Program-made: the position numbers and the translations under genes
The notes under the pieces: model-generated
What the model was told of the DNA's origin: nothing
The model's database searches: none
Seen by the model: the letters and a program-made list of their open reading frames with translations, nothing else
In this document: positions 1 through 64,000 of the stretch, one piece after another
Layout of the letters: every line of letters begins with the position of its first letter
Position numbering within the stretch: the stretch's first letter is position 1
Assembly: GCA_964016885.1 (NCBI GenBank)
Contig: OZ024740.1
Location: 376,588,001-376,652,000 of the forward strand
Reading direction: 5' to 3'
Length of the DNA stretch: 64,000 bases
DNA from: Eledone cirrhosa
Taxonomy: Eukaryota

Positions 1-392
1 ACCGAAAGTTATGTTGGTATGTAGGGCTAATCAAGCCGTTACGTCTTCAAACATGAGTCCAAAGGAAGATAGCACCTGGCTCTCAACGCTGGAGCTTTCT
101 CCAGGAATATAACATCATCTCGAAAAGAATCCTTTTACAGAAACGGATCAATGAAAGGCAGATAGCCCACTGGAACAACAGAGTATTCATTAAGTATAAG
201 GCAACTAATTGATAATATAGCCATAGTGAGTCCGTCCTAACATTGCCATTCCTCTCCATTTAAGTAACACTGGCTCCCTCTTACTCACACGAACTATTAT
301 ATATAGGAGTAAACTATCCCTCAATTTACACTGCGACATCACCCAGTAGGAAAATACGTATACAATGTAATCTTATGTATACGAAAATACGG

Positions 393-423
<31 letters not shown>

Positions 424-1579
424 ACCAATGCACAAACATGTTTAGATCGTCAATTCCTATGTCAGAAAGACAAGATACTACATCACCAGTCAATCCACTC
501 CCCTTCGTCTATACCAGATAGAACACGCTATCGATTGCGCGCCCCTTTGAATGAGTGGTGATGTCGGAATGCAGATATAAAATTTACTTCCTAAACCACA
601 AGACGATATTATTTTTTTTTTGTTACATGGGATACAATACTAAACACACGAGTTATTTCTGGGACTGCAAAGGCAGCGATATGGCCTTCCCATCAAATGA
701 AGGATCTTGGGAAGATCTCGGATCGATTCAAATGTTGCCAAGATGTGCCAGCTCTGTACGACGAAGAGACGGAGTATATTTAAGTTGCACATCATCACTA
801 ACTATCTTAACACGAGATTATGCCTACCTTCGCCCCATCACCCATACCCACTTATAAACAAGCACTGGAAATTTACACCGTCATCAAGATAGGATATTTG
901 ATAACCAGTGACTTCACCATCAGTTTCACAGACCACTGACTTTTCCAAAATTGTTCATATAGGTTCTCATTTACAACACTATGATACACAATGGTTATTG
1001 TTTCAGAATCTTTCCTTTTGTTCCGTTTCTACTATATGTAAACATCAATAAGATATCGAATACTTAAACAACTCGTGGTAGGGATATCTTTATATAAGCT
1101 AGACTAACTAAAATATATTTATTTGTCGGTCTGGCTTATACTCCCATAATTAGAGTTTTTATGACTTAAATTTAATAGGTAAAATTGCGTCTCTGGGTGA
1201 TATTTTATCCACGTTTTGAGAATTTTTATTATTAGACACTAATTAATATTTAATTAATATAAAACTACTCCTTAATTTGTCAAGTTGTATCTGAGGGTAC
1301 TGTAACTGCTATTTCTAGCGACATTATAAGTCTGTCGCATTGTCCTAATATATTAGGAGGTATTTGATGATTTAATAGTTCAACAACACAACGTGCGATT
1401 TTGGACAACATGCTGCCTGGGCAATTGAAACGGTACGTATAATTTCTTGGTCAATAGCCTCTTAGTTTTGGAGACACCCCTGAAGAGTATTGCGTATTCT
1501 TCAATTATTGGTAATTTTGTCGTCTGTCTGGCTTATACCCCCATAAGCAGAGTTTTACTCACTTAAATTTAATATGTAA

Positions 1580-1860
<281 letters not shown>

Positions 1861-2329
1861 TATACCTATAAGTATATGTATGTATTTATTTCTAGCTACA
1901 TGCGGGTTCCTGATCAATCAATTTATTAATCGATGTCTCGCTGAAACAATCTATCTATCTTTCTATCTTCTATCAACTAATATTTATTTTATACAAAATT
2001 GTTATAGCTTTTAGGATGATCGATTTTTTTAATCTGATGTGCTTCTCAATAGGTAGCTTGATTCATAAATTTATCTACCTTTCCGAACTAACAGAATAGC
2101 TTCACAATTGCACAGCAATATACTCATAAAGTCTATATTTCTCACACTACTTATAATTTAACACTGATACCAATGTTCAATAAGCTTTCCAATGTTTTAA
2201 TTTATGAGCTCGGTCATCTGTAAATTTTATGGGTGATATACTTTCCACCATGTACTAAATTTTTAATACCTCTGTTTAAGTTTATCCCATTGCTGCCTGG
2301 CTTCTACAATAACTTAGTATTATTATTAT

Positions 2330-3705
2330 TGGATCGGTCGATTGGCAGTATCGGTAGAGGGTCGGACGCCATGCTTTGCAGCATAGAGTTACGGCACTTT
2401 ATGATCTGAGCTCAAATCCCGCGGAGGTTAACTTTGCTTTCATCCTTATGGGGTCGATAAAATAAAGTAGCAGTCACGCACTGGGGTTGATTTAATCGAC
2501 TTCCCCTCCTCCCAAATTATTGGCTTTGTGCCTATATAAGAAACCATTATTATTGGATCGGTCGATTGGCAGTATCGTTAGAGGGTCGGGCGCCATGCTT
2601 TCTACCATAGTTACGTCCCTTTACTTCTGAGTTCAAATCCCGCCGAGGTTAACTTACGGGGTCGATAAAATAAAGTACCAATAATATACTGGGTAATTGC
2701 TGGCCTTGTGCCAAATGTAGAAACAATTATTATTGGATTGGCAGTATCGGTAGAGTGTCAGATACCATGCTTTCCAGCAAAGAATTATGTCCCTTCCCAC
2801 CGAGGTTAACTTTGCCTTGCATCCTTACGGGGGTCGATAAAATAAAGTACCAGTAATGCACTGGGATAATTGCTGGATTGAGCTAAATGTAGAAACAATC
2901 ATTATTAATATTTTGCGCATTATCACTGCATTACAGAGGTGAGCTCTGTTTGCCTTGTGTAGGTGCAGTGTTGTTTTCGGTGGTAATGATTCTATTGTAT
3001 GGAGAATATTCTTCGCAATATGTGTGCGATGCGTAATAGGGCTATATTTTGCATGCTGTATATACATATTTGTACATCCAGGGGGTTTCGTTATGTATCT
3101 GTCTTTGTGTCATTTTACCATTCCTAGAGCCTCTATACTTATAAGTATTTTGTCTGTCCTCATCATCCACATTCTGATTTTTTCTATCTCTAGATCTTTC
3201 TATTTGGATATTATTATTATTGCCATTCCGAGTTCAAATCCCGCCGAGGTTAACTTTCGATAAAATAAAGTACCAGTAATGTACTGGGTATTTGCTAGCC
3301 TTGTGACTAAAATAGAAACAATTATTATTGTGAATTGGCAGTATCGGTAGAGGTCGGACACCATGTTTTGACGCATTGAGTTACGGCCCTTGCTATCTGA
3401 GTTCAAATCCCGCCGAGGTTAACTTTGCCTTTCATCCTTACGGGGTCGATAAAATAAAGTACCAGTAATACACTGGATAATTGCTGGCCTTGTGCCAAAA
3501 GGTGGAAACAATTATTATTGTGGATTGGCAGTATCGGTAGAGAGTCGTACACCATGCTTTGAAGCATAGAGTTACGTCCCTTTACGGTCTGCGTTCAAAT
3601 TCCGCCGAGGTTAACTTTGCCTTTCATCCTTATGGGTCGATAAAATAAAATACCAGTAATACACTGGGTAATTGCTTGCCTTGTGAAAAAGTAGAAACAA
3701 TTATT
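2330..3705 (+). mobile_element. Head-to-tail cluster of six tRNA-derived SINE copies (approx. 2330-2545, 2553-2728, 2733-2900, 3226-3325 5'-truncated, 3329-3515, 3519-3705)
   Basis: Repeated unit: TGGCAGTATCGG (A-box-like), GTTCAAATCC (B-box), GCCTTTCATCCTTACGGGGTCGATAAAATAAAGTACCAG (Nin/Deu-domain-like core), ending AGAAACAATTATTATT. Confidence 0.9.
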
Positions 3706-4400
3706 ATTTTCATTTCTTTTATCTTGCTTTAAGTTCATATGAGTTATCACCAAGTCACAACCAGTGACCTCAAAGCAACAAGGTCTGCCATGTTCAGGAA
3801 ATACATACACACACACTCATATACACACACATGTATCTTTAGGCGTTTACACTTGTGATATACTTTTATCGACAGAATCTTCCTTAGTATATAGGCAGTT
3901 CCCATTAGTACCATCTTTTGTATTTCTTCTATACGCTGGTTTCTTGAGATTTGGGATAAGTAATCATTAGAACCCTTAGGTATCATTCCTAGAACGCCTA
4001 CAACTAGTATTGTTAAAGCTCTCAACTTTCACATTTTTCCAATCTATTTCCAGGTCTTTATATTTGCGCAACTTTTCAAATCTTTTTACAAATACATTCT
4101 TGTCTATAGGAATGGCCATCTCAATTATCAGGCATACCCTCTGTTTAAAGTATATAATTATTATTTTATGACACAGTGTAGGGGAAATATGCAACATGTC
4201 ACAAGGGCATCAGACAGATAATATTTTTCTTATATTGTGCGCAAAGGTGATTTTTGTATGACACCAATCTTGCATGACTTTCTCATCCGCTTTAAGAAGT
4301 CTTGAAGGTTTAAAACCCTGATCACTACTAGTCTCTCGTTCCGATTTCCCAATCATATTCCAAAGAGTTTTAATATTTCCACTTTCAATTCGGACCACTT
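3700..4400 (-). mobile_element. 5'-truncated, decayed R4/Dong-clade LINE 3' end (restriction-like endonuclease domain)
   Basis: ORF fragments CLIIEMAIPIDKNV..KRFEKLRKYKDLEID and VVGVLGMIPKG..IQKMVLMGTAYILRKILS parallel the C-terminus of the 33685-35703 ORF ([29 protein letters not shown]). Ends at a TAA tract. Confidence 0.8.
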
Positions 4401-4448
4401 GATTTTATCCCCTATTTACTCCCAATATTCATGTCATTTACACACACA

Positions 4449-4600
4449 GATATATATATCTTAGTCTTAGTCTTAGTTCCTTCAGTCCCTTGTGGAAAAT
4501 TGGGCGACGAGCTTCCTCCACTTGATCCTATCACTGGCGGCCCTTCTAGCACCTCTCCAGGCAATTCCCATCTCCCGCAGGTTCTCCCTGAATGTGCCCC
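4449..4600 (-). mobile_element. Short 3' end of a probable RTE-clade LINE with (CTAAGA)n tail
   Basis: TTAGTC repeat followed by a GC-rich segment whose reverse complement reads like an RTE C-terminus (A..R..WR..V..). Confidence 0.45.
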
Positions 4601-4975
4601 TCCCCCCTCCCCCGGAAGTGAACCACACAGGAAGAGCGATTATCCTAAGGTACTCAGCCTATACGCATGAATGCGTGCCCGCAACCGTGCGTTGTGTGTG
4701 TATACCGTGATTAGGTGAATGTACGCACTTATGTGAACGCAACGAAATACTAATACTCTAGGTTGCATTTGAAAAATGCTCGTGTGTATGCTTAAGAGTA
4801 TATTTGTGTAAGCTCTCTTGTATGAATGCACATGTGTATATAGACATACACACGCATCCAGAGGTATACAAGTGTGGGTTGGTGCGTGTATACCTGTATA
4901 TGTCTGTACTAAGGGATTCGCCTAAGCTCCAAAGCCCCTAATGTATCGCTGTGAAGATATATATCACACTCTACT

Positions 4976-5175
4976 NNNNNNNNNNNNNNNNNNNNNNNNN
5001 NNNNNNNNNNNNNNNNNNNNNNNNNNNNNNNNNNNNNNNNNNNNNNNNNNNNNNNNNNNNNNNNNNNNNNNNNNNNNNNNNNNNNNNNNNNNNNNNNNNN
5101 NNNNNNNNNNNNNNNNNNNNNNNNNNNNNNNNNNNNNNNNNNNNNNNNNNNNNNNNNNNNNNNNNNNNNNNNNNN
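4976..5175. other. Assembly gap (200 N)
   Basis: Run of N. Confidence 1.
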
Positions 5176-5228
5176 GACTCTCTTTGAAGCTACTCTCTTT
5201 CAACCAAATCCCACCCCCTCTCTCTCTC

Positions 5229-5267
<39 letters not shown>

Positions 5268-5329
5268 TTGTTTATGAAGGTACCCGGAAAAACACCATAT
5301 CTCGGGAATCCGTCTTCCGATTTACGCGA

Positions 5330-7560
5330 ATCTTGTTTTATTCCATTTGTATTCCCATTTCAGGGTCAACATCTTCTCAAAGTATTTTTCCCTTATGCGC
5401 CCATTTAGTGTTTTAGTAGTATATAGATAATATCCGGTCGGTGATGCTCAATTAATCGATCAGCCTGAAAATCATAATCCCAAAATATTGTTGCTTTCCC
5501 ACCCTCCTGGATTACTCATATCAATTTTCTATTGCATTTCTGGGTATCTGACGTTTTGTAGATGTTGTACTGCACTGAATTGGTAGCAAGAGCTTGATCC
5601 TGTGTTGCAATTATAAAGCTTCAAATGGTACGCTTCAAATCGTCTTGCTTAAGTCATGTCTATGGTATTGTTTTATCCTTGGTTTCCTGTATATATTTTT
5701 CAAACTACCCATGAATTCTCATTTTCAGAAGATATTTTTGCTCCTTTTCAACTTTTTGGTTGAATTATTCCATACCAACCATTTCCTCTGCATTTATACC
5801 CAAATCTTTTGCTGCATATTGCAACAACAATTTGTCATTATTAAGTAAATATTCTGTACAATAATCCACGCTGCTGAGACCTCTACCTACCACCATTCTT
5901 TTTCATCGTGTAGAAACCATTTATACTGGCTTGTAAAGCTTCCTACGTTATTTCGTATCTCGTCTTTCTATTCAACTTTGTCATCTTTTATTCTGTTTAC
6001 CTGAGAATGAATGGACTATATCTTACAACTGCAGCTGCCCCGATATCCATTCACTGACTAGATGTCTCGCATTCAGGTTTGATTTTAAAATCATTTTTAC
6101 TTTTTTAAATATGCTTCTCTAGCATTTTGCTTTCATTTCTGCAGATAAAATGGTACCCACTTCTAAAATCCCAAAATACGTGTATCGACTATCTTATGGT
6201 TCCCCCGTGCTTTTCCCGAAGGTAGACTTAATTAACTACAGGCTGCTTTCTTCCTTCTTTTTATATTAAGCACAGAACATTTGGAAATGCCAAATTCCAT
6301 ACCGATATCACTGATACATATCTGGTCTGCTTTAACCATATGTTCTATATGGTCTTCAGATTCCCAAACAGTTTCAGACTATCCAAAAAGAGAAGATGGT
6401 TTATGATTTGTCGTTTCTTTTCACATTGGTAACCCATTTTTTGTTTCCTAAGTGTCAGCTTTATAGGTATAGATGCTACAACAAACATTAATGGTGACGA
6501 TGAGTTACCTTGGAAGATATTCCTTTTAATTTCTACTTCTTCAAGGAATAGATTGTTCGAATTCAAATTCGACTTCCACTGTATCCTATTTGTCATAAGG
6601 ATATTTGGGATGTCGGGAATACAAAACATTTTCAGCCATTCACCAATGCAGCACACATCATATCATGTGCATTCTTAAAGTAAATCCAGGCCACAGAAAT
6701 GTTGGTATAATGTGTTTTACAATGCTTCAAAACTGTCGTATCGATAACTGGGTAATATTTGGTACCCTGATATTTCTTTCTACAAGCTTTTTGTTTCCTT
6801 GGTTATATTCCTTCCTGTAATTAACCGCAATTATCGCAGTATATACATTCCATATTATGTTCAGGCATGCTATAGGAAGCGTTGTCCTTCTCGTTCCCAT
6901 CCAAGAAGCAACTGCATATCTCTGGACACATTCCTTCCAGTTAGGTACCAGTCTTTCATGAATAAAATAGCATCTCTTCAACCAAAAGGTCCCATCTGGA
7001 CCGGAAGCTTTCCAGTTTGGTACCTTGGTCAATTTATCCTTCACACTGCTTATGATATTATCCCTAGTTCTTTTGCCTTATTCTGCTTTGTTTTTGTCAA
7101 TTGTAATTTCTCTTCAACAAGTAGTACAATAGCTTGGATAAGATTCCTTGATTGTATTATGTCCTCAGTTTGGATATGTCATATGTAATTTTACGTTTTT
7201 GTAATTTCATTTATCATACTCCTATCTAATCTCCTCGTGTTCATCAGAATCTTTACTTGAAGGGCATTAATCACATCCATAAGCCATCTTTGCAATTCAA
7301 TTGATTCAACATCCAATTGGCTCCCTCCACTTGTATAACATCCTCCGTAGACCAGCGTTCAATCTATAACCTTTCTCTTCAGCAACCCTATCAGTTTCAC
7401 CATAATATAGTCTGTCCCGTTGTCTATGTTTCCTTCTGACTTTTTATAGCTTCAAATTCCATTTCTGTCAACCAGCGATTTTTTTCTTATTTATTTGGCT
7501 TGGTCACATAACCTTTGCTCTGTGAGTTGAAAAAAGCCTCTTTCATTTATTCGGAGATCG
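5330..7560 (-). mobile_element. Decayed R4/Dong-clade LINE (RT + RLE), many frameshifts and deletions
   Basis: KVPNWKASGPDG..FWLK, IKRNIFQGNSSSPLMFV, INHLLFLDSLKLFG are colinear with the intact copy at 33.7-37.1 kb. RLE remnant near 5430-5500. Confidence 0.85.
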
Positions 7561-7779
7561 ATAAGATAAAAGACCAATCGTGTTAAATAATAGATTTAAT
7601 CTACTCTCCCTTTTCAGCAAAATGTCTGACTTTATGGCTATATTAGAAACCTGTTATTTATTATTATTTTTTGTTGATTGTTTACACCGTAAGTATGTTT
7701 CTTGTTTCTGTTAAGTCTCAGCATTTGTCTGAGTGTATGTAAAATGCCTAGCAGGGCAGAATTTTTTGTTTCAAGGTTC

Positions 7780-8430
7780 ATTTTCTTCAACATATTCACT
7801 CAGATTTAGTTTTATATTGCACAAATCTTATTTGAAAACTTGAATTGCAATGATCTTGTTAAATCACCTGTTGTGCAATTTCGATTTTCAATCAGTAATT
7901 TTCCTTATTTTTATCAATTCTTTCAAGGCTATATTATGGTCTTCTGGGATGCTTTCACGTCTATCAATACGCATAACTGCAATATCAGGCCTGATGAGAT
8001 CAGGTTGTGTTCCGTTTGGATGATGAAGTCATAGATACACCGCATGGTTTTTTTCATACTCTTTTAAGCTCACATTTTGTATACACGTTCAATGTGTGCG
8101 GCACTTTACACTTTTACGATTTCGCTTTTTCCGGCAATATTTTACTATTTCATTTAATTGTTGTATATAGCATATGCAATTTGTTTCTGGTATCAGGTCG
8201 GACCGAGAAAATCAGGACTTTTTGTAGATGAAGAACCATATTGTATAAGGGAAAGATGGTATTTGAGGGATATTTGTTTGTTATTTCTATCACGTTTGTT
8301 GACCAGTTAAGAGAGGCCTCATTTAATGGGAGTTGTTTTATTTTCTTGGGTGCTGACTGTCTTTTGTATGATTTTTTTGATGGCGTAAACCAAAAGGGTA
8401 GCAACTCGAAACGGAATAGCGTGGACAAGC
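7780..8430 (-). mobile_element. Further decayed R4/Dong RLE-domain fragment
   Basis: Minus strand reads YDFIIQTEHNLISS.PDIAV...LIDV..PEDHNIALKE..K, matching [27 protein letters not shown]. Confidence 0.6.
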
Positions 8431-9101
8431 ATGATCAGTAATCAATATCTTGTCTTTGCATACACTGGTGGTATTACTGCGTCAGACACCTGTATTCAGC
8501 TAGAGTGGTTGATTGTTCTCGATGCTGTGCGTTGAATGGATTCAATCGCCTGAACACATCCCGGGTTAATGCCGACACTATTACAATTAATTAAGATAAT
8601 ATTGCAGACACTGTGGTGTGTGTGTGTGTAAGTATGTATATATGTATGCATATGTGTGTATGTGTGTGTGCGTGCGTATGTTTGTATGTGTGTATGCGTG
8701 TGTATGTGTGTGTATGTGTGTGTGCGTACGTGTGTGTATGTGTGTGTGTGAGTGTGTATGCAGTATCGGAATAGAAGTTAAAGTGCAGGATTACTTTTAT
8801 TTTCTTTATGATTTTCTTTCAGATAATTTAACCGTGTTTAGACGACAGCAACGGGATAGTAGTGGGTGTTCTCATGGTGCTACAACTGTAGTCAAACTAC
8901 AAGTGAATCATTTGCAGCAATTAATTGTTTCGAAAGTTGATAACGTTCAGGCAAATAATAAAGATACCAATGGAATTATATTTGTTTTTCATGATTCGAG
9001 GCTCAGTAATATAGCTGCTAATATGTCGCTTCTGTCGAATATGTTTTCTCCTACACATTTGAGCTTAATTTTGTTTTTACTGGAGAAATATATATCATTA
9101 T

Positions 9102-9288
9102 TTGGATTGGCAGTATCGGACTAGGGTCGGACGCCATGCTTTAACGAATAGAGTTACCCCTCTTTCTATTCTGATTTCAAAATACCGCCGAGGTTAACTT
9201 TGCATTTCATCCGTACGGGGTCGATAAAATAAAGTACCAGTAATGCACTGGAATAATTGTTGTCCTTTTGCCAAAAGTAGAAATAATT
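9102..9288 (+). mobile_element. SINE copy (same family)
   Basis: Same head, core and tail as the 2.3-3.7 kb copies. Confidence 0.9.
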
Positions 9289-12200
9289 ATTTTAATGTAT
9301 GTGTTGTTAATAGTATAGCAGAACGGAAGCTCCAGGAAATTGAATATATGATTGGTAACTACTTCTGGTTGAAACCAATTCATTTAAGTAATTCCCCTGT
9401 GGAAGACATCAGTGTAGCAGCATTTTGCTTCTACTGCCTTGTAAATGTTCTGTCATTTAACTAAGTAATAAGCTTGTTATATGAGCCATTAGTTGCAAGA
9501 GCAGCCGAAAGCAGCAGCAGCAGCAGCAGAAGAAGAAAAAGAAGAAGAAGAAGAAGAAGAAGAAGAATGAAGAATGATGGGGAGGATGGGGAGGAGAAGA
9601 AGATACCATGATAATGGACATGATTATGTATATTATAATGATGGTTTGAATGATGTGAACGTCAATCATATTTCAGTTTTAACTGAATATTGGATGGCAA
9701 AGACTAGCTTCATGTTTTCCTTTCTGATTGATTAACCAAGTAACTGTTCTAGATTAATTATATCGTTAGTATCGCTTCACTTCAAATCATTGTCTTTTGT
9801 AATGGTATAATTTTTGCCTACTACTTCTGAATTTTAAAGCAATTCGCAATCAAATGGTGTTCATTAATTTATTTTCGCAATTATATCTTTTTTATGTAAA
9901 GCTACATATCTTTATTACTATATTCTCAGTGACAAAGGCTCATTAGTTCGCGTAATTTAACAGTAAAATCTGGGAACATCATCATTGGCTCCATCTTCTA
10001 AGAATTTGATGTGGTACCTACATTACTTTACAGTTCAAATTTACGAATAAATATGTTATACATCTAATAACACAATTTATTCCATTCCTGCAAAAGTACT
10101 TTGTGGATATTTTGTAATGTGTAACTTAACTGTCAGCCTTCTACGCATCTGAAATATGGTTATGTGTCTGGTTTTATAGCGTTCGGCAAATTTAATGTAG
10201 TTATTAAAATTTATTGTATTTATTGCATATATATATTTACCATTGCTTTTGTTCGGTTGTACTGTGCTGTGTATTGCGCCATCTCATCAACGTATAGATA
10301 CGCACAAATATCTGACAGAACAATTACATTTAAGCTGCATGTCTCCTTAGAGGGAAAATCGTTAGTAAAACATAAAATGAAAATAACGAATATTGAAGTT
10401 GTTATGGACATATATAAATGATATATAAAAAATGTTTCTTGTATGATTATGTTATTTACAATATAGAACCAATGCCGAATTGCAGTTGAAAAAGTCGATA
10501 AAATGTTTATAAGTGACTTTATTCCTAACAATCTCTTGATTACCGAAGATGAGATATGAGCCAATGAGAATTCCTCTGTGCGGTTTTTCAACCTACTGAA
10601 AATAACAATCAAACCTTTCTCAAATCATTATCATGTTAGATATAACAGTCCAAGATATGCAGAATATATGTTTAACTTGGCTGAACCCCTTTTAAAATCA
10701 GCTTATTTGTAAAACGTCAATTCAATATGAGCCAAGCGGTACATTTTCATGCCCTAACCAATTACCAAACACTGAAATAACACCACTCACACAGCACTTA
10801 CGCAATGGAATTACTACTAAGTAATAAGCGATTGTACATACCATAAACAATACACGCCCAATGAGATATCACACTCGTACATAATCTACAGCCAACATTA
10901 TAACATCAATAACTCACATAACTCACATCCTACACATTTGCCACCAATTTAGATAAAACATCCTTCCCATTACCGACACTATACACACGAAGTAAAACAA
11001 GTCACATTGGGCACATTCTACTCAACTGATGAAATACAGAAATCACACAAACATATACATCCAGTGATTTTGTGTACTTTGACTGGATGTATTAGACATT
11101 CAGTTCTATGTTGTGTCTATAGACAACACGAAGAAAATAATTCCATTTTTGTTTTCTGTTTCTCTGGGGTAGTAGGAGGGAATGCAATCTAATACAAATG
11201 ACGAAGGAGTAGAACGGAGTGCTTTAGGTTAGCTTATTTTACCCATCACTCAAAACATTACGCTGGAAGTGTGAGTTTTGTGATGGGTGCCTCGTCATAA
11301 AAATATTAACATTGATCTCACAAAAAACATATTGCTGTTTTGTTGGATATCATATAATATTTACGTTTTAAGTACAATATGAACGAAAACTTGACTTTTG
11401 GATTCATTTGCAATATAATTTCACCATGGAAGCTCATTACCAAGTATGATGCTTCGTTTACTGAAGAGATAGGTTCACCATCATTTTCATTGTATTTTTA
11501 ATAAACCAAGTTTGCAACATAATGTTTAATGGAAGTATAATGTGAAATATAACGTGCATCAATTATCACCATTAATGTTTCCTCCTGATATTATATTGTT
11601 AAAGTCCATGGAACATAATTAAATACATTTCTGTAATATTAAACCTCTCACAGAATAAAGCTGCCATGGGGATAATGAATAATTTGTATTAGATTCTGAA
11701 TGTTATGTAATGAGAATTATATTGGGTATGTCTTTATGAATGATGTAATTATCTTGCACATAGATAGGAAATTAAACATAGGAATGTCGTTGTAATCTTC
11801 TCGAAAATGTATAATATCGTGTTAATACTAGTTATTTGAGCGAATGCCAGTTACTCCTAGTTTTATCTGAAGTCGACAAAATGAGAAATAGTCAAAATGT
11901 TAAACGTCGATTTCATCAACTATAACTTAAAGTCCACAAATCTTTCTTTTGCATTAAGATTGTTAAATGTAGTCGCTTGTATAACTTACGCAAAGTCAGA
12001 ACACTATATACCATTACTTATAAGAAGGAGTTTGCATTAATATACGTCATTTGATTTCATAATGTTGTATCTTAATGGTCCATAATTAATGATAATTAAT
12101 ACCTTTGAAAATTCCCCCTAATGTGATTAGTTTTATATTGTAATCTATATTAACTTTTCGCCTTTTACTAAACAGAAGACAATAAAATTACACAATGCAC

Positions 12201-13072
12201 ATCTTCATGAGAAAACTTACGAACATAAGCATATTACTTTTGCTATCAATGTCAATATTAATTAAAACATCTTATCAAATACATTTACTTCTTAAGTATT
12301 GAAGGTTGAATTTGATTAGTATACAATTATAGATGCTGTCTGCTGGTAATATTTGCTAATTATAGTCCTCATAACGGTCACTCAGATTTTAATTGCTTCA
12401 TGAAGAGAGGAAACAGTTTGGTTCAAGTAGATGGATTAAAATACGCCACTTCACGATGTATTAATATCTTTGGACTTTGAGAGGGCGTTGCTTTGCAGAA
12501 TCGATATAGCAATGGACAAAATTCCTTACGGTATTCTATATATCCGTTTACATATATAATTCTATTGCGATTTATATATAATTGTCGTAGATGTTCCACT
12601 ATATATATATAACATTCTGAGATTTATATTTAATTATAATATTTGTTAATTAAAATAAATTTTATTCAACTTTAAAGAAACGCCAAGAAGCGTGGTCAAA
12701 TAACAAAATAGTCACGGGTATCCCAACGAATTCAGTGGTATAAAAAAATAAGGGTATTTCAACAGGAAACTGAAACAAAATCAGGTATCAGTTAACCAGA
12801 AAATTATGGCATTTCTTCCACTATCAAATATGTTGCTCATAGTGTAATTTTATGTTAAATAAAAAAGTCATTTTATTTATGCTGCGATATAATATAGTAT
12901 TTCCAGTATCGAATAATCGCACCATTAAAACGAGGATTTCCTTTCAAAATTCCTCTGCTACAATTATACGTTGTATATGATATCTTTGCGTATTTCATGG
13001 TTTTATACCAGTAACATTTAAACAAAATATTATGTCATTATAATGTACGAAAAAGGTAAAGAAATAATGGGA

Positions 13073-13113
<41 letters not shown>

Positions 13114-13859
13114 CGATGGGAGAAGAGGAGAACATATTGAGAGGAAGGCAAAACTATGATTATAGACCTCTTATAACTCCCGGTATATATTTATTTCGTT
13201 TTTCGTTCCTTTAATTTCTGCTTTCCAACGTTCCTTCAGTGAAGAAACGCAACTGCCAGTAATGCAATGATATTGATTGAAAATATCTGGGAATGACTAC
13301 ATGATAATGACAATAACGGCCTTTTACACTGTATCAAAGTGAATATTCTTAGGAAGTACTTTTGCTGAAAAGGACACAAACTAATTTCAGGTACACCAAA
13401 TTAATGTTTGCATCGATGTAATTTGGTAAAACCATTAGACAGTCGGAAAAGTGTTTTGTGGTGTTTGTGTCTACTCTCTGCGATCTGATTTCAAATCCCA
13501 CTGAACATAATGTAGTAGTACAAGTTGGTTGTATTGGCAGAATTGCCACTGCCCATTGCGCTGTAAATTCAAATCGTAGTGGCTTACATGAGAGGTAGAA
13601 TTAATCAATCGCCCCTTTTAACACCATTCCCTTGTTGTGAATAGCAGCAAGTTCTCCTAGAAATTCCAGAATAAAGAAAAACATCATCGGATAACATACT
13701 CAGAAAGCAAGACGGTGTATATATGACGCAATAAGGGATTGCCCCAACCAGTTTCACCTTCAATAACATAAAGTATAATTAGAGATTATTGTTAAATATA
13801 TAAATTTAAATATATATAATTCTCCGTATATTACTGGTAACTAATTATTACAGTTCAAC

Positions 13860-14040
13860 GGGCGGTGGATTGGCAGTATTGGTAGTGGATCGGACACCAT
13901 GCTTTGACGCATTGAGTTACGGCCCTTGCCATTCTGAGTTCAAATCCCGCCGAGGTTAACTTTGCCTTTCATCCTTACGGGGTCGATAAAATAAAGTACC
14001 AGTAATTGCTGGCCTTGTGACTAACGTAGAAACAATTATT
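13860..14040 (+). mobile_element. Full-length SINE copy with target-site duplication
   Basis: Starts GGGCGGTGGATTGGC. AATTATTACAGTTCAAC is present at 13843-13859 and 14034-14050. Confidence 0.92.
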
Positions 14041-14588
14041 ACAGTTCAACAGTATATTAAAATTTAAAGCATGATTAAAAACTTAGTGAAAAAACTGAAC
14101 TAAAATTAAATTAAAATCGCTTCACTTCTATCTTGCTTCTATCTGCCTCTACCCTCTGCATTGATAGTGCATCAATTAGCACCATTTATAGTTTATTAAA
14201 ACTACATGAAACATTAAATAGGATTAATATAATTAATCAACATTTCTAGCGCAGTATCCGACGGTAGGAACATTTAGTGCCAAATTAAATATTAGATGCG
14301 CGAAGAAACATGTTGAAGAAACATGTTGCTAGTTAATCTAAAAAACATGTTACTTGGTAATCTAAAATACTATTATATTTAAAAGAAAGGGACTAAATTA
14401 TAATACATTAATTTGTTTGTGTGAAGATTAATATAGATTAAATTACAGCTTTTAGAAATATTGAATGTTGACTCGGTTTCGACATTTAGCTTTCTCTCTC
14501 TCTCTCTCTCTCTCTCTCCATCTCTCTCTTTGTATACATATATGTGTGTATGTGTGTGTATGTGTGCGTATATGTGTATGAGTGTGTC

Positions 14589-14624
<36 letters not shown>

Positions 14625-14715
14625 AAGTATTTCCCTGGAAAAGGTAAAGGAAAGAAGAGTGCTCTATGTATAGTTCAGAGCCATTTAATTTTGTGATAAA
14701 CTACACAATATAATT

Positions 14716-14788
14716 ATTGTATTACCCAAGGTTTCACACAGTCGGACGATTTTAACAGACGCGTCTGAAGTCGTTCATCAGATAGAAA
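14716..14788 (-). ncRNA. Partly decayed type I hammerhead ribozyme
   Basis: Minus strand: tttctat-CTGATGA-(acgac..cagacgcgtctg..)-GAAA-ccttggg-TA-atacaat. Both core boxes are intact; stems I and II are imperfect. Confidence 0.5.
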
Positions 14789-15043
14789 TCTTTAATTTGG
14801 GTATAAGATGTGAAATTAAAATCTATTATAAATGAAAGTGAGGCTGAAATAAAATAAATCCCGGTGTGATAATAAAGAATCGGTAAGATAAATGTGTAAA
14901 GAATATAACTGTTAAATAGAAAGAAGTGTTCAAAGCATCTAATTGGATATGAGAGGTGGAAAGAATGTGTGTGTGTATTTGCGTGTATGTATGTATGTAC
15001 TTATGTATATTAATCTTCATGCGTGTGTGTATATATATATATA

Positions 15044-15291
15044 TAAATTAATAAAAATAATGAATAAAAACAAAGAAACAGTTCCTTATACTAAAAAATT
15101 CATTTTTTAATTTAAGGACCTGTTTCTTTGTTTTTATTCATTATTTTTATTAATTTATCTTGACTCTGTTTTCCTGTATTTTTCATCTGAAAAAAAAATG
15201 TTGAATACATCTTCTCTTTTCATGATATTCGGATTACATTGAGTTCTTCATACGGATTGGACACTACCGTACATTTTGGTAGATTTATCTA
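15044..15291. mobile_element. 248-bp fold-back mini element made only of the terminal (pLTR) sequence of the 38186-42916 Penelope-like element
   Basis: About 55-bp inverted arms around ~15100 plus a ~135-bp tail. Near-identical to 38186-38245 and 42730-42916. Flanked by (TA)n on both sides. Confidence 0.88.
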
Positions 15292-15498
15292 TATATATAT
15301 ATAAGTTTATGTCGGGTTCAATCGTGGGTAATCACAGTAAGGTACTCAATACAAAGCAGAGTATGAATATTTAATATAGAAAAGCTTCTCCAGCACTAGA
15401 ACTGTTTCATTCGGGAGAAATCAGCAGCGCAAAAGTGACACAAAGGAGACTGAGGTTAGCTGGACATGGTCACCGACATCCAGAGTTGACACTGCACT

Positions 15499-17340
15499 TG
15501 TTATTTTAATACATATTTGCTCTACGGTTATTATATATTTGATATATATTTATCCTTATCGAACCCTCTTTGAATTTTAGTATTCACATTTATTATTATT
15601 ACTATTTGGCTCCCAGGGTTGACCACTCTATGGACTTATGTTCATCATGCAGAAACAACATCTGGATATTTCTACAAAGAACATACCCGTACCAAGCAGG
15701 AGGACATACCTAAAACTCCTGATACAGAAAACAGACTCGTTCATTAAAAGCTTGCGTTGGCGTGCCTTTTATTTAGATAATCAGAGAAAAAGCGGACAAC
15801 AAACAATATAAATTTGGGTTTAAAACTTACTATAACCCTCCGAGTAACCCAGCATTGCTACCCTTCGAAAATGATGTCTTGGAACTCATACGGAGTATCA
15901 AATTTTGGAATAGGAACAATTCTTTCCTGCAGGACCTGAATGATTAGAATTCCTTCTATTAAAGATTCTAATGCCGTGCACGTCCACGCCGACAAAATTG
16001 GCAATCTGTATCAAGTGGAGCGTAGTACTTACCATCAACTGCTAGATAAATAATGCTGTAACTATCGATTACCGTGAAACTAATCCGAGTGGCATTAATG
16101 ACATCAACGATGCAGGGTTTAAAATCACCTCTGATCTCAACATCCTGGACCGGATTGAACCTCTAGACCCTATTCCTCCCCACTTTACCCTGAAGGATCA
16201 CAAATTCAATTTCCCGAACAGCCCCTCTATTGGCCTTATTAACACTTGGAAGACCGATTTATGTAGACTTAGTAAAAGGATTTTAGATAGAATTATACCT
16301 GAAATTAGAAGCTTGGCCCCTCTTGCACTGTGGAACAATTCTTTCGTGGTGATTGATTAGTTCAACGGCATATGCAACAAGGAACATTGCCGTTTTATCC
16401 AATTCGGCATCAATAACTACTACTCCTCCATCACTTTACCACTTCTTCTTAGAGCTATCAATTTCGCTTAAACGCTCACAGTGGTTATGGATTTCGAGTT
16501 GATGTCATCCTCAATGACCGTAAGTCGGTGATTAATTTCGACGGCTCTATTTGGGTTAAAAAATCTAATAGTACCCCATTCGACGTGAGTATGGGCGCCA
16601 GCGATTGTGCGGCGGTTACTGATCTTATCGGCCTTTTCCTTCTTTTCTCTATCAAGGAAGAATTCCCCAACGCGGGCGGTGGTTTGTACCGTGATGAGGG
16701 CCGTTTGACCATGACAAAGTGCGGCCCACACCTTTGCGACAGGTTCAGAAAAGAACTAACAGCCTTCTCTAAAGGCTTCAACCACTCCATTCAGGTTGAG
16801 GCCAATCTCTCGGACGTTAATTACCCCGACGTTACCCTCACTTTGTCGAATGGCTTGCACTACCCGTATAGAAAGCCGAATAATACGCTTAATTACATAA
16901 CTAAGCATTCTAACCATCCTGCCAGCATAACCAAGAACCTGGTAAGAAACGTTTCTTTGAGGCTTTCCCGTCTATCTACAAACGAGCATATTTTCACCGA
17001 CCATTCCAATGAAGCTCTTGCTCGGGGTGGATTTGTCGATAAGGTAGCATATACCAAGTATGAGCATAGACCTAGGAAAAATAGATCCCTACGCATTATA
17101 TGGTATAACCCACCATATAATAGGAAGGTGGCCATACAATTAGCTAAGATCTTTCTCTCCCTTATTATGAAGCATTTCACACCAGCACATAAATATGATA
17201 ACATTTGTAATAGAAATACCATTAAACTGTCTTACTCTACGACTCCTAACCTTGCACATAACATCACTGCTTCAAATATAGCTAAATTACCTAGCCGTAG
17301 GAACACGCGCAACCCTGTAGCTAGTACTAACTGTAATTAA
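15499..17340 (+). mobile_element. Decayed Penelope-like element (Naiad-type RT), broken off at the start of the Cys motif before GIY-YIG
   Basis: YSTKNIPVP..SLRWRA N-terminus, FDVSMGASDCA, GGLYRDEG, YRKPNN..YI...SNHP, IIWYNPPY, NRNTIKLSYS. Stops and frameshifts in 15.6-16.5 kb. Confidence 0.9.
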
Positions 17341-17762
17341 GTATTACATGTTACGCCCTCAGGCTATAATCACCGTTCCTGTTTCTAGCGGTATTATCAT
17401 CCATCTTGTGGATATCTATTCGCCATAGCTTTTATGTTATTTCACCATGTGCTTCTGTGCATGGAGGTTAACTCGGTCTTAGATGTGATATTCCCAGGTA
17501 TATTGATTTATTTACCATCTTCATACTTTATTTCCCTTAGAATGATGAGACTAAACATCTGAAGAGTACCTGAGTCTCATGTGCCTTAATCGTAATCGAT
17601 AGTTTGTCTTCGATGATCGAATATATTGATTGTTTTTTCCTTCGATGATCGATTACATAGATTGATTTTTAGCCATACTCTCCAGGTATATATTCTCCTA
17701 TTGAATATGTATTTGGTATATATACAATATACCATATTTCTGTTACGATATATATATATATA

Positions 17763-20359
<2,597 letters not shown>

Positions 20360-20406
20360 CTCAATGATATTAAATAAATGGAAACTATGTTTCTAAAACC
20401 ATATTC

Positions 20407-20465
20407 ATTCTATTATATATATTTCAAGGGTACCAAAAGTTTGGTACGCTATCATCAGATAAAAT
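20407..20465 (-). ncRNA. Type I hammerhead ribozyme (left inverted arm)
   Basis: Minus strand: attttat-CTGATGA-tagcgtaccaaacttttggtaccctt-GAAA-tatata-TA-atagaat. Confidence 0.8.
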
Positions 20466-23330
20466 ATGAAGTGTGTTTTATAAATGTTGACATAACCAAG
20501 GAAAATACAACTTAACGGTTCGACTTTTCCTTGGATCGTGAAGGGATAAGAGAAGAAAAGTCAGATATTTCAAATTACTAAGATGAGTATGCAAATGAGG
20601 TTTAGGTAAAAGGGCTGAAAAAACTTTATTTTAGACGCGATGGATAATTTAAATAATTATGATAAGTTTTTGTATGCGTAGAAAAGAAGAGAAATGAAGA
20701 AGAGCTAGCATTTACGTTAATTTGGGGGAAAACAGTGGAATATGATTCCAGAGTTTAAATTAAAATTTATATTAAGTGTTATAATATTGTATATATAATC
20801 AATTAGATTTTATGGTGAATTATGGTTGTAAGTATTTTTATTTTATTTTAATAATTGCGTATGTATTAGTATTATAGAGATAGAAATAATTTACAATTAT
20901 TAGTTGTTTATATATCAAATATGAGTTACGAAGGATGTTGATTTTTGATCCCATAGTGATATCAAAATTGTTTTTTCTGTCGGCTCTTGTCGAGAGATGA
21001 TTATTAAATTGTATTAGTGTTTTACGTGTTGTTAGAATTAATTCATTTCATCACTAATAGAATTTAATAATCATCTCTGGACAAGAGCCGACAGAAAAAA
21101 CAATTTTGATATGATTATGGGATCATCTGACTCGGCGCAACTGACGGACCTCGTTGGATTATTTATTAATAATGTACTACATAGGAAAATTCCAGAAATG
21201 ACCGGAGGTTTATATCGTGACGATATGCTGCTTTTAATTGAAAACCATAGCAATAGTAAAATTAATAGGAAAAGAAAAATCCATAATACAATATTTCAAC
21301 AACTACAATCTTAAGTTAGAAATAGAGAATAACTACAAAATCGTTAACTTCTTAGATGTAACCTTAAACCTGAGCACATGTCTTTACTATCCTTTCCATA
21401 AAATCAACCAAAATCTAAATTATGTAAGTTTCAATTCTAATTATTCTAGAAGTATTAAAAACATTATTATCAATAGCGTCCAAAAATGGATTTCACGCAT
21501 CTCCGCTAATAAATATATCTTTTGATGATAAAGCTGAATATTATAATGAAGCTTTACATAGAGCAGGATACTCGAATAAAATTAAATACATAGATAACAA
21601 TAACATGACATATCATCCTAGTATTAAGTTAAACACTAAACAAAACAAAAAAACTAGAACTAGAAATATTATTTGGTACTCTCCCCCATTCTCATTAAGC
21701 GTTAAAACACCTTTAGCAAAGCTATTCTTTAAAGCACGAGATAAATGTTTTCCTAAAGCCCACAGATACCACTCTATTTTTAACAGACACACTATAAAAC
21801 TATCCTACTCTATGAACATAGCACAAAAAATAAATAGAATTAATAATAGAAACTTAAATTTAAACCCTACCCAAAGTAACCAACATAGCAATAATAATAT
21901 GTCTAACAATAATACTCAGAATAATAGTACCGTTCTGAACAACAATAACCCCAGTAAATGTAACTGTAGAATCAAATCAAAGTGCCCTTTACAAAATAAT
22001 TGTTTAGACAAAAACCCGTAGTTTATAAATGCACAGTTGAAACTTGAGACAAAATGTTTAACTATGTCGGTGCCACTTCAACAAAATTTAATGAACGCTG
22101 GAATAACCATAATCATATATTTAGGAGATCTGATTACAAATCTTCTACTTCACTTTCACATCTAATTTGGAACTTAAAAGACAACAATATAGACTATTCA
22201 ATATCTTGGGGAACGATTTCGATAGCAACTGCATACCGAAATATGGCTATATCAAGATTCTGTAAATTGTGTTTCGAAGAAATCTTTTATATAATTAACT
22301 GTCAAAACTCTATTAATCTCAGAACAGAATTATTTTCTTCTTGTAGATATCGCCAACATTCTACGTTCATAACTATTTCTAATTTATAATAGTCCTATAC
22401 ACCTTCAAAATGATCCTACCTTTTTAAAAATTTAAATGTAAATTTTTTTTATATTTTTAATATATTTAATATTTCTTTTTAATTTTTGATATCTCTAAAT
22501 TTTTTTTTAATATCTCTAATATTTCTTATATTTTTAATATATATATTTAATATTTTTAATTCCGACATTATTTTAATTCTGACATTATTTTTAATTCTGA
22601 CATTATTTTTCTAATGACATCCATCTAAATATATTTTTTTAGATGTAGATACATAATCTTTAAATGACATTCTGATAATTTACATTTTTGCTCTCTTTTT
22701 GTTATTCAAACATTCACATATCTGTCGACTAAATTAATTGATCTCACAGAAAATAATGTATAATTTTCTCTTTATATTTTGGAGTAAATTACTCATCAAA
22801 TTTAACGGTTAACAAACAAAATTCGAGTTATCTTTCCTTTCTCAATCATTCATAAACATATTATGTTTGATAATCTATATAACCTCGCTAAATAAATAAT
22901 ATTCTGAAAACATTTTCAATGTTGAACAACATTTTTGAATCGACAAATTGTTCTACTCTCACAACTTGAACCACCTATTTTTTAAGTAAAATAAAAATAA
23001 ACATCCTTCGTAACTCATATTTGATATATAAACAACTAATAATTGTAAATTATTTCTATCTCTATAATACTAATACATACGCAATTATTAAAATAAGATA
23101 AAAATACTTACAACCATAATTCTCCATATAATCTAATTGATTATATATACAATACTATAACTCATAATATATATTTAATAACGTTTTTTTCAGCCCTTTT
23201 ACCTAAACCTCATTTGCATACTCATCTTAATAATTTGAAATATCTTACTTTTTTTCACTGTCCAAGGAAATCTTGAACCGTTAAGGCATATTTTCCTTGG
23301 TTATGTCAAAATTTATAAAACACACTTCGT

Positions 23331-23389
23331 ATTTTATCTGAGGATAGCGTACCAAACTTGTGGTACCCTTGAAATATATATAATAGAAT
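23331..23389 (+). ncRNA. Type I hammerhead ribozyme (right arm)
   Basis: attttat-CTGAGGA-tagcgtacc aaacttgt ggtaccctt-GAAA-tatata-TA-atagaat. Stem III is the palindrome ATATATAT. Confidence 0.8.
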
Positions 23390-23547
23390 AAATAAGGTTT
23401 TATAAACATAGTTTCCATTTATTTAATATCAATGAATATTATACTCCAGAAAACTTGTCGAGTTTTCTGAATCAGTTATAAACATTTAGATTTGTTGATA
23501 TACCAACAAATTGAATATCTCTTCTGCTTATATATGTTATATGCATC

Positions 23548-23628
<81 letters not shown>

Positions 23629-23836
23629 TTAATATAGAAAAGGCTTCTACAGGACTAGAACTGTTAAATTCGTGAGAAATCATAATATGTTAAATATTTA
23701 TACTCTGCTATGTATTGAGTACCTTACTTACTCTAATTACACCGATTGAGCCGGGGATAAACGTATATATATATATTAAATTATAATTTTATTTCTTGCC
23801 CTAGCACCGCTGATACATAAATGTAAGTATGCACAT

Positions 23837-23908
<72 letters not shown>

Positions 23909-23932
23909 ATACACACACACACATACACACAT

Positions 23933-23977
<45 letters not shown>

Positions 23978-23980
<3 letters not shown>

Positions 23981-24572
23981 TGGCTGCCAACTCGTTTTCG
24001 AGTACGGCCACTACTTTATATCCATGTAGTAGAACCCCTACCGATGCGTTGAACGAGTGTGACTTTTTAGTCCAGCCAGCGACTTGAAAACTCTCGTACA
24101 AACACTACACTTGTGACAATTATTGACACTGTGCTGGGCCCATGGTATCATGTGACGACAAGTGCAGAGAGATCTCCAGATATAAAGCAATGCCTGTGCC
24201 GTGAAGCTTTTATAGTGAGCAAAGGCACTGCACAAAGCCAGTCCCACTCTCTTAATCAAGATGATATTTACCAAAAAGAGAACAAGTCAACATCATTGGA
24301 TACCATCAGGGTTGCAGGTGTTATATCAGAGTTTCCCTTCTCCTAGAATTCTGCCTTGACAAAGGCTAAGGGGTCATCTCTCCCGGTGATTTTGGATTGC
24401 CATTGACTCTTAAGAGCTCCTTTGCCCTTTGACAGGTTTTGTTTTTAGTCCTGCACAATGTCCAAAGTCACCCTCCTTACCAAGAAACCTTGCTGGGGTC
24501 GCCAGTTTAGTTGCCAACGACCCAACCATGAGACAGGTTGTACTGGGATACATGTTACCAATAGCACCAACT
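23978..24572 (-). mobile_element. Internally deleted (bipartite) RTE-clade element: 5' UTR joined to C2H2-finger 3' end
   Basis: Minus strand has CCCTTAGCCTTTGTCAAGGCAG..CTAGGAGAAGGGAAACTCTGA (resembles the RTE 5' UTR motif), then CSVCTRVFKSLAGLKSHTR and a 3' end GGCAGCCACC(ATAT)n shared with 30905-31041. Confidence 0.6.
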
Positions 24573-24587
24573 GATTATGTATATATG

Positions 24588-24619
<32 letters not shown>

Positions 24620-25030
24620 CATATGTACGCATGGGTTATATTGAACATTAAGAATAATGTTCGATTCTTTTGTAAAAAAACGACCCGATATGCAAATGAG
24701 GCTACTCAGCCGATGTGTACTTAAGAACATTCTGTATATTTTCAACCGTTCAGCAGATTGGCGGAGGTATACAGTCCTGATGAAGTGTAATGACCCAGAA
24801 ACATGTTGACTGTTCTTCAAAGCCAGTATTGAACAAACAGATGACGATCGGCCAAACCTTCAAATCGAGCTGTTTGTTTAGAGACGAATAGAATGGTATT
24901 CTTAATGATCTTCTATATAACCCTTACGTACATCTATGTATGTATATATGTGTGTGTATGCATATTTATATGTATCTATATATATATATTTATATATATA
25001 TATATATGTGTGTGTGTACGTGTGTATACT

Positions 25031-25074
<44 letters not shown>

Positions 25075-27624
25075 TATATATCCATATATACATGTATGTG
25101 CGTATGTGTGTGTATATTTATATACCTATTAATCCTATGTCCCACACTCCTGTTATATGATTGGCTAAAATACATTTTTAAGCTAAAACAAATGTCTCAT
25201 GTAGTGTTCGTGAATTATTTCGTAAATGTGTTACACACTACATATTTATTTCATTTTTGGAATTCTACCAATATACAATATGATAACGATATTAATGATT
25301 TTCGATTATATAGCAATACTTTCTTTCGAAAGAAAATACTGTTGCGTAATTCGCATAGAACGAAAGTTTTTTTTTTCTTTATCATCATGAACTTTGTGTT
25401 AGAATCCACTCTTCCGCTGCAAATTATTTAAATAAACGATCCATAAAAACGCAAATTCTGCAGGTTAGACGGAAATTACTTATTTTTCTTCGCCATCTAA
25501 TAAGTTCAAATAGTTAAAAAATGCTGTTGTAACGATTCCTATCCATGCTGCACTGATGTATGAATTATATGGTTTAATTATAACTTGACTGAAAATCAAT
25601 TTGCAATGATAGAGAGATAGATGTACTTTGAAGGATTGCTTTCACGGAAATATTCTCCATAAAATTCTATTCTTCCAAAGTTAGACCAATTCTAGTTAAA
25701 TACTTCATGTCTAGACGGATGGAAAATTTATTTATGAATTTTGAGTAACCTTACTTGGATGTACATTCATTTATATGAACCCTATACTACTGAATTGCGA
25801 ATCATTCTATTTATTTTTAGTATTCCAGAACTAAATTCTTTAGAGTTCACAAATATATTGCCTATATTCAGAGACAATAAAGAATAACGCAATAGAGAAA
25901 ATTTCAAGATTATATACACTGACACATGTTTCAATGTTATATATACAGCACGTTACAACCAAATTATACTGTAATTGTAAATTTTACGGACATCATAATT
26001 AGACAATATATGATATTTATTTTTTAAACAGATGTTAATAACTTTAATTACGTATTTCTGTTATTGTTCGGGTTAGCGTTGAAATATCTATTCTTGAAAT
26101 TTTTATTCACGAAGAAATAATATAAACGTAGACAAGTCTGAATTGTTGATGAAATGTAATTTCGACTTAGCCTTAGCTTTGTTACTGTTCTTCAGAATTT
26201 ACCTTGATGACCCGTTTTCTATCATAGTTTGAACAAGTTACACTGTGACGTTTTAATCTCCCACAATCATTTTGTTGATAGCAAAGTAGCATTTATATAT
26301 ATAATATATAAAAAAACCATTTACCAGTACATCTAAATTATAAAGTATATATAGGTAAGTTATCCAAAACCACATCTTACAAAAGTTGAATTTCTTTTTT
26401 AATCTTTAATCTTGGCAATGTAAATTCTTTAAAAAGAGAGTATTATTTCTGATCGAAAATTAAGTTATATTAAAGAGATACTAGATTAAATCATTATCAC
26501 CTGTGATAGAGAATAGGTTGTAGAATTAAGTTTGCCACGTTTAGAGACTTAGGATGTATCCAGAATAATCATAACTCTATCGATAAAATCTTGTACAGGT
26601 TGGGGGTTTATGGACAATAGTTTATTTCTTGCAGAATTCTGCTTAAGAAAGATATAATTTTTGCCTGCAATATCTCTTAATTTTTCAGCTTTATATAGAG
26701 AAAATGTTCTAAAATAAAGTAAGAAATGACCCAGACATTTCTGTTTGTTTTCTTACCGAGATATTCATTACATTTTACTTTTTGAATAACAAAACTATGC
26801 CATAATTATTTCAAAAAGAACGACTATAATAAAGTCTTGTACACAAAGTAGTAATTAAATAATAATGTGAGAAAACAATTGATAAACAACAAAGGAAAGT
26901 CAACATCTAAAGTAATAGATTATTGTTAAACAGTATGAAAAGCGACAGACCACAAGGAAACTTTCAATATTTTATGACAATATTATATATAACACAGGAA
27001 AATGTTTTTTTTTCTTTTCTTAATAGGTTCAGTACGTATTAATCTAATCAGGAAGCAATACGATATATCAGTGTATAATTTATGTCAATGCACGATACTA
27101 AAGAACAGCGGTAGTATGTCAGAACAATAAACGCCACGACAGACCACGCATTACTTCTTCTCTCAGGATTTCTGTCATGATCAATCTAGCTTATTTCCAT
27201 CACTCGCGATGTTCTCCTGTTTGCACTCACCAAATAAAACATATATTTTATTTATTTAATCAATTTGAATGTCCATATATTTCTAAGTCATCACAGTCTA
27301 TACGCATGTTTTAGTATGTTAGTAACCCTTACACTCTAGAAACAAAATCAAGATGGACAGACAGAAAAACCGGGAAAGCTATCAGGAGGCAAAAGAATCA
27401 TAAAGGTTTAAAAAATGAAAAACCACAGCAATTAAAATTCAGCAAAAACTTTCTGTTATTGAATCATTTCCTGGCGTCAATTGTACTAAAGGATGTTGTT
27501 TACAGTTGATACGTCTTCGACAGTATATTGTATCTCCAATCATTGTAGGTTTTGGCTATTAGTTTCAAGATATCCTGTTTATCAGACATGGCCCATTTAA
27601 AGTCAGCATAATCTCTGTATATAT

Positions 27625-27750
27625 CTCACCTTGATCACCTTGACCGACCAGTCTGTCGGACGCCAACCGGCGTCGCTGGTCACAGCACGTTTTTCGTGCT
27701 GTTTTAGCCATAAGATAACGCCATCCCACTGGCTGGGCGGGCAGGCACTG
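27625..27750 (-). mobile_element. 3' part of a second SINE-like repeat
   Basis: GC-rich, hairpin-rich island (TGTGACCAGCGA..CTGGTCGGTCA) recalled as resembling a common cephalopod SINE tail. Confidence 0.4.
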
Positions 27751-27820
27751 TATATATTTATATATATATAAATGACGTAAAATAAGAAAATTATAAAATT
27801 AACTTACTTACTAAAATTTC

Positions 27821-27903
27821 ACTCCAACTAATTAGTTTCTGAAAGGGGATAAACATGGTTTTCAAATGGAAAGCATGGAGAAGCCGTTTCGTCATCAGGA
27901 GGT
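27821..27903 (-). ncRNA. Type I hammerhead ribozyme with extended domain II (copy 1)
   Basis: Minus strand: acctc-CTGATGA-(~50 nt)-GAAA-ctaattag-TT-ggagt. Confidence 0.65.
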
Positions 27904-28350
27904 CTGTTCTCAGCTAAGTTACCAGGCGATGCGTGGACACAGGGAACTTATACAAAAATAATTCAGTGGATGGAAAAAAGCAAGCGTGGACTAAATTGCA
28001 AGACATTGAAAAATTCACTGCCTACTTGGTCGGTGGCAAATTCAAAAGAATCAATCATGTGACATCGAGGTTAATCAGTGAGGAGTGGGGTGTTAAAAAG
28101 ACAGTAGCCGAGCCATTACTATGAACTATAGTAGCAGTTTTGGCAAATGTTTGCTCAACAAAATAATTTGGAGATAATTATAAAGAATTAGTATATCTAC
28201 CAACATATATATACAGATGCATACCTATGCTAGCAAACATATAGGTTTTGTCTTAGTAACTTTGTGGTTCAATGCAAGGGGATACAAAACAATTATATGA
28301 AAGACGTAAAATAAGAAAATTATAAAAATTAACTTACTTACTAAAATTTC

Positions 28351-28433
28351 ACTCCAACTAATTAGTTTCTGAAAGGGAATAAACATGGTTTCCAAATGGA
28401 GAGCATGGAGAAGCCGACTCGTCATCAGGAAGT
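28351..28433 (-). ncRNA. Type I hammerhead ribozyme with extended domain II (copy 2)
   Basis: Minus strand: acttc-CTGATGA-(~50 nt)-GAAA-ctaattag-TT-ggagt. Stem I acttc/ggagt pairs fully; stem III is palindromic. Confidence 0.7.
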
Positions 28434-28515
28434 CTGTTCTCAGCTAAGTTACCAGGCGATGCGTTGACACAGGGAACTTATACAAAAATAGTTCAGTGGG
28501 TGGAAAAAACAATTG

Positions 28516-28674
<159 letters not shown>

Positions 28675-28754
28675 GGTAAACAGAAATAACAACACAAACG
28701 GTACAGTATATGGAAGGGATATATTAGGTTGACGTTAGTTATAATAGGAAGAGA

Positions 28755-28792
28755 GCCTTAGCGTTTCGGACGTAGGTCCTTCACCAGAAAAG
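28755..28792 (-). ncRNA. Decayed minimal hammerhead ribozyme
   Basis: Minus strand: tttt-CTGGTGA-aggac ctac gtcc-GAAA-cgc-TA-agg. One core substitution (A6G), perfect 4-bp stem II. Confidence 0.5.
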
Positions 28793-28910
28793 AATGAGAA
28801 ATAAGATAGATTGACGGGATGGGCGGGTTGTAATTGGAATAAAATGTCTTTAGATAAAAATAATAGGTACATTCATGTTGACATCTCTCGCATATATATA
28901 TATATAAACA

Positions 28911-29583
28911 AGGATTGTTGCTCAGAAATAACGATGTATACATGTATAGTGTATTTGGCAATATACTGATTATACAGAGCGATTGCCGGTACCAATCCTA
29001 ATTCCAAATGTTTGCTGGACCGGCAATCGCACTGTATAATGAGCTCCTGATTATTAGTGCAATTCTATAAGAATCCAGCCGCTATAATTTTCGGCAGAAG
29101 CAGGGAAAGGCTTTGTTCTGATGAACGCCAACCAGCGTCACAGAGACTGTCAACCTCTCTCACTCTTTCGCCGAAAATAAGTAAGTGACATAGTCAATAC
29201 TTTAAAACTGATAGCGTATGGTCTTCTAAATGTTTTTAATTAAACATACGGTATATTGCCAAATATACTATACATACATTCATGTATACATCGCTATTTC
29301 AGAGCACCATTCCTAATTCCCAATTTTTGCTGGACCGGCAATCGCTCTATATACTCAGCTCCTGATTATTACCGGAATTCTATAAGAATGCAGCTTCTAT
29401 AATTTTCGCCGGAAGCAGGGAAGTACGTGGTTCTGATGAACGCCAAACAGCGTGAAACAAACTGTCAACCTAGCTCCCTCTTTCGCCGAAAATAGGTAAG
29501 TGATACATACTTTAAAACTGATAGCGTATGGTCTTTGAAATGTTTTAAATTAAACATACAGTATATTGGTAAAACACACTATG

Positions 29584-29590
<7 letters not shown>
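28911..29590 (+). mobile_element. Retrozyme-like element: ~1.9 tandem units of 315 bp, each with a type I HHR, preceded by ~80 bp of inverted unit sequence
   Basis: CTGATGA at 29118 and 29433 (period 315). 28911-28990 is the reverse complement of parts of the unit. Non-coding, flanked by (TA)n. Confidence 0.85.
29403..29492 (+). ncRNA. Intact type I hammerhead ribozyme with extended, bulged stem I
   Basis: ggtt-CTGATGA-acgc caaaca gcgt-GAAA-ca aac tg-TC-aacc, GUC cleavage after 29466. Stem I continues via aggga/tccct and ttttcg/cgaaaa. Confidence 0.9.
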
Positions 29591-29617
<27 letters not shown>

Positions 29618-29622
<5 letters not shown>

Positions 29623-29860
29623 GCAGTTCCGCAACAGTTACTTCATCTTTACCAAGAACATTTGTTTCACCTTAGTCTGATCAACAGATCCGTTTAATTG
29701 CATATCAACCGAGCTGATGATCCGACTAAGTTGAAACAATTATTCTCGGTAATGGTGAACAAACTGTTGTGTTACTACTTCTACCAAACTCGTTCCATGG
29801 GCCATGGGGTGAGAGCTCTACTACTACGGATATAACCCACCTGTGTGTTCTACTATTACA
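29618..29860. mobile_element. Fold-back pLTR fragment with HHR (plus-strand copy 29708-29750, decayed minus-strand copy ~29651-29695), related to the 20159 HHR family
   Basis: accgag-CTGATGA-tccgactaagtt-GAAA-caattatt-ctcggt followed by ATGGTGAAC.AACTGT as at 20200. 29618-29695 is its inverted copy. Confidence 0.75.
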
Positions 29861-29974
29861 TATATCTGTGAGTGCGTGTATGTATGTGTGTGTGTGTGTG
29901 TGAGGTATTTCCGTAGAAAAGGTAAAGGAAAGAAGTGTGCTCTATGTATAGTACTGAGCTATTTAATTACACAA

Positions 29975-30016
<42 letters not shown>

Positions 30017-30205
30017 TGTGTGTGTGTGTTTATGTGTGTGTGTGTGTGTGTGTAACATCTTTCATGTACCTAGATGTTATATTCCTTGCCGAACATTCCT
30101 GCCGAAGGTTTTCCATCCGAAATTAAAAATCCTCCACTGCCTCTAGGTTTGAACCTAATGATACTTTAAATTTTTGCACCCCTGCTTGTTTTGATTTATG
30201 TGTTC

Positions 30206-30282
<77 letters not shown>

Positions 30283-30855
30283 TGAAGAATGGCGTGCTGC
30301 GATGTTGCTAACATGAACATATGAATAAAAATAGACCAAGACATAAAATGTCCTCATCAGTAGTCTGCTGATTATCGTTGGTATTTCGACGCATTAAAGA
30401 CTAGATACCTAAAATCAGTGCGAGCGATAACTCAATTAAGTTATCGGGTCAGTGGGAAAGCAGAGGGAAGGAAACAAACACATGGTAGTATACAACGTAA
30501 AGAGAGGAAAATACAGACAAGTCAATGAATCCTGTGGGCTTAAGTCCGACAAATCAAATTGACGAGGAGAAAATAGACACGTCCGAGCCGCGAGAAGATT
30601 GAGAGAGGAAAGAAATTCAAATACACAGATTATATATAGGTCCAGGTTCGTCTTTAACCTGTTTCTATTTTAGTGGATTATGTGGCAATATGTCTCCGGT
30701 CGCAATTTTAACTGTCACAAACGTATTGTTATTACTCTGAGCTATAACTTATCGTTTTATCGATATGAACTCATTGAGTGCTTTGACCAGCCTCCTCAGC
30801 AGATTGATTTCTAAAAATCCTAATCGCAGCTGCAACTTCGATTTTAGGCCCTATC

Positions 30856-30904
<49 letters not shown>

Positions 30905-31041
30905 CTCTATGTGTCAATAATTGTCACAGCTGTAGTGTTTGTACCGGAGTTTTCAAGTCGCTGGCTGGACTAAAAAGTCACACTTGTTTAGCGCATTGAT
31001 ATAAAGTAGTGGCCGAACTCGAAAACTAGTTGGCAGCCACC
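30905..31041 (+). mobile_element. 3' end of RTE-like element (C2H2 finger + tail)
   Basis: Reverse-complement match to 23978-24135. Confidence 0.7.
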
Positions 31042-31048
31042 ATATATA

Positions 31049-31080
<32 letters not shown>

Positions 31081-32922
31081 TATATATAGGGGTGAGATAG
31101 GAGTGAGTGCCTGTGTGTGTGTGCACCTGCGTGGTTTTGTGTGTGAGTGCCTGTGTGAATGTGTATATGAATGTGTGTGTATGTGAATGTAAATGTGTAT
31201 GTGTAGTTAATATTGGTTATTATATATTCATAGTTACCCGTTTATTTTTTTGATATTTAAGCCATACTTAAATTTGCCATTTAGTTCGCATTGTTTGAGT
31301 TAAATACAGCATTCATTGACCTTTGTGGATGTATTGATCACAGATATGGAGTTCTACTAACAAAATATGTATTTGCATGTAAACAACATATTTCAAGCTT
31401 TTCTGAAACATACTTTTCTTAACGCAAATATGTATGTATTTACATGTCAATACATTTCTAGAGAATCATTTAAGGTGATGGTATCTTATGTATATTAATG
31501 GAATTTTCAACCTGCATTTTTGAAAATTATGACAGAAGAATACTTTCTTTACAAATCTTGTACTTACAAAAGTACATATCTGTAAGATATTTTATCTACG
31601 CAGAAAGTCAGAGGCGGTGTGACCATGAATTCGATTTAAACTCAGAATGTAAAACGACTTAAAATTAATCACCACATGACAATATGAAAGCTGAATAGCT
31701 TTCATATTTTTTATAACTAATCACTGCAAAACAGTGTTTATAATTCAGTTTTCATATTTCATATTACATTTAGGAAATAGTAATTTAATATATATTACAA
31801 ATATGTTAGTGTTATTTTTTGCATGAGTAAGTGTGTAATCATTTGTGGTATGGCTCTCCATTTCTTTGCATCTTTCATCAATTTTCAATTTCCAATATTC
31901 TGATTATGTCTATTTCTAAATGTACATACATCTTTGATTTGATTTTTGTGACCATTTGAAATTTATTCATCGATTTAGAGAAATTTCCTTTTTCACAATT
32001 CTATGTGTATGATTTGCCTTAATCTATCTCCCTATTCAAATTAGTGTATTCTACAGACTATTCACTTCGTCTAAATTTGAAAAGATTTGTGGTATATTCT
32101 TCTGTGTTTATTCCATCATCCTGGCATAGAATTTAGTGCCTTAATGTTCCAACTCTATGTTTCTGTAGTTTTGTGAATTGACTCAAACTGTGCAACTAGA
32201 ACAATGTGAGTGAATTTTCCTTCCTGGCGTCTGTATTTACTACAATTAAGCTTATTTATTGTACTACTGTGTGTGTTTTGGAGATTTTGGCATTGTACAA
32301 TCCTTTATTCTCAATTTTGAATACTACGCTTTGACCATTGGGTGTTTCTTAATATTTTTGATTTTGTTGAATATTGCCTGTGTACGGAGTCGTTTGTGCC
32401 AACGACGTAGCAGAACAGTTTATAATGCTATTTTAGTTTAGATTTTAGTTTTGGCTTGGTTTCTAATTTCACAATCCGTTTCACAGTTTTTTTTTTTATA
32501 TCAGGTCCTGATTTATATTTGCGGGTTCTAGAGTTAGCAGATTAGCATAATAGATAGAGCAATAAACACAGATTTATTTAGTGAGATAAAATGCCACCCA
32601 GTTCGAATTTGTATTTCATAATTCTGATGATGATAAATATTCTACTTAGCATTTGCAAATATGACTTAGAGTCGCTGCCATCAAGCTACTCCTCCCAAAA
32701 TATGTTAGCTATTGAGGTTATATTAAGCATCAATATGACTACGAAAACAAAATCGAAACCGTTAACAATTCTCTCAAACGCAAGTCATTATCTTGTGCTT
32801 ACTTTACACAGCGTCGATCGCTTATTTGGATAAGTGTATATTTGTGAATCTATCTTTATGCACTCTTACATCTATTGCATTATAATTAGGGCGAAACAAA
32901 CAAACATACATACATACATACA

Positions 32923-32998
<76 letters not shown>

Positions 32999-33005
<7 letters not shown>

Positions 33006-33585
33006 TAAAATAACAGATTAAAGTTTAAGCAAAGAATCGTTGCTTTCACCCTTAACGGGATTTTCTGAAACTAACAAAGTCAATCAGTTAACGCAAAAGT
33101 GAATATTTCAAAAAACGTTGCAACCGGAAGAAGACAGGAAGACGACACTTTAGTTCGTGAAAACGTTCCCTGGCAAAGAACGGGGAAAAACGAATATAAT
33201 ACGTCATTAATTGGAGCGGTGAAAAACAATTACACGCAAAAACAAAACAACATTTATGGTATAAAAGAAGCCGTAATTGTTTTTTCCCGCTCCAAATAAT
33301 GACGTACTATATTCGTTTTTTCCCTCTCTTTGCCAGGGAACATTTCCACGAACCAAATTATCGTCTTCCTGTCCTCCTCCGGTTGCAAAGTGTTTTGAAA
33401 TATTCACTTCTGCGTTCACAGATTGACTTTGTTAGTTTCAGAAGTTCCCGTTAAGGGTGAAAGCAGCGATTCTTTGCTTAAACTTTAATCTGTTATTTTA
33501 ATAAATATTTGCTCTACAGCTCTTATATATTTGTTATATGTTTATCCTTACCGATCCCTCTTTGGATTTTAGTCTTCAAATTTAT
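32999..33585. mobile_element. Fold-back pLTR fragment: ~235-bp inverted arms, ~39-bp spacer, ~80-bp tail
   Basis: 33000-33233 is the reverse complement of 33273-33507. 33490-33585 matches 15499-15590 upstream of the first Penelope-like ORF. Decayed HHR-like motif (cagaagt-tcccgttaagggt-GAAA) at ~33439-33475. Confidence 0.8.
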
Positions 33586-36500
33586 TATTATTATTACTAT
33601 TGTTATTACTCTTTGAGTCTCAGTCATTGATGTTAGTTAATTGGAAAGTTTGTTGAGATGAATATCAAGCCACTACCTGCAGCCTCAGATATTCAGGACG
33701 TATGGGAGGGTTCTTGCTGTTCCCAGCAAGCATGCCTTTTGAAGCGTTCCAAAAAGCGTGATGGGGCCGATTTTCTTTAACCATCCCTGGAAACTTTTGG
33801 AGATAGTCCCCAGTGCGCCTATGGCAATCGGGATCACTTTGACTTCATGGCAGTTCCAAATCCTTTTTACCTCCCACTTTAAGTCTTGGTATCGGTTAAT
33901 TTTCTCGCTCTCCTTCTCTTGCACTCTCGTGTCGAATGGGCAGGCCACATCCACAATCAGACACGCTCTTTTTTCTTTGTCCACAACCACCAGGTCAGGT
34001 CTATTGTGTTCCAGTTTCTTGTCCGTCTGTATCCTAAAATCCCACAGCACCTTCACCTGATCGTTCTCCATCACCGCCTCTGGCTTATGCTCATACCATT
34101 TCTCAGAATGTGGTAAATTGTTTACTTTGCACAGGTGCCAGTGGATCACCCTGCCCATCACATCATGTCTCCAGCCCTTATAGTGGGCCTGGGCTAGGTG
34201 TTTACACTCGGATACAATGTGAGCCACAATCTCCTCTCTCTCTCCACAGATCCTGCACAGTGGGCTAGCCTCCTCCTTGTAAATATGGTGTTTCAACCAC
34301 TTCATTTTGAGGGCCTGCTCCTGCGCAGCCATTAACATTCCTTCTGTAGCCTTTTTGAGGTCTCCTCTTCTCAACCAGTTACATGTCTGTGGATCTCTAA
34401 ATTCAGTTTTATCAAAGAAGGTACTATGAAGGGATTTTCCCTGAAGGCTGCTCTTTCTCCTTGATGTTATTTCCTCCTTGGACATCCCCTGGCCTACTGT
34501 CCCCTCCTTCAGTACAGTTCTGAGCATTGGCTCCTTACTATCAGTCACGTATTTGTATAAGTTGTTTTTCTCCATCTGAACACAGTCCTCTATGCTGATA
34601 AGACGTCTTCCACCCTCAGATCTCCTTAGGTAGAGTCTATCGACATCACTCCTCTCGTGGAAAATGTTGTAGATAGTCAATAGCTTCCTAGTCTTCCTAT
34701 CCATTTCTTTTTGTTCAGCGACATTCCATCTCAGAATTCCCGCACTGTACCTAATAATAGACACAGCTCGGGAATTTACTGCGCTTATGGCATTTCTGCT
34801 GTTCAGGTGTGACTTCAATACGCTCCTTACTCTCTGAATGTATTCAGTTCTTAACAATTCCTTCATTTTTTTGTTCTTTATGCCATCAGCCTCCAGAACG
34901 CCCAAATACTTGTATCCTTCCTCAGAGTCAATTTCCTTTATCATCTCACTTGTTGGTATCTGGATTACGTTACTTCTGCTCAACCTACCCCTCCTCATCA
35001 CAATGACTCCACACTTACTAATATCAAACTGCATACATATATCACTGCTGAAAATGCGGACAGTATCAACAAGCAGATCCAACTCCTTCTCACTCTTCCC
35101 GAAGAGCTTAAGATCGTCCATGAAGAGGAGGTGATTGATGGTAAGCTCTCCCTTTCCCAACTTGTATCCTGCTCTCACTTTTCGCAGCATAATGGTTAAG
35201 GGCATCAGGGCAAGGACAAACAACAGAGGGGACAGGCTATCTCCCTGGAAGATACCTCTCTTGATCTTCACGCTTCCCAAGGATTCTCCAGTTGATGTCA
35301 ACTCTGTCTCCCAGGACCCCATACTCCTGCCCAGCAACTGTCTGATGTTATCTGCCACCTTGAAGATCTCCAGGCTTTTGGTGATCCAAGAGTGAGGCAC
35401 CATGTCAAATGCCTTTCTGTAGTCTATCCATCCCATGGCAAGATCAGTGTGTCTCCTCCTGCAATTCCCCATTACCATCTTATCAATAAGTAACTGGTCC
35501 TTTGTACCACGTGACTTCTTTCGGCATCCTTTCTGTTCGTCCGGTAACAAGTTGTTTGTGTGGAGGTGATGGTAGATTTCCTCAGACACAATGCTCGTCA
35601 ACAGTTTCCACATTGCGGACAGACATGTGACAGGTCTATAGTTGGTAACATCATTACCCTTGATTCGGTCTTTCATTATCAGAACTGTGGTACCTTTTGT
35701 CAATCACTCTGGCACCTCACCCGACACCAAGCAGTCATTGAACATGGCCGTCAGTTTCGGGTGGAGGGATGTTAAATGTTTAATCCAATACCCCTGCACA
35801 CCATCTGGGCCTGGTGATTTCCAGTTGGTTAGTTTTTTTGCCTGCCCCTTAAGAGTTTCAACTGTGATACTCAAATCAGTTTGTTGTTGTGCCTGCTCAC
35901 CGATCTCCCTCTGTACTGTCTCAATCCACCCTGCCTGGACATTATGTCTAACATCCTGTTCCCATATTCCTCTCCAGAATGATTTAGTTTGCTCCGCCCC
36001 AGGGATCAAGTCGTTGCCTCTTTCTTTCCCCTGAAGCTGTCCAAACAGCATCTTCTGGTTGTTGTCGAACATGCGGTTCTGTTTAGACTGACTGACTCTG
36101 TTCTCGTATCGCCTGATTTTTGCACTCTTTGCTACAATGCGTTGCTTCAGTTCCTCTATGATAATATTTCGCTTTTTCCTCCTAGTTGTGTATTTTATTT
36201 CCAGTCTATTTTTAGTGCCTATGTTTTTTAGTGTCCCATTCAGTAGTGACTCAAGCTTTCCTTTGTCATTTCTCATTTCCCCGATTTGCCCACTCAGTCG
36301 CTTCTTCCACCACGGCTCTGCTCTTTCTTGTCTGTTGTTTCCTCTCGCTTTTATACCAAGTAGTTTCCTCACCGTATTTGCTGTTGCTTTGAGGATATTG
36401 TTGCACTGGTGAAGGCTCCTAGCCCCAAGGTATGGGATGACTTTGTTTACCTTAGCTGTTGTTTCTTTTAACTTTTTCCTGTCTACAAATCTTAGGTTCA

Positions 36501-37240
36501 TAGGTCTCCCACTATCATTGTTCAATTCGTCTACCACTAAATTTAGGATGTCAACCGAATCTTGTCCCAGCCCGTCAGCATTCATCTCCTCAGTGGCCGT
36601 ATCTCTGTTCCAGGTATTATTTATCTCAGTGTTCAGATCATTGTCTGCTTCGGGTGGTTCCTCCGTTCTCTCGACCTCTACACCTTCATTTCCCACTGGC
36701 TCGTTTGTCTGGCATACTACACCCTCCATCTCCAAGCTATCCTCTCTGCTCAGTTCCTCCAGTTCCAGCTCGCTAATCCACCCATTAGTTCTTATTACCC
36801 GAGCCTGCCCGGCCAATTTTTGTTCATCTAATTTAAATAGACCAATCTCGTTCCAGATGTTATGCATCCGTCTCCTGTAGCCCCTCTCCTTGGGGTTACT
36901 TTTCAGGTAACATTGCATAACAGTTCTATTCAATTCTTTCGTCCAGTTGGTTCTGGCCCCTTTCCTTCTTCTTCTTCCTCCAACACCAGCAGTATTTGGT
37001 TGACAGTCAGGTTCCTGCTGCTAAGCCAGGGGGCACCTGTTGGGTGAGAGTCTGTCACATGACGTTTTAGTCTCCATTTCACCGTTATTCGAACTGTTTA
37101 GGTTCGATATTTAAACACTCTTATCGAGGATTGGCGAATGTATGGTTACATAGCCATCTGTGGATTCACCGTTTCCGGTGGTTGCGCCGTTCCATTTGGC
37201 ACTTGTGTAGCATTATCACCACGCTGTAGACGAACACAAA
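33583..37240 (-). mobile_element. Near-intact R4/Dong-clade non-LTR retrotransposon (single ORF: RT, CCHC knuckle, RLE) with (TAA)n 3' tail; 5' boundary uncertain
   Basis: [74 protein letters not shown]. 3' end runs into TAA repeats, the known Dong target. Confidence 0.95.
33685..37077 (-). pseudogene. R4/Dong RT-RLE polyprotein (~1130 codons), interrupted only by in-frame TAG (37023-37021) and TGA (35706-35704)
   Basis: The 409-aa and 672-aa ORFs are in the same frame, separated by one TGA. The frame continues upstream through one TAG to an ATG at 37077. Confidence 0.88.
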
Positions 37241-38120
37241 TAAACAAACAAACACGCAGGCATAAAAAAAACCCAAAATGAATAAGCATAAGTTTCATTG
37301 TAATGTAGTGTTCGAATGTCTGACTTCGTTTTTCCCCTCTCTTCTCTGCCCGTCCGCTTGTTTCTCTCTTCATTCTTATTTTATTTACGTTTTTTTTTGT
37401 TTTTTGTTTTTGTTTTTCTCTATTTGTTTTTCTCGTTTTTTGCTGTTGTTGCTGTGCTGTTTTGGTTTTGATGTTTGTTTTTTCTTTTTTCTTTTGAGTC
37501 TATCTATATATTTTGATGCCTTCCTCTTTTTTAGTAGGAATTCTATAATGTAGTGGCAGCAACTAGCAGAAGCAATGGGAGACAGCAGCGGCGGTAGCGA
37601 TACTGAGACAGTGGTGGTGGTGATGTCGATACCGAGGCAGTGGTGGTGGTGATGTGATCGTATTACTGTAGTGATGGTGTTGTAGCGGTGGGAGCAATGA
37701 AGGAGTGGTGGCGGCGGTGATGGTGGGATAGTGGTAGTAATGATGGCCGTTATCTGGCTGTTGTGTTTAGTGTACACAGAGAGGTGATGGGGTAGGTGGT
37801 GTATCTAGTTTCTGGTGTTGGTGAGATTGGTGTTGTTTGGCTATTCTATATGGTGTAGACAGAGGAGGGGGGGGGTCTTCTTCCATTTATAGCCATTTTC
37901 TTTTTTGAATATACAATGTACAATACAATGTTGAATATTTGAATATTTGAGCCTTATAACAATATAATTTGGGTCCGAATTTTTTTGGGGCTCAAGCCGG
38001 ATGCTTTACGTAGCATTTGTACTAAGAGTTGTTATTTCACAAATGATTTAAATATGTTAAAAATTCAAAACTTACGGGAGCGATTTCATGACCTTCTACC
38101 ACCTCGTGCGTCTTCTTCCC

Positions 38121-38178
<58 letters not shown>
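38121..38178. repeat. (TTA)n microsatellite
   Basis: Direct reading. Confidence 0.95.
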
Positions 38179-38185
<7 letters not shown>

Positions 38186-38242
38186 TAAATTAATAAAAAT
38201 AATGAATAAAAACAAAGAAACAGTTCCTTATATTAAAAAATT

Positions 38243-38383
38243 CATCATTTTACGATCGTTTCTAGGATATATATATGTGTGTTAGTATGTATATCATATA
38301 GATCTATGTAAATTTTTACAAACTATCAGAGGGAATATACATACCTACACATATATATATATATGCTGTCTTCAGAAATAATG
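38243..38383 (-). ncRNA. Type I hammerhead ribozyme with ~100-nt stem II (left arm)
   Basis: Reverse complement of the 42591-42728 motif; core intact. Confidence 0.82.
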
Positions 38384-41300
38384 ATATTTGTTTATTGAAA
38401 AAACCCAACAAATATTTAATATAATAGGTCTGTTTGGGAACAGGTTTTGAATTGACCAATAGAAAGGCAGTAAGTGGTCAAGATGGTAGAATAGTAGTAA
38501 TAGAACTTTAATTTAGGGGTAGAGGAAAGCAGATTTCAGTTTTGAATGGAAAGAGTATAATGAATGAAAAGATTATTTTGGGGATGAAAATAGGTCAAGT
38601 CGGTAAAAGGTACACGAAAAATTGATGTTATAAAAGAATAATGCTAATGTAAATATCTAAGGAGAATAAAATTTCACGATAAACGTGTTAGTGAAAAATA
38701 TCAATCTTATTCAAAATATAAGGAATTTACATCTATAAAAAGAAAATAAATTAATTAAATTGATAGGTATATTTATATTGATAAATTTATATTAATTCAT
38801 ATAGATATGATAAATAAGAGTTAGATGTAAATGAAGAGTGCTCTTAAAAACGATGGGAAAATAAAAAAATTATTATTATTATTATTGGGGGGATGGGTAA
38901 ATTTATTAGTGAGAAATAACAAATTTATATAGATTATAAGGAATATAGATTCATAACCTGAAATTAAAATATTTTATATGCATACTTATTGGTAAAAGAT
39001 AGCTTTAAAAGGGAAATAAAATTATGCAGTTCATTAGTAGTAGAATATTAATTATAGGTTAACTAATTTTAAAAAGATGTTATTATAATAATTTGTAAAG
39101 TGTATATTAATTAGGTTTATAATATTTAAAAGTTCTTCTCAATTTATGATTACATGATATAATTAATTCCTGTCGCTTATTTAATAGGATATCCTTAGAT
39201 TTCATTATTTCAAAAAGTTCCTGGGAACATAATCTACATTCATATCTATTATTTTGATAAGGGGTGGCCCTTTTTAGCACACTCCAGGTCAGGTTATAAT
39301 CTTTATTCCTTTTTCTATAATTATTAATTATTTCATCTAAGGATGTTTTATTAGCTAATGCAGCATTTTTAACACTGTGTTTGTGGGTATTAAATCTTAC
39401 TTTAAAATGGTTAGAAGTAGCTCCTATATATGAATAAGTTGAGTCCTTAGTGTTAATTTTACATTTATATACTATGTTATTGATAAGGCAATTTCCTTTT
39501 AATGGCAATTTGCTTTGTTTCTACATTTACAACCTTTCGTGAATGCTGTATCAGAGGAGATAGTCAAATTAGGTGTGGAATTTTCACGACTTGTTGTATG
39601 TGAATGAGATGGTAGTTTGCTTTGGTTTATTTTAGTATTATGGTTAGTTTGATGTATTGGTGGTATACATTTATATGCATTATAGGCACTTATATTTTGT
39701 TTGAGTAGGAGAATTTAACCGTTGATCTATTTAAAGTTTGATGGTATTTATGGTTTGGCGGGAGATTTTTCTCTAGGATAGCAAAAATTGTTTAGGTATA
39801 TTATCTTTAATTTGTAGATTAAATGGAGCATTATACCAAGTAACTCGTCTATTACGGTTTCGATGTTGTTTATTATTTTTATAGGATGTATCCTGATGTT
39901 TATTAAGAGAATTAGTGTTAGTGATTTTATTACACATATTTTTAGTTAGATTCATTGATTTAGGTGTTTTAGCCTGTTTGTTAGGAATTTTGTTATTAAC
40001 ATATATTGGAGTATTAGGATGAATGGTTTTTTCAAAGATACTATATTGTATATTAGAAGAGTTAGAGAAATTAAGTTTTATGTTGGTATTTTGGGGTATA
40101 GTGTGAGTGGCATTTAGATGTGTATATTTCATTTGGTGTTTGTTGGTAATATTGGGTTGTATGTTTGTAGTGTTATTGGTACAAGGTATATATACTAATT
40201 TGTTTTTGTGGCCACTTCTAGCTAAAGCTTCGTTATAAAAGGCCGCAGTTTTATCAAATACATCCTGGTTAGACGAAAGGTTAGAAATTCTGAGTGAGAT
40301 ATTATATGCTAGGTCTTTAAGGATAGATTTAGGGTGATTAGATTGTGAGTGTATGTAATGTAAGCTTTGGTTAGGTTTATGGTAAGGTTGGTAGATACCC
40401 GTAGATAAGTCTAATGTTATATCAAGGAAATTAACTACTTTACTTGTGTTTTCAAATGTAATATCTAGACTATAATAGTCTTTGAGGAAAGTTCTAATAA
40501 GTTTTTATTTTTTTCAATTTCTGATAGGCTAATGTTATTGGAAAGAAGAAGACACTCGTCACGATATAAACCTGGGGAAAAGAAGCATTTATGTTAAATA
40601 GAATAAAGAGGCCCACAAGATCGGTAATTTGTGCAGAATCACTAGATCCCATAGTAATGTTGAATAGATTACTATATGTGTTTCTGGTCCAGTATTCTTT
40701 CTGAAATTCCAGTAGTGTTTGTCTAGCATGTGTGATAATATTAATGTCATCCATAGTTAAGTTTGACCTATTTTTGGCAAATATCAAGGCTTTGTTCAGG
40801 AGTATAGGTGATATAGAGGAATAATAAGCATCTATATCGAATTGTAGAAATGAAGCAGAAGATTTATTTCTAATGTTAGTAAACCAGTTAATTACCTGGG
40901 ATGTGTTTTCCCAGAGTGGTAAATTAACATGTTTTCTTAATTGTGGGATGACTCTATCTAAAAATGTTTTACTAATGATGCCAATGTCAGATTTGGAAGG
41001 CATATAAGCCTTATAGAAGGATTAGAGTTAAAATTAGAATTGTGATCTTTCAGGTTAAAATGTGGTTTTTTCAGTGCCAAAGGTTCAGTTCTATCTTCAA
41101 TATTAAGTCTATTTACTATGTTGTGTGTTTTGTTGTTGATGTTGGTAAGTGCCGCATTGTTTGTTTTTTTTATCATTTTTCGTGAGTTCTTTATATATGA
41201 ACTCATTGTGCAAATTCCACACCTAATTTGACTATCTCATCTGATACAGCATTCACGAAAGGTTGTAACTGTAGAAACAAAGCAAATTTCCCATTAAAAG

Positions 41301-41910
41301 GACATTGCCTTATTAATAACATAGTATATAAATGTAAAATTAACACTAAGGACTCAACTTATTCATATATAGGAGCTACTTCTAACCATTTTAAAGTAAG
41401 ATTTAATACCCACAAACACAGTTTTTAAAATGCTGCATTAGCTAATACAACATCCTTAGCTGAAATAATTAATAATTACAGAAAAAGGAATATAGATTAT
41501 AACCTGACCTGGAGTGTGCTCATAAGGCCACCCCTTATCAAAATAATAGATATGAATGTAGATTATGTTCCCAGGAACTTTTTGAAATAATGAAATCTAA
41601 GGATAACCTATTAAATAAGCGAAAGGAATTAATTATATCATGTAATCATAAATTGAGAAGAACTTTTAAATATTATAAACCTAATTATTATAATAACATT
41701 TTTTTAAAATTAGTTAACCTATAATTAATATTCTACTACTAATTAACTGCATAATTTTATTTCCCTTTTAGAGCTATCTTTTCCTAAAATGTATACCAAT
41801 AAGTATGCATATAAACTATTTTAATTTCAGGTTATGAATCTATATTCCTTATAATCTATATAAATTTATTATTTCTCACTAATAAATTCCCCCCCCCCCC
41901 AATAATTAAA

Positions 41911-42100
41911 GGGCGGTGGATTAGCAGTATCGGTAGAGGGTCGGACGCCAAGCTTTCCAGCATAGTTACGTCCCTTTACGATCTGAGTTCAAATCCCGCC
42001 GAGGTTGACTTTGCCTTTCATCCTTACGGGGTCGATAAAATAAAGTACCAGTAATGCACTGGGTAATTGCTGGCCTTGTGCCTAAAGTAGAAACAATTAT
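41911..42100 (+). mobile_element. Full-length SINE inserted in one arm of the inverted repeat
   Basis: Absent from the mirror position (~38870-38890), which holds a plain (ATT)n tract. Confidence 0.93.
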
Positions 42101-42590
42101 TATTTTTTTTATTTTCCCATCGTTTTTAACAGCACTCTTCATTTACATCTAACTCTTATTTATCATATCTATATGAATTGATATAAATGTATCAATATAA
42201 ATATACCTATCAATTTAATTAATTTATTTTCTTTTTATAGATGTAAATTCCTTATATTTTGAATAAGATTGATATTTTTCACTAACACATTTATCGTAAA
42301 CTTTTATTCTCCTTAGATATTTACATTAGCATTATTCTTTTATAACATCAATTTTTCGTGTACCTTTTACCGACTTGACCTATTTTCATCCCCAAAATAA
42401 TCTTTTCATTCATTATACTCTTTCCATTCAAAACTGAAATCTGCTTTCCTCTACCCCTAAATTAAAGTTCTATTACTACTATTCTACCATCTTGACCACT
42501 TACTACCTTTCTATTGGTCAATTCAAAATCTGTTCCCAAACAGACCTATTATATTAAATCTTTGTTGGTTTTTTTTCAATAAACAAATAT

Positions 42591-42728
42591 CATTATTTCT
42601 GAAGACAGTATATATATATGTGTAGGTATGTATATTCCCTCTGATAGTTTGTAAAAATTTTACATAGATCTATATGATATACATACCAACACACATATAT
42701 ATATCCTAGAAACGATCGTAAAATGATG
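42591..42728 (+). ncRNA. Type I hammerhead ribozyme with ~100-nt stem II (right arm)
   Basis: cattattt-CTGAAGA-[..tatatatatgtgt.ggtatgtatat...atatacatacc..acacatatatata..]-GAAA-cgatcg-TA-aaatgatg: 8-bp stem I, palindromic stem III ACGATCGT, GUA cleavage after 42720. Confidence 0.85.
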
Positions 42729-42924
42729 AATTTTTTAATATAAGGAACTGTTTCTTTGTTTTTATTCATTATTTTTATTAATTTATCTTGACTCTGTTTT
42801 CCTGTATTTTTCATCGAAAAAAGTTTTGAATACATCTTCTCTTTTCATGATGTTCGGATTACATTGAGTTCTTCATACGGATTGGACACTACCGTACATT
42901 TTGGTAGATTTATCTACACACATA

Positions 42925-42965
<41 letters not shown>

Positions 42966-45930
42966 GATTAGCGAAAGGGAGTATATCTATGCAGAACTAA
43001 TAAGATATCTGCAGATACTCCACCCTCACGACACCTTCGGTGTATATCTGTGATTAATCAGGGCACTGGGATATGTTAGTAACTACGTCAGTACACATCT
43101 TGTGAAGCTGGGCTTCACAGAAACAAAGAGAACACGACTAGTTAGGAAATTACAAGTCCAATCCAATAGTAAATCCAATGGAATAGTAAAAATATGTAAA
43201 ACATTCCAAACATTCTGCATGTAATAACTGAATGTGCACATATACAGATACAAAACATATGCACATGCACACATATAATTTACAACATACACATCCAGAC
43301 ATAACATCCGTACCTGCAGACACATGCATGCAGATATGCGTGCATATATTCGTAATTGATGTTGTCTAAATTCCAATGAAAGAGATTTGATGCATTTCAT
43401 ATGTCGTATTTCATTAAATCCTCTTCGTTATTTTTCTTTCAGAATACAAAGACATGTTGATATCAGTACCTAATTCTCGCATAACAGCCTGTGTAATATT
43501 TATTCACATTGTAAAGAATTGATTATATATTACCATACGAATGACATCATTAAAATGATTATTTTAGAAAGTACAAACTAAATTGATACACAATTATGAA
43601 AACGAACCTTCCAGACAGGAAAATATATATTTTCGAAATCCAATTATTCATTATACAGATCTCAAACATGACATAAATCAATTGTATTTATTCTCAATTA
43701 CTATTCATATCATTATATTGGATAGGATTGATAACATAATCTATGTCATTGTTAATTATATATGTTATGCGTTAACGGTTAAAAGTTTAAATGATATTGA
43801 CATTATAAGTATCATCTGAAAACAGGAAAGTACAACAGACCCAGTGAGGGAACTACATATATATCGCTTGTTGTGCCCCCAGATTACAAATGTTATTGCA
43901 GAGGCCTTTTTCATTCCCTAGTAACACATTAGGTTGTGAATATTATTTTGATTATTTTGAAATGTTATATTATCTCCACAAATCCATATTCCGGCCACGC
44001 AGCACTTGCAAGATTGGATATTCTAATTATGCCGAAGATAACAATGTTATACACATCTATTAAGGAAGTAAACGATGGAAATGTGGTTCTAGCTCCGTTA
44101 GTAAGTTTCCCGTGATGTGATTAAATTCAAACTACTGCTTACATTTAATGTCATTTACATGAAACCTCTTAGCAGTTGGATCATAATTTGTTCCAAACAA
44201 TATCGAACTTAAGATGTATACCCGACTATATGTGATATTAGTAAAATAGCCAGTCCTGATAGCATTACGTGAAGATAAAATAGCTCACAAAAATGCTAAA
44301 TTTAAGTAAAATGAAAGTCGGCCGTTCTTAAGTTAATCATGCTATGAAGATGTTCCTCTTTTATGTTGTAAATTGGTGCATATAATGTCGAATTACATTT
44401 ACATCGTCTCTGAATGAGTTCCATACTGACGTCAAGAAATTCGACATATAACAATACGAGTAAGTGTAATATGAGTGTGACAATAAGTAAAGGAATAATC
44501 TTTCGAATTTATATCACTTGAATTGCTTTAAATAGTTCTTTGGCTTGTGTGTTATATACAGTACAGTATATAGTACATTTCTTTGCTGGTTAAATTCAAT
44601 AGCATCTCCAAAGTTCTCTTTCCGCGTAATATTCATTAAGTATTTTGTATGGTTTTACATGTTTGTCTCTAAATCTCCCTTTGAATTTATAGTTTAAACC
44701 TAAATATAAAGATATGATGTGTTGAGTATATATATGTTACATATTCGTTATTCACTCCTGCATTGCAGTCAACTAATCAATTCATCATTTTAGAACCAAA
44801 CCAAAATGAAACGAGAATAATACATAAATCTATTGTTACTATATTTTCACTGAACTATCCCGATTCATACAAAAATTTATATTACTGAGGCACATAATGC
44901 AAACAATATAATGTCTCCTATCAACTGAATATCTTCGTCTAGTCGAGGTCTATCAATCGTCTGCGTTGTTGAAATGGCTTCATATCTAAAAGAAATTATA
45001 TTAATGTAGCTTAGCGACTGTTTGTCTTCGGCATGGTACTAAATAATGATATGTCTATTACAGCATTAGACATTTAATGTCCTCAACAATGGACATCAGC
45101 TTAATAGAAACTTAATGCGTTTCTCCCATTGTCATTGAACATAAGTTTTCTAAATTCTGGCAACTATATGACGATATCTTGAGATAATAAACTTATTTAT
45201 TTTATTTTTAATTCATTTTATGAATGAAATTCTTATAGAAAAGAGATATTCGATAATAGTTCGCTGCATCATATTTTTTTTCACTGATATTTATCATTTT
45301 AATTATGGGCTATTCAAACTTTCCATATATCATGCATTAATGTCACACGGCAGTAAGTGAAGTAAAATACAAACATTTTATATTTAGAAATAAAATATAT
45401 TATGTTTACGAAAATATACACTATGATACCAAAATTTGTTATAACCTTAGAATACATGTATCTTTATTATAGAAATTATACGCAAGTGAATTATGTTTTC
45501 CTTAATATATCTGCATGCATCCCAAGATACATTTTGTACTTTTATGAAAGAAAACCTAACCCAAAGCTGACAATTAAAATGCAACATATTTCATATACAT
45601 TTGAGATATATGTTTATATAACTTCTTGTTAATAGATTATGATGTATTATATAGATATATAAATGTATTATCTAAAGACATTTTCCTCTGAAATTCTTTC
45701 TAAAAGTTTGATATCAAATGCTGATCTACAAATATTATCATATGATGTTCATTACAAATAGGACTGTAACATTCACATATTCATATATATATTATTAATT
45801 GATCCTCTGTAATGTATACAGATACCTAGTACAGATACCTATCAAATACCTATTATTAAAAACCAATATGGAATTTTAAATACTTTATTTGTAAACTTAT
45901 ATATACAAGCGCAAATAATATAAGAGTTCA

Positions 45931-45992
<62 letters not shown>

Positions 45993-46039
45993 GTTTCAAA
46001 TGAACACTTTTAGCACCCCCTTTCTATAAAACTTGTTAC

Positions 46040-46421
<382 letters not shown>

Positions 46422-46719
46422 AATCACTATCTCTCTCTTTCTCCCTCTCTCTCTTTCTTTCTCCCGCCTGTGCAGTCATTTTCTAGCGCCACACCTGAAT
46501 AGTGGAGTTTCAGCCTCCATTCAAATCTTCAATACAAAATCAGCAAATAAATTATTCTGTCATACTCGCCTTCAACTTTGTAATAAGAAATTCTCCTCTA
46601 CGCCTGCTATCAGAAATGCGTCTGGGATTTTCCTATCTTCGAGGTGCAACGTGGAGAGAATAATTTGCTTATCTCTTAAACTCGGTAACAACAGCATCGT
46701 CTAATGTACATGAGATGTA

Positions 46720-47350
46720 ACTGGGAGCGATTATTAACTTTCTTGAGGTTGAGGTCACAAAAGCAATCAACCAGTTCAAATCTGGCAGAGTAGTTGGTGA
46801 GGATAAAATTCGGCTCGAGATGTTACAAGACGCAGAGAGAAGGAATTATCTGGCTGACTCATGCATGCCGGGTGATCTGGAACTCCGAAACGATATCTAA
46901 GCAGCCGGAAGTGGCAATTCAAAAAGGAGGCCAAAACAGATTGCTCCAGTCAAGTTTCATTGAATCAGGGAGATCAAGTATTTCGGGAGTGTTGGAATGC
47001 AGAAAGCTGAATTAAATGCAAGAATTGCAAGAGCTGGTGCAGTAATTCGGTATTCATGCCAACACTTACCTATTCTCATGAGTCTTTGGTAATGACCGAT
47101 AGAATACGATCGCGAATACCAGCGGCGGAAATGGCTTCCTCCGAAGGGTCTTTCGAGTAACGTTACTCGATAGGACCGTTACTTCTCCAAATTCAGAGAT
47201 CAGTTCCGATATTATGGACATGTGGTTAAAATGTCTCTGAAAAAAATCGCTGGACAGTTTTCATAGGAAAAGCCAACCGACAGCAGACCCAGGAGTAGAC
47301 TTCTAGCAAGATGGAGTAGACCTCAACAATGAACTCGTCTGGTCTCGCTT
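46720..47350 (+). mobile_element. Decayed, internally deleted RTE-clade LINE
   Basis: Similar in reverse orientation to 60430-61760 (e.g. P.LTY.HES.VMT.RIR..I.A.E, Q..YYGHV.KM). Confidence 0.65.
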
Positions 47351-47824
47351 GATTAAGCTACATGCATATTTACCCACACAGAACACACTCACATATCTGC
47401 AGGTCTGACGAACATTACGATAACAACATTCTATGAACAATATATATCTCTCAATCGTACCAAATCATACATATGCACATACAGCTATTAGCATCATTAG
47501 AAACGTCATTACCTGCAAACACTGTATTTTCGAAGACAATAAACATAATAGTTCCAAGAAGTGATACAGCTCTCGAGCTTTGGCCAAGTTCAATGTGGTA
47601 CCCTCCGTTGCCGTCAGACGCAGAATGCAGAGACATAAATCTACATATGAGAATTGTAAATATATGTTCCTCAAAAATTAACCTTCCGACAAATGTCACA
47701 TTAGATGACACATACACCACCCTAAAGAGACGCCCTATGTACCTTTTGAATGCCTTTAATTATAGGTCTATTCTATCAAGGCTGATCTATATCCATGCAA
47801 CAACATACAATTCACGAAATTAGA

Positions 47825-49716
47825 TTAACCATTCTCTGTCACACATGAACCAAAACCTTCCCTGATATCACCCAACATATGCTCAAGATCTACCGACACC
47901 ACGGCTTGATCCTCTACAGGTCGTACTAACGAAACTGGACGAGCAAACACAGTGCTGTTTGAAACAGGGTTTGTCCAAATAACGTTATTTGGAAGGCGCA
48001 ATTCTAATGGAAATAACAGAACAATATAAACAGGGTACTTTTCGCTAGGTTCAGAGTGCCATAAAGAGAGACTCTTCTCTAAATATGCCAATAAGCATTG
48101 GAAAAATTGGTTGCTGTCGAGATATCATATTCTAACAGGAAAGGCAAGGTCAGTGCCATGAAAACATTATAAAAGAAGATGTTCATTGTTTCTCAGTCCT
48201 TCACTTCAAACTGACATCATTAGATTTTGTATCACTTGGTTACTGGTCACAAAACATGGGATGATGCTTGAAATCTATTGCGGTTTTTGCAGCATGTTAA
48301 GCAACGATTATTTCATTATATCAGGCAAACCACTGGAATGCTAGTGGGCTCACCCAGTGGAATAGGCGGTAACACCAATACGGGACCATTCGCTGTGCGA
48401 TTTTTCAGCCCGAAAAACCGCCAAAATATATGTCCCCTCCTTTTGAACCAAGAAGACAAAGATAGTTATGAAATATTCTTGTCTCTGATCAACATTATGC
48501 TCCGAGAACGAGAACAAGGTAGGGTCTGCCAGGCTGAAGGAACTTGGAAGAGATTTAATGGTCCACATAAAGAAAAAACATTTCTCGATGAGAGAAGCTT
48601 CTCATGGATGGTTATAATTTCACCATTCCTTCAAATGTGTGCTCACAGCTGGGAACCTTTTGAATGGAAAGATGGGCAGTCAATTGCAAAACGGAGCGAA
48701 AATCGACTTGAAACTTGGAACGAACATATTAGGTCATTCTAGAGTGGGGCAGTTGCAGGATCTCGCCCCATTTTAGTAAATGACAATATTGATGACATCT
48801 TCCGAAGGACGCTTATCATGTGCCACACTGAAATTTCATCAAAAAGCCCTTGTTGTTCCATTTGTGGTGAAATAGACACACACCTCGGCCATTCAAACAT
48901 AAGGAAACAGAATTGCCTCCATGTATTTTACATAGACATTTAGTATGAGTATATTGAGTATTGAATTTGTTGAACACTAGAACACTTTATCTGTGTATTA
49001 GCTTAAATCCCTGTACTGTTACATGAATTCAGTTTCAAAATCTGTATTCCTTTCTAAGTTCTCCTAAATATATATTGGTTACTGCAAAGCCTCTATATTA
49101 TATGGTGACTATTTTAGATGGAGTTGGTTTCTTTCGGCCAGCACAACGTTTTCTTGATCTATTGCAAGCTGCAACAAAGAACATTCAAGTCAACATAAAA
49201 CATCAGCTCTTAAGTCCTTTTACCTGAACATTTGCTCGAAGATCTACCATTGCTAGGTGATTCCAGAAAGTATTAACTCTTTAGCGTGTAATGAGGGGAA
49301 AGTCATAAGATTTTGGTTTCCTGAAGACTTTCTTAGAGCAAAAATAGAATAATGTCATTACATAATGTCTAAATGCTGCCTGATTTTTGTTACATTTGTT
49401 TAGAAAACTACGATTAGCAGAGTAAAATTCAATAAATTATCTTTCAGCAAAGTGCCAGGTCAATCTCTGGTTTACTGCTATGATATGTTATGGCCTATTT
49501 ATTTTGGATGATTTTTCAATATATTTTGTGAATTTTTGTTAACTAATTTTTGTGCAAAAGTACTAACTTCACATTATCATAAAATGTTTACACAATATTT
49601 GTAGCTGTTGTTTTGTGCTTCTTCTCCCTAAAGGTCTTATTCAACAGAAAAATTTCCATAATCAATAATACGAAAAACTTCAAAAATTGATATTTTCCCT
49701 CTCTGGGCTCACTGGG
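47825..49716. mobile_element. Decayed, rearranged Transib/RAG1-like DDE transposase remnant with a possible right TIR
   Basis: Minus 47825-48091: FPLELRL..VIWTNPVSNSTVFARPVSL. Plus 48190-48880: SVLHFKL, GGNTNTGPFAVRFF, HSWE..GQSIA..SE..LE.WN.H.R.F, NIDDIFRR.L, CSICGEI. Heptamer-like CACTGGG at 49710-49716. Confidence 0.7.
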
Positions 49717-50563
49717 CATTATAGTGAGCAGCCAAATGAACGACATCCACTGCTAAGACCATATATCATTTAATTGTATTGGTAACTAACAGATACCATA
49801 CACAATGGGATTACATAAACATATCACCATTAATGTCCAATTGGAATTTCTGCAATTACATGCTTTTCTAGTTATACATGTGATATTCCCATTACATACA
49901 TGTATTCGATTACTTGGTACTTCCAAGAAATAGGTTATACTATATTTCTGCCGTTCTTATGATGTATATATTTGTTTTTGATATTCCTGTAACACACAAT
50001 TTCACTTTACTTATTCATATATTCCAATATTTGTTTCTAGGCTATATTATGTTGATGTTATTTATTTTTATCTCCTGTATATGAAGAATTAGTACGGCTT
50101 TAAATATTACAATGCATACAGGTTTATGTCTACTACACCTTTCAAGAAAAACCAGTAAACAATAATAGAATTTGTCTCAATGGCCTCTTTGATCTTTTTT
50201 CTTGACTATTATTCGGTTGTGAATATTTTATTGGAAAATATGATATTCTTAACTATCTATTTTTAATATTTTTCATAACCTTTTTATAGCTATTTTAAAC
50301 AACTATATACATTTTTTAAAAGCTTCATGAATATTAGTCATTTTAATATTTTTTTCTGGTCTGTATAGTACTGTGTGCTTTGAATCACTGTGTAGCATGG
50401 TATTTTGCGTTATGTTTTGATTCATATGCACTCGCGTATAATTTGCCAATTTCGTAATTCAATGCACGCAGGGCAAAGATGACAATCTATTCAGCTATAC
50501 ACATACACACTCAAACATACACACGCACACACACACACATACACACACAAACACATACACACA

Positions 50564-50683
<120 letters not shown>

Positions 50684-50711
50684 TATATATATAAATATAT
50701 ATATGTATATA

Positions 50712-51603
50712 CGAGGTGTGTCAGAAACGTTCCAGGACTGATGTCACAATAGATTTATTTCAAACACAAACTTCACACTAAGAGTTTTCTCCTTCAAAGT
50801 AATCCCCCTGGAGTATGTAACTCATCCTAGCTCTCTGCAGCGATCAAACTTTTTTCTTCATCATTTTATATACATGTCCTCTGTTTCAGGTCGTCAATCA
50901 ATGAGCACAGAGCAACGTACAAACTTGAAAACTCCGTCAGAAACACTGGGATTGCTGCAGCAAATGTATGGAGATGAGACGATGCTCACGTTTTTTTTTT
51001 TAGTGGTGCAAGAGGTTTAAAGAAGGACGCGAGGACGTGGACGATGACCCCAGGAGCGGAAGGCCCTCAACAACCAGGACTGAGGTCAACTTTGAGCGCG
51101 TCAGGAAGAGGGTGCGTAGCGATCATCGGCTGACTGTTCGACTGATGGCAAATGAGCTGGGCATGAATCGGGACAGCGTATGGAAGATTCTCACTGAAGA
51201 TTTGGACTTGCGGAAAGTCTGCGCGAAGATGGTACCAACACTTCTGAATGATGATCAGAAGGGTCGGCGCATGCAAGTGTGCTAGGACATCCTCCGGCGT
51301 CTTGAAAGCGAACCAGACTTGCTAGGGACAGTCATCACCGGTGATGAGTCATGGATCTTGGAGTACAACTCAGACGGGCCCCATTTTGAAGACGTGGACG
51401 ACATCAAAAAGGCCGTGACGACGGAACTGCAAAGGATCCCGGAAGAATCCGTCCAGGAGTGCATGCAAGCGTGGCAGAAAAGGATGGAAAAGAGTAACAT
51501 ACTCCAGGGGGATTACTTTGAAGGAGAAAACTCTTGTTGTGAAGTTTGGCTTTGAAATAAATCTTTTATGACATTAGTCCTGGAACTTTTCTGACACACC
51601 TCG
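50712..51603 (+). mobile_element. Internally deleted mariner (Tc1/mariner) element with TA duplication and extended TIRs
   Basis: TA-CGAGGTGTGTCAGAAA...TTTCTGACACACCTCG-TA. DDPRSGRPST, RKVCAKMVP..L, VITGDESW then a jump to FEDVDDIK..GDYFE, so the second and third catalytic Asp are missing. Confidence 0.95.
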
Positions 51604-51914
51604 TATATATATAAAGAGAGAGAGAGATAAAGAATGCACGAAGTTAAATTTTCGGCTTTTGATGCGCTGAGAATAAAGGTATATATATATTAGTATAAAG
51701 ATAGTGCTGAAGCGCAGAAATGCTTTAAAGATAGCATATAAAATGAGGTGAAAACACCCTTAAAAGGCGGCAAAAGAAGTTCCCACTGGCTGCTATGAGA
51801 AAACATAGCATTTCTGCACTTGGGCAATTTCTTTATACTTATACATATATGCGTATGGTTGTGTGTGTAAACACTAAAGATAAATAACAAAGCAAACAAT
51901 GTTATTTAATAAAT

Positions 51915-52092
51915 GATGGTGGATTGGCAGTGTCGGCAGGGTCGCACACCATGTTTTGCCGCATAGAGTTACGGCCCTTTATTTTCTGAATACAATTCCT
52001 GCCGGGGTTAACTTCGCCTTTCATCCTTACGGGGTCGATAAAATAATGCAACAGTAATGCACTAGGATATTTGCCGTATAAATGTAGAAACA
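51915..52092 (+). mobile_element. Older SINE copy with TSD GTTATTTAATAAAT
   Basis: Family match; 14-bp direct repeat on both sides. Confidence 0.85.
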
Positions 52093-52169
52093 GTTATTTA
52101 ATAAATATATATTAGGTTAACGCTTGAAATACCAGGAAAAGTTCATTAACGTTACGGTCACTAGTTGCT

Positions 52170-52520
52170 TATCAGAAGATATAGTATGTACAAAAATACG
52201 CCCACACACAGTAGCATCCGAGAGGGGTGAGTAGGAAAGAGGTGGTAGCGAATACCTGCTGAGACATCGATTCACTCCTGCATTCGGAAACACATTTCTG
52301 TGTTTGCCAACGAATTTTAATAAATGGATATGACACTGAGTGGAGAGAAGAGCATTTACTGGAGTTAAGGATACTCATGGCTAGATTGCAGAGTTCACCT
52401 AACTGGAGGAAAAAGGACTCGTCTTCATATGATTGCGACAAAATGATTTGCAATCACTTGCTCGTAGGCATTGTGGAAACATCACAGAACAAACTCGCAC
52501 ATAACAAAGAAACAGATATG
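52170..52520 (+). mobile_element. Possible decayed Gypsy gag fragment
   Basis: Frameshifted translation resembles F..L..LA..C......MI.D.L.VGI; weak. Confidence 0.3.
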
Positions 52521-52649
52521 ACTTCATAGTACAGGAAATCAAGAAAGAGAAAGAGGCTACCTGTAATCTCGGTAACTAACAGGAAATGAACATGGATAGG
52601 AAAAACGAAAGTACGTAAACACATGCAGTTCTCAAATAATTGAGATGTG

Positions 52650-54300
52650 TTGTAGAAAGCAGTTTGCTACGTTGAAATGCCTTCAAATTCACAGATCGAG
52701 ATTGTGTTTGGAAACATGAAGACAGAATGAAGAATGGGCTCTTAGTGGAAAAAGAGCTCCAGATACTTCGAGATACGATCAACAACATAGGCAAGGAAAT
52801 CGTTCGCACGCTCAGTAGAGATGGAACGAACAATGTGCCAGGATGTAAAGGTAGGAGGGCTCGCCTCATAGAAGAGCTTATGAAGGAGAATAAGGGGTTG
52901 GGGAGCAGATTGATTGATACAGAGAAGTAGAAAATGCAAGTTGGACATTCTGTAATACCAAGAAGTTCCTCTGCCAGTTGGTGCAAATTGAAATGAAAGG
53001 AAACGGCTCATGGGGAATTACTGAAGAAGGTTCATCAACGATCCTTATAAGTATGCTGACGGAGTGTTTCAGAACGGCAGAAACGGTGACTTGATACGCA
53101 GCAAGGAAGAACTGGAATAACGCTTGCGCAATGCTTATAGTGATAATCTCCGATATATCCCTATGCCCCCAATGAGATGATAGCAAAGAAAAATTCGATT
53201 TCAGCCAACTTCGAATGAATGAAATCTGTGTCTTCATCAAAAGACCACGATCAAATAATTGTTTCTACCTTTGGCACAAGGCCAGCAATTAACCAGTGCA
53301 TTACTGGTACTTTATTTTATCGATCCTGTAAGGCGAAGTTAACCTCGGCGGGATTTGAACTCAGAATGGAAAGGACCGTAACTCTATGCTGCAAAGCATG
53401 CGTCCGATCCTCTACCGATACTGCCAATACAAACCACGATCTAATAATGCCAGGCCAGTAGGAAGTGCCATACAATGACTAAAGGAAGTGTCTCACTCTA
53501 ATCTGTTTCTCATTCTTAGAACAGATTGGAATGAAAAGCTGATTGTGGATTGCTGGACAAAAGCGATGGGCATCTACCTTCCCAAAGAGCACAATCCGTC
53601 TACACGAGACCATTTTAGGCCAATTTCCTTTCGGAATCTAGCTTCCGTGGGATTATAACTAAACGATTGATGACATTTCTGTTGGCTAATAGCTACACCG
53701 ATGGTACTGCACAGATAACTGGCATCTCATGTGTATTGGTGTGCATAAAACATGTCAACATGATATGGTTGCCATATAGACAGCCATGAGGGACAGAAGT
53801 GACGTGGGATTTGTGTTGTTTAACCTGGCAAATACTTTCGGGTTCATCCCACATAAATTGATTGACCTTGCTATGTACTTATTCTTGATACCTGCGGAGG
53901 TACGGAAACTGATAATGAAATATAACGTTTTTACATGCGTTTTTACCTCAAAGAACTGTTTGAACTCTGTGAAACCCAGCAGATATGAAATATCATGTTT
54001 CGTTGTATAGTTGTGGAAACTAGTTCTGACACACTGCTCTAGGGACAGACAGCAAAGCAAACATCTTTAAGGGGAATTATCGAAGCCAGCCGAAAGAGCG
54101 AACACTACATCTGGCTTAAAAAAGAAGATGAATGCTGCGTTTGAGACAATGAGAGGGATTGAGACGCCTTGCTAGGAGTCACAACACCAGGCTCATCGAA
54201 TTTCGGGCTGTTCTCCCCTAAGATTCTGATATTATGAAGGAGTTTCGTTACCTATATCGGTGGGAGGCACCGAGTAGCCTTGGTCTCACAGTGGAAGGGG
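52650..54300 (+). mobile_element. Decayed RLE-type LINE, HERO-like
   Basis: GRRARLIEELMKE, LPKE.N...FRPISF.N, VLFNLANTFGFIPHKLI (cf. LDLANAYGSIPH), terminal HYIWLKK. Confidence 0.6.
53253..53430 (-). mobile_element. SINE copy inserted into the HERO-like fragment, with 16-bp TSD
   Basis: ACCACGATC(A/T)AATAAT on both sides. Confidence 0.9.
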
Positions 54301-54410
54301 TCAAAACATATACGTAGTTACTTCACCGCTTGATGAGACATAGAATCCTGCATTCGGAGTACAGCAGTACCCTCAGCATAAGAATTGTGTTTACCAAGCA
54401 TATGTGTATC

Positions 54411-54522
<112 letters not shown>

Positions 54523-54664
54523 ACAGGTGTGTGTATTGCCACAGACTATACCCACTTCGGCACAGTAGCATCTAAGGAAGTAGGGGCACCGTCAGGCGGA
54601 TGACTGAATTTCACTACAGCGTTTATTAAATGATCGCTAAGATTAATTGCTCGACAGCAACATG

Positions 54665-54721
<57 letters not shown>

Positions 54722-55021
54722 TGTCCAAAACAATGGTCGGGCTATTATATAACTTAAAACCGACTTTATTTAGCCGATTTGGATTATATCCCTCAGAATA
54801 AGACTTTTTTGTTTATAATTTATTAATATATCTCATCATTTCATTGAGATGTTTACATATTAGAAACAGTTAACTTTATGTTTTGTTTGGTGGAGTTATA
54901 AATTAATAGTGACTGCTCCATCAATGTTGAGCTAATTTTGACGGTTTATTTTCATCAGCGTCAATATATCCCCTCTAAATGAGATGTTGCCTTACGTTTA
55001 ATCTTATGTATATATATATAT

Positions 55022-55185
55022 AACGAAGGAAATGTGGTAAGGAAGCAGATGGGCCATAACGCACCAAACTACTCAATACTTAGGGTAGTAGAGTGGGTGA
55101 TAGGAACGAGTAGGACCCCGACGGCTTAGCTCAAGCCGTTTCGACGGCTAATTCTGGACTAAAAAAAATTAGCCGTCGAAACGTT

Positions 55186-55190
<5 letters not shown>
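55022..55190 (-). mobile_element. pLTR fragment with a 5'-truncated hammerhead (stem II, GAAA, stem III and GUC present; CUGANGA box replaced by fold-back sequence)
   Basis: Minus strand: gacggctaatt..aattagccgtc-GAAA-cggctt gagct aagccg-TC-gggg. (TA)n flanks. Confidence 0.6.
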
Positions 55191-55227
<37 letters not shown>

Positions 55228-55899
55228 TTAGAAACACACAGATAGATGCGGACACACACATATACATGAATGCATCCACACCCAACCATGAGTTAAGGGT
55301 GCCAACCTCACCGATGTTGCTCAATGAATGACTGGGACAGACCAATCCGGTTGAACTAGACTGAACCAGTATCAGAGTTAAAATTACATTATGAAGAGAG
55401 AAGAAACATTTAGATATAATTAGTAATAAAATGTATCATACCTAAACTGCTCCTAGATTCCTCGACTACGTAGTTTCGTGGCATAAACAAAAACAATACA
55501 TCATAAAGATATAGAGTCCCTGCGAGGTCTGCCGACTTATCAAGAGGATACCTCATTTTACTAGTCTCAAGAACGCGTCTACACGACGTGAGAAAGAATC
55601 CCAAAAGGCGGAGGGGGAGATAGTCACGCGATATAACGGTCGAGAAACAGAGCTAAGCCTCTTATAACCCCGAAGAAAATACCACAGAGGCGGAGGGGGT
55701 ATTTATATCGAAGCCGTAGACGAGGTGGTGAAGGAGGCGAGAAGTATGAGTAATGGCAGCTTTCCAGCAGTTACCACACTTCAAAGATTACTCAACCAGA
55801 GGGAGTTATTAACAATATATTTAGAAACACACAGATAGATGCGGACACACACATATACATGAATGCATACATATAAACACATACACAAATGCACACACA

Positions 55900-55975
<76 letters not shown>

Positions 55976-56111
55976 AGTGTGTGTGCATTTGTTTATGTGT
56001 TTATATGTAGATTATATGCAAAATAGGGGACACACAGAACAAAAACAAAACAATGGTAAACAATAGAAAACGGATAGTTCTATCTCCTCAGTCAACCTCT
56101 GGAAATGATAC

Positions 56112-56143
<32 letters not shown>

Positions 56144-56230
56144 GAGTGCTTTATATCGGTTATAAAATATTTACTTGTTGTAACCCAACAATTTTAAATA
56201 AAACTTTGCATATATATATATATATATATA

Positions 56231-56922
56231 TAGTAGAATAATCGAGTATCGAAAAATCGGCGCACGAGTTCACGATAAACAAAATTCGATATGAGTGGCA
56301 GAGGGCTCAATAATTCAGATAAATCAGAGCTATAACTATCGTTAAAATAGCAACACACATAGATTATGTCTAAAATCAACCATACGACCGAAAAATTACG
56401 ATCTGCAAGATTCGGGTCACTCAGATAAAATATCAATAAATCAATAAATCATATGAATGTAAAAAGCTTACCCGGACCCGCTATAAAGATGGTAAATCTA
56501 GCTTCTTGGGTTTCTGTAAATCCTTAAATCGCCCACTATCAGCCCACATAAAAATATATAAGACTTCTAGAGAGCAGCGGACAGGAATTACTTTCTCAAC
56601 GAGCTTTTGTCCGAACGAATAAAAAGGCACAACCCAAGCTGAAAACGCACATGGAATTCAGCAAGGGAGATAACCTCTATATCCGCAAAAAATATTCGGG
56701 AAAATGTGGAAAATCACATATCGTATAAGAGGGCTCAATAGACATGTTAAAATAAACAGGAGCTATTCATCATTTAATAGAATCGACAAAAAATAAACAA
56801 TAAAATTAACTGGTCAATAGCTAAGTCTAGAGCTAAATATAGTAGAATAATCGAGTATCGAAAAATCGGCGCACGAGTTCACGATAAACAAAATTCGATA
56901 TGAGTGGCAGAGGGCTCAATAA

Positions 56923-56926
<4 letters not shown>
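56231..56926. repeat. ~87-bp identical direct repeats (56231-56317 and 56840-56926), period 609, bounded by (TA)n
   Basis: TAGTAGAATAATCGAGTATCG...GGGCTCAATAATTCA appears twice. Confidence 0.9.
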
Positions 56927-56967
<41 letters not shown>

Positions 56968-56990
56968 ATACATATGTATATATACATATA

Positions 56991-57149
<159 letters not shown>

Positions 57150-57649
57150 TGAAAGAAAGAAAGATAGGCGCGGAGATAAGGAGATAAAGAGATATACAAC
57201 ATGATGATGATGATGATGGGCCCTTACGTCGATATCCACAAATGTGTGTCCTCCGGGTTTAACTTAGTTGGCGATGTCTATCGTTGATTTGTCACGTGCT
57301 AACTTGCATATAATTAGCGTTCGCTTTGGTAATTAATTAAGATATATATTCTCTAGTGCGCTACCAGCCGAAGTGGATAATAAAGTTAAATCATACACTT
57401 TATCATACTTTATCGTGTACTTCGGCTGCAAGCGGACTTCCTAATATATATTTCTATTAATCACCAACTTATGTAAATAGATACGCCCATTTCATAATAA
57501 TACTAAGAGTAAATGGGTATATATACCCACTAAATATATGTTTCCTTGTGGTTGATTGGATGATATACACCTCTTCTGATGATTGTCCAAATAGATCCAA
57601 AAATTAATTAAAGATATTTATCAATTTTTCAATTTACAAGGAAATTAGA

Positions 57650-58490
57650 ATGTTCTTGTTGTTGTTGTTGCTGATGTTGTTGTTGTTGTTGTTGTTCTTC
57701 TTCTTCTTCTTCTTCTTCTTCTTCTTCTTCTTCTTCTTCTTCTTCTTCTTCTTCTTCTTCTTCTTCTTCTTCTTCTTCGTCTTCTTCTTAGTCTTCTTCT
57801 ACCCCTTCCTCTTCCCCTTCTTCTTCTTCCATTATTCCTGATAGGGTCGCGGTGGCAAGTCCCCAAAGACTTCTTCAAGCAGTTCCTGTCAGGAGCAACT
57901 ATCTCCAATTGATCTGGCTGAATCCACGAGTGAGGTTAACCAAGGTCATGTATGTCATCCAACCATCTAGCTCAGTGTCTAGCCCTGGGTATCTTGCCGG
58001 TTAGTTTTGCCTGTAAAATCTGTCCATCGATCCGTTCTCGAGACATTCTAAACACATGCCCCCATTACCGTAGCTGTTACCTCTCAATTCGGAGCCGTAG
58101 CGGCTCTACCTTGACCGATTCTATTAAACCATGTTACTGCGCAGACCCTTCGGAGAAACAACATTTCAGCCCCTTGTATTCGCGATCGTATTCTTTCGAT
58201 CTTTATCCAAGATTCTTGACGATAGGTAAGGGTTGACACAAGTATCGAATTGAAGATACAGAGGTTGGCGTTTACACCTACCTCACTACTTCTGATACTG
58301 AATGCAGAAGCTGGTGCATTACTACCCCATATCCTGCAATTCTTTTACTTAATTCAGCTTTCCATCAATCGTGAATACGGCCCCGAGGTATTTGAACTTG
58401 TCCAACTGCTTTAATGGAAATATACTCATATGTAGAGTGCACTGCGCAGTGTTCCTTGCAGCACTCGGCATCAAACCTGCCAATTACATG
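57650..58490 (-). mobile_element. Decayed RTE-clade LINE 3' end with (GAA)n/(CAA)n tail
   Basis: Colinear with 60430-60960; KQLDKFKYLG. Tail at 57650-57830. Confidence 0.75.
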
Positions 58491-58960
58491 TCGGAGATCT
58501 CCTATAAAAAATAGCGCACTTTTTAATATATATATTTATTTATATGAGTGTGTGTGTGTGTGAGTGTGTACGCATATATATATATATATATATATTTAGC
58601 TATAACCGATTGCTTCTCTTGCTATCTCCCAATGTCTCCCTTTTCTCTGCCTTCCCTTTATTATCGGTGTCTATGTCTCTTCTCATCTGTTTCTATCTAT
58701 ATGAGAGACAAGTCGAATCAAACCAAGCACTCGACAAATATTTTCTTTATTAACTCTGAAAGTACAAGAGCTGAAGGTGACGTCTTTCAAATTCCGGTTG
58801 CATAGAGCAGGAACAAACACCGACATACTAATGACACTTCCATATCACCATCTTAATTGATATATCTTATCGAATGTATTATATATACATTTATAATAAT
58901 TGTTAGCATATCTCATTCGGTATCTCTTTCTATATTCCCACCCTCTTTCTCTCTCCATTA

Positions 58961-59084
<124 letters not shown>

Positions 59085-60219
59085 ATCTCACACGCTATCC
59101 AATACACCCTTTCCCTATTTTTACTCTCCCTCCATCTATAAAAAATGTTTTCTAAGTACTTGTTATGTACGCTTTTCACTTTTTATAAATCGTGAAAGAA
59201 AACTGCTAAGTTGTTTCCAACGAAACTTAATACAAACATTCCACTAATGTAGAGTTACCACGTACGTCAGATAATTGAATTTTACGCACTTATTCAATCG
59301 CAGAATTTGTTACATATAATTTCCAGTACTTTATTGGTGATGAGATGTTTAGATAATGCTTGCCGTCGGTACGATTTAAATAAAGATTATATTATTAGAA
59401 CTTGCATTGTTATAAGTAACATGCTTCAGTGAAACTTTCTAAGAATTGTGTTAAAAGTAAACATACACATTTTATATTTTATCGATTGGATGAGTGAACT
59501 TCTTTTTCAAATTGACTTAAAACCTATTGAATTGAAGACATTACTGACATTGCTCACTATTACTGAGGAGTTAGCATAATGGAAAAACAAGAATTTACTT
59601 AAAATGCACTAGATGTATCTCATATATGAACGTGCTTAGAATATTGCATATGTAGTTCGGAATTTAGAAGGATCGTATATTAACATATTCAGAAATTAGA
59701 GCTCTATCAATGAAATAATTGTTGTTTAAGTAATGTCAACTCTGCTCAAATGATTTCCAGTCCTGACCAGGCCGATTTAGATTATGTAATGTGTCTATTT
59801 TATGAATTGTTCTCTTAATACTCAAATGCATGGAATTAAGTGATATAGAGTCAGTAATTCCAGAAGCATAACCGTTCATGCAAAGCTCCCTCATCAGCGT
59901 ATTCATGGTCCTTCATTTGAAAGAATAATTTTAAAATTAATATATGACATCTACGTTGCACATACAGAAAACATTTAGGCATTAGATTCGATAGGTATTA
60001 CAATTTTTTTATAGTTTTGAGGCATAGTGCTATATATTTTGTTAACTGAATTATGTTGAAATAACGTATAACCGCGTATATCACAACGTAAATAATTGCA
60101 TTTAAGATATGTTCTTAAATATCTATATAAACGTCACAATGAAAAATATAGTAAATTAATACAAATATTAGGTATTGATGCGAAATGTATGTTCGAAACT
60201 TTCGGAAAACTAGCCAATA

Positions 60220-60226
60220 CTACTAC

Positions 60227-60258
<32 letters not shown>

Positions 60259-61765
60259 CTTCTTCTTCTTCTTCTTCTTCTTCTTCTTCTTCTTCTTCTT
60301 CTTCTTCTTCTTCTTCTTCTTCTTCTTCTTCTTCTTCTTCTTCTTCTTCTTCTTCTTCTTCTTCTTCTTCTTCTTCTTCTTCTTCTTCTTCTTCTTCTTC
60401 TTCTTCGTCGTCGTCGTCGTCGTCGTCAATATTGACAGATCCTATGTTGCCAAGATTAACCAGGTGAGACCGTCCAAGCTCATGTATGTTATCCAACCAT
60501 TTTCTTCCGGGCTACCCCTAACTCTCTTACCTGTTGGTTTTGCCCGTAAAATCTGTTCAGCGATTCTTTCCCCAGACATTCTAACCACACGCTCATAGTA
60601 TCGGAGCTGTGATCTCTCAATTCGAATAAGTAGCGGCTCCTTATGGTGTACCTCTCAGACCTCAGAGCTACGCATTCTGTGGAGTAACGTTACTCCAAAG
60701 ACCCTTCGAAGGAAGCCTTTCGACTGCTTGTATTCGTATACTTTCGGTCATTACCCAAGATTCATGACCATAGGAAATGGTTGGCACGAATTCCGAATTG
60801 AAGTTAGAGAGTTTCGCATTTACACCTACCTCCCTTCTGATTACCGAATGATAGACCTCGCTCATTATTGCAACAGCTCATGCAATTCTTGGACTTAATT
60901 AAGCTTGCTGCCTTCCATCGTTCTTTAACTTATCCACCTGCTTCAGTGAAATTCCATTTACATATAGAGTGTAGTGTTCAGTCTTCCTTGAGCGGACGGG
61001 TGAATAAGTTTTCACAGCACTGATTTTCATCCCAGCCATGCAGCACTCGGTATCAGACCTATCAAGTGCAAGTGTGAGATCATCTTCTGTCGAGTTAAGT
61101 AACACCATGTCACCTGCAAACTCCATTCGACTGATTCTATACTTTCTCGTCGTGATACCACATCCAACCTTGTTGTGCATTGCAATCCTGTTCATGAAAA
61201 TAATAAACAGAAGAGGTGACAGTACGCACCCTTGATTTAGTCCAATTCCAACATCGAACGTCTTCGATTTAGCTCTATTTATCAGAACATAAATACTCGG
61301 ACATTTGTATAGAGACATCAAGGCAGCAAGACGCTGACCATCGATCCCTTACTCATGCAAACCCTTCCACGGCAGGTCCTGAGGAGCGTGGTCATGTGCC
61401 TTTTCGAAGTCTGCAAAAGAAATATATACCTCTTGGCAATACTCCCACGATTTTACGAAGACCTGCCGCAGTATTAATATTTGGTCAGTTGTGTTGCGTC
61501 CAGGGCGAAAACTGCACTATTCATCAACTAGCTTAGAGTCGCCAATCTCCCTACATCTCTTTGTCAGACACTTAGCATAGACTTTACCAGGGAGTCTGAA
61601 CAAGGATATCTCTCTGTAATTGGAATAATCTCTCTTGTCTCCCATTTTGAAATTATCACTCCCGATTGCCATTACTTTGGGGTCTTTCCAAAGAACCAGG
61701 CTACCCGGCATACACAAGTCAGCCAGAAAATACCTTCTCTATTTAAGGCTTTTAACATCACAGGA
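60220..61765 (-). mobile_element. Decayed RTE-clade LINE (RT domain to 3' end) with long (GAA)n tail
   Basis: GDKRDYSNYREISL..LPGKVYAKCL, GLNQGCVLSPLLFIIFM, FAGDMVL, VPTISYGHESW. (TTC)n at 60229-60406. Confidence 0.85.
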
Positions 61766-62331
61766 CCAGATCACAGGATATTAGTCAATAGCATATATTA
61801 TTTTCCTTATTCGGTTAGTATGGGATATGACTCCGGACATGCTTTTGGATTTTATAACGCCATCATAATTAACGCATTTCTACGAAGTTATTACATCATC
61901 GTAAGGCATTGACATGTAATGTCACATTGTGTCCAAAACAGAAGTGATATACCAACACGGTAGTGAAATGAAGAAATCGAACTATTGATCAATTTGATTC
62001 TGAAAGTGATTGTCGTTTTCCGTCTTTGTAGCTGTTATGCTACGTCTTTTAAACAAATATATGAATTATTTAAAAATATTTAATAATAATAGTTCTTTTT
62101 AGGGATGCACAACAATGTTTGGTGTCGAGTAGACAAGGTTATTGATGATTCCAAAATACGGTTTAAATACATGGTTCCTTCTGCTCGTAGTGTATATTAT
62201 TTTAATAAACAAATATTTCTATATTCTTTAATAATTTTGTTCGTTGAAATTGAGATATTCTAGCCTGCATCATACGACGGCGGGAATAAAGTAAGATAAG
62301 ATAAATATTGTTTGGGCGTATTATTAAACTA

Positions 62332-62516
62332 TGGATTGGCAGTATCGGTAGAGGGTCGCACGCCATACTTTCCAGCATAGTTACGTCCCTTTACGATCTG
62401 AGTTCAAATCCCGCCGAGGTTGACTTTGCCTTTCATCCTTACGGGGTCGATAAAATAAAGTACCAGTAATGCACTGGGTAATTCCTGGCCTTGTGCCTAA
62501 AGTAGAAACAATTATT
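62332..62516 (+). mobile_element. Young SINE copy with TSD ATTATTAAACTA
   Basis: Nearly identical to the 41911 copy; 12-bp direct repeat. Confidence 0.93.
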
Positions 62517-62559
62517 AAACTAATATATAAATTCAACAGTGAACAATATACAAATACAT

Positions 62560-63080
62560 CTACATAATTTTTATGATCTTAAAAAGGCATTTGACAGTGT
62601 GCTTAGGTCTGCTATGTGACATATATTGGAAATTATCGGATCTCCGTTATCGGATCATTCCGCGATGATATGGTGGGAAGGTTGCTGCACAACAACCAAA
62701 CCAACCAAACCTTCCGGATCATTTGTGGCTTAAAACAGGGTTGTGTCTTGGTGCCTACCCTGTTTTTCATCTATTTAGAAACTGACAGCGCTGGAGTAGA
62801 CCTGCACGACCAAATTGATAGGGACTTCTTCAATTCTGTCCGCTTTCAATCTAAGAGAAGCACCACGGCCTTCAGAGTGACTGTTCCTCAGTTTGTCAAT
62901 GTTATGCCTGTCTTGGTCATATATTTTGAAGGATCTGTGAGAAATTATACCAATGCCTACCAGTGAATGTAAATAAGACTAAAGTCATAACCCAACAACC
63001 CTCAGCATTAAATGGACCTGAACACAACATAAAAATCCGAGGGATGGAGGTAGAGAGAGTGTCTCAATTTCCCTGCCTCG
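62560..63080 (+). mobile_element. Decayed RTE (BovB-like) RT fragment
   Basis: FYDLKKAFDSV, GLKQGCVLVPTLFFIY. Confidence 0.7.
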
Positions 63081-63269
63081 GATATATATATATATATATA
63101 TACATATATATGGGTCTGTGAGTATGTGTGTGCGTGAGTGTATGTGTCTGCGCCTGTGTGTATGTAGGTGGATGTGCGTTGGTGTGGTTGGCGTTTTGGT
63201 ATGTATATATATTATATATATATATATATGTATACACATGAAAATTATTTATTCTGCTATAATGCATTA

Positions 63270-63970
63270 AACTGAAATCACACAGTGGTGCCTGGCTCCA
63301 TGCCCTGCCCTCCTTCTCCACTGGCACGCACCTAGACAACCATAGCCTGCGCATCGGCGTTTCCCTGAGGCTCGGCCGCCGGATCTGCCAGCGACACCAA
63401 TGTCGTTGCAGTTAACCGTGGACTCTTTCGGCCTCCACCCGCTTTCCTGTCGCCACAGTATCGGCCGCATTCCACGACATGCTGCCCTCAACGAGGTCAT
63501 TAATTATGGCTTGGACGCTGCAGGCTTCCCTTCCCAGCTCGACCCGATGGGGCTGGATCGAGGGGACGGTAAAGGGCCAGATACCACGACCATCTTCCCG
63601 TTCCGCGGTGGCAAACCCCTCGTCTGGGATGCCACTTGCACCGACACTTTCTGCAGTTGCAACCTGGTACAGAATGCGACTGACCCAGGTTCTGCTGCAC
63701 GTCGTGCTGAGGGGGGCCAAACTCCTCAAATACCGGTCGCTCTCTGACAAGTTTGCTGTATTTCCTCTCGCAGTGGAGACTTCTACTGTCCTCGGCCCCA
63801 GGGCTACCTCCTTACTCACCACCATAGGCGCTGAGCTGGCCAGCCGCAGTTGTGAGCCCCGCGAGTTGGAGTGGCTTTTCCAGCGCGTCTCCCTTGCCGT
63901 ACTCCGGGGAAACGCCTTCTCCATTCTCTCCGCCGGGGCTGTGGGTAGGCCCCATCGCGTACCGTTGTAG
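63270..63970 (+). mobile_element. 5'-truncated CRE-clade non-LTR retrotransposon (Zn knuckle + RLE domain), frameshifted
   Basis: [12 protein letters not shown]...[68 protein letters not shown]. Confidence 0.85.
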
Positions 63971-64000
63971 TTGTTGTATACAGATATTAACTCATCAATC

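Follow-up and report, generated by a model that had tools for sequence, protein, structure and literature searches.

Turning points of fold-back Penelope-like copies in Eledone cirrhosa likely record stops of reverse transcription rather than mainly ribozyme cleavage

A 248-bp insert within a 64,000-nt stretch of Eledone cirrhosa DNA (the whole stretch is referred to as the window) is one ordinary member of a genome-wide population of fold-back copies of a Penelope-like element (PLE). The points at which these copies turn likely record where reverse transcriptase (RT) stopped, rather than mainly where the predicted hammerhead ribozyme of the element cut its RNA. The fold-backs of this family have two fixed ends, heterogeneous junctions, two peaks of turning points, and a polarity in the lengths of their arms. 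The ribozyme leaves a second, smaller footprint among them; most templates were uncut, and cleavage in vivo is possible for a minority.

The insert (hereafter the mini insert) is embedded in (TA)n and consists of an inverted arm joined to a direct arm, both of which match parts of a 4.7-kb element at 38186-42916. Reference positions are those of this element in the window, and signed positions are counted from its predicted hammerhead cut (after 42720), with +1 being 42721, the first base past the cut.

15030..15043, no strand: (TA)n target, left flank of the mini insert, read from the sequence
15044..15103, minus strand: inverted arm, from the fixed short end (reference 42786, +66) to +6 (reference 42726)
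15102..15291, plus strand: direct arm, from +10 (reference 42730) to the fixed long end (reference 42916, +196), tail included
15292..15303, no strand: (TA)n target, right flank of the mini insert, read from the sequence

Positions 15043-15103 match 42786→42726 in inverted orientation with 98% identity, and 15102-15291 match 42730→42916 directly with 93-95% identity, with 2-3 nt of AT microhomology or overlap between the arms. The earlier note had described an insert sharing both termini with the 4.7-kb element 23 kb away and turning near the predicted cut, and this description holds: the left terminus corresponds to 38186 and the right to 42916, the measured spacing is 22.9 kb, and the arms reach +6 and +10. 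Neither end is sharp, each merging over a few nucleotides into the TA/CA flanks, and in full-length copies the element itself reads on with CTACATA. The further statement that the insert contains only sequence downstream of the hammerhead is mostly correct, except that +6..+9, the 3' strand of helix I and thus the last ribozyme bases, is present.

The 4.7-kb element is a decayed PLE with motifs of the Hydra clade. It is itself a fold-back, with arms of 3.0 and 1.7 kb. Its parts, and those of the pLTR to which the reference positions refer, are as follows.

38186..41191, minus strand: inverted arm, with the short end, the 3' UTR with hammerhead, and a broken RT-EN frame (amino acids 134-810 of the intact relative P0001)
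41208..42916, plus strand: direct arm, with a broken EN part (41225-41682), 3' UTR, pLTR, and tail
41907..42095, plus strand: SINE within the direct arm, missing from most sister copies
42513..42517, minus strand: CCAAT box (ATTGG on the plus strand), common to subfamilies A and B, with a putative promoter role
42592, plus strand: T0 (TC^ATT), the dominant 5' stop of both arms genome-wide and a likely transcription start
42592..42729, plus strand: type I hammerhead motif read from the sequence, with predicted activity and a predicted cut after 42720
42786..42786, plus strand: fixed short end, the outer end of inverted arms (86/108 exact, 98/108 within 3 nt)
42787..42916, plus strand: 130-nt tail between the fixed ends, 5' UTR in full-length copies, ending ~150-165 nt before the ATG

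Searching the animal's own genome (3.0 Gb) at the protein level, with 150 copies of 26,277 candidates scored, supplied 20 copies with long open frames; 93 homologues were found. The intact relative P0001 has a single 811-aa ORF in which RT and C-terminal GIY-YIG EN motifs were recognized by eye (YRDD, IVYKC..YIGAT); most pieces of the window copy are 77-91% identical to it. Pfam gave no significant match for five ORF pieces of the window or for P0001, nor did a PDB sequence search. Several full-length copies have the order CCAAT, T0, hammerhead, short end, long end, ~150-165 nt, ATG, and ORF, followed by a long 3' UTR and a second pLTR; the CCAAT, T0, and cut motifs occur in order upstream of the ORF in 7 of the 20 fetched copies, and a pLTR formed by a partial tandem flanks the ORF in L471, L473, L478, L479, and L485. 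The placement near the Hydra clade comes from comparison of motifs rather than from a phylogenetic tree: by eye we found RWR, CNCRNKANC, CRLC, CNH, no CCHH, and a (TA)n target, as well as DKT in four of the five ORFs shown (DKA in P0001, HKT in one). The marks given for this clade are RWK-like, DKT, CxCX5C, no CCHH, CxxC/CxH, and a (TA)n target (PMC8557442, section 11). Residues ~470-580 of P0001 form an Asn/Thr/Lys-rich stretch that recalls the N-rich inserts described for rotifer PLEs (PMC3846280).

The window also contains older, more distant PLE remains (15647-22368, plus strand, ~26-54% identity to P0001), ~350 bp to the right of the mini insert, and numerous members of one SINE family, partly arranged in tandem (2335-3720, 9103-9291, 13857-14041, 51910-53431, 62332-62517). 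A sub-lineage of the A1 copies defined below (L024, L027, L063, L070, L078) has an internal duplication, 42097-42613 followed by 42376-42916, which holds a second, partly mutated half-hammerhead (CTGAGGT variant).

The hammerhead was recognized by eye from CUGAAGA (42599-42605), GAAA (42709-12), the palindrome ACGATCGT, and GUA^, with helix I formed by 42590/2-42598 and 42721-42729, a helix II of ~100 nt, and a palindromic helix III. The core (CUGANGA/GAAA/NUH) with helix I and the palindromic helix III is kept in three subfamilies, and the helix I variants retain pairing across them (CAT/ATG, TAT/ATA, G-U). The G10.1-C11.1 closing pair of helix II is absent; nearly all copies have C·A at the base, with R-U and then G-C above it. 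Rfam at its gathering score gave no hammerhead match in the window. The cut triplet is GUA in A1 and A2, and GUU, a poorer hammerhead substrate, in B. In an RNA starting at 42592, helix I would be 7 bp long and end at +7, which is where the hot-spot arms described below stop; in the minimum-energy fold of this RNA helix I does not form. A competing hairpin is predicted between +1..+11 and +42..+52, since a second copy of the helix I partner at +42..+52 would let +1..+52 (window 42721-42772) fold into a rival of the ribozyme, possibly acting as a switch.

Exact tail patterns identified 316 A1 copies (the type in the window), 1,077 A2 copies, and 4,737 B copies in the whole genome, of which 100, 93, and 91, respectively, were analyzed in genome order and anchored only by their tails. 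Because the first copy search favors copies spanning the cut, it was kept out of the statistics, as were 13 tail-anchored A1 loci beyond the first 100 and seven B loci from other searches. Among the 284 direct arms, 251 end at the long end, 11 continue toward the ORF, and 22 do otherwise; an adjacent inverted, 5'-truncated arm was found in 98 of the 284 copies within the stretch examined. For 108 inverted arms adjacent to copies, the start coincides with the short end in 86 and lies no more than 3 nt from it in 98. The two fixed end points that had been proposed from one pair of copies are therefore family-wide, and they delimit the already known PLE tail, explained by two internal RT start sites (PMC11167929). 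Tail-only direct arms seem to cluster at +60..+70 (the short end) and again at +130..+155. An apparent "mini family" of B copies sharing 1 kb was rejected, as its members are really long direct copies with a low-complexity UTR.

The turning points are not uniform. Among 379 sampled arms (those of the window excluded), 109 end within 8 nt of 42592 where 9.6 would be expected, and the stretch -3..+10 holds 14 ends as compared with an expected 7.9 (P=0.03). Genome-wide counts of fold-backs with one anchor pair gave 823 loci with a gap of 285-340, which corresponds to 42592, ~193 with a gap of 16-70 around the cut, and 50 with a gap of 71-125 in the next window upstream; with a second anchor, a gap of 41-81 (about +26..0) gave 170 loci and the downstream window (gap 0-40) gave 29. 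Independent uniform stops would give counts that rise with gap length, and the hot spot near the ribozyme is therefore real, in agreement with the excess near the cut that the earlier note anticipated. As the dominant turning point lies upstream of the ribozyme core, with the 823-locus class turning 130-140 bases upstream of the mini-type class, most templates were uncut.

The mini-type class did not arise from one ancestor. At 37 of the first 38 hot-spot loci, the mini insert included, the junction could be resolved (the remaining locus, whose gap is pure TA, was left out), and these 37 have 34 distinct junction strings, come from at least two subfamilies, and have unrelated flanks. The flanks of the mini insert have TA runs alone in common with those of the 4.7-kb element and of one locus with the same junction (L032, C1:274.43 Mb), so that the mini insert is no segmental duplicate, the possibility for which a comparison of flanks had been proposed. 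Descent of the miniature copies as one MITE-like clone, or by segmental duplication from one deletion product, would account for the junction shared with L032 and for the three of 37 strings that repeat. Yet the mini insert differs from L032 by three substitutions and from five ordinary copies by only one or two, and given this and the junction diversity we consider such an origin highly improbable.

The earlier note had proposed that the template was the 3' self-cleavage product, with RT running to or near +1 and the ends trimmed by a few nucleotides at joining, which would produce a sharp peak at the cut. The hot spot does straddle the cut at 4-6 times the level of its neighbors, both arms stop together, and there is a sub-peak exactly at +1, but the peak itself lies elsewhere: of the 37 loci, 19 have their furthest arm ending at +5..+9, five at +1, one at +3, and four at +10 or beyond, and in eight this arm passes the cut. 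Real RNA ends appear to be copied to the end, as 25 of 31 pairs with both arms at T0 reach the T0 base. In A1, the ends at -3..+10 (mini insert included) amount to 7/100 direct arms (1.1 expected) and 5/25 inverted arms (1.0 expected), and four direct arms, joined to other parts of the element, end at +2/+3. This excess is confined to A1; it is lacking in B (1/124 arms), where GUU in place of GUA would agree with cleavage, but also in A2 (3/133), which has GUA.

Counted genome-wide, four-base windows gave 175 raw matches at -2..+2, as compared with 82 at -11..-8. The first 100 matches at -2..+2 were sorted by eye into 63 true ends (eight in one cluster), 27 read-through cases, and 10 helix-I microhomology joins; at -11..-8, ~75 were true ends, with ~14 palindromic joins, so that these by-eye tallies put the cut only ~1.3-1.8-fold above the adjacent window, with TTT microhomology inflating the count at +1. 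No peak of 3' ends was seen at the cut in a genome-wide inspection by eye (~3/32, compared with 3/19 in the control). In the account of an anole PLE in PMC11167929, moreover, cleavage is dispensable in vitro and RNA-seq ends at the cut are absent. Taken as the general explanation of the hot spot, the cleavage product as template thus seems unlikely to us.

Two observations at the cut are recorded here separately. One small fold-back (L043, G000:C18:14.41 Mb) has the 3' end of its direct arm exactly at the cut site, and there are ~3 such cases genome-wide, no more than in the control. At G000:C3:7.83-7.91 Mb, eight A and B arms in ~70 kb start at the cut directly after (TA)n.

The hot spot might also owe nothing to the ribozyme, if RT is released at a U-run of 6-7 nt (forming a weak rU:dA hybrid) that lies behind a hairpin, with the microhomology for joining the arms coming from A/T runs. 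The trailing arm usually stops within or next to the U-run (+9..+19), the arms overlap by 1-3 nt of A/T, a hairpin over +1..+52 is predicted, and microhomology is used at 52 of the 98 junctions, wherever in the element they lie. However, the equally AT-rich downstream window, which also has T-runs, contains 29 fold-backs as compared with 170, and the leading arms continue through the U-run as far as +5..+9; we therefore rate release at the U-run as quite unlikely.

The dominant stop, T0, is likely the transcription start inside the 5' pLTR, judging from its sequence context. The CCAAT box lies ~75-80 nt upstream, and TC^ATT is a sequence that we take to be initiator-like. Similar initiator motifs were noted in a pLTR in PMC3846280, and the D. 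virilis Penelope promoter likewise lies inside the pLTR (PMC2377424). A start inside the 5' pLTR would explain the abundance of short inverted pLTR copies. An extra G would be added where RT copies the cap at an RNA 5' end, and one precedes T0 in 21/76 arms as compared with 18/116 elsewhere; neither of two formal tests reached significance (P=0.14 and 0.18), and the cap signal is only suggestive. Since T0 is an ATT site and the endonuclease of the anole PLE prefers ATT (PMC11167929), T0 could alternatively be a DNA cut site. Two other candidates were rejected, namely a second hammerhead cut in trans at T0 (the site is NUC), as the following bases cannot pair as helix I, and an intron acceptor, as no AG precedes T0; for D. 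virilis, PMC4209133 places an intron acceptor at helix I.

A pattern designed to match arms that end at T0 gave 2,836 sites, the first 100 of which include, by eye, 23 SINE joins and three copies of an intact variant, and ~10 of the 109 T0 arms above are SINE joins. In many copies (L025, L117, L121, L125, L299, L360, L378, L495, L501) the SINE join falls exactly at T0, with PLE upstream sequence resuming beyond it in 14 of 21 examined and overlaps of about -3 to 14 nt. The varied SINE 5' ends and overlaps make these joins look independent; they reflect either preferential targeting of ATT or a jump of the PLE RT between templates at the RNA 5' end.

The earlier note left two routes for the fold-back itself, in which the cDNA either folded back or met a second cDNA. 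Snap-back of a long cDNA requires a direct arm at least as long as the inverted arm. Among the 98 pairs, the inverted arm is longer in 40 and the direct arm in 10 (P=2e-5), the other 48 being within 12 nt, and at the hot-spot loci the inverted arm goes further in 23 (mini insert among them) as compared with 11. The direct arm consists of nothing but tail in 19/98 pairs, where it could not have served as template for the inverted arm. Of the two routes, two separately primed cDNAs are therefore favored over snap-back. Both arms end at 42592 in 27/98 pairs, and the arm ends are correlated (P=7e-4), which at T0 is expected if one RNA was shared. The junctions comprise 52 with microhomology, 36 with an insertion, and 10 blunt. 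For the anole PLE, two internal RT starts, extension on both DNA strands, and a predicted dimer have been described (PMC11167929).

The reading that we prefer, and to which we give an even chance, is that the mini insert is a one-off PLE insertion made by joining two cDNAs whose synthesis had stalled at the base of the folded hammerhead. The two cDNAs would be primed at the two fixed start sites of the element, one from each side of a broken (TA)n target. If the mRNA starts at 42592 inside the 5' pLTR, both start sites would be only ~195 and ~325 nt from the RNA 5' end, and the RTs would usually run to that end, giving the class of 823 loci. The smaller class of ~193 loci, to which the mini insert belongs, would comprise the cases in which RT stops at +5..+10, where helix I would end (+7), with the short-site RT leading and the long-site RT trailing. 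At the mini insert, both cDNAs would have stalled there and joined head to head by the 2-3 nt of AT microhomology. The same reaction, when primed in the 3' pLTR, would produce long elements such as 38186-42916. Against such a stall, a 7-bp A-U helix is a weak barrier that the minimum-energy fold lacks, the U-run and the competing hairpin lie in the same zone, T0 as the start site is itself an assumption and could be an EN cut site, and the four A1 direct arms at +2/+3 fit cleavage better. A fuller scheme, which is possible but doubtful, has two RTs of one complex copying one mRNA from the two fixed sites, with ~4/5 of paired stops at the capped 5' end and ~1/5 at the hammerhead, and with the +1..+3 subset, clearest in A1, marking cleavage in vivo before reverse transcription. 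That subset, if truly so, would be the first in vivo record of a PLE hammerhead cutting RNA before reverse transcription.

The origin of the head-to-head inverted ends of PLEs and the role of the hammerhead are treated as open questions in PMC8557442, PMC11167929, and PMC3846280, and the counts from this family constrain both. The same counts are feasible in any PLE-rich genome, and they could be repeated in the existing in vitro system.

The architecture is known and the map of RT stops is new; a literature search outside subscription journals found no mapping of PLE inversion junctions to a transcription start or hammerhead. L1 twin priming also yields two cDNAs from two DNA ends, with an inverted 5' part joined by microhomology; the family here differs in having a fixed second primer site and arms that mostly cover overlapping sequence. 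Insertion units of EN+ PLEs, as described in PMC8557442 and PMC3846280, are similar in their head-to-head inverted arms, one-sided tail, AT-rich microsatellite target, hammerhead in the pLTR, and partial tandems in full-length copies. They differ in that their tail is 30-40 nt long and overlaps the ORF start, whereas the tail here is ~130 nt and non-coding, and in that the turning points here are strongly non-random with two peaks. For the inverted arms, self-priming on an antisense template was proposed in PMC3846280; the arm polarity here fits two sense-templated cDNAs better.

The Anolis Poseidon PAc (PMC11167929) is similar in its two fixed RT starts defining the tail, its AT-rich targets, and its mostly uncut RNA template, but it belongs to another clade and the start sites here are spaced more widely; the main text of that paper does not map the 5' ends or inverted junctions of genomic copies. 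With the C-terminal EN+ PLEs of the Hydra clade, as presented in PMC8557442, the element here shares RW(R), DKT (DKA in P0001), the CxCX5C linker, the lack of CCHH, CxxC and CxH around a conserved E and N, a hammerhead, and the (TA)n target. Its unit is longer (~4-5.7 kb between pLTRs), with a long low-complexity 3' UTR, an N-rich insert, and a helix II of ~100 nt. Finally, non-LTR retrozymes, as characterized in bioRxiv 10.64898/2026.07.22.740005, are likewise short non-coding pLTR derivatives with a type I hammerhead, but they form tandem direct repeats with a whole hammerhead in each unit, whereas the mini insert is a single fold-back that lacks the catalytic core.

Follow-up and report, generated by a model that had tools for sequence, protein, structure and literature searches.

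Hammerhead motifs with an expanded and conserved domain II in Hydra-clade Penelope-like elements of Eledone cirrhosa

We analysed a stretch of 64,000 nucleotides of the Eledone cirrhosa genome (hereafter the window) and identified, at the ends of both arms of an inverted Penelope-like element (PLE), a type I hammerhead motif in which the two core boxes are separated by a structured domain II of more than 100 nt. More than ten thousand copies in the genome hold the predicted shape of this long arm while its letters change, and the arm is therefore likely to have a job of its own. Our preferred reading of these sequences, to which we give a probability of about 60%, is that the motif is a selected, slow, dimer-dependent ribozyme, likely to use its long arm as a protein-binding platform for the particle formed with the RT-endonuclease. 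The interest of the system lies in the family and not in the copies of the window, which are broken relics. The features of the window are the following:

42590..42729, plus strand: right-arm type I hammerhead, whose domain II is expanded (sequence; fold z=-4.89)
42590..42598, plus strand: stem I 5' arm, where the 5' ends of copies cluster (sequence)
42599..42605, plus strand: core box 1, CUGAAGA (C3-A9; sequence), with U3-A8 in sister family C
42606..42708, plus strand: domain II, a 103-nt spacer with C.A, 2 bp, a 1x1 pyrimidine mismatch, basal helix, middle helix and apical motif
42643..42670, plus strand: conserved apical motif, with a GAU/AUC helix, a 4x3 internal loop ANUU/UAG, a UGUA/UACA helix and a variable terminal loop
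42709..42712, plus strand: core box 2, GAAA (sequence)
42712..42719, plus strand: palindromic stem III, ACGATCGT (sequence; duplex energy)
42718..42720, plus strand: GUA cleavage triplet, with the predicted cut 3' of 42720
42721..42729, plus strand: stem I 3' arm (sequence; compensatory changes between families)
38242..38384, minus strand: second hammerhead copy with a 106-nt domain II, left arm (sequence; fold)
38185..41206, minus strand: left arm, a 5'-truncated, broken Hydra PLE with RT, endonuclease, a 3' UTR of ~0.75 kb, hammerhead and tail to (TA)n
39107..39560, minus strand: GIY-YIG endonuclease at the C terminus, with a CxCx5C linker, a frameshift in this copy and no CxxC from GIY to YIG
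41208..~42916, plus strand: right arm, an inverted 5'-truncated copy with endonuclease, 3' UTR, hammerhead, tail to 42786 and ~130 nt of 5' UTR, then CA/TA repeats
41912..42095 (approximate ends), plus strand: SINE within the right-arm 3' UTR, missing from the left arm and from other copies

The core CUGANGA / GAAA / NUH with an open stem I is that of a type I hammerhead. The original prediction had described the two core boxes, a stem I, a palindrome in stem III and a rod-like spacer between the boxes, and sequence and fold bear out this description, except that stem I has 9 bp with one G.U pair instead of 8 bp. The motif was also said to be present in both arms, which is the case: the minus-strand copy has CUGAAGA at 38375 and GAAA at 38262, separated by 106 nt. 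Both helices named for the rod are found within the predicted structure. The spacers of the right and left arms fold with z = -4.89 and -4.97, respectively (0/200 shuffles equally stable), and the two basal pairs of domain II have a pairing probability of only ~0.5. Stem III of the monomer has only 2 bp and contributes almost nothing to the fold (-37.3 vs -37.1 kcal/mol); the 8-mer forms a self-duplex at -10.0 kcal/mol, so the palindrome is suited to a dimer, as had been anticipated. No loop could be placed at the canonical distance for a loop I-loop II contact, and there is only the conserved 1x1 mismatch at step 4. The expectation that length-limited searches would miss such a motif was accurate: an Rfam scan of the window at gathering thresholds gave zero matches, and the core-only descriptor of PMC8557442 permits 7-17 nt. 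The window also contains a short hammerhead-like core at 20164-20200, with an 11-12 nt spacer and a palindromic stem III AACAATTGTT, which recurs at two other loci (L054, L066).

Judged from its coding sequence, the host is a Hydra-clade PLE with the endonuclease after the RT. It had been labelled Naiad-type, a label that we reject: according to PMC8557442, the endonuclease of Naiads is N-terminal and canonical hammerheads are missing from them, whereas here the RT precedes a C-terminal endonuclease, Hydra signatures are present and the hammerhead core has all three stems. A single ORF with the RT before a GIY-YIG endonuclease at the C terminus is seen in the fragments of the window and in two other loci, L205 and L209, where the frames are unbroken (827 and 830 codons, with the ORF starting at residue 18). 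The latter also have YRDD and the CxCx5C linker, lack a pair of cysteines between GIY and YIG, and show CxxC and CxH flanking the conserved E and N. Together with L113 they carry the RWR and SDKT motifs (family A1 and C copies), before which the window copy is truncated. The endonuclease strings are CNCRNKANC in the linker, VYKC...YIG without CxxC, and CRLC...E...N...CNH. The signatures of the Hydra clade are described in PMC8557442 (section 11) as an RWK-type motif, DKT in place of DKG, the CxCx5C linker, the lack of CCHH cysteines between GIY and YIG, and CxxC/CxH; insertion in (TA)n, another Hydra trait, is also observed here.

Hydra elements are generally short (<3 kb) and have a canonical hammerhead, according to the same source, whereas here domain II is non-canonical and the 3' UTR has ~0.75 kb in family A and ~3.5 kb in family A1. 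This is a departure from "generally short" and not an exclusion from the clade. A Pfam scan of four ORF fragments gave zero matches above the cut-off. In a tree of 63 metagenome relatives, which has no outgroup or named reference clade, the four rows from the genome share one long branch. Where copies are arranged in tandem, ~280-350 nt separate the hammerhead from the start codon that follows it. Family A1, with its unbroken Hydra ORFs of ~810 aa and a 3' UTR far longer than in described Hydra elements (L205, L209), was likely active recently. A separate non-LTR retrotransposon ORF adjoins the PLE in the window (33685-36933, minus strand); it is in two frames of 409 and 672 aa, and has an RT and, by eye, a C-terminal restriction-like nuclease motif.

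We searched the genome (~3.0 Gb) for this motif with both boxes and the stem III sequence fixed, and used the reversed pattern as a control. Spacers of 99-129 nt gave 11,568 matches, against 12 in the control, and the motif is thus not due to chance. Other spacer lengths were much less frequent: 1,474 matches vs 4 at 68-98 nt, 108 vs 14 at 37-67 nt, 126 vs 7 at 6-36 nt, and 119 vs 7 at 130-160 nt, the last being mostly junction duplications. The form of the core with U3-A8 has 1,224 matches (13 in the control), which overlap part of the 1,474 set. In family C, a CTGATGA box was discarded as a false box inside stem II, and the true U3-A8 box is eleven bases upstream. Altogether, cores with a long domain II number roughly 13,000-14,000, distributed in several families, counting only those with this stem III sequence. 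Rfam and spacer-limited descriptors can overlook such a population of predicted ribozymes, and it follows that the numbers of hammerheads in the literature may be too low, as may some "no HHR" calls.

Short hammerheads coexist with the long ones. Canonical families with a 20-nt spacer and the same stem III palindrome are present in the same genome (L059-L070), and pairing across families through this common palindrome is conceivable. Among 78 Hydra-type metagenome loci, 56 yield a core with a stem I of at least 3 bp, and the credible spacers have 10-25 nt; three matches with longer spacers (68, 142, 145 nt) were rejected as they resemble coding sequence.

Families A, A1, E, D and C carry the long form. 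Identity to the endonuclease of the window is 83% for A1, 83% for E, 66% for D and 58-60% for C. The covariation across genomic copies that the original prediction had proposed as a check is indeed observed, with compensatory substitutions between families in stem I and in the basal helix of domain II, as expected for stems I and II of a hammerhead. Stem I with its anchors is 97.9% paired and has 12 double changes (0/500 shuffles as good, in a control that ignores the relatedness of the copies). Since MAFFT places the basal helix out of register in D and C, this helix was omitted from the stem I alignment test and tested without gaps, in the register given by the boxes: at steps 5-11, 110/112 cells are paired in 16 representatives, family G included, and sliding the register as a control leaves 13-61% paired. 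The pairs themselves are A-U/U-A (AU repeats) in A, G-C in D and a third set in C.

In the core, the mixed combinations C3.A8 and U3.G8 have 96 and 91 matches at spacers of 95-125 nt, against 11,568 C3-G8 (spacers of 99-129 nt) and 1,224 U3-A8, and they are scattered over the families as decay would give, with the exception of one local tandem cluster. Family C carries U3-A8, and position 7 varies freely in this U3-A8 family. The swap occurs naturally and is known to be active (PMC3088659, section 8; PMC4209133), and may represent a single event. A short Hydra hammerhead with U3-A8 was also found in a metagenome contig (L376:2103), where the swap probably arose independently. In domain II, the apical motif is matched in 14 of the 15 representatives of A, E, D and C, the sole miss being a deletion copy. 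Its columns are conserved in the alignment with zero double changes, a pattern that a role at the DNA level might also produce. Taken together, the compensatory changes, the U3-A8 swap, the rarity of mismatched cores and the retention of the apical motif speak for selection acting on the catalytic fold as well as on the long arm.

Where copies begin bears on whether the ribozyme cuts. The 17-mer of the tail has 13,886 matches in the genome, and we scored 5' ends in the first 100 listed, which all come from the start of one contig. Among these, 32 begin within 8 nt of C3. Four of them are SINE junctions at -7, three of which displayed element sequence upstream, and were removed. The remaining 28/100 begin in the stem I 5' arm and correspond, by our count, to 18 independent insertions. 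The others begin 13-15 nt (3 copies), 16-50 nt (9), 51-250 nt (8) or beyond 250 nt (34) upstream, inside the motif (10), or 5-14 nt past the cleavage site (4). No copy among the 100 starts 3 nt or less from the cleavage site, which leaves the predicted RNA 5' end at 42721 without genomic support, and nearly all long copies retain an intact junction there. Since stem I accounts for 28 of the 100 starts and the cleavage site for none, the copied RNA is likely to have been uncut or rejoined and to have begun just before the ribozyme. The genome thus indicates where the copied RNA is likely to begin, and this is not at the cut.

The most frequent 5' end is the A of TC/ATT, 7 nt before C3 (42592), in a context that we take to resemble the initiator consensus. 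The 5' ends of E, D and C copies also cluster in stem I. A G at -8 occurs in 16/63 non-SINE junctions (by eye; three are possibly templated), a hint of the trace of a cap, and a hexamer resembling a downstream promoter element is present at +28 in family D only and was disregarded for that reason. A TATA-less internal promoter in the pseudo-LTR has been described for Penelope of D. virilis (PMC2377424). The start-site reading is indirect, since 0/50 of the copies starting in stem I run into the ORF: the longest reaches 313 nt past the cut, and ~20 have only ~150 nt of flank. An alternative is that the RT is stopped by the structure, which would also place 5' ends in stem I.

Other junctions involve the same region. 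The SINE seen at 41912-42095 of the window is repeatedly found in the stem I 5' arm of family A/E hammerheads (L034, L284, L287, L291, L208). In these cases the sequence of the element continues upstream of the insertion, and the target seems to be duplicated. There are 2,018 non-native junctions, and 37 of the first 100 are of this type; none of the cases listed is of family A1. At some 5' junctions (L161, L138, L166; matches with spacers of 130-160 nt) the first 10-30 nt are re-copied in short repeats that restart in stem I, which suggests re-priming of the RT at the template end. At the other extremity, copies end ~63 or ~200 nt past the cut, and most head-to-head pairs hold one of each.

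The absence of starts at the cleavage site among these 100 copies, together with the intact junctions, is what one would expect if the hammerhead fold were kept as a structural signal, for RNA pairing or recognition by the RT, and cut rarely or never in vivo. The base of stem II is in line with this: instead of an R10.1-Y11.1 pair, usually G-C, there is C.A at 10.1-11.1 (step 1) in 14/21 representatives, covering families A, A1, most of E, D, C and G. According to PMC4209133, in vitro cleavage by PLE hammerheads is poor, and that paper leaves room for other functions. Yet the 3-8 pair and the NUH triplet, which matter for the active conformation, are both kept, and position 17 is only A, U or C in representatives and patterns, although the search itself demanded this. 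Furthermore, natural exceptions with U.U at the base of stem II are known (PMC3088659), and many Hydra hammerheads with U.U there are listed as canonical (PMC8557442). We consider a non-cutting signal unlikely. The choice between a cutter and an RNP scaffold is directly testable with short constructs.

It is also rather improbable that an ordinary ribozyme simply tolerates domain II as a passenger, such as an old hairpin insertion of MITE type, selected only for its paired base. Any insert needs a paired base, which by itself would produce the basal covariation, copies with internal deletions exist, and short canonical families with the same stem III live in the same genome. However, domain II holds a length of 99-116 nt across the representatives of A, A1, E, D and C, while the flanks of A, D and C share as little as 42-66% identity with one another. 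The apical motif, more than 30 nt away from the core, is retained. The mismatch at step 4 is kept too, being C.C in most families, and a pyrimidine mismatch recurs there even in family G, dissimilar though it is. There are few matches with short spacers (126 and 108), and none of the deletion forms listed has been amplified into a family.

The architecture of domain II does differ in families B and G, which is in favour of the passenger. In family B it has 95-98 nt and is branched, unlike the A-type rod. It is 95.3% paired, with 7 pairs showing a double change; 0/500 shuffles do as well on score and percentage, and 37/500 match the count of double-change pairs. By eye, family B shows the strands of the apical internal loop in swapped order. 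An ORF of a Neptune/Nematis-type PLE is present near B hammerheads on the same strand at L185/L412 and inverted at L405 and L403, with a weaker match at L187, among 25 B-family regions searched. Unrelated Hydra-type ORFs also occur near some B loci, and the tie of family B to a Neptune/Nematis-type PLE is tentative. Family G (L081, L073, L093, L200) has a domain II of 63 nt, of unrelated sequence, built on the same base of C.A, 2 bp and pyrimidine mismatch. Family F (L128, L168, L191, L192, L415-L418) is older; it has the same stem III, together with a domain II that is long and decayed. No host ORF was found at the loci of families G and F.

A rod that mimics or reads the microsatellite target, as the original prediction had suggested from its TA/TG-like helices, is very improbable. 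In its favour, the basal helix of family A consists of an AU dinucleotide tract, and (TA)n is where the element inserts. Against it, the basal helices of families D, C, B and G do not resemble microsatellites, yet a (TA)5+ run follows the cleavage site at a distance of up to 400 nt in 24/28 copies of C, 9/9 of D, 24/28 of B and 7/7 of G. Hydra elements whose hammerheads are short have (TA)n targets too, which PMC8557442 links to the endonuclease linker, and the tract of the window copies has been lengthened relative to most copies. The microsatellite look of the rod is incidental. As for the suggestion that the rod might bind the RT, the conserved apical motif would fit this role better than the TA/TG tract.

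We thus return to a slow, dimer-dependent ribozyme with a protein-binding arm. Under this model, transcription would start at the initiator-like TC/ATT 7 nt before C3, so that one ribozyme would stand right at the 5' end of the transcript and another at its 3' end. The two motifs would pair via the 8-nt palindrome to build stem III, in agreement with the weak 2-bp stem of the monomer and the self-pairing energy given above, and with the dimer cleavage model for hammerheads with a weak stem III (PMC4209133, PMC6765202). Cutting is predicted to be slow, given the C.A at the base of stem II and the lack of a loop-loop contact, and the RNA that is reverse-transcribed would be mostly uncut or re-ligated. 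The constant length of domain II, its distal conserved motif and the fixed neighbouring priming sites suggest that it may bind a protein, most simply the RT of the element itself, and the apical motif could help to place this RT at the adjacent fixed priming points.

A bolder version, which we hold as doubtful, sees domain II as an RT-recruiting RNA module grafted on a hammerhead, loosely comparable to the protein-binding arm of telomerase RNA, with the palindrome pairing two RNAs that are both copied at one (TA)n. If true, the copying of paired RNAs would explain the head-to-head insertions with one +63 and one +200 arm, and the swapped strands of family B would indicate that the module arose twice or moved between clades. 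A SECIS or kink-turn reading of the apical motif was rejected, as the spacing is wrong (by eye).

PLE hammerheads, palindromic stems III, U3-A8 cores and moderately long loops 2 (in Selaginella) are already known. We found no report of a structured domain II of ~100 nt in PLEs in the literature searched. Core boxes parted by a large insertion also occur naturally in the rodent discontinuous CLEC2 hammerhead, which is a single-copy mRNA element and not a retroelement. The main text of a 2026 repeat annotation of Octopus vulgaris, in the part available, has no mention of ribozymes.

The elements described here resemble the Hydra-clade PLEs of Craig et al. 2021 (PMC8557442 and its File S2) in having a type I hammerhead near the 3' end with the same core, a frequent mismatch at the base of stem II, a C-terminal endonuclease with a CxCx5C linker, (TA)n targets and an inverted 5'-truncated partner copy. 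However, all Hydra motifs in File S2 have a stem II of 3-7 bp with loops of 3-10 nt, compared with 99-116 nt for domain II here, and that of Hydra-1_oBim is short and different. Neither the present stem III string nor the start of the ORF occurs in the part of the supplement covered. The metazoan PLE hammerheads of Cervera and de la Pena 2014 (PMC4209133) share the pseudo-LTR site, the weak palindromic stem III, the natural U3-A8 variant and the presumed cleavage as dimers, but their "larger than usual" helix II has 7-8 bp, against ~30-40 predicted bp with internal loops here, where stem I is also longer (9 bp) and C.A replaces G10.1-C11.1. Selaginella PLE-X1 (File S2 of PMC8557442) also has deviating hammerheads with a long loop 2 (35 nt, 29 nt), but at around half the length, in EN-less plant elements for which the text covered describes no structured conserved arm. 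Naiads, in the same source, share the (TA)n targeting, pseudo-LTRs and inverted arrangements, and in some of them the two halves of the core are separated by 35-50 nt ("HHR_half_core"). PMC8557442 describes what hammerheads do in PLEs with an endonuclease as unclear, and the more than ten thousand copies described here provide a natural mutagenesis series in which the core, stem I and the long arm can be traced across families.
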